From: an uncultured Eubacteriales bacterium
GTDB taxonomy: Bacteria; Bacillota; Clostridia; TANB77; RGIG9151
Length of the DNA stretch: 28,700 nucleotides
Assembly (NCBI GenBank): GCA_964475435.1
Contig: CAYYWT010000004.1
Coordinates: forward strand, 1-28,700
Reading direction: 5' to 3'
The position numbers and the translations under genes were made by a program. The notes beneath the pieces are model-generated. The model made no database searches, was not told the origin of the DNA, and saw only the letters and a program-made list of their open reading frames with translations. Of this stretch, positions 1-28,700 are shown piece after piece (position 1 is the first letter of the stretch; the number at the start of each line of letters is the position of its first letter).

Positions 1-1
1 T

Positions 2-253
2 ACTCCTTACCCTGCAGTCTTTGTAAAAAATGATGCTTGGATTCGAAAGAACAGAAGTTATTTGAAGCAAAAAGTTTATTGGGTTTTTGTATGTATAGAT
101 GTTGAGAGAGATTTTTGGATTGCGTTTAAGTACTGGGATTCAGCGGATTTAGACGAAGCATATGGTGCTACTGTTAATGTGTCTTTTCCAGAACACGGAG
201 AAGTTTATAGATTAGATGAAAGCTGTATGAACGTAGTTCGCGAGTTTTATTAA
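2..253 (+). CDS. 3' end of a hypothetical protein gene running off the left edge
   Basis: Frame 2 is open from the first bases to TAA 251-253. The TTG at 62 used by the ORF track is probably internal. A hairpin plus T-run follows. No family recognised. Confidence 0.5.
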   Translation, partial: TPYPAVFVKNDAWIRKNRSYLKQKVYWVFVCIDVERDFWIAFKYWDSADLDEAYGATVNVSFPEHGEVYRLDESCMNVVREFY

Positions 254-261
254 AGCTTTAA

Positions 262-290
262 CCTGCTAGCAAGTTGCTGGCAGGTTTTTC
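262..290 (+). terminator. intrinsic terminator
   Basis: CCTGCTAGC / GCTGGCAGG 9-bp stem (one G-T pair), 5-nt loop, then TTTTT, 9 nt after the stop codon. Confidence 0.7.
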
Positions 291-328
291 TTTGTACTTA
301 TTTAATGAATAAATTGACTTTATACTAG

Positions 329-384
329 GTTACTATTCAGTCTACTTGTTATCTTTTGATAAGTAATTAAGTCTGACCGGTAAC
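329..384 (-). repeat. short imperfect palindromic element, same family as 27388-27559
   Basis: Its reverse complement GTTACCGGTCAGACTTAATTACTTATCAAAAGATAA...CTGAATAGTAAC matches both ends of 27388-27559 (2 mismatches in the first 36 nt). It folds as GTTAC/GTAAC, TCAG/CTGA, CTTATC/GATAA. Confidence 0.7.
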
Positions 385-413
385 TATACCCGGAAATAAT
401 TTTACAAAAATAG

Positions 414-441
414 TTGACAAAAATAGAATTATGTATATAAT
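414..441 (+). promoter_or_regulatory. sigma-A type promoter candidate
   Basis: TTGACA (414-419), 16-nt spacer, TATAAT (436-441), about 120 nt upstream of the 561 start. Confidence 0.5.
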
Positions 442-560
442 AAACTTTGATGGAATAAATGATAAATAACCTATCCATTTTTTTGGGGAGGTGGAATTAA
501 TAAAATGTAGATAGGTGTAAGCAATCGAAAAAGTTTTATTACGAAAGAATGAGGTATACT

Positions 561-1058
561 ATGGAACTCGACAGAAAAAACGTAGTGAGAACAGCAATTG
601 AAAATACGTTAAGTCTGAGGATTGAAGAAAATATGACGCTTAAATGTAAGTTATCCAGACTTCTGAAGGAAAGTGAAGAAACAGAAGATTACGAGACAAT
701 AGTAAATGAATCTGTTATATGGATTACTAATGAGTGGGAAGATCAAGCCAAAAGAAACAAGCTTTTTTTGAGTGTAAGCATTGAAGTATGTGTTTCCAAT
801 AATGGATTAAGTCTTAATGACAATATTTCTAGTTTAGCTCGTGATAGCAAGCTCGTTTTTAGAACGGAAGAAGAATTACAACAGTTTATGAGTGATGTTG
901 GCTCGTATTTACCTGAAAAAGCAAAGTGTGTATGCTCTTTAGGAGAGAAAAAAGTGACTAAATCTTATCATATGTGTGACGAAACATTTTATGAAAATGA
1001 CTGGGTTACATGTAGGTTCGCTTCTTTCTCGATTGATGCAATGGATTTGATAATGTAA
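561..1058 (+). CDS. hypothetical cytoplasmic protein
   Basis: Open frame 549-1058. The ATG at 561 has GAGGT 5 nt upstream, so it is preferred over the ATG at 549. No signal peptide and no recognisable motif. Confidence 0.7.
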   Translation: MELDRKNVVRTAIENTLSLRIEENMTLKCKLSRLLKESEETEDYETIVNESVIWITNEWEDQAKRNKLFLSVSIEVCVSNNGLSLNDNISSLARDSKLVFRTEEELQQFMSDVGSYLPEKAKCVCSLGEKKVTKSYHMCDETFYENDWVTCRFASFSIDAMDLIM

Positions 1059-1070
1059 TTTATTCAAAGA

Positions 1071-1105
1071 AAAAACTGCCGGCGAGTGTCGGCAGTTTCC
1101 TTTTT
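1071..1105. terminator. bidirectional intrinsic terminator between convergent genes
   Basis: CTGCCG (1076-1081) / CGGCAG (1090-1095) stem with an A-run on the 5' side and a T-run on the 3' side. Lies between the stops of the 561-1058 gene and alr. Confidence 0.75.
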
Positions 1106-2192
1106 AAATAAACTTTCGTGGAATTCGTTCAGACAAAGAAGAAATAACCTCATAATTTATTGTATCGTATATCCTTGCAATATCCTCTACGGAAATTTTT
1201 CCGTTATCCCAAATATATACATCATCGTTTACATTTGCGTTAATTTCGGTTACATCTACCATAAAACAATCCATACAAACTTTACCTACAATTGGAGCTA
1301 TTTTCCCGTTTATTACTACATTACCTTTATTAGACAAGCTCCGTCTAAGTCCGTCGGCATATCCGATGGGAACAGTAGCGATTTTAGATATACGCTTAGT
1401 ACAAAAATCTTTGTTATAGCTTATATACGTATTTTCCTGTACTTCTTTTAGGAATGAAATTTTTGATCGTAAAGTAAGCACAGGTTTTAAATGAATTTTA
1501 TTTTTTAGTTTCTCGTCCGGATAATATCCAAGTAGTATTAGTCCCGGGCGTACAAGGTTAAAATGAGCCTCTGGGAAATTAATTATTCCCGCCGAATTAC
1601 AACAATGTATAAATTTAAGATTAATTTTTTCTTTCGCTATATTTATAGCTTTAGCAAATATAGCAATTTGCATATCGGTATAGTTCATATCTGAATCACT
1701 TGAAGAAAAATGAGTAAAAATACCTTCAATTGATATATTATCTGAAGCTTTAGCAATTTCTAAAAATTCTTCAAGCTCCTCCAATTTTAGACCGGTTCGT
1801 CCCATACCGGTTTCTATTTCTATGTGAATTTTATAATTCCCATTTGAATTAACAAGTTTATTTAATAGAGAAATAGAAGCAACAGATACAGTTAAATTAT
1901 ATTTATCAGCAAAATGCATTTCTTCAAAAAGTGGTTGATTTAGTATTAAAATATTTCCTGTGTAACCAAGTTCTCTAAGTTTTATTCCTTCATCTATAAT
2001 AGCAACACCGATTATTTTTATATCTAGTTTATTAATAAGCTCTATATTATAATTAATAAAACTACCATACGCATTATCTTTGAAAACCGGCATTATATCT
2101 ACATCTTTGCCGACAAAATTCTTGATTTGTTCATAATTATAAATAAAATTTTCAGTATTCACATCCATAGATACATTCCATACTTTTCCCAT
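1104..2192 (-). CDS. alr: alanine racemase
   Basis: PLP-lysine motif VFKDNAYG near the N-terminus, then ETGMGRTG, FTHFSSSD, PIGYADGLRR and GKVCMDCFMVD, all in alanine racemase order. 362 aa. Confidence 0.93.
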   Translation of the reverse strand: MGKVWNVSMDVNTENFIYNYEQIKNFVGKDVDIMPVFKDNAYGSFINYNIELINKLDIKIIGVAIIDEGIKLRELGYTGNILILNQPLFEEMHFADKYNLTVSVASISLLNKLVNSNGNYKIHIEIETGMGRTGLKLEELEEFLEIAKASDNISIEGIFTHFSSSDSDMNYTDMQIAIFAKAINIAKEKINLKFIHCCNSAGIINFPEAHFNLVRPGLILLGYYPDEKLKNKIHLKPVLTLRSKISFLKEVQENTYISYNKDFCTKRISKIATVPIGYADGLRRSLSNKGNVVINGKIAPIVGKVCMDCFMVDVTEINANVNDDVYIWDNGKISVEDIARIYDTINYEVISSLSERIPRKFI

Positions 2193-2255
2193 AAAATTAC
2201 CTCCTATACGTATGAGAATTTTATCATTATTTATTTAAAAATAATAGAGGGAAAA

Positions 2256-3098
2256 TTAATGACTTAGCACAAAGTTAAAAAAAGTTTCGCTGCTTTTGCC
2301 TGAAGGTCTATTAAAACGACCTAATCTAAATAAATTTATATTGTCTAAATCGACTTGGATTTCACTACAAGTAAGGGCAGCACTAAATCCGAGCTCCTCC
2401 AAAATTTCAACAGATTCCGTACATAAATGTCCAAAAGGGTAAGTAAACGTAGTAGGCTTTTTGCCGGTAAAATCAAAAAATTTATCTTGTAGCAAAGAAA
2501 GGTCATTAGTTAAAATTTCTCGATAATCATTAAAACTTTCTCCCTTCTTTATTTTTGCACCTTGTCTTGTAGCGTTTGAATGCAGAGAATAAGTGTGATT
2601 TTGGAATTCAATTCTAGGATTTTTAGAAAGAGTTTTTATTTCTTCCCAAGTAAGGTAAGAATATTCAGCAACTGAGCAAGGATTTTCTTCTGAATAATCT
2701 GAGAAACTGCCTACAACCGAAATTACAGCTTTCATATCGTATTTTTCTAAAAGAGGAAGTAAATATTTAAAACATCCTTCGTGACCATCATCAAATGTAA
2801 GCATTATAGGTTTATCAGGAAGAGGTGTACCATTTTTTACAAAATCAATTATGTCTTGCATCAAAACAGTAGTATATCCGTTATTTTTTATATAAATCAT
2901 ATCTTTTTCAAGTTGCTCTACGGATATAACATAGGGACCTAACATATTTTTTATTTCCGAAATATTGTGATACATAATTATAGGCATTTTGTTATCTGTA
3001 CTTTCAACTCGACTAAATGGGAAAATAATTCCTATAATAATCATTATTATAATAATAAAAGTAAAAATTGCTTTGCGTTTAGAAACTATAAAAAACAT
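2256..3098 (-). CDS. polysaccharide deacetylase (NodB homology) family membrane-anchored protein
   Basis: LTFDDGHEG NodB motif, N-terminal TM helix. Start placed at the ATG at 3098 (MFFIVSKRK), which has AAGGAGG 8 nt upstream. The ORF-track start at 3164 has no RBS. Confidence 0.9.
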   Translation of the reverse strand: MFFIVSKRKAIFTFIIIIMIIIGIIFPFSRVESTDNKMPIIMYHNISEIKNMLGPYVISVEQLEKDMIYIKNNGYTTVLMQDIIDFVKNGTPLPDKPIMLTFDDGHEGCFKYLLPLLEKYDMKAVISVVGSFSDYSEENPCSVAEYSYLTWEEIKTLSKNPRIEFQNHTYSLHSNATRQGAKIKKGESFNDYREILTNDLSLLQDKFFDFTGKKPTTFTYPFGHLCTESVEILEELGFSAALTCSEIQVDLDNINLFRLGRFNRPSGKSSETFFNFVLSH

Positions 3099-3156
3099 AT
3101 CTTTTGCCTCCTTAAAATAAGAATATGCATAAAAAATAAGAATATAAGTAAAACTT

Positions 3157-3175
3157 AAAATCACTGTAATTTCAA
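3157..3175 (+). repeat. left copy of an exact 19-nt direct repeat AAAATCACTGTAATTTCAA
   Basis: Identical 19-mer at 6554-6572. A degenerate third version, GAAAATCGCTACATTT, lies at about 3187-3203. Confidence 0.6.
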
Positions 3176-3237
3176 TTTTACTATATGAAAATCGCTACAT
3201 TTAATTACTTTTTGAGTTAAAAGATTATACTTTTTAG

Positions 3238-3266
3238 TTGACTTTACATAAAAAATATAGTATAAT
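3238..3266 (+). promoter_or_regulatory. near-consensus sigma-A promoter of the toxin-like gene
   Basis: TTGACT (3238-3243), 17-nt spacer, TATAAT (3261-3266). Confidence 0.7.
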
Positions 3267-3351
3267 GAAAAAGTTCAATAAAAATGAACTAGGCAATATG
3301 TAATTACATATGCCAAAAATCCAATTAAATTTATTTTAAAGGAGAACAGCT

Positions 3352-5664
3352 ATGAAAAAAATCGTATCGCTTATTCTAACTATCGTAATGGTATTAGGTT
3401 GTGTACCGCTTACAGCTTTTTCGGCAGATTTAAAAGGATTAATGCCGGAAATTGTTTACAAAGATAACGATGATTATCTTTTTGTAGACGGAAAGCGTGT
3501 AGACTTAGAAGGAGAAATATTTGATTACAGGCATCCCCAAAAGAACTATATTAACACATATGTACCGGTTAAATTTTTTATAGAACTTGCCGGTGGTGAA
3601 CTTACTTCTTGGGAACATACAAGCAAAATAGCAAAGTTTACTATTAGCCGAACAAATATTGAAATTGATTATAAAAATAGTACATACAGTATTGATGGTG
3701 TAAAAGATAGTCTTATGTTTGAACCCATCATAAAAAATGATGTACTATATTTATCTCAAACTGATTTGTTTGTAAAAATATTTAATGTTTATTGGAGTAA
3801 CTTATTGCATAACGACAACGGGTATATGCACATATATGACTATGATATACCATGGGAAGATTATAATAATGATATAGAGCATAATTTAATTGACTCCTTA
3901 TACAACTCTAAAAATACAACTGAAATAACATCCGGCACATTATATGTTTCAGACGGAACGCATCTATACAACCGAGTTTCAGACACAACTTCTTCATTAG
4001 GCTATACAGATAATTATGTATATACTTTAAGAACACTATATGATGAATTATGGATTAATGATGAAGAACAATTTATATCTAAAGGGGATTATTTGTACGA
4101 TACAAACAATAAGCCTCAATATGCAAGCATAGCTATACTAAAAGCATGTGATACCCGTATTGGTGAACTAAAAAATTATGTTGAAAAAAGCATAATTAAA
4201 GCGTATAGTAATCTTGAGATTACCGAAGACTACAAAAATCTGTTACTGACCAATGAAGTAAATAATGTAATAAACGAATACTTCGACGTAAAGAGAGCTG
4301 AGAAAAAATTTAGCGAAGTAAGTGAACAAACGAGCACTTACGAACTCAAAACAGGTTCAACCGGAGAAAAAGTAACTAAAATTCAGCAAAAACTTTATGA
4401 GTTAGGCTTTTCCGACCAATTAGTTACCGGAGAATATGGAAATATTACAATTTGTAATGTGGCATATTTTCAATCAATAAACGGTTTAGACGTTACAGGT
4501 TGGGTAGATAGTGAAACTTACACCAAAATCTTAGGAACAGATGAAACCATAGTTAACGTAGAAGACACAACACCATACGCATATCCTACAAATTTACAAG
4601 AAGGTATGGAAGTAATAAAAGGAAGCTATACCGTAAACGTAGTAGGAAACGAGCATTGCGACGGAATAAGACTTAATATGTACAGCACAACAATGTTTAA
4701 TGACGGATTATCCGAATGGTATAACTTTGACGGAAATGATGTTAGTGCGACATTCGACTGTACAGACGTAGGTTATTACACGTTAATGGTAGAAACTCGA
4801 AACGACACAACCGGAGAAACAGCTCAATACGCAATAGACTTTAACGTAGTAGATACAACAACCGGAACAGATTTATTAGCATATTTTATGCTTGGAATAT
4901 GGGACGGAGTAGTAGATACAGGAAAAGGTCTATGGAGTACAGTTGCACATCCGGTAAAGTCAGCAAAAGATTTAGGAAGCGGAATATCTTTCTTAGCCAA
5001 AGCATTAACCCCTTGGGGAGGAGAAGAAAGACAAGCGATACTAGACCTTTGGGTAACGTTAAGCTATGACATAGTAGACGGAGTAGTAGCCAGAGAAGCA
5101 AAAGAAACAGCAAGGTCTCTAGGAAAACTTACCGCAGAAATCTTGATAGCAGTAGCTTTAGAAAAAGGAGCAAGCAAAGCAGTAGAAGCCATAAAAGAGT
5201 CTGCAAAAACCGGAAAACTTAGCAAAGTCGGAAAGGCTTGGGTTAAGGCAAAGGATAAAGTAGACGATTTTGTAGTGGAACTGACAGGTAAATTGGGTTT
5301 ATCTTCCATTTTCAAAAATGGTAAGATAAGCATAGATGACATTAAAGCTAATCCTAATGTATTTTCAGGTAAATCAGTAGATGAAATTGCTGACGCTCTT
5401 AAAGATGTTGGATACGAAGTAAAAGTAAGAGGCTCTAATTATCCTGAAAGTAAAGCTCAGATTATTAAAATTACTAATACGGGCGCAGGTAGAAACATTG
5501 CTCAAGTACAAGTATCTCCTGGTGGAGGTCGGCACGGTGAATTACCATATGTAAAAATTAGCACAACAGACCAGGGTATAATTAAGATAGTAGATGGAGT
5601 AAAAAGTATGTATAAAACAGACGGAAAAGAAACGGCAACAATTATTTTTACAGGAGGAAATTGA
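3352..5664 (+). CDS. secreted multidomain polymorphic-toxin-like protein: signal peptide, copper-amine-oxidase-N-like domain, PG_binding_1 domain, unassigned C-terminal domain
   Basis: AGGAG RBS. Signal peptide MKKIVSLILTIVMVLGCVPLTAFSA. VDGKRVDL...YVPVKFFIELAGGEL resembles the Cu-amine-oxidase N-terminal domain. GSTGEKVTKIQQKLYELGF...AYFQSINGLDVTGWVDSETY is a peptidoglycan-binding domain 1 signature. Then a helical A/K/E-rich linker and a ~110-aa C-terminal domain of unknown family. Confidence 0.85.
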   Translation: MKKIVSLILTIVMVLGCVPLTAFSADLKGLMPEIVYKDNDDYLFVDGKRVDLEGEIFDYRHPQKNYINTYVPVKFFIELAGGELTSWEHTSKIAKFTISRTNIEIDYKNSTYSIDGVKDSLMFEPIIKNDVLYLSQTDLFVKIFNVYWSNLLHNDNGYMHIYDYDIPWEDYNNDIEHNLIDSLYNSKNTTEITSGTLYVSDGTHLYNRVSDTTSSLGYTDNYVYTLRTLYDELWINDEEQFISKGDYLYDTNNKPQYASIAILKACDTRIGELKNYVEKSIIKAYSNLEITEDYKNLLLTNEVNNVINEYFDVKRAEKKFSEVSEQTSTYELKTGSTGEKVTKIQQKLYELGFSDQLVTGEYGNITICNVAYFQSINGLDVTGWVDSETYTKILGTDETIVNVEDTTPYAYPTNLQEGMEVIKGSYTVNVVGNEHCDGIRLNMYSTTMFNDGLSEWYNFDGNDVSATFDCTDVGYYTLMVETRNDTTGETAQYAIDFNVVDTTTGTDLLAYFMLGIWDGVVDTGKGLWSTVAHPVKSAKDLGSGISFLAKALTPWGGEERQAILDLWVTLSYDIVDGVVAREAKETARSLGKLTAEILIAVALEKGASKAVEAIKESAKTGKLSKVGKAWVKAKDKVDDFVVELTGKLGLSSIFKNGKISIDDIKANPNVFSGKSVDEIADALKDVGYEVKVRGSNYPESKAQIIKITNTGAGRNIAQVQVSPGGGRHGELPYVKISTTDQGIIKIVDGVKSMYKTDGKETATIIFTGGN

Positions 5665-5665
5665 T

Positions 5666-6097
5666 ATGGAAGTAGATATTAATGCACCAATAATTCCATA
5701 TGAAGGACTAGGCGGAATAAAACTATACAGTACGCGTGAAGAACTAAAAGATATTTTGCAAAGCAAAGGCGTAAAAAAGCATATATATGATGATTGGATT
5801 GAGTATCATATTCAAGATAAAGTAGCATTAACCTTTAGCTTATCAAACGAAAAACTATTAAGAATTACTACATTAGATGGGTATAAAGGAATGCTATTTG
5901 GAAAAATATATGTTGGTATGCCTGAAGAAGAATTACCTAAAGTAGATAACTCATTTGTATATAATGATTTTGAAGAATTTTGGGAATCTGATAAAGGAAT
6001 ATCCATTGCAACTGATGTTATTACACACAAGATTGTATGGATAGCTGTATATATTTCAGAATGGTATTCGAAAGATTTCGAGGAAGGAAATTGGTAA
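5666..6097 (+). CDS. putative cognate immunity protein (hypothetical, cytoplasmic)
   Basis: ATG lies 1 nt after the toxin stop codon. Its AGGAGG RBS (5652-5657) sits inside the last toxin codons. 143 aa, acidic, no signal peptide. The function is inferred from position only. Confidence 0.75.
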   Translation: MEVDINAPIIPYEGLGGIKLYSTREELKDILQSKGVKKHIYDDWIEYHIQDKVALTFSLSNEKLLRITTLDGYKGMLFGKIYVGMPEEELPKVDNSFVYNDFEEFWESDKGISIATDVITHKIVWIAVYISEWYSKDFEEGNW

Positions 6098-6138
6098 AAA
6101 CTATTTAGAGGAGAGTCAACTTGGCTTTCCTCTTTTTT
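6098..6138 (+). terminator. intrinsic terminator, copy 1 of a 41-nt duplicated cassette
   Basis: AGAGGAGAGTC / GGCTTTCCTCT stem, AACTT loop, T6 run. The whole 41-mer is repeated exactly at 6509-6549. Confidence 0.8.
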
Positions 6139-6163
6139 GCGAAATTGATGACAAAACGTTTAG

Positions 6164-6191
6164 TTGACAAAAATAAAGCATATGTTAAAGT
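6164..6191 (+). promoter_or_regulatory. promoter candidate for the barstar-like gene
   Basis: TTGACA (6164-6169), 16-nt spacer, TGtTAAAGT extended -10 (6183-6191). Confidence 0.45.
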
Positions 6192-6214
6192 AATAAAGAT
6201 AGGAGATTGAGATT

Positions 6215-6505
6215 ATGGAAAAAATTATATTGGACGGCACAAAATTTGTGGATATTGATACAACTCATAAAATTTTAAAAGAAGTATTTGAATTCCCAGA
6301 TTATTATGGAAAAAATCTTGATGCGTTTTGGGATTGCATAACGGACTGTACGAGTGACTGGATTAATGGAGAGAATGCTAAAATAATATGGAAGGATTTT
6401 GCTATAAGTAAAAAGAACTTAGGAGATTATGCAGAAACTCTTTTAGAACTTTTTATAGAGGCAAAAGAAAAATATGGTGGTTTTACAATTGAGGTAATTC
6501 CATAA
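6215..6505 (+). CDS. barstar family (barnase/RNase inhibitor) immunity protein
   Basis: FPDYYGKNLDAFWDCITD aligns with the barstar core LPEYYGENLDALWDCLTG. The length (96 aa) and N-terminal beta-strand pattern also match. Confidence 0.9.
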   Translation: MEKIILDGTKFVDIDTTHKILKEVFEFPDYYGKNLDAFWDCITDCTSDWINGENAKIIWKDFAISKKNLGDYAETLLELFIEAKEKYGGFTIEVIP

Positions 6506-6508
6506 GAC

Positions 6509-6549
6509 AAACTATTTAGAGGAGAGTCAACTTGGCTTTCCTCTTTTTT
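6509..6549 (+). terminator. intrinsic terminator, copy 2 of the 41-nt cassette
   Basis: Exact repeat of 6098-6138, starting 3 nt after the barstar-like stop codon. Confidence 0.8.
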
Positions 6550-6553
6550 AGTG

Positions 6554-6572
6554 AAAATCACTGTAATTTCAA
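6554..6572 (+). repeat. right copy of the exact 19-nt direct repeat AAAATCACTGTAATTTCAA
   Basis: Identical to 3157-3175. Confidence 0.6.
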
Positions 6573-6662
6573 GAAACTAACTTCAATTCTTCACAATTAC
6601 ATCACATTTAGAGTTTATACTAAGAAACATAAGATAAATATTTTAGGGGGTGCATTTAAATA

Positions 6663-8435
6663 ATGCAGAAAAAGAAAAAAATAATAATTATCGGAGTGGC
6701 AGTTTTAGTACTAATCGGAGGTGTGGTTTTAGCTTTTTCCAAAGGCGGTAACACAACAAAGACTGTTATAACCAAAGTAACAGCTCAAAAAGGCAACATC
6801 AGTAATACAATAAGCGGTTCAGGTACGGTAAATCCAATAGAAGATTATACCATAGTAACAACTGTAACCGGGGAAATATTGTCAGATAACGTAGAGATAG
6901 GTCAAGAGTATAAAAAAGGTGATTTATTATATGTAATAGACAATACAGATGCAAAAAATAACATCACCAAAGCTCAAAATTCACTAGAAAAGCAAAAAAT
7001 GTCGTATGAACAAGCAACTGACAGCGTAAATAACTTAACGCTAAAAGCTCCGTTTTCAGGCAGAATATCAAACTTATATGTCGAAGAAGGAGATAGCATA
7101 AACAACGGAACAAAAATAGCTGATTTAGTTGATTCAGATACGCTTACAGTGAAATTACCGTTTTTAGCAACAGATGCTAAGTACATAAACAAAGGGAATA
7201 TAGCAAGAGTATATTTAGAGCTTTTAGGAGAAGAAATAGAAGGAACAGTTGAAAATGTATCAACAGGAAAATATACAAATTCTTACGGTGCCATAGTTAC
7301 AGATATAGAGATAAGTTTTAAGAATCCCGGTAACTTAGTAACCGGCGAATTAGTATCTGCGACTGTTGGAAATTATGCTTGTAATTCAACAGGAACAGCG
7401 AATTATAAAAATGAAACAGTTTTGACATCAAAAACGTCCGGAACTATTGAAAAACTTAATTTTTCTAACGGAGATATAGTAAATAATAATGATGTAATAC
7501 TAACAATAGAAAATGACTCAACATTACTTAATAAAAAATCGGCTCAGTTATCTTTAAGTGAGGCGCAGATTTCTTTAGAAGAAGCCAATGAAGCATATAA
7601 TGACTGTACAGTAACAAGTCCGATAGATGGTACGGTTACATATAAGTACTATAAAGCCGGAGATGAGCTTACAAGAACAGAATCAACGACACTGGCTGTT
7701 ATTGCGGATATGAGTAAATTATCTTTTGAAATGAGTATTGATGAGTTAGATATAAAAAGCATAAAACTTGGACAAAAAGTTATTGTTACAGCAGACGCTT
7801 TAACGGGGCAAGAATTTGAAGGAGAGATTACCAATATAAGTATTGTAGGCTCAGCGTCAAGCGGAGTTACAACTTATCCGGTTACAGTAGTTATATCTGA
7901 TTATGACGGATTATTACCGGGAATGAATGTAACTGCTGAAATTGTATCAGAAGAAGTTACTGATGTAGTTATGGTTCCTACTTCTGCTGTTTCACGTGGA
8001 GATGTTGTATTAGTTAAAGAAGATTATGCTAATTCTTTAGAAGTAAATAAGAATAAAACAACTGATGAGAATTCAGAAAATCAGAAGAACAAAACTACAC
8101 TACCGGGAGAAATCGTTGAAATGAGAAACACTCCTGAGGGGTATAAATACATAAAAGTTACAACAGGCCTTAGCAGTTCGGATTATATAGAAATAAAAGA
8201 GGGACTTAGCGAAGGAGCTGAGGTATATGTTATTTCTACCGTAACTGAAGGCGGAACGAGTTCATCATCTTCAAATGGTAGTAGTGGAATGATGTCAATG
8301 CCTATGGGCGGAGGAGCTTCAATGGGTTCGATGCCTATGGGAGATATGGGAGGCGGTAGTTTCCCTGGTGGAGGAGGTAATTTCTCCGGTGGCGGTCAAG
8401 GAGGAAATAGAGGCGGAATGCCGGGAGGTAGATAA
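6663..8435 (+). CDS. HlyD/MacA-type efflux periplasmic adaptor with a Gly/Met/Ser-rich C-terminal tail
   Basis: N-terminal TM anchor, lipoyl-like and beta-barrel segments (GDLLYVID, SPIDGTV, GQKVIVTADAL, LLPGMNV), and position ahead of a MacB-type ATPase and permease. Tail from 8250 onward. Confidence 0.9.
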   Translation: MQKKKKIIIIGVAVLVLIGGVVLAFSKGGNTTKTVITKVTAQKGNISNTISGSGTVNPIEDYTIVTTVTGEILSDNVEIGQEYKKGDLLYVIDNTDAKNNITKAQNSLEKQKMSYEQATDSVNNLTLKAPFSGRISNLYVEEGDSINNGTKIADLVDSDTLTVKLPFLATDAKYINKGNIARVYLELLGEEIEGTVENVSTGKYTNSYGAIVTDIEISFKNPGNLVTGELVSATVGNYACNSTGTANYKNETVLTSKTSGTIEKLNFSNGDIVNNNDVILTIENDSTLLNKKSAQLSLSEAQISLEEANEAYNDCTVTSPIDGTVTYKYYKAGDELTRTESTTLAVIADMSKLSFEMSIDELDIKSIKLGQKVIVTADALTGQEFEGEITNISIVGSASSGVTTYPVTVVISDYDGLLPGMNVTAEIVSEEVTDVVMVPTSAVSRGDVVLVKEDYANSLEVNKNKTTDENSENQKNKTTLPGEIVEMRNTPEGYKYIKVTTGLSSSDYIEIKEGLSEGAEVYVISTVTEGGTSSSSSNGSSGMMSMPMGGGASMGSMPMGDMGGGSFPGGGGNFSGGGQGGNRGGMPGGR

Positions 8436-8438
8436 CAT

Positions 8439-9113
8439 ATGATAGAATTTAGACATATTTACAAGATTTATCATGTCGGAGATAGTGAAGTAAGAGCGGT
8501 AGATGATATATCTTTTAAAATAGAAAAAGGTGAATTTGTTGCAATAGTTGGTCAGTCCGGTTCCGGTAAGTCTACTTGTATGAATATAATCGGAGCTTTA
8601 GACGTTCCAACTAGTGGTGAATATCTATTAAACGGAAAAGACGTAAGTCATTATACGGATAATCAATTAGCGGAAATGAGGAATGAGACATTAGGTTTTA
8701 TATTTCAACAATATAACTTAATTGCAAAGCTTAATGTATATGAGAATGTAGAATTGCCTTTGCTTTATAGAAATATGAATGCAGAGGAAAGGAAAAAAAG
8801 AGTATTGGAATCATTGGAGAAAGTTGGATTAAAAGAGAGAGTTCACCATATGCCTAACCAACTTTCAGGTGGTCAACAACAAAGGGTTTCAATAGCAAGG
8901 GCTCTTGCTACTCATCCTTCTATAATACTTGCCGATGAACCGACAGGAGCATTGGATTCGAAAACCGGTCGTGAAGTTCTACAATTTTTAAAACAACTAA
9001 ATGAAGAAGGAAACACTATTGTCTTAATTACTCACGACTTAGGTATTGCCGCTGAGGCAAAAAGAATTATAAGAATTCAAGATGGAAAAGTAATTAGTGA
9101 TGAATGTTCTTAA
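8439..9113 (+). CDS. ABC transporter ATP-binding protein (MacB/YknY type)
   Basis: Walker A GQSGSGKST, signature LSGGQQQRV, Walker B ILADEPTGALD, H-loop ITHD. Confidence 0.95.
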   Translation: MIEFRHIYKIYHVGDSEVRAVDDISFKIEKGEFVAIVGQSGSGKSTCMNIIGALDVPTSGEYLLNGKDVSHYTDNQLAEMRNETLGFIFQQYNLIAKLNVYENVELPLLYRNMNAEERKKRVLESLEKVGLKERVHHMPNQLSGGQQQRVSIARALATHPSIILADEPTGALDSKTGREVLQFLKQLNEEGNTIVLITHDLGIAAEAKRIIRIQDGKVISDECS

Positions 9114-9135
9114 AAATTAGGAAAGGAAAAAGTAT

Positions 9136-10311
9136 ATGAACGTAAAACAATCATTTAAATTGGCTATAAAAAGCATTTTAACAAGTAAGTTTAGGTCATT
9201 TTTAACTATGCTCGGAATTATAATCGGTGTAGCTGCGGTTATTGTACTGGTAAGCTTGGTAGACGGCTTTTCTAAGGATATGACTTCTTCATTTGAATCT
9301 CTTGGAACTAATTTAATAACGGTAAGTGTTATGGGGCGAGGAAGCAATACAAAGATTACTCCGACAGATATGATGAATTTCGCAAGTGAAAATGATGATG
9401 TTATATCTGCGGTTTCTCCGCTTGTTACTGTATCGGCCACGATAAAGCACGGCAGTGAAAATTTAACTTCTACTGTATATGGTGCAAGTGAATATTATGA
9501 TACTATAAAAAGTTATGAAATAGAGAGTGGAAGATTTATTCAGTATATAGATATTGAAAAACGTCAAAAGGTTTGCGTTATAGGAAAGTACATAGCGAAT
9601 GAATTATTCCCAAGTGGTGAAATTATTGGAGAAGATATAAAGATAAATGGCGAGAAATATACCGTTGTTGGGGTTATTAAAGCTAAACAAGATGCTGAAG
9701 AGGGAGGAGCTGATGATATGTTGGTTATCCCATATACTACAGCATCAAGATTATCTCGAATGGCATCAGTTTCGAGTTATAGCTTTAGTGCGACTGATAA
9801 AGATAGTGTTAGTGAGGCACAAAATAAGATAGAAACATATTTATTTAGTGTATTTGGTAATACGAATTATTATAATGTGTACAATCAAGCTGACTCACTT
9901 GAACAAATTAACGAACTTTCAAGTACTTTAACTTTAGTTTTAGTTGGAGTTGCAGGGATATCTTTATTAGTTGGTGGTATAGGAATTATGAACATAATGC
10001 TTGTATCTGTTACGGAAAGGACTAGGGAAATAGGTATAAGAAAGTCTTTAGGCGGTAAACGTAGGGATATTTTGTTACAGTTCGTAATTGAAGCCGGAAC
10101 TACAAGTGCGTTGGGTGGAGTTTTAGGAATTGTATTTGGTTGTGTAGTAGCTTCTTTTGCAGGTAAATTATTGGATATGACGACGGTTATATCAGTTAAT
10201 GCGATTGTAATTGCGTTTTCTGTATCGGTTGGAATCGGAATTATATTCGGATATTTTCCGGCGGCTAAAGCGTCAAAACTTAATCCGATAGATGCGTTAA
10301 GACATGATTAG
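9136..10311 (+). CDS. ABC transporter permease, MacB periplasmic domain plus FtsX domain
   Basis: N-terminal TM helix, large extracytoplasmic domain, and C-terminal FtsX-type helices with RTREIGIRKSLGG and PAAKASKLNPIDALR. Confidence 0.93.
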   Translation: MNVKQSFKLAIKSILTSKFRSFLTMLGIIIGVAAVIVLVSLVDGFSKDMTSSFESLGTNLITVSVMGRGSNTKITPTDMMNFASENDDVISAVSPLVTVSATIKHGSENLTSTVYGASEYYDTIKSYEIESGRFIQYIDIEKRQKVCVIGKYIANELFPSGEIIGEDIKINGEKYTVVGVIKAKQDAEEGGADDMLVIPYTTASRLSRMASVSSYSFSATDKDSVSEAQNKIETYLFSVFGNTNYYNVYNQADSLEQINELSSTLTLVLVGVAGISLLVGGIGIMNIMLVSVTERTREIGIRKSLGGKRRDILLQFVIEAGTTSALGGVLGIVFGCVVASFAGKLLDMTTVISVNAIVIAFSVSVGIGIIFGYFPAAKASKLNPIDALRHD

Positions 10312-10341
10312 AAAGTATATTTTAGAGAGGAATGATTATAA

Positions 10342-12171
10342 GTGAAGAAGATATTTATTATGTTATTGACTTTTGCAATGTTTACTAATTTTTCTTTTGC
10401 CGAGAACATATCAAAAGACGATGTTTCGCTTATATTAAGCGGAATGGAGATAATAGACGGTACTAATGAAACTGATAATACTATTACAAGAAAGGAACTT
10501 GCAAAGCTTTTAGTAAAAGCGTCAACGAATGCAACACTTGCTAATGCGACAAACAGAATTTCTGTATTTGCTGATGTACCGTATAATTTTGAAGATGCCG
10601 GATATATAAGATTGGCAGCATTAAACGGGTATTTAACAGCATATTCTGATGGCGAATTTAAGCCGTTTAATGTAGTAAAAAATGAAGAGGCTGTGACTGC
10701 TACGTTAAAATTATTGGGATATACCAATAAAGATTTTACTCAGTCATATCCGTATGAGCAATTGTCTATTGCTAAAGATATAGGACTTACAGACGGAGTA
10801 GATACTACGATAGGAAGTAATGTTACAAGAGAAAATTTATATAGATTAATATATAATGCATTATCTTGTAATTCTAAATCTACCGGTAAAAAATATATAG
10901 AAACATTAGGCTATACTTTGACATCTTCAACAGTAGCTTTAGGAGATGTTATGTCGAAAAATATAGAAGGCCCTATTACGTATGTTGATAGTAGTATATA
11001 CGATTTAACAGGGTTATATAGTCCAACAGTTTATATAAATGGCGAAAAAAGTGATGTGGAGGATTTAGAGCGTTATGACGTTTTATATTATAGCCAAAAC
11101 AGTAACGCTATTTGGGCGTATAGGGAAAAAGTAACGGGAATGGTTGAAGTGATTTCTCCAAACAAGGAAGCTCCGACATCCGTAACTATTTCCGGTAAAA
11201 CATACAAATTGTCTACATATTCTGCCCAAAAAGCTTTTGGTGTATCGGGAATTAGCTTAGGAAATATGGTTACTGTTTTATTGGATAGAAATAGTGAAAT
11301 ATCTGATGTTTATAAAACGGAAGATTTATACTTTGAACAAGTCGGAGTAATATTATCTACCGGTAAAAAAGAAAAGATGCAAACTGATGGAAATACTAAG
11401 GTTACATATTATGCTACGGTATTACTTTCAACAGGAGAGACAATGGATGTTTCAACGAATACAAATTACAGTAAGAAGGTAGGATATACAGCTAAAGTTT
11501 CCTATAAAAACGGTAAAGTTTCAATATATTCTACAAGTAAGACAACTGATATTTCGGGTTTATTTGATTTAGAAAATAAGACGATAGGAAGTAAGAATAA
11601 GATAAGTGATAAAATAAAGATATTGGAAGTTGATGAGTTTGGTAATACTGAAAAAATATATTCCAATAGATTAAATGGAGTTTACTTAAATAAGGAAGAT
11701 GTTGCCTTGGTTACTAAAAACAGTAAAGGCGAAATAGAGAGTATGATAATAAAAGATGTTACCGGAGATACGGCGAAATATGGAATCTTGGAAAGTATAA
11801 ATGAAAGACAAGATAGTGAATCATATACTTGTATAGTCGATGGTAATTCTACAACTTATTCAAATAATGAGATTTCGTTTTCAGTAGATAAAGGACCGGT
11901 TCAGATATATTTAGATGGTCAATCTTTAGGAAAGATTAAGAATTTAGAAAAGGTTGAGGGAAGTATTGTAAATGTAAATAATTCATATGCTGAAAATTCA
12001 AAAGGCGAAAAACTTAAAGTTTCGAGTGATGTAGTGGTTTACGTTAGAGTTAATTCGGAATATAACTTGTCTACAATGGATGAGGCTATGAGTGGAGAAT
12101 ATAATGTTTCTGCATATTACGATAAAACCGAGAGAAACGGTGGAGCTATAAGATTGATTATAATTTCATAA
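10342..12171 (+). CDS. S-layer homology (SLH) domain cell-wall-associated protein
   Basis: GTG start, signal peptide MKKIFIMLLTFAMFTNFSFA, SLH-like segments (ITRKELAKLLVKA; FADVP...GYIRLAALNGYLTAYSDGEFKP). The remainder is unassigned. Confidence 0.85.
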   Translation: MKKIFIMLLTFAMFTNFSFAENISKDDVSLILSGMEIIDGTNETDNTITRKELAKLLVKASTNATLANATNRISVFADVPYNFEDAGYIRLAALNGYLTAYSDGEFKPFNVVKNEEAVTATLKLLGYTNKDFTQSYPYEQLSIAKDIGLTDGVDTTIGSNVTRENLYRLIYNALSCNSKSTGKKYIETLGYTLTSSTVALGDVMSKNIEGPITYVDSSIYDLTGLYSPTVYINGEKSDVEDLERYDVLYYSQNSNAIWAYREKVTGMVEVISPNKEAPTSVTISGKTYKLSTYSAQKAFGVSGISLGNMVTVLLDRNSEISDVYKTEDLYFEQVGVILSTGKKEKMQTDGNTKVTYYATVLLSTGETMDVSTNTNYSKKVGYTAKVSYKNGKVSIYSTSKTTDISGLFDLENKTIGSKNKISDKIKILEVDEFGNTEKIYSNRLNGVYLNKEDVALVTKNSKGEIESMIIKDVTGDTAKYGILESINERQDSESYTCIVDGNSTTYSNNEISFSVDKGPVQIYLDGQSLGKIKNLEKVEGSIVNVNNSYAENSKGEKLKVSSDVVVYVRVNSEYNLSTMDEAMSGEYNVSAYYDKTERNGGAIRLIIIS

Positions 12172-12172
12172 A

Positions 12173-12402
12173 AGAGGTTGTAAAAAACTTGTTTATTATT
12201 TGAATAAAGCGGTGTACTATACCAAGAGAGACAAAAATTGCTTTTTTGTCCCTCTATGTAAAACACATTTTAAAGGTGCCCAGGATGTGAGCGTAAGCTC
12301 CGTTCCGTCCTTTAACTTAGCACTACACTTTCCACAAAAAATATTTTTGTTGAGCGAGGTATAGTACACCGCTTTATAAATTTTATGTTTTTTACAATCT
12401 CT
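12173..12402 (-). ncRNA. copy 1 of a ~230-nt structured intergenic repeat (candidate ncRNA or MITE-like element)
   Basis: Outer stem AGAGGTTGTAAAAAAC (12173-12188) / GTTTTTTACAATCTCT (12387-12402). 18-bp P2 12206-12223 / 12358-12375. Invariant core 12277-12308. Strand inferred from G-U versus A-C asymmetry. Confidence 0.6.
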
Positions 12403-12487
12403 TTTTTGCAATCCTATTACACTTTTATTATGAAATTTGTAAAATTTGCCGATAAACTTTATGCATTTTGTAGAATGGAGGAAGATT

Positions 12488-13660
12488 ATGGAGAATTTTA
12501 CGATTTTTTTGGATTTGGCTATAATTTTATTTTTTGCAAAGCTTTTTGGATTATTGGCAAATAAGATCGGTATACCGTCGGTAGTAGGAGAAATTGTTGC
12601 GGGTATAATTATTGGCCCAACTGTATTAAATTTTGTTGGCCCGAGTGATTTTTTGATTGAGATGGCGGAAATTGGTGTTATTTTGTTGATGTTTTTGGCG
12701 GGGCTTGAAACTGATTTAAATGAATTAAAGAAAGTTGGATGGACTTCGGCGTTAATTGCCGTGTTTGGAGTAATGTTGCCACTGATTGGAGGAGCTTGGT
12801 TATATATTGAATTTTATAAAGTTCCTTTTTATGATAGCGTTGAATTATTAAAAGCTGTATTTTTAGGCTGCGTATTGACTGCGACTTCTGTTAGCATAAC
12901 TGTTCAAGTTTTAAGAGAAATGGGAAAACTTAGAGGTAAGACGGGTACTGCTATTATGGGAGCAGCTATAATTGACGATGTTATCGGAATTGTACTTTTG
13001 ACATTTATTTTGGGAATAAGAGATTCATCAGTTTCGCCTGTAAATGTTATATTAAAAACAATGTTGTTCTTTGGCTTTGCTCTTGTTATTGGGCTTATTG
13101 CGTATTATGTTTTTAGAAAGATAAGTGATTTCTTTCCTAGAACTAGAAGAATACCGATAGCCGGATTAGCACTATGTTTTTTACTTTCCTATATTGCGGA
13201 AGTATGGTTTGGAGTAGCGGATATTACTGGAGCGTATATTGCCGGAATAATTTTGTGTAATATTCGTGATGCTAAGTTTATTGCGAATAAGCTTGATGTT
13301 AATTTATATATGCTTTTTGGACCGATATTTTTTACCAGCATTGGTTTTAAAACAGAGATTTCGTCTATTAGCAAAGATATGTTGATTTTTTCGGTTTTGT
13401 TTGTTTTAATTGCTTGTATTACAAAAATTATCGGGTGTGGGTTGGCGGCTAAAGTATGCAGGTTTAGTTGGAAAGATTCGCTAAAAGTCGGAGTCGGTAT
13501 GATGAATAGGGGCGAAGTTGCTTTAATTATTGCTCAAAAGGGAGTGGCTACCGGTTTGCTTGATCCTGTGTTTTTTACCCCGGTTGTTTTAATGATTTTA
13601 TTTGCTGCGATTATTACTCCGATAGGGCTAAAATTGTTATATAACGGAGAAAAAGCGTGA
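12488..13660 (+). CDS. cation:proton antiporter (CPA2 / Kef-NapA type)
   Basis: Polytopic membrane protein beginning MENFTIFLDLAIILFFAKLFG...PSVVGEIVAGIIIGP, with LMFLAGLETDL, typical of Na_H_Exchanger proteins. The ATG at 12488 has GGAGG upstream; the ORF-track start at 12446 does not. Confidence 0.9.
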   Translation: MENFTIFLDLAIILFFAKLFGLLANKIGIPSVVGEIVAGIIIGPTVLNFVGPSDFLIEMAEIGVILLMFLAGLETDLNELKKVGWTSALIAVFGVMLPLIGGAWLYIEFYKVPFYDSVELLKAVFLGCVLTATSVSITVQVLREMGKLRGKTGTAIMGAAIIDDVIGIVLLTFILGIRDSSVSPVNVILKTMLFFGFALVIGLIAYYVFRKISDFFPRTRRIPIAGLALCFLLSYIAEVWFGVADITGAYIAGIILCNIRDAKFIANKLDVNLYMLFGPIFFTSIGFKTEISSISKDMLIFSVLFVLIACITKIIGCGLAAKVCRFSWKDSLKVGVGMMNRGEVALIIAQKGVATGLLDPVFFTPVVLMILFAAIITPIGLKLLYNGEKA

Positions 13661-13682
13661 GTAGGTTTTATAAAAAATTAAT

Positions 13683-13923
13683 AAAAGGAGCTGTAAAAAT
13701 ACTCGTTTATCATTTTAATAATGTATTGTACTGTACCAAGTGAAACAAAAATTGCTTTTTTTGTCTCTCTATGTAGAACATATTTTAAAGGTGCCCAGGA
13801 TGTGAGCGTAAGCTCCGTTCCGTCCTTTAACTTAGTACTACACTTTCCACAAAAAATATTTTTGTAGAACGAGGTACAGCACAATACATTATGAATTTTA
13901 TGAGTATTTTTACAGCTCCTTTT
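13683..13923 (-). ncRNA. copy 2 of the structured intergenic repeat
   Basis: Perfect 22-bp outer stem 13683-13704 / 13902-13923, P2 13720-13737 / 13872-13889, invariant core 13792-13823. On the - strand it starts 9 nt after the stop of the 13933-14517 gene. Confidence 0.6.
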
Positions 13924-13932
13924 TCAACCTCA

Positions 13933-14517
13933 TTAAACGCCTTTTATTATCTTTATCCTTTCTTCTAAATATATCTTTTTTAAATTCGGACCTGTAATTA
14001 CAGGTTCTATTCCTTTTTCTGCGACTTCTTTGTATACTCTTTCAGTTGCATGTTCCGTTGCTGGGTGTATAAAATGGTTTTCTTTACTTTTCCATTTTGT
14101 AATTGCGTTTTCCCAGTAACTAAGTTGGTATTCTTTAGTCCAAGTATCCTTTTTATAATTCATTCCTGCGGATAAAGTATCACATAATAGCTCAACCCAA
14201 TAATTATATGGCATTAATTTTGCTCCACAAGGTTCTTTGGGATCAATCCAATATTCCAGATGATGTTTGTTGTGTTTTATATGGTGATTCCAAGCGTTGG
14301 AATAGCCTTTTTCCTTTTTGCAAGCTAAAATTGGGCTTTGCGTACCGCCGGTATAGTAGTGGATTGATTCGAAAAGTTCAGCCGGAGAGAATTTAGATAA
14401 GTCGTGTGTAATTCCTTGAAATGGGATGCCTGCTTGCTTTGCCAGGTTAAATACCAGCTTTTTATGGGCAAGTACAGTTTTGATATGGGAAGATGCTTTA
14501 AAGAAGAAGTTGTTCAT
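13933..14517 (-). CDS. hypothetical protein with His-rich HD-like motifs (resembles the DUF5662 family)
   Basis: ITHDLSKFSP...SPI...NAWNHHIKHNKHHLEYW motif block. Start placed at the ATG at 14517 (MNNFFFK), which has GGAGG 5 nt upstream. The family name is from memory and unverified. Confidence 0.8.
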   Translation of the reverse strand: MNNFFFKASSHIKTVLAHKKLVFNLAKQAGIPFQGITHDLSKFSPAELFESIHYYTGGTQSPILACKKEKGYSNAWNHHIKHNKHHLEYWIDPKEPCGAKLMPYNYWVELLCDTLSAGMNYKKDTWTKEYQLSYWENAITKWKSKENHFIHPATEHATERVYKEVAEKGIEPVITGPNLKKIYLEERIKIIKGV

Positions 14518-14582
14518 TTTTGCCTCCAAAAACTTATATAAAACAAATTATATAATAGATATTATGAAAAAATACAAGCAAT

Positions 14583-14611
14583 ATTCTAACATTTTGTATA
14601 CATAATGTCAA
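14583..14611 (-). promoter_or_regulatory. near-consensus promoter for the 13933-14517 gene
   Basis: On the - strand: TTGACA (14606-14611), 17-nt spacer, TGtTAGAAT extended -10 (TAGAAT = 14583-14588). Confidence 0.6.
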
Positions 14612-14661
14612 GAAATGGCTTTGAAAAGTAAAGTTTATAAGTGAAAATGTGAAAAAATCTC

Positions 14662-14690
14662 TTGTATATTTTTTTCGACTGTGGTATGAT
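14662..14690 (+). promoter_or_regulatory. promoter for secG-rnr
   Basis: TTGTAT (14662-14667), 17-nt spacer, TGgTATGAT extended -10 (14682-14690). Confidence 0.6.
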
Positions 14691-14732
14691 AATAAAGTTG
14701 ATGAGTATAATAATTTGGAGGTCGAAATAATT

Positions 14733-14972
14733 ATGGTAAAAACAATATTGTTAGTTTTACACGTTATCGTATGTTTATCTCTTATCTTAATAGTTATTCT
14801 TCAATCTGGAAGAAGTGCTGGTATTTCCGGAGAAATTGCCGGTGGTGCTGAAACGTTTTTTGGTAAGAATAAAGCTAGAACGTTAAATGGAATGCTTGGA
14901 AGATGGACTACTTATGCTGCTATTATTTTTGTTATTACTTCTTTAGCGTTAACTATTTTTTGGAATGCTTAA
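14733..14972 (+). CDS. secG: preprotein translocase subunit SecG
   Basis: 79 aa, two TM helices flanking LQSGRSAGISGEIAGGAETFFG. GGAGG upstream of the ATG at 14733. The ORF-track N-terminal extension is rejected. Conserved secG-rnr neighbourhood. Confidence 0.9.
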   Translation: MVKTILLVLHVIVCLSLILIVILQSGRSAGISGEIAGGAETFFGKNKARTLNGMLGRWTTYAAIIFVITSLALTIFWNA

Positions 14973-15028
14973 TTTTTGATGCAAAAGGGCCTTATTATAG
15001 GCTCTTTTCTATTTTTGGAGGTTAAAAT

Positions 15029-16963
15029 ATGAATTTATTGATAGAGGGTATTTTTGAAGCTAACGAAAGAGGGTTTGGTTTTGTAATTCCCGATGATGAG
15101 AATGAAACTGATATTTTTGTAGCTCCTGCGGATATAAAAGGAGCTTTTGACGGAGATAGAGTTGAGGTAAGAGTTTTATCAATGGGAGATGAGAAACGTG
15201 GCCCTGAGGGGATTATAACTAAAATTATTGAAAGAAATCATAAAAAGATAATTGGAAAATTTGAGAAGAGTAAGAATTTTGCTTTTGTTGTTCCTAATAA
15301 TAAAAAAATAACTCAGGATATTTTTATTCCTAAAGCGTATTTTGGGGGAGCTAGAAATAATGAAATTGTTGCGGTTGAAATTATAAAATGGCCGGAGGGG
15401 AGAAGGACGGCTGAAGGAAAAGTTGTGAAAAGGCTTGGAAAACTCGGAAAGCCGGGAGTGGATGTCTTATCAATTATGTACGAGCATGATTTAACGGAGG
15501 ATTTTCCTGTTGAAGTATTGGAACAAGTTGAAAAAATACCGGATACTCTTAGTAAAAAAGATTACAAAGGGCGAAGAGATTTAAGAGATATAAGAATGGT
15601 AACTATTGATGGAGAGGACGCTAAAGATTTAGATGATGCGGTTTCTATCGAAAAATTACCCGGTGGGAATTTCTTATTGGGTGTTCATATTGCTGATGTT
15701 TCTCATTATGTAAAAGAAGGAAGTCCGTTGGATAAAGAAGCTTATGAACGTGGAACGAGTGTTTATTTAGTAGATAGAGTTATTCCTATGTTACCTCGAA
15801 AGCTTTCTAATGGATTATGCAGTCTTAATATGGGGGAAGATAGGCTAGCTTTTTCTGTTATGATGAAGATTGATAAGACGGGTAAAATTATAGATAGTGA
15901 AATATTTAAGAGCGTTATTAATGTAAATGAGAGAATGAATTATTCTGATGTAACGAAGATTTTAGAAAATACTGACGAAAAAGTTGTTGAGAGATATAGG
16001 GAGTTTGTACCGGATTTTAAACTTATGGAGAAGCTATCTAGTATTTTAAGGAAACGTAGAACTATGAGGGGAAGTGTTGATTTTGAAATCCCTGAGGCTA
16101 AAGTTATATTGAATAAAGAAGGAAAGCCGATAGAAATAAAAAAGTATGAATTAACTGTTTCTAATAATATAATAGAAGATTTTATGTTGGCTGCTAATGA
16201 AACTGTGGCTGAAAGGTTTTTCTGGCTTGAAGTTCCGTTTATGTATAGAGTTCATGACTTACCGGATACTGAAAAACTAGAGGAGTTTTCTAAGTTTATT
16301 TATAATTACGGCTATAAAATAAAGGGATTAACTCAACTTCAACCTATGGCTTTTCAACAATTATTAGAAGATGTAAAAGGTAAGCCTGAGGAGAGAATTA
16401 TTTCTACGTTAATGTTAAGATCTATGCAGCAAGCAAGATACAGTCCGACTAATACTGGACATTTTGGCTTAGCTGCTCAGTATTATTGCCATTTTACTTC
16501 GCCAATAAGACGTTATCCTGATTTATTTATTCATAGAGTTATGAGCGAATTAATTGAAAATGACTATAAATTTAGAAGTGATAAACACGAAAAGAAACTT
16601 AAGAAAATTGCGGTTGAAGGGTCTAAACATTCTTCAGATAAGGAAAGGGAAGCTCAACTTGCCGAAAGAGATTCTGTTGATCTAAAAAAAGCGGAATATA
16701 TGAAGGATTTCGTTGGTGAAACATTTACAGGCGTTATTTCTTCGGTTACTTCTTTTGGATTTTTTGTTGAACTTGATAATACGATAGAAGGACTTGTTAG
16801 AGTAGAAAATATTGAAGATGATTACTATGTATATAATGAAAAACAGTATTCTTTAATAGGAGACAGGAAACACAAGGTATATAAGCTAGGGGATATTGTT
16901 GAGGTTGTTTTAACAGGAGTAAATTTAGAAACAAGGAAAATTGATTTTGGTATAAAAATATGA
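15029..16963 (+). CDS. rnr: ribonuclease R
   Basis: N-terminal cold-shock-like GFGFV, RNB catalytic block TIDGEDAKDLDDAVS...HIADVSHYV and HFGLA..YCHFTSPIRRYPD, and a C-terminal S1 domain (GVISSVTSFGFFVEL). Confidence 0.95.
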   Translation: MNLLIEGIFEANERGFGFVIPDDENETDIFVAPADIKGAFDGDRVEVRVLSMGDEKRGPEGIITKIIERNHKKIIGKFEKSKNFAFVVPNNKKITQDIFIPKAYFGGARNNEIVAVEIIKWPEGRRTAEGKVVKRLGKLGKPGVDVLSIMYEHDLTEDFPVEVLEQVEKIPDTLSKKDYKGRRDLRDIRMVTIDGEDAKDLDDAVSIEKLPGGNFLLGVHIADVSHYVKEGSPLDKEAYERGTSVYLVDRVIPMLPRKLSNGLCSLNMGEDRLAFSVMMKIDKTGKIIDSEIFKSVINVNERMNYSDVTKILENTDEKVVERYREFVPDFKLMEKLSSILRKRRTMRGSVDFEIPEAKVILNKEGKPIEIKKYELTVSNNIIEDFMLAANETVAERFFWLEVPFMYRVHDLPDTEKLEEFSKFIYNYGYKIKGLTQLQPMAFQQLLEDVKGKPEERIISTLMLRSMQQARYSPTNTGHFGLAAQYYCHFTSPIRRYPDLFIHRVMSELIENDYKFRSDKHEKKLKKIAVEGSKHSSDKEREAQLAERDSVDLKKAEYMKDFVGETFTGVISSVTSFGFFVELDNTIEGLVRVENIEDDYYVYNEKQYSLIGDRKHKVYKLGDIVEVVLTGVNLETRKIDFGIKI

Positions 16964-17026
16964 AATTAAATTAGAAGTGACTGTAAAAAGTTTTCCTTAA
17001 TGTTATTGACCGAAGGTCAACATAGC

Positions 17027-17258
17027 GGGGCTGTAAAAAAACTCATAAAATTCATAACGTATTGTACTGTACCTCGCTCACCAAAAATATTTTTTGTGGG
17101 AAGTGTAGAGTTAATTTAAAGTACGGAACGGAGCTTACGCTCACATCCTGGGCAACTTTAAAATGTGTTCTACATAGAGGGACAAAAAAGCAATTTTTGT
17201 TTCGCTTGGTACAGTACAATACGTTATTTAAATAATAAACAAGTTTTTTACAGCCCCC
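17027..17258 (+). ncRNA. copy 3 of the structured intergenic repeat (inverted relative to copies 1 and 2)
   Basis: P1 17027-17042 / 17243-17257 followed by T7 (17259-17265). P2 17056-17073 / 17208-17225 (perfect 18 bp). Invariant core 17123-17154. Lies 63 nt downstream of rnr on the same strand. Confidence 0.6.
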
Positions 17259-17273
17259 TTTTTTTAAAACTAA

Positions 17274-17302
17274 TTGAATTTATTGACTAGAACATATATA
17301 AT
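17274..17302 (+). promoter_or_regulatory. promoter candidate for radC-mreBCD
   Basis: TTGAAT (17274-17279), 17-nt spacer, TATAAT (17297-17302). Confidence 0.5.
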
Positions 17303-17351
17303 ACTTAGAGAAATATTTTTAGCTAAGGACCGGTTAGCAGATGGAGGGAAA

Positions 17352-18041
17352 ATGAGTTCGTTAATTATGAAGGAAAAACCGGTTTCTGAGCGACCATATG
17401 AAAAATTAGAGACTAACGGAGCTAAAAGCTTAACTAATGCGGAGCTTTTGGCGATTGTATTAAAAACCGGTACGAAAGATGAGACGGCGTTAGATATTGC
17501 TGAAAGATTACTTGTTGAATGTATTGGAGAAGATGCGGGATTTACTTTGGCTAATGTATCGCTTGAAGAATTAAAGACTATAAAAGGTATTGGACGTGTT
17601 AAAGCGATTACTTTAAAAGCTGTGTTTGAGTTGGCGTGTAGATTTAATGCTAATGAAAATGATAAAATGTTTTTGGGAGCTACTTCATTACTTGCAGGAT
17701 TTATTATGAGTAAGTTGGCTAATGAAAAACAGGAAAAATTTATGGTAATTGGTTTGGATACGAAATGTAGATTGGTTAGAAGTGATATTATTGCTATTGG
17801 TAATTTAAATCTTATTAATTTAAGTGCAAGAGAGGTATTTAGAATGCCGATTGAGTGTGGGTGTAAGTATTTAGCGCTTGCTCATAATCATCCAAGCGGT
17901 GATCCTACGCCGAGTAAAGAGGATATTGAGTCTACGCTTAAGTTAATCGAGATGAGTAGATGGCTTGAAATTACGCTTATAGATCATATTGTTGTAGGAA
18001 ATGGAAATTATATTAGTTTTAAGAAAAATAAATTGTTTTAA
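17352..18041 (+). CDS. radC: RadC-like JAB domain protein (UPF0758)
   Basis: ERPYEKL, helix-hairpin-helix segment [15 protein letters not shown] motif [16 protein letters not shown]. The ATG at 17352 follows GGAGGG. Position upstream of mreB is conserved. Confidence 0.9.
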
Positions 18042-18064
18042 CAAAATGGCTAAGGAGGACTATT

Positions 18065-19087
18065 ATGGGAGTTTGGGTTAAAGATATTGGTATAGATTTG
18101 GGAACTGCTAATACGCTTATTAAAATTGCGGGAGAAGACGGAATTACGTTGCGCGAACCGTCTGTTGTTGCTGTTAATAAAAAAATAAAGCATGTACTTG
18201 CAGTAGGAAATGAAGCTAAAGATATGATAGGAAGAACTCCCGGAGCTATTATTGCTATAAGTCCGGTTAAGAACGGAGTTATTGCCGATTTTGAAGTTAC
18301 TCAAGCTATGCTTAAGTATTTTATAAAAAAGGCTTGTAAGGATGGATTTTTTGGTAAACCTAGAGTTGTTATTTGTGTTCCTTCCGGAGTTACTGAAGTA
18401 GAGGAACGTGCTGTAAAGGAGGCTGCGCTCCAAGCCGGGGCGAGAGAGGCTTTCTTGCTTGAAGAACCTATGGCTGCGGCGATTGGTGCCGGATTACCTA
18501 TTGAAGATGCGTCCGGTAGTATGATTGTTGATATTGGCGGTGGAACTAGTGAGGTTGCTGTTATTTCTTTAGGCGGTATAGTTGTTTCTAAATCTGTAAG
18601 AGTTGCCGGTGAAAAAATTGATGATTCTATTATAAGTTATATTAAAAAAGAGCATAATTTAATGGTAGGAGAAAGAACTGCGGAAGAAATAAAACTGGCT
18701 ATTGGTAGTGCTTTTCCTATTGACGAGGAAGAAAAAATGGATATAAGGGGTAGAGATTTAGTTACAGGGTTACCCCAAAATATAGAGATTAATTCTACGG
18801 AGATTTTAGAAGCAATGAGTGAGCCTATGGCGACTATTGTAGATGCTATAAAGTATACTTTGGAAAAAACTCCGCCGGAGCTTGCTGCTGATATTATGAA
18901 TAGAGGAATATATCTAGCCGGTGGAGGAGCTTTAATTCGTGGACTTGATAAATTGATTACAAAGGAAACCGGTATGCCGGTAAGAATTGCGGATAATCCG
19001 TTGGATTGTGTTGTAAATGGTGCCGGAAATGTTGTTGAAAATCTTGATGTCTTGAAGGAAGTTTTAGTAAGTAGAAGAATGAGATAA
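18065..19087 (+). CDS. mreB: rod shape-determining protein MreB
   Basis: [11 protein letters not shown], actin-fold phosphate and adenosine motifs ([34 protein letters not shown]). Confidence 0.96.
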
Positions 19088-19112
19088 TTTATTTAATATA
19101 GGGGGAATGGTA

Positions 19113-19952
19113 ATGAAAGTTAAGATAAATATTAGTAAAAGACTTGTAGTTATAGTTGTTACTGCTATTTTAATTCTTACGATTTCACTTACTGTTCAAC
19201 CTAAAGAAAATCCGAATTTTTTTGAAAGATGTGTGAATGCTGTGTTTTTGCCTATTCAAAAGGTTGTAAAGTGGCCGATTGATAAAGTTGAAAATTCAAT
19301 TGAATTTTTTGTGGAAATGAAGAATTTAGCTGATGAAAATGAAAAACTTTGTAGTGAAAATGCGGAGCTTAGAGAGAAGGTACGTCAACTTGAAATTGAT
19401 GGTATCGAAAATGAACAGTTAAGAAATATGTTAAATCTTACGAAAAAATATGAAACATCGAATGCAGTGGTAGCTGAGATTATTTCTGTTGATTCTTCTA
19501 TGTGGTTTGATGTCTTTACTATTAATAAGGGAGAAAAAGACGGAATAAAAAATAATATGACTGTTTTAACGACGGATGGCTTGGTTGGTAAGGTGACACA
19601 AACTTTTAGTTCGACTGCTCAAGTAACGTCTATATTGGATGTAAATAATGCGGTTAGTGCGAGACTTACGAAAACGGGAGATTTGATTACTACCGAGGGT
19701 GATATGAATTTAGTTGATAAAGGTTTATTAAAGTTAAAATATGTCACTTCTGATGTTAATTTAGCAGAAGGCGATGTTGTTGAAACTTCCGGAATAGGTG
19801 GAATTTATCCGAGAGGAATTTTTATCGGGACGATAAGTAAAGTGGAACAAGATAGTAAGTTAATGAAGACATATGCTGTATTAGAGCCTGGTGTTGATTT
19901 TAATAAGCTTAGTGAAGTTTTGGTTATAAGTGGTAATACGGAAGGAGAATAG
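19113..19952 (+). CDS. mreC: rod shape-determining protein MreC
   Basis: N-terminal TM helix, coiled coil (ENEKLCSENAELREKVRQLE), C-terminal beta domains (GLVGKVTQ, TSGIGGIYPRGIFIG). The ATG at 19113 has better RBS spacing than 19107. Confidence 0.9.
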   Translation: MKVKINISKRLVVIVVTAILILTISLTVQPKENPNFFERCVNAVFLPIQKVVKWPIDKVENSIEFFVEMKNLADENEKLCSENAELREKVRQLEIDGIENEQLRNMLNLTKKYETSNAVVAEIISVDSSMWFDVFTINKGEKDGIKNNMTVLTTDGLVGKVTQTFSSTAQVTSILDVNNAVSARLTKTGDLITTEGDMNLVDKGLLKLKYVTSDVNLAEGDVVETSGIGGIYPRGIFIGTISKVEQDSKLMKTYAVLEPGVDFNKLSEVLVISGNTEGE

Positions 19953-19956
19953 AAGG

Positions 19957-20466
19957 TTGAAAGGTATTAAGCTTTTCTTTATTGTGGTAGGAGTATACCT
20001 TTTACAAACAGTATTAATTCAAAAGTTTAGTTTTTGGGGTATTTCGCCTAATTTATTTCTTGTAGTTACATGTGGAATTTCGTTTTTATTCGGAAGTACT
20101 ACCGGAGGAGTGTGCGGACTTATATTCGGTTTGTTGCAAGATATGAATATGGGGCGAGCAATAGGATTAAACGGTTTTTTGTTTATGCATATCGGGATTA
20201 TTATGGGACAATTTAATAAACGCTTTTTTAAGGATAATTATTTTGTTGCTTTAATTTTTATTATACTTTCAACTATGGCATATGAGTTGGTTGTATATAT
20301 TTTCGGAGCGTTTATATATACCCAGGAATTTGTGTTTAGTAGGTTTATTGTTAAGATTTTAATAAAATCCTTCCTAAATGCGATAACCGGTATAATTGTT
20401 TATCCTGTATTGTTAAAAATAAACATTGGCGTTGAAGTTGATAGAAGAATTTTTGGCGGAAGGTAG
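19957..20466 (+). CDS. mreD: rod shape-determining protein MreD
   Basis: Small polytopic membrane protein directly after mreC. The TTG at 19957 is preceded by GGAAGGAG. An in-frame GTG at 19930 (ORF track) is the alternative start. Confidence 0.8.
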   Translation: MKGIKLFFIVVGVYLLQTVLIQKFSFWGISPNLFLVVTCGISFLFGSTTGGVCGLIFGLLQDMNMGRAIGLNGFLFMHIGIIMGQFNKRFFKDNYFVALIFIILSTMAYELVVYIFGAFIYTQEFVFSRFIVKILIKSFLNAITGIIVYPVLLKINIGVEVDRRIFGGR

Positions 20467-20498
20467 TTTATAAAAACAAAGAATAGTGGTGAGAAGTT

Positions 20499-22610
20499 GT
20501 GTTAAATAATAATAACAATAGTGATACAAGAATTTTTATATTGAATTTGCTTATGGTTATAGGTGGCATAATTTTGATTGCACAGCTTTTTAATCTTCAA
20601 GTACTTCAAGGTGAAAATTATAGAGCTCAGTCGGAGAAAAGAGTTTTAAGACAGACTACAGTATCCGCACCTAGAGGAGAGATGCTAGATCGTCATGGGT
20701 CTATTCTTGCAACGAATAGAGACGGTTACAATGTTTTATTATACAGACAGACTATGACTACAAAAGAAAGAAATGATTTTATATTAAAACTTGCTAATCT
20801 ATTTCATAATAAAAATGTTGTATATAGGGATACTTTCCCTGTTTCTAAAGGAGAAAATTTAGTTTTTGAATTTGATAGTGAAAATGAAGAAAAAAAGTGG
20901 AAAAAAACTAATAAGTTTGACGAAAATGCTACTTGTGAAGAAGTTATTGAAAGTTACATAAAGAAGTATAAACTTGAAGAGTATTCATTAGAGGAAAGTA
21001 GATTAATTATAGGAATAAGGTATGAATTAGATAAAGTAGGGTATAGTTCGTTAAAACCGTATGAACTTGCGACTGATGTAAGTATGGAAGTGGTTGCTGA
21101 GTTAGAGGAAAGAAAAAGTGAATTTCCGGGTTTAAGCGTGGAAATTCAGCCGATAAGAGTATATCCTAATAATAATTTGGCTAGTCATATTTTAGGTTAC
21201 ATAGGAAAAATAAGTCAGGAAAAATACGAAGAATTAAAAGACGAAGGATATTCAAATGACGATAATATAGGTAAAGATGGTATAGAGAGCCTTATGGAGA
21301 GGTTTTTAAGAGGTAAAAATTCGCTCCAAAAGGTTGAAATAAATGCAAGTGGTAATTATACAAATACTGAAAGTATAGACGGACAAGCGGGAGCTCAGGT
21401 ATATTTAACGATAGATTCAAAGCTCCAAAAGGTGGCGGAAGAGGCTTTAGAGAATACGATTTATAATATAGCTAATGGTAAGTATAAGGATGGTTCAAGT
21501 GAAGCAGAGTCCGGTGCAGTTGTAGCGATAGATGTAAAAACGGGCGAAATTTTGGCTATGGCTAGTTTTCCTGATTATGATCCGAATTTATTTGTAAAGG
21601 GAATTTCGAATGAAAATTGGAAAAAATTAAACACAAGTACTAAGCCGATGTTTAATCGCTGTATAATGGGATTATATTCACCGGGTTCTATATTTAAAAT
21701 GGTGGTTGCTGTTGCGGCTTTAGAAGAAGGAGCCATAAGTCCGGATACGACTTATTTAGATGAAGGAGTATATACTAAGTATAAATCCCCTCAGCCGAAA
21801 TGTTGGATTTGGAGTTCATCGGGAAGAACTCACGGGGAAGTTAATGTGTCTGATGCCATAAAGACTTCGTGTAATTATTTTTTCTATAAAGTAAGTGAAT
21901 TAATAGGGATAGATACCATAGAACAATATACAAAAGCTTTCGGCCTCGGCTCAAAAACAGGAATAGAGCTACCGGGAGAAAAAGAAGGAATTGTTGCCGG
22001 AAGAACATATAAAGAAGGTAAATTAAATCAAGAGTGGCTTGTAGGAGAGACTTTAAGTGCTGCGATTGGTCAGTCTTATCATTCTTTTACTCCGATTCAG
22101 ATTGCTAAATATGCTGCTATTTTAGCTAATGGAGGTAAAAAAATTACGCCTCATATAATAAAAGATGTAATAACGTCTGACGGAAGGAGTTTATCTAGAG
22201 AAGAAATTCAAACTTATGTATCTAATGAAATTAATTTTGATTATGGTAATGAAGGTGGAAATTTAGATATAAGTAAAGAAACTTTAGAGGCTGTTTTTAA
22301 TGGAATGGAATCCGTTACGGGAGATGCCGGCGGTACTGCTTACAGTACTTTTAAAGATTTTCCGATAAAAGTTGCCGGTAAAACGGGTTCGGTACAAGTA
22401 AGCGGAAGTAAAGCTGATAATGCTTGGTTTATAGGGTTTGCTCCGTTTGATGATCCGGAAATTGCGATTTGTGCTTTGGTTGAACATGGGGTTCACGGTA
22501 CATATACTGCGCCTATTATAGTTGCTATTTTAGAAGAATATTTTGGGTTAAAAGAAGAAATCGGAAATATAGATATTAATGCTCCGATAAATGATAATAG
22601 TATGATGTAG
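20499..22610 (+). CDS. mrdA: penicillin-binding protein 2 (elongation transpeptidase)
   Basis: TM anchor, PBP dimerisation region, transpeptidase motifs SPGSIFK (SxxK), SCN (SxN) and KTGS (KTG). Position after mreD. Confidence 0.92.
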   Translation: MLNNNNNSDTRIFILNLLMVIGGIILIAQLFNLQVLQGENYRAQSEKRVLRQTTVSAPRGEMLDRHGSILATNRDGYNVLLYRQTMTTKERNDFILKLANLFHNKNVVYRDTFPVSKGENLVFEFDSENEEKKWKKTNKFDENATCEEVIESYIKKYKLEEYSLEESRLIIGIRYELDKVGYSSLKPYELATDVSMEVVAELEERKSEFPGLSVEIQPIRVYPNNNLASHILGYIGKISQEKYEELKDEGYSNDDNIGKDGIESLMERFLRGKNSLQKVEINASGNYTNTESIDGQAGAQVYLTIDSKLQKVAEEALENTIYNIANGKYKDGSSEAESGAVVAIDVKTGEILAMASFPDYDPNLFVKGISNENWKKLNTSTKPMFNRCIMGLYSPGSIFKMVVAVAALEEGAISPDTTYLDEGVYTKYKSPQPKCWIWSSSGRTHGEVNVSDAIKTSCNYFFYKVSELIGIDTIEQYTKAFGLGSKTGIELPGEKEGIVAGRTYKEGKLNQEWLVGETLSAAIGQSYHSFTPIQIAKYAAILANGGKKITPHIIKDVITSDGRSLSREEIQTYVSNEINFDYGNEGGNLDISKETLEAVFNGMESVTGDAGGTAYSTFKDFPIKVAGKTGSVQVSGSKADNAWFIGFAPFDDPEIAICALVEHGVHGTYTAPIIVAILEEYFGLKEEIGNIDINAPINDNSMM

Positions 22611-22624
22611 GGAGATGTTTACAA

Positions 22625-23224
22625 ATGACAGAAGCGGTTACGTTTAAGATGTCTAAAAATGGACTTAGCGTTATCCTTGATGAAAGTATGGATTTTTTAA
22701 CAGTGAAGAAACTGTTAAAGAAAAAATTGATTGAATCGGCAGAGTTTTTTAACGGGCCTAAATTGAAGACAGTAGTTAAGGGAAAAGAACTTAGTACAGA
22801 AGAATTTGAAGAAATAAAAGAGCTTATTTTTGAAAAAACAGGCTTTGATGATGTTACAGAGGATATTGTAACTTTTGACTGGAGCAAAAATACAGTTGAA
22901 GGTAACACTAAATTTTATCGTGGAACTATGCGTTGCGGTAATTCTATATGTTTTAAGGGAAATGTTGTTGTTATGGGAGACGTTAATCCCGGAGCTGAAA
23001 TTATTGCGACAGGTAATGTTTTGGTTACAGGTATGATAAAAGGTACTGTTCACGCGGGAGCAAAGGGGAATAGAAATGCAATTGTGTCTGCCCAGGGGAT
23101 ATATCCTACTCAGCTTAGAATTGCTGATTTGATAACTGTTTCGCCTAAAGAAAAGGCTCAGAAACTTAACCACTTTGAAACAGCGTATATAAGAGATAAT
23201 AATATATATATATCGGAGGAATAA
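22625..23224 (+). CDS. minC: septum site-determining protein MinC
   Basis: C-terminal beta-helix repeats GNVVVMGDVNPGAEIIATGNVLVTGMIKGTVHAG and IYPTQLRIADL. Confidence 0.9.
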   Translation: MTEAVTFKMSKNGLSVILDESMDFLTVKKLLKKKLIESAEFFNGPKLKTVVKGKELSTEEFEEIKELIFEKTGFDDVTEDIVTFDWSKNTVEGNTKFYRGTMRCGNSICFKGNVVVMGDVNPGAEIIATGNVLVTGMIKGTVHAGAKGNRNAIVSAQGIYPTQLRIADLITVSPKEKAQKLNHFETAYIRDNNIYISEE

Positions 23225-23226
23225 TG

Positions 23227-24135
23227 ATGAGAGTTATTTTTATGGGAACACCGGATTTCGCGGTGCCAACACTTGAGAAGATAATAGAAGAAGGACATGA
23301 TGTGGTGGCGGTTGTTACTCAACCGGATAAACCTAAAAACAGAGGTATGCAAATGCAGGAATCACCGGTAAAAGAGGTGGCTAAAAAACATAATATTTTG
23401 GTTCTTCAACCTGAAAAAGTAAGAAAAGACAAAGAATTTTTAGAAAAAATAACAGCATTAAATGCTGATGTTTCAGTAGTGGTGGCTTTTGGCCAAATTT
23501 TACCTAAAGAAGTTTTAGAGACTCCAAAATATGGCTCTGTTAATGTTCATGGTTCTATTTTGCCTAAGTATAGGGGGGCTGCTCCTATACAATGGTCTGT
23601 AATAAACGGTGAAAATGTAACCGGAATTACGACTATGTATATGGATGAAGGACTCGATACCGGGGATATGATTTTTAAGGAAGAAACAAAAATTGGCGAA
23701 GAGGAAACCGCCGGAGAGTTATATGAAAGACTTAAAGTTATCGGTGCAAATTTACTTATAAAAACGCTTAATGCGATTGAGAAAGGAGAAGCTCCGCGTG
23801 AAAAACAAACAGGCGAGTCTTCTTATGCTCCTATGCTTACAAAAGAAACGGGAGTTATAGACTGGCAAAAATCGTCTAAAGAAATTGATGCTTTAGTTCG
23901 AGGAGTAAATCCTTGGCCGGTTGCATCTACTGAAATTGGTGGGAAAAAGTTTAAGGTATATAGTGTTAGAGTTTCGAATGAAAATGGTAACCCGGGCGAG
24001 ATAATTTTTGCAGATGCTAAAAATGGGCTTGTGATTGGTACTAAAGATGGTGCTATTGAATTAATTGAAATTCAACCGGAAAATAAGAAAAAAATGTCTG
24101 CAAAGGACTACTTAAGAGGTAATTCTTTATTGTAA
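23227..24135 (+). CDS. fmt: methionyl-tRNA formyltransferase
   Basis: MRVIFMGTPDFAVP, NVHGSILPKYRGAAPIQ (SLLP-type motif), C-terminal Formyl_trans_C region. An ATG at 23224, overlapping the minC stop by 1 nt, is an alternative start. Confidence 0.95.
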   Translation: MRVIFMGTPDFAVPTLEKIIEEGHDVVAVVTQPDKPKNRGMQMQESPVKEVAKKHNILVLQPEKVRKDKEFLEKITALNADVSVVVAFGQILPKEVLETPKYGSVNVHGSILPKYRGAAPIQWSVINGENVTGITTMYMDEGLDTGDMIFKEETKIGEEETAGELYERLKVIGANLLIKTLNAIEKGEAPREKQTGESSYAPMLTKETGVIDWQKSSKEIDALVRGVNPWPVASTEIGGKKFKVYSVRVSNENGNPGEIIFADAKNGLVIGTKDGAIELIEIQPENKKKMSAKDYLRGNSLL

Positions 24136-24159
24136 AAAGTTTTTTGGGAGGAAAATTTT

Positions 24160-27100
24160 GTGATAGACAAAGAAGAAATAGAAGAACTTACAGCTCAAGG
24201 TGGAGAACTTAGAGCTTTTAGAGCTAGGAAATATGTAAGAGAAAAAAGGGTTAATATAGAAGATATTAGGGAAGCTTTTGACGGTTCACACCTTATTTTA
24301 GCTAAAGTTGAAGGCTCATTTGATGATCCATATGATGTGATGGTTATTGAGAAGAATGGTAAAATTACGTCTGCAAGGTGTGACTGTATGGATGAATGTA
24401 ATATATGTAAGCATATTCTTGCAACTGTGTATGAAGTATATAATAAGTATAACGATTTGTTAAAATTAGATAGTGATACATTTAAATATAAAGAATTTAC
24501 CCAACTTATAAATTGCTTTTCTAAAGAAGAAGAAAATCCCGGTTATACATATTTTAACAATGATGTTCAGATTGTACCTATTATAAAAAGAGAGATTTAC
24601 AATAAGTTTAGCGTATCGTTTAAAATAGGAGTTAATAAATTTTATAAGATAAAAAATATAGTTGAATTTTGCAATTCAGTAGAAAATGGAACTAATTATT
24701 CTTACGGCAAAAATTTAGAGTTTGTTCATAAAAAAACAGCTTTTTTTAGTGAAAGCTTGCCTTTGCTTGATTTTATTATTAAGTATGGTAGTGTGATAAG
24801 GTATACAAATAATAATTTGAATTATTATTATGGAGCGAAATTAAATGAAGGAAAAATATTTTTAGAAAATGAAGCATGGGATGAACTCTTTGATATTTTA
24901 GAAGGAACAGAAGTAGAAGTTGACGGATTACCTACTGTGTTTGAAAACGATTTAGAAAGATTTAAGTTCGAAATAGAAGAAATAAGTGATACGGAATGTA
25001 AAATTGTAAATAAAATTGGTTTTAATTACTATATTGAAGGAAAAGAATATTTATATGTATTAAATGACGGAAAGTTTCAAAGATGTATAAAAAATTCTAT
25101 ACCTGCAAAAAATATGTTAAGTGTTTTTTCTACTAACGAGTTGGACGAAATTGTTTTTAACAAAAAAGAATTGCCGGACTTTTTTACGCTTGTTTTACCG
25201 AAAGCTAAAGAACTTATTTCTATGGATAAGGTAAGCCGTGAGTGTATAGAAAAATACAAACCCGGAGAACTTGGGGTAAAACTTTTTTTAGATATAGATA
25301 AAAATAGGAATGTAATTTGTAATGTTAAATTTTGTTATGATGATGTTGAGTTTAATCCTTTTGATGAAGTAGATAATGAGATTGTAAGAAATAAAATAAG
25401 CGAGGAATCAGTAAAAAGGTGTTTCGAGGAGACCGGTTTTATAATTGATGATAAACAAAAAGAATTATATATGGTTGATGATGAAAAAATATATGATTTT
25501 TTAACAGTTGGAATTAATTATTATATGGACAAATTTGAAGTTTTGGTTACGGATAATTTTAAAACTATTGAAATACGCCAACCTAGAATAGGAACAATCG
25601 GAGTAAAAATCGAAAACAATTTGCTTAATATAAATTTAACTGATATTGATTTTGAATTATCGGAAATAAAAGAAATAATGCAAAATTATAAGCTGAAAAA
25701 GAAGTATCACAGGTTAAAAAACGGAGCATATATTTCGCTTGAAAATAATGCTGATATTGAATTTATTGACGACTTATTTACGGGAGCAGATATTGATTTA
25801 AAAAACATCAATAAAAATGAAATAAAATTGCCTATTCATAGAAGTCTTTATTTAAATAAACTTTTAGAAGGAAATAAAAATAAGAATATAACTAAAGATG
25901 CTAATTTTAAAAAAGTTGTAGGAGAAATTACAGATTTAACTGAAAATGAAGATATTAATGTACCGGATAAATTAAAAGATACATTAAGATTTTATCAAGT
26001 AAACGGCTATAAATGGTTAAAAACGTTGGATTCTTACGGGTTTGGCGGAGTTTTAGCTGATGATATGGGACTTGGAAAGACTTTGCAAGTTATTTCCGTA
26101 CTTTTAAATTACAAGGAAAACAACGGAGATAAGACTTCAATTGTTGTTTGCCCAAGCTCGCTTGTACTGAATTGGAATAAGGAAATAGAAAAATTTGCTC
26201 CGATGTTAAATGTGCTTATTGTATCGGGAAATGCGATTGAACGTAAAGAGAAGATAGATACTTATAAAGAGTATGATGTTGTTATTACTTCTTATGATTC
26301 CTTAAAAAGAGATATAGACAGATATAACGATATATGTGCTGAATTTAAGTATGTTATTGCGGATGAAGCACAATATATTAAAAATGGTAATACTCAAAAT
26401 GCTAAATCGTTAAAATCGCTAAAATCGGATATAAGATTTGCTTTAACCGGAACTCCTATTGAAAACTCTTTGGCGGAATTATGGTCTATTTTTGATTATA
26501 TTATGCCGGGTTATTTATTTAGTTATAATAAATTTAAGAAAAACTATGAAATACCTATAATAAAAGAAGGAAATACGAATTATACCCAGAAATTAAAAAT
26601 GCTTATAGAACCTTTTATATTAAGGCGTAACAAAAAAGAAGTTTTAACTGAATTACCTGAAAAAACTGTTACGTTACTTTATAATGATATGGAAGAAAAT
26701 CAAAAGAAGATATATTTAAATTATTTAATTCAAACTAAGAAAGAACTTACTAAAGATATTGAAACAGTAGGATTTGAAAAAAGCAAAATTAAAATTTTAG
26801 CATTGCTTACAAGGCTTAGACAAATTTGTTGTCATCCGTCTTTGTTTATAGACAATTATTACGGAGAGTCCGGAAAATTAGAACAATGTATGGAAATCAT
26901 AAACGAAGCTGTTGACGGAAATCATAAAATCCTTCTTTTTTCGACTTATTCGTCTATGTTTGACATAATAGAGGATAAGCTGAATAAAGACGGAATTAAG
27001 TATTTTAAACTAACGGGAAAAACAAAAGTGGATGAGAGAATAAAGCTTGTAGAGGAGTTTAATAAAAACCCCGAAATAAAAATCTTTTTAATTTCGTTAA

Positions 27101-27381
27101 AAGCCGGTGGTACAGGGTTAAATTTAACCGGAGCAGACGTGGTTATACATTATGATCCGTGGTGGAACATTGCTGCTGAAAATCAAGCGACGGATAGAGC
27201 ATATAGAATTGGACAAAAGAACAATGTACAAGTTTATAAATTGATTACCAAAGATTCAATAGAAGAAAAAATACAAGAACTTCAGGAGAAAAAGTCTAAG
27301 TTAATAGATGATGTACTGAGTACCGAAGAAACATTCATTAATAAACTTTCAAAAGAAGATATTTTGGCTTTATTCGACTGA
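24160..27381 (+). CDS. SNF2-family helicase with an N-terminal SWIM zinc finger
   Basis: SWIM CDCMDECNICKH. Helicase motifs LADDMGLGKT, DEAQYIKN, LTGTPIEN, and C-terminal LKAGGTGLNLTGADVVIHYDPWWN..QATDRAYRIGQ. GTG start 8 nt after GGGAGG. Confidence 0.92.
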   Translation: MIDKEEIEELTAQGGELRAFRARKYVREKRVNIEDIREAFDGSHLILAKVEGSFDDPYDVMVIEKNGKITSARCDCMDECNICKHILATVYEVYNKYNDLLKLDSDTFKYKEFTQLINCFSKEEENPGYTYFNNDVQIVPIIKREIYNKFSVSFKIGVNKFYKIKNIVEFCNSVENGTNYSYGKNLEFVHKKTAFFSESLPLLDFIIKYGSVIRYTNNNLNYYYGAKLNEGKIFLENEAWDELFDILEGTEVEVDGLPTVFENDLERFKFEIEEISDTECKIVNKIGFNYYIEGKEYLYVLNDGKFQRCIKNSIPAKNMLSVFSTNELDEIVFNKKELPDFFTLVLPKAKELISMDKVSRECIEKYKPGELGVKLFLDIDKNRNVICNVKFCYDDVEFNPFDEVDNEIVRNKISEESVKRCFEETGFIIDDKQKELYMVDDEKIYDFLTVGINYYMDKFEVLVTDNFKTIEIRQPRIGTIGVKIENNLLNINLTDIDFELSEIKEIMQNYKLKKKYHRLKNGAYISLENNADIEFIDDLFTGADIDLKNINKNEIKLPIHRSLYLNKLLEGNKNKNITKDANFKKVVGEITDLTENEDINVPDKLKDTLRFYQVNGYKWLKTLDSYGFGGVLADDMGLGKTLQVISVLLNYKENNGDKTSIVVCPSSLVLNWNKEIEKFAPMLNVLIVSGNAIERKEKIDTYKEYDVVITSYDSLKRDIDRYNDICAEFKYVIADEAQYIKNGNTQNAKSLKSLKSDIRFALTGTPIENSLAELWSIFDYIMPGYLFSYNKFKKNYEIPIIKEGNTNYTQKLKMLIEPFILRRNKKEVLTELPEKTVTLLYNDMEENQKKIYLNYLIQTKKELTKDIETVGFEKSKIKILALLTRLRQICCHPSLFIDNYYGESGKLEQCMEIINEAVDGNHKILLFSTYSSMFDIIEDKLNKDGIKYFKLTGKTKVDERIKLVEEFNKNPEIKIFLISLKAGGTGLNLTGADVVIHYDPWWNIAAENQATDRAYRIGQKNNVQVYKLITKDSIEEKIQELQEKKSKLIDDVLSTEETFINKLSKEDILALFD

Positions 27382-27387
27382 AAAAAT

Positions 27388-27559
27388 GTTACAGGTCAGA
27401 TTTAATTACTTATCAAAAGATAATATCATTAGTTTTCCCGCTCAAACACGTCCTCGGTAAAAAATTCGATTAAATTTTTATTTTGAATTTTTTACCTGTG
27501 GAACTCGCTCTTTAAACTAATGATATTATCTTTCTAAAATAAGTTGGCTGAATAGTAAC
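27388..27559 (+). repeat. expanded palindromic element, same family as 329-384, probable terminator of the helicase gene
   Basis: Starts 6 nt after the stop codon. Ends GTTAC...GTAAC. Perfect 14-bp stem 27419-27432 / 27517-27530 and 12-bp apical stem 27456-27467 / 27485-27496. About 117 nt of extra sequence relative to the short copy. Confidence 0.7.
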
Positions 27560-27597
27560 AAAAAATGGTGAGGTATATAAAATAATTTTATAGGCTA

Positions 27598-27626
27598 TTG
27601 CAAATTCAAAATTGATAATATAGAAT
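27598..27626 (+). promoter_or_regulatory. promoter candidate for gap
   Basis: TTGCAA (27598-27603), 17-nt spacer, TAGAAT (27621-27626). Confidence 0.5.
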
Positions 27627-27662
27627 AGCTATGGAAGTGTAAATTAAAGGAGGTTTTTTATT

Positions 27663-28700
27663 ATGGCAATAAAAGTTGCAATTAATGGTTTTGGACGTAT
27701 TGGACGTCTTGCTTTTAGACAAATGTTTGGAGCAGAAGGATATGAGATTGTTGCTATTAACGATCTTACAAAGCCTTCAATGTTAGCTAATCTTCTTAAG
27801 TATGATACTGCTCAAGGCGGATACTGCGGAAGAATCGGAGAGAATCTTCATACAGTAGATTCTGATGACGAAGCTAATACTATTACTGTTGATGGTAAGA
27901 CTCTTACGATTTATAAGGAAGCTGATGCTAGAAATCTTCCTTGGGGAGAACTTGGTGTAGATGTTGTTTTAGAATGTACAGGTTTCTATACAACAAAAGA
28001 AAAGGCTCAAGCTCATATTGATGCAGGTGCTAAGAAAGTTGTTATTTCTGCTCCTGCCGGAAAAGATTTAAAAACAATTGTATTCTCAGTTAATGAAAAT
28101 ACTTTAACAGCTGAAGATAATATTATTTCTGCTGCTTCTTGTACAACTAACTGCTTAGCTCCTATGGCTAAGGTATTAAATGATTATGCTCCTATTCAAA
28201 GCGGTATAATGTCTACAATTCACGCTTATACAGGAGACCAAATGATATTAGACGGTCCTCATAGAAAAGGTGATTTTAGACGTGCAAGAGCCGGAGCTGA
28301 TAACATTGTTCCTAACTCTACCGGAGCTGCTAAGGCTATCGGACTTGTTATTCCTGAATTAAACGGAAAACTTATCGGATCTGCTCAAAGAGTTCCTGTT
28401 CCAACAGGTTCTACGACTATTTTAACAGCTGTTGTAAAAGGCGAAAACATTACTGCTGATGGAATTAATGAAGCTATGAAAGCTGCTGCTTCTGAGTCTT
28501 TTGGATATAATACTGATCCTATTGTTTCGTCTGATGTTATCGGAATGACATATGGTTCATTATTTGATGCGACTCAAACTATGGTTGCTGAAATAGGAAA
28601 CGGACTTTATGAAGTTCAAGTTGTTGCTTGGTATGATAATGAGAATTCTTATACAAGTCAAATGGTAAGAACTATTAAGTATTTTGCTGAACTTAACTAA
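27663..28700 (+). CDS. gap: type I glyceraldehyde-3-phosphate dehydrogenase
   Basis: [11 protein letters not shown]-binding motif, active site [14 protein letters not shown] near the C-terminus. AGGAGG RBS. Stop TAA at the last three bases of the window. Confidence 0.97.

Follow-up and report, generated by a model that had tools for sequence, protein, structure and literature searches.

The window, that is, the whole 28,700-nucleotide stretch of DNA analysed here, contains three copies of what we regard, with a probability of roughly 0.6, as a non-coding, interspersed foldback repeat of ~235 bp of the MITE, REPIN or SPRITE kind, which lies after stop codons, is terminator-like and does not represent a dedicated RNA gene. 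The repeat is restricted to a small set of species among the uncultured Clostridia ("Eubacteriales"). We prefer an interspersed foldback repeat to a conserved ncRNA gene because the copies occur in both orientations, show no strand preference, include truncated, deleted and mini forms, and covary mostly in their arms only (8/9 pairs in P1 or P2).

Copies in the window and their anatomy

The earlier note on this DNA had located three copies, the third of them inverted, and these are present as described, with pairwise identities of 87-90% and a mean column identity of 89%. Its boundaries were correctly positioned and a few bases short, omitting the flanking A-run and T-run that belong to the element (12170-12408, 13683-13923 and 17027-17265). 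The 31-mer core occurs three times in the window, against 0 expected (100 shuffles).

12170-12408, + strand: copy 1, full length, canonical orientation, from AAAAGAGG (A-run and clamp) to TCTCTTTTTT (clamp and T-run); the A-run holds the TAA stop codon (12169-12171) of the 609-aa ORF upstream
12204-12248, + strand: copy 1, 5' arm, with P2 strand AAAGCGGTGTACTATACC and then the first A/T hairpin; pairs with 12333-12377 (inverted repeat I5, helices 2-4)
12278-12308, + strand: copy 1, invariant core GCCCAGGATGTGAGCGTAAGCTCCGTTCCGT, containing a 9-bp hairpin with a GUAA cap
12333-12377, + strand: copy 1, 3' arm, with the second A/T hairpin and then P2 strand GGTATAGTACACCGCTTT
13683-13923, + strand: copy 2, complete, in canonical orientation, located where the Na+/H+ exchanger and DUF5662 genes converge; AAAAGGAG to its left and CTCCTTTTT to its right shape it like a bidirectional terminator; inverted repeat I14 has perfect arms of 22 nt
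13793-13823, + strand: copy 2, invariant core
16977-17021, + strand: extra segment adjoining copy 3, with terminus-like GTGACTGTAAAAAG at 16977-16990 and a small hairpin TTGACCGAAGGTCAA at 17007-17021
17027-17265, - strand: copy 3, complete and inverted, with RNase R on one side and the RadC promoter on the other; read on the + strand, its end is ACAGCCCCC and then TTTTTTT
17123-17153, - strand: copy 3, invariant core

The extra segment at 16977-17021 is common to the window and L005 and absent from L012, and may have been left behind by an earlier insertion.

The element consists of two imperfect inverted arms of ~70 nt each around an asymmetric, highly conserved centre of ~85 nt. The outer clamp of the arms reads AAAA-GRRG / CYYC-TTTT, and from the outside inwards each arm comprises the A-run or T-run, a G/C clamp of 4-5 bp, (C)TGTAAAAAACTCG, an asymmetric A/T internal loop, the 18-bp P2 helix and an A/T hairpin. 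The helices proposed earlier can be read from the sequence: P1 joins GGGGCTGTAAAAAAAC to GTTTTTTACAGCCCC, P2 joins AACGTATTGTACTGTACC to GGTACAGTACAATACGTT in 18 perfect pairs, and the A/U and GCAA hairpins are both found. Copy 1 folds with an energy of -86.7 kcal/mol (+ strand) or -84.4 kcal/mol (- strand), against a shuffled mean of about -42 (z = -10.8 and -10.3, respectively), and the strand differences in MFE are of mixed sign across copies, so that no strand is preferred. Conservation is higher in the centre than in the arms, and the block of the first A/T hairpin is 98% identical compared with 80-86% for P2. In a classic MITE, the centre is less conserved than the arms, the reverse of the repeat here; the centre may therefore have a function of its own.

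Covariation in the arms

Each P2 arm differs at five positions between copies 1 and 3, and 5/5 differences are met by the complementary change, as had been reported. The base of P1 differs in every copy yet still pairs (GAGG/TCTC with one G.U in copy 1, GGAG/CTCC in copy 2 and GGGG/CCCC in copy 3). The signal holds when more copies are considered: across 11 copies, nine pairs have changed on both sides compared with 3.4 +/- 1.2 in shuffles (0/500 shuffles reach nine), and slid controls give 0-2 such pairs. The complementarity of the arms is actively maintained. Seven of the nine covarying pairs lie in P2, the terminal inverted-repeat arm, and one in P1; several of the double-sided changes are private to single copies. 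One pair adjoining the core (columns 125/153) follows the path C-G -> U.G -> U-A. The closing pair of P4, for which a G-C to U-A covariation had been claimed, fails with 11 copies, being G-C in two, U-A in four of a single subfamily and mismatched in five. No variation occurs among the 11 copies in the A/U hairpins, in P3, in most of P4 or in the core hairpin, and these parts therefore give no evidence either way. Consequently, the claim of selection on a folded nucleic acid rather than a plain recent duplication survives in so far as the copies are no plain recent duplication and keep their arms complementary, whereas a discrete multi-helix RNA is unsupported by the placement of the covarying pairs.

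The arms of copy 1 still pair perfectly, although its L034 orthologue differs by ~12%, which suggests that compensation took place in situ. The target of selection would most likely be the hairpin itself, acting as ssDNA in mobilisation or as RNA in a terminator, as proposed for REPINs; alternatively, the complementarity could arise from arm-to-arm correction within the palindrome.

Distribution and instability

The search for more copies that the earlier note recommended returned ten in one related MAG, together with fragments and orthologues in two other relatives. These ten copies have the exact core and are spread over 8 contigs, many of them at contig ends, and short-read contigs of the window's own strain also break at copies. 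A copy-3-type subfamily is 96-99.5% identical over four loci in two species, other pairs being 84-91% identical. The orthologue of copy 3 (L005:3515-3755) shares 99.5% identity with it, against 87% for the coding flanks, so neutral decay of an old insertion fails to explain this pair. Copies 1, 2 and 3 are kept at orthologous sites in species that are 85-91% identical, and the start of the copy 2 orthologue is visible at the end of L032. A divergent copy, P0322, retains the core peptide stretch YGTELTLTSW, i.e. the core sequence. Searching at the protein level as a proxy, we found one 50%-identity cluster only among 1.84 billion protein representatives; the element was absent from the plasmid, phage and viral collections searched. 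In line with the earlier note, which recognised no described RNA class in the element, Rfam gave no match. Two matches in JGI metagenomes were rejected as copies because they lie in unrelated DNA of ~48% G+C.

The family behaves like DNA that moves or that is, at the least, unstable and amplifying. The copy 3 site is filled in the window and L005, whereas L012 and L014 instead carry a plain terminator (GTGGAC-ATTA-GTCCAC-T7). L032, with ~91% nucleotide identity and unchanged gene order, lacks the region corresponding to 12187-12429 of the window and keeps one terminus, next to which 16 nt agree with the opposite orientation. In L034 and L035, the copy 1 orthologue is 5'-truncated with its right junction unchanged. 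Three minis, hairpins of ~60 nt composed of termini only (L004:1762-1830, L008:2436-2497 and L034:14630-14689), differ in their deletion end-points. No target-site duplication was apparent at any boundary definition tried, and no gene for a transposase or a RAYT-like protein was visible in the vicinity of any copy, so we infer mobility from distribution only.

Position relative to genes

The copies are located after stop codons, in either orientation. Where the 3' end of a gene abuts, the gap between stop codon and copy is 0-63 nt; the exceptions are L003, L001 and L004, which lie close to the start of a gene or at a distance of 299 nt. Housekeeping genes flank the copies, including those for DEAD-box and UvrD helicases, Ham1, glycogen phosphorylase, ABC-3 and RNase R, among others. 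About five copies are sense and about six antisense to the upstream gene, with convergent sites counted twice (both ways) and L006b, which has degenerate ends, included among the antisense. The T-run is on the transcription-downstream side in seven copies besides L006b with a single abutting gene 3' end, and copy 2 is the sole hairpin between its two convergent genes. No promoter was found inside the element.

The foldback repeat probably acts as a transcription terminator. During transcription of the upstream gene, the terminal stem with its adjacent U-run would form an intrinsic terminator or a protective 3' hairpin, often in both directions, and since the stem is a palindrome, orientation is irrelevant for termination. 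L032 has no hairpin at the copy 1 site, so a terminator there is dispensable. A stem enclosing ~200 nt is atypical of an intrinsic terminator, which counts against this role.

Alternative explanations

It is conceivable, though unlikely, that the repeat is a host-domesticated structural element, REP/BIME-like or a co-opted SPRITE, which is immobile and which the host keeps, copy by copy, as a bidirectional terminator, mRNA 3' stabiliser or insulator, with locus-level selection on the arms. The orthologous positions of copies 1-3, the in-place compensation implied by copy 1, the T-runs downstream of genes and the placement of copy 2 are consistent with such domestication. However, several copies have decayed arms (MFE -60 to -72 kcal/mol vs -101 for the best copy), copy 1 was lost in L032 with no replacement hairpin gained, the near identity of copies at unrelated loci points to recent amplification, and an 85-nt conserved centre, which the minis lack, would be needless for termination. 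The first reading of this DNA, a dedicated structured ncRNA of ~230 nt, folded into a four-way junction with an invariant core, serving a specific function in trans or in cis and present as paralogous RNA genes, appears less probable still. Such an RNA would account for the very stable fold (z about -10.5), the conservation of the centre above that of the arms, the core retained in P0322, the stepwise change at columns 125/153 and the GUAA-capped core hairpin, whose two G.U pairs are valid on the canonical strand only. Yet the G.U pairs of the outer part of P3 are valid only on the opposite strand, the strands are equal in folding energy, and the copies face both ways with respect to the only plausible transcription, with a promoter neither internal nor conserved upstream. 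The inner helices lack covariation, the P4 closing pair being mismatched in 5/11 copies, the element can be lost, truncated or cut to core-less minis, and its restriction to a handful of sister species with a single protein-level cluster, like the lack of an Rfam match, also speaks against an RNA gene.

The asymmetric segment of ~85-130 bp between long inverted repeats, the orientation of copy 3 opposite to that of copies 1 and 2, and the L032 terminus with its reversed 16 nt would fit an invertible DNA switch (inverton), in which recombination at the arms would flip the centre and so control neighbouring genes. We consider this very improbable: copy 3 is inverted as a whole, asymmetric internal loops of the arms included, rather than in its centre alone, the centre has no promoter-like site, independent assemblies of the same loci (L005, L011 and L031) share the orientation of the window, and most copies are downstream of genes, not upstream. 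Least credible of all is a small protein encoded by the element, even though reverse-strand frames of 64-81 codons are open in 11/11 copies and forward frames of 65-71 codons in 7/11, at least 69 codons are open on both strands in just 0.1% of dinucleotide shuffles, and P0322 is such an ORF predicted elsewhere by gene callers. No conserved start codon or ribosome-binding site was found, variable columns are distributed 17/21/25 over the codon positions with no excess at third positions, copy 2 is frameshifted yet counts as open in another frame, the frames have no Pfam or NCBIfam match (E <= 10), and the 1.84 billion representatives yield that single cluster.

Comparison with known repeat systems

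In its features, the foldback repeat recalls the SPRITE elements (2011, PMC3049150), which are likewise AT-rich and interspersed in a Firmicute host, albeit of a different lineage. SPRITEs share the AAAA...TTTT termini, the long duplex followed by a U-rich tract, a position near the 3' ends of coding sequences with enrichment between convergent genes, and confinement to one species group; their target-site duplication is not established, no transposase is known and co-option as a terminator has been proposed. They are, however, ~105 nt long and of simple structure with an 18-bp duplex, whereas the repeat here, at ~235 nt, combines ~70-nt arms and a G/C clamp with an asymmetric, conserved centre of ~85 nt. 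REPINs, doublets of REP sequences that form hairpins and are mobilised by RAYT tyrosine transposases (Bertels & Rainey 2011, PMC3116915), are similarly non-autonomous and hairpin-forming, commonly carry compensatory changes on the two hairpin sides, are vertically inherited and long-lived in lineages, and lack classic target-site duplications. Described mainly in Proteobacteria, they differ in their length of ~70-110 nt, their hundreds of copies, their linkage to a single-copy RAYT gene and the conservation of their ends above all, whereas the repeat here is most conserved in its centre and has been observed in much lower numbers (at least 10 per MAG).

MITEs of the ERIC, Correia and RUP type (Delihas 2008, 2011; PMC2229807, PMC3184786) are also small, AT-rich and non-coding, with terminal inverted repeats and long stem-loops at the RNA level. 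They too occur at gene 3' ends in both orientations, are often co-transcribed, affect mRNA processing or termination, have longer and shorter variants and sometimes contain open frames; the repeat here is longer than most of them. Classic MITEs have target-site duplications (often TA) and inverted repeats matching a resident IS, neither of which is seen here. TIMEs are of similar length, with terminal repeats of ~40 bp, may contain an internal res site, a feature that would account for conservation of the centre, and can bracket a gene with two copies, as copies 1 and 2 bracket the exchanger. Tn3-family repeats presumably start with GGGG and end near TAAG, resembling the arm GGGG...TAAAG (positions 1-4 and ~32-36), but their defining 5-bp target-site duplication is absent from the repeat here, and its GGGG clamp varies among copies. 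The exchanger with copies 1 and 2 was rejected as a recent composite transposon because the gene order is conserved in relatives without copy 1. Taken together, the repeat behaves as an interspersed and probably mobile foldback element of an established kind (MITE, REPIN, SPRITE or ERIC) and not as a conserved ncRNA gene, the same traits being on record for SPRITE, ERIC, Correia and REPIN elements (PMC3049150, PMC3184786, PMC3116915).

Anatomy of the element

The three copies described in the earlier note lie where it placed them and share 89% mean column identity in a three-way alignment:

12173-12402, + strand, copy 1
13683-13923, + strand, copy 2
17027-17258, inverted, copy 3

The element in fact extends a few bases beyond these coordinates and takes in an A-run at one end and a T-run at the other. 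A 31-nt piece of its core is present three times in the window and absent from all of 100 shuffles. Reading the sequence of copy 3 bore out the proposed helices, namely the outer arm helix P1, a perfect 18-bp inner arm helix P2, an A/U hairpin and a GCAA hairpin. Copy 1 folds with a minimum free energy (MFE) of -86.7 kcal/mol on one strand and -84.4 kcal/mol on the other, against about -42 in shuffles (z about -10.5 on both strands).

Across an alignment of 11 copies (A2), RNAalifold pairs columns 27-95 with columns 180-242, giving arms of ~70 nt per side; the terminal inverted repeats are imperfect and ~45-70 nt long. From the outside inwards, an arm comprises an A/T-run, a clamp of 4-5 bp, (C)TGTAAAAAACTCG and an asymmetric A/T internal loop, after which come the 18-bp P2 and an A/T hairpin; the two A/T hairpins are also able to pair with each other. 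The centre (~85 nt) holds the short helices P3 and P4 and a 9-bp core hairpin with a GUAA cap. In the canonical orientation, that of copies 1 and 2, purines always predominate in the left clamp (GGGG, GGAG, GAGG, GAGC, GAAG, GGGA, ATGG or GTGG) and pyrimidines in the right one, so the clamps look like variants of a single sequence and part of the element itself. The purine-rich (GRRG) left clamp also led us to reject, as a general rule, an arrangement in which the element sits in the loops of assorted host terminators whose DNA supplies the outer stem; at the RNase R site, the evidence for such an origin of the outer stem is ambiguous.

Compensatory changes are concentrated in the arms

The five differences reported between copies 1 and 3 in one arm of P2 are present, each with its complement in the other arm, and the bases of P1 differ yet pair in all three copies (GAGG/TCTC, GGAG/CTCC and GGGG/CCCC). 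Over the 11 copies, 97% of cells pair in the RNAalifold structure, and nine pairs have changed on both sides, compared with 3.4 +/- 1.2 in column shuffles, none of 500 of which reaches nine; slid controls give 0-2 double-sided pairs. P2 accounts for seven of the nine and P1 for one, and the last adjoins the core (C-G to U.G to U-A). Double changes private to single copies occur in copies 1 and 2 of the window and in the copies L004, L008 and L007a. Comparison of copy 1 with its L034 orthologue and the family consensus suggests, by parsimony over few sequences, that the window lineage acquired two compensated changes in situ.

The claimed covariation of the P4 closing pair did not survive the larger alignment, in which this pair is G-C in two copies, U-A in four that form one subfamily, and mismatched in five. 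Since the A/T hairpins, P3, most of P4 and the core hairpin are invariant, they allow no inference on these helices. The proposal of selection on a folded nucleic acid thus stands for the arms, as selection or correction, whereas the inner helices give no covariation evidence. Conservation reaches 98% in the centre versus 80-86% in the arms.

Neither strand is preferred. The outer pairs of P3 read A.C on the canonical strand and hence G.U on its complement, and the core hairpin has two G.U pairs that are valid on the canonical strand only. In the arms, G.U versus A.C asymmetry amounts to 9 versus 5 columns, too few to favour a strand. Per-copy MFE differences between strands vary in sign, and the MFEs range from -60 to -101 kcal/mol, a spread which implies that some copies have decayed arms.

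Known families and coding potential

The element is not a described RNA family, and the Rfam check advised in the earlier note gave no credible match. Rfam 15 gave no match at gathering score over the whole window, and every match at E <= 10 in 12000-17500, none of them inside a copy, had E > 0.25 and fell far below gathering score; the same held for all matches to copy 1 alone under the most permissive filters. ARAGORN found no tRNA or tmRNA, and TRF returned nothing relevant. No match was obtained by blastn of the element against plasmid and phage collections. Scans of viral contigs, one using the core and one the terminus pattern, were equally negative. A promoter scan indicated that the terminal TTTACA of copy 1 could serve as an outward -35, which is not general among copies, and found no promoter-like site in the centre. 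The latter result speaks against an inverton, as do the copies in L005, L011 and L031, other assemblies of these loci, which are oriented as in the window.

Open frames are present on both strands, with 64-81 codons on the reverse strand in 11/11 copies and 65-71 codons on the forward strand in 7/11 (a window example is 17026-17232, +), and the third codon positions of the two frames coincide. At least 69 codons are open on both strands in 0.1% of dinucleotide shuffles. A protein-coding role was nevertheless rejected, the frames having no start signal, codon-position bias or protein-family match. A phmmer search of the reverse-strand frame against 1.84 billion protein representatives returned one cluster only, P0322 (66% identity), evidently a further copy of the element in translation; ORFs of this type are predicted by gene callers elsewhere.

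Copy number and distribution

The search for further copies in relatives, as the earlier note had advised, was productive. A scan with 22 nt of the core against one genome per GTDB species matched a single metagenome-assembled genome (MAG), CAYZJZ01, of an uncultured Eubacteriales bacterium. Across 6.9 kb this MAG is ~87% identical to the window, and its 10 copies are spread over eight contigs, several of them at contig ends. At least 13 full copies are present in two genomes, with fragments and short forms in others. Two JGI metagenome matches to a 20-mer of the core were taken as chance because both match only the ~25-nt core and the one examined is unrelated DNA of ~48% G+C.

Contigs of relatives were also fetched via neighbouring proteins, and an nhmmer profile of the element was run over all fetched loci. 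In L032 (~91% nucleotide identity to the window), the start of a copy-2 orthologue lies at the contig end, and L034 and L035 (~85-88% identity) carry a 5'-truncated copy-1 orthologue. No copy was found in ~20 kb around RNase R in L012-L014 (92% RNase R identity) or in more distant relatives, and element ends were sought without success in L028-L030, contigs with 87-92% RNase R identity that end just past the gene. To judge by these searches and the single phmmer cluster, the family is confined to a few sister species.

Genomic setting

The copies neighbour housekeeping genes, and the surrounding genes include a 609-aa SLH-related ORF, a Na+/H+ exchanger, RNase R, DEAD-box and UvrD helicases, Ham1, glycogen phosphorylase, an ABC-3 permease and an NrnA-like DHH protein. 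Where the 3' end of a gene abuts, the gap from stop codon to copy is 0-63 nt, and several stop codons fall within the TAAAAG end of the element; the copies at L003, L001 and L004 are exceptions, lying near a gene start or 299 nt off. Two copies lie between convergent genes. Relative to the upstream gene, about five copies are sense and six antisense, with convergent sites counted both ways and one copy (L006b) having degenerate ends. Where one gene's 3' end abuts, seven copies besides L006b have a T-run on the transcription-downstream side. No transposase adjoins any copy among the genes nearby, and an unsystematic look through ~300 kb of fetched loci showed no RAYT (IS200-like Y1) gene.

Gain, loss and divergence of copies

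Filled and empty sites can be paired between relatives at two positions. The RNase R-RadC spacer in L012 and L014 measures 122 nt and contains an ordinary terminator (GAAGTGGAC-ATTA-GTCCAC-TTTTTTT) without the element, and its T-run and the RadC promoter align with the window from 17259 on; the same site in the window and in L005, which carries the copy-3 orthologue, contains the element plus ~60 nt extra. At the copy-1 site of L032 the gene order is the same, but window 12187-12429 is missing, with AAAAGTGGTTGTAAAAACTC kept and part of the right flank gone, which looks like an imprecise deletion. Because the boundaries are imprecise, deletion and insertion are indistinguishable at such sites. 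The copy-1 site of L034 keeps the right half and the same right junction, with a PIN toxin-antitoxin pair and the arm of a second repeat family in place of the left half.

The nhmmer search also found mini forms of 60-70 nt, which retain only the termini and parts of the outer arms:

L004:1762-1830, mini form
L008:2436-2497, mini form
L034:14630-14689, mini form

Their deletion end-points differ, so they arose independently. The element thus decays into ordinary-looking bidirectional terminator hairpins of ~60 nt.

Identity between copies ranges from 84% to 99.5%, and copies of the copy-3 type, from four loci and two species, share 96-99.5%. Copy 3 (17027-17265) and L005:3515-3755 are 99.5% identical, their flanking genes being ~87% identical; copy 1 and its L034 orthologue match at ~88%, about as well as their flanks do. 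The near-identity of copy 3 could stem from selection, from gene conversion by a master copy or from repeated insertion into one site. Upstream of copy 3, 16977-17021 contains a terminus-like GTGACTGTAAAAAG and a small hairpin, TTGACCGAAGGTCAA, common to L005 and absent from the empty site of L012, and GAAGTGAC resembles the left half of the L012 terminator stem (GAAGTGGAC). The resemblance hints that an older insertion entered the loop of this terminator.

Other repeats at these loci

A second, unrelated foldback family is represented in the window by a 172-nt element at 27388-27559, which has the ends GTTAC...GTAAC and contains perfect inverted repeats of 20 nt, and by a 56-nt "mini" at 329-384, in which the two ends are joined in the opposite orientation. 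An arm of this family at L034:11840-11875 follows the 609-aa ORF (L034, L035), beside the inserted PIN toxin-antitoxin pair. The barstar gene at 6215-6505 is bracketed by two identical 41-nt terminators, AAACTATTTAGAGGAGAGTCAACTTGGCTTTCCTCTTTTTT, at 6098-6138 and 6509-6549; it belongs to a 3.4-kb block (3176-6553) that is absent from the syntenic L032 and also holds a 770-aa PG-binding protein and a 143-aa ORF. In L017, a more distant relative whose RNase R is 76% identical, another short palindromic repeat, GGACAGCATGAATGCTGTCCGTAC, which looks REP-like, occurs at least four times around RNase R (positions 1-120 and the last 130 nt). The SecG-RNase R spacer of L015, an 80%-identity relative, contains at 9920-9985 a long bidirectional terminator hairpin that begins with TTGTAAAAAACTTGT, a 14-nt perfect match to the terminus of copies 1 and 3 in the window; the match may be chance, or the hairpin may be a distant relative of the minis.

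Interpretation

Arms that are kept complementary, copies that function or are tolerated after genes whichever way they point, amplification, and loss, truncation or collapse of copies together point to an interspersed hairpin repeat of a known kind. From its structure and position, the terminal stem with its U-run would most likely terminate or cap the upstream transcript, and the hairpin would be the selected entity, either as single-stranded DNA for mobilisation or as RNA for termination. The element is not a new ncRNA class; the signal of selection or correction on a folded molecule is restricted to the arms.

Several points fit this reading poorly and leave room for a functional centre, in which the first A/T hairpin and the GUAA core hairpin would form a module that serves either as the recognition structure of an undescribed hairpin-dependent mobilisation system or as structured-RNA or res-like cargo. 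We consider this unlikely. It would account for the 99.5% identity of copy 3 between two species with 87% identity in their genes. The points in question are this near-identity, a centre more conserved than the arms (98% versus 80-86%), the absence of target-site duplication at any boundary definition, the lack of a known partner enzyme, and frames of 64-81 codons that are open on both strands although without signs of coding. A mobilisation system of this type may act on single-stranded DNA without target-site duplication, by analogy with REPIN/RAYT, in Clostridia; cargo could be carried by a terminator-forming foldback element.

As an interspersed hairpin repeat, the element opens no new RNA class; it offers a clean case, in an uncultured Clostridia lineage, of foldback arms whose complementarity is maintained, in part at single loci that are inherited vertically. 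Many housekeeping genes probably owe their terminators to it, and its decay to minis suggests one route by which selfish DNA can yield terminators. For annotation, it breaks short-read assemblies of the lineage and causes spurious calls of 55-80 aa ORFs on both strands.

Comparison with known repeat systems

The element shares with miniature inverted-repeat elements (MITEs) a small size (<~300 bp), non-coding, multicopy and interspersed character, terminal inverted repeats, and filled and empty sites between relatives. Unlike a classic MITE, it has no target-site duplication: none was consistent among 11 copies when the boundary was shifted by 0-13 nt and repeats of 2-8 nt were considered, and the flanks continue the inverted repeat rather than forming direct repeats. 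The Tn3-family terminal repeat is 38-40 bp long and reads GGGG...TAAG; the arm of the element has GRRG at positions 1-4 and TAAAG or TAACG at about 32-36, which may or may not reflect a kinship with that repeat. The element differs from Tn3-derived TIMEs in having no 5-bp target-site duplication.

Like REPINs, the element consists of two inverted units that form a hairpin with compensatory changes, eight of the nine double-changed pairs lying in its arms; in REPINs, compensatory changes across the hairpin are common and inheritance is vertical (PMC3116915). A REPIN, however, is a unit of ~70-110 nt whose ends are most conserved and which reaches hundreds of copies, whereas the element is ~235 nt long, is most conserved in its centre and has at least 10 copies in the MAG. 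Co-transcription at 3' ends, effects on mRNA fate and open frames are known from ERIC and Correia-type MITEs (PMC2229807, PMC3184786). SPRITEs have AAAA/TTTT ends and a long duplex followed by a U-tract, lie near 3' ends or between convergent genes and show no demonstrable target-site duplication (PMC3049150). The element resembles them in its AAAA/TTTT termini, its long duplex followed by a U-rich tract and its location close to CDS 3' ends and between convergent genes; sequence homology with SPRITE is unlikely, given the different host and length. By analogy with SPRITE, REPIN and the ERIC and Correia MITEs, we read the element as a new family within the class of interspersed hairpin repeats already described in bacteria.
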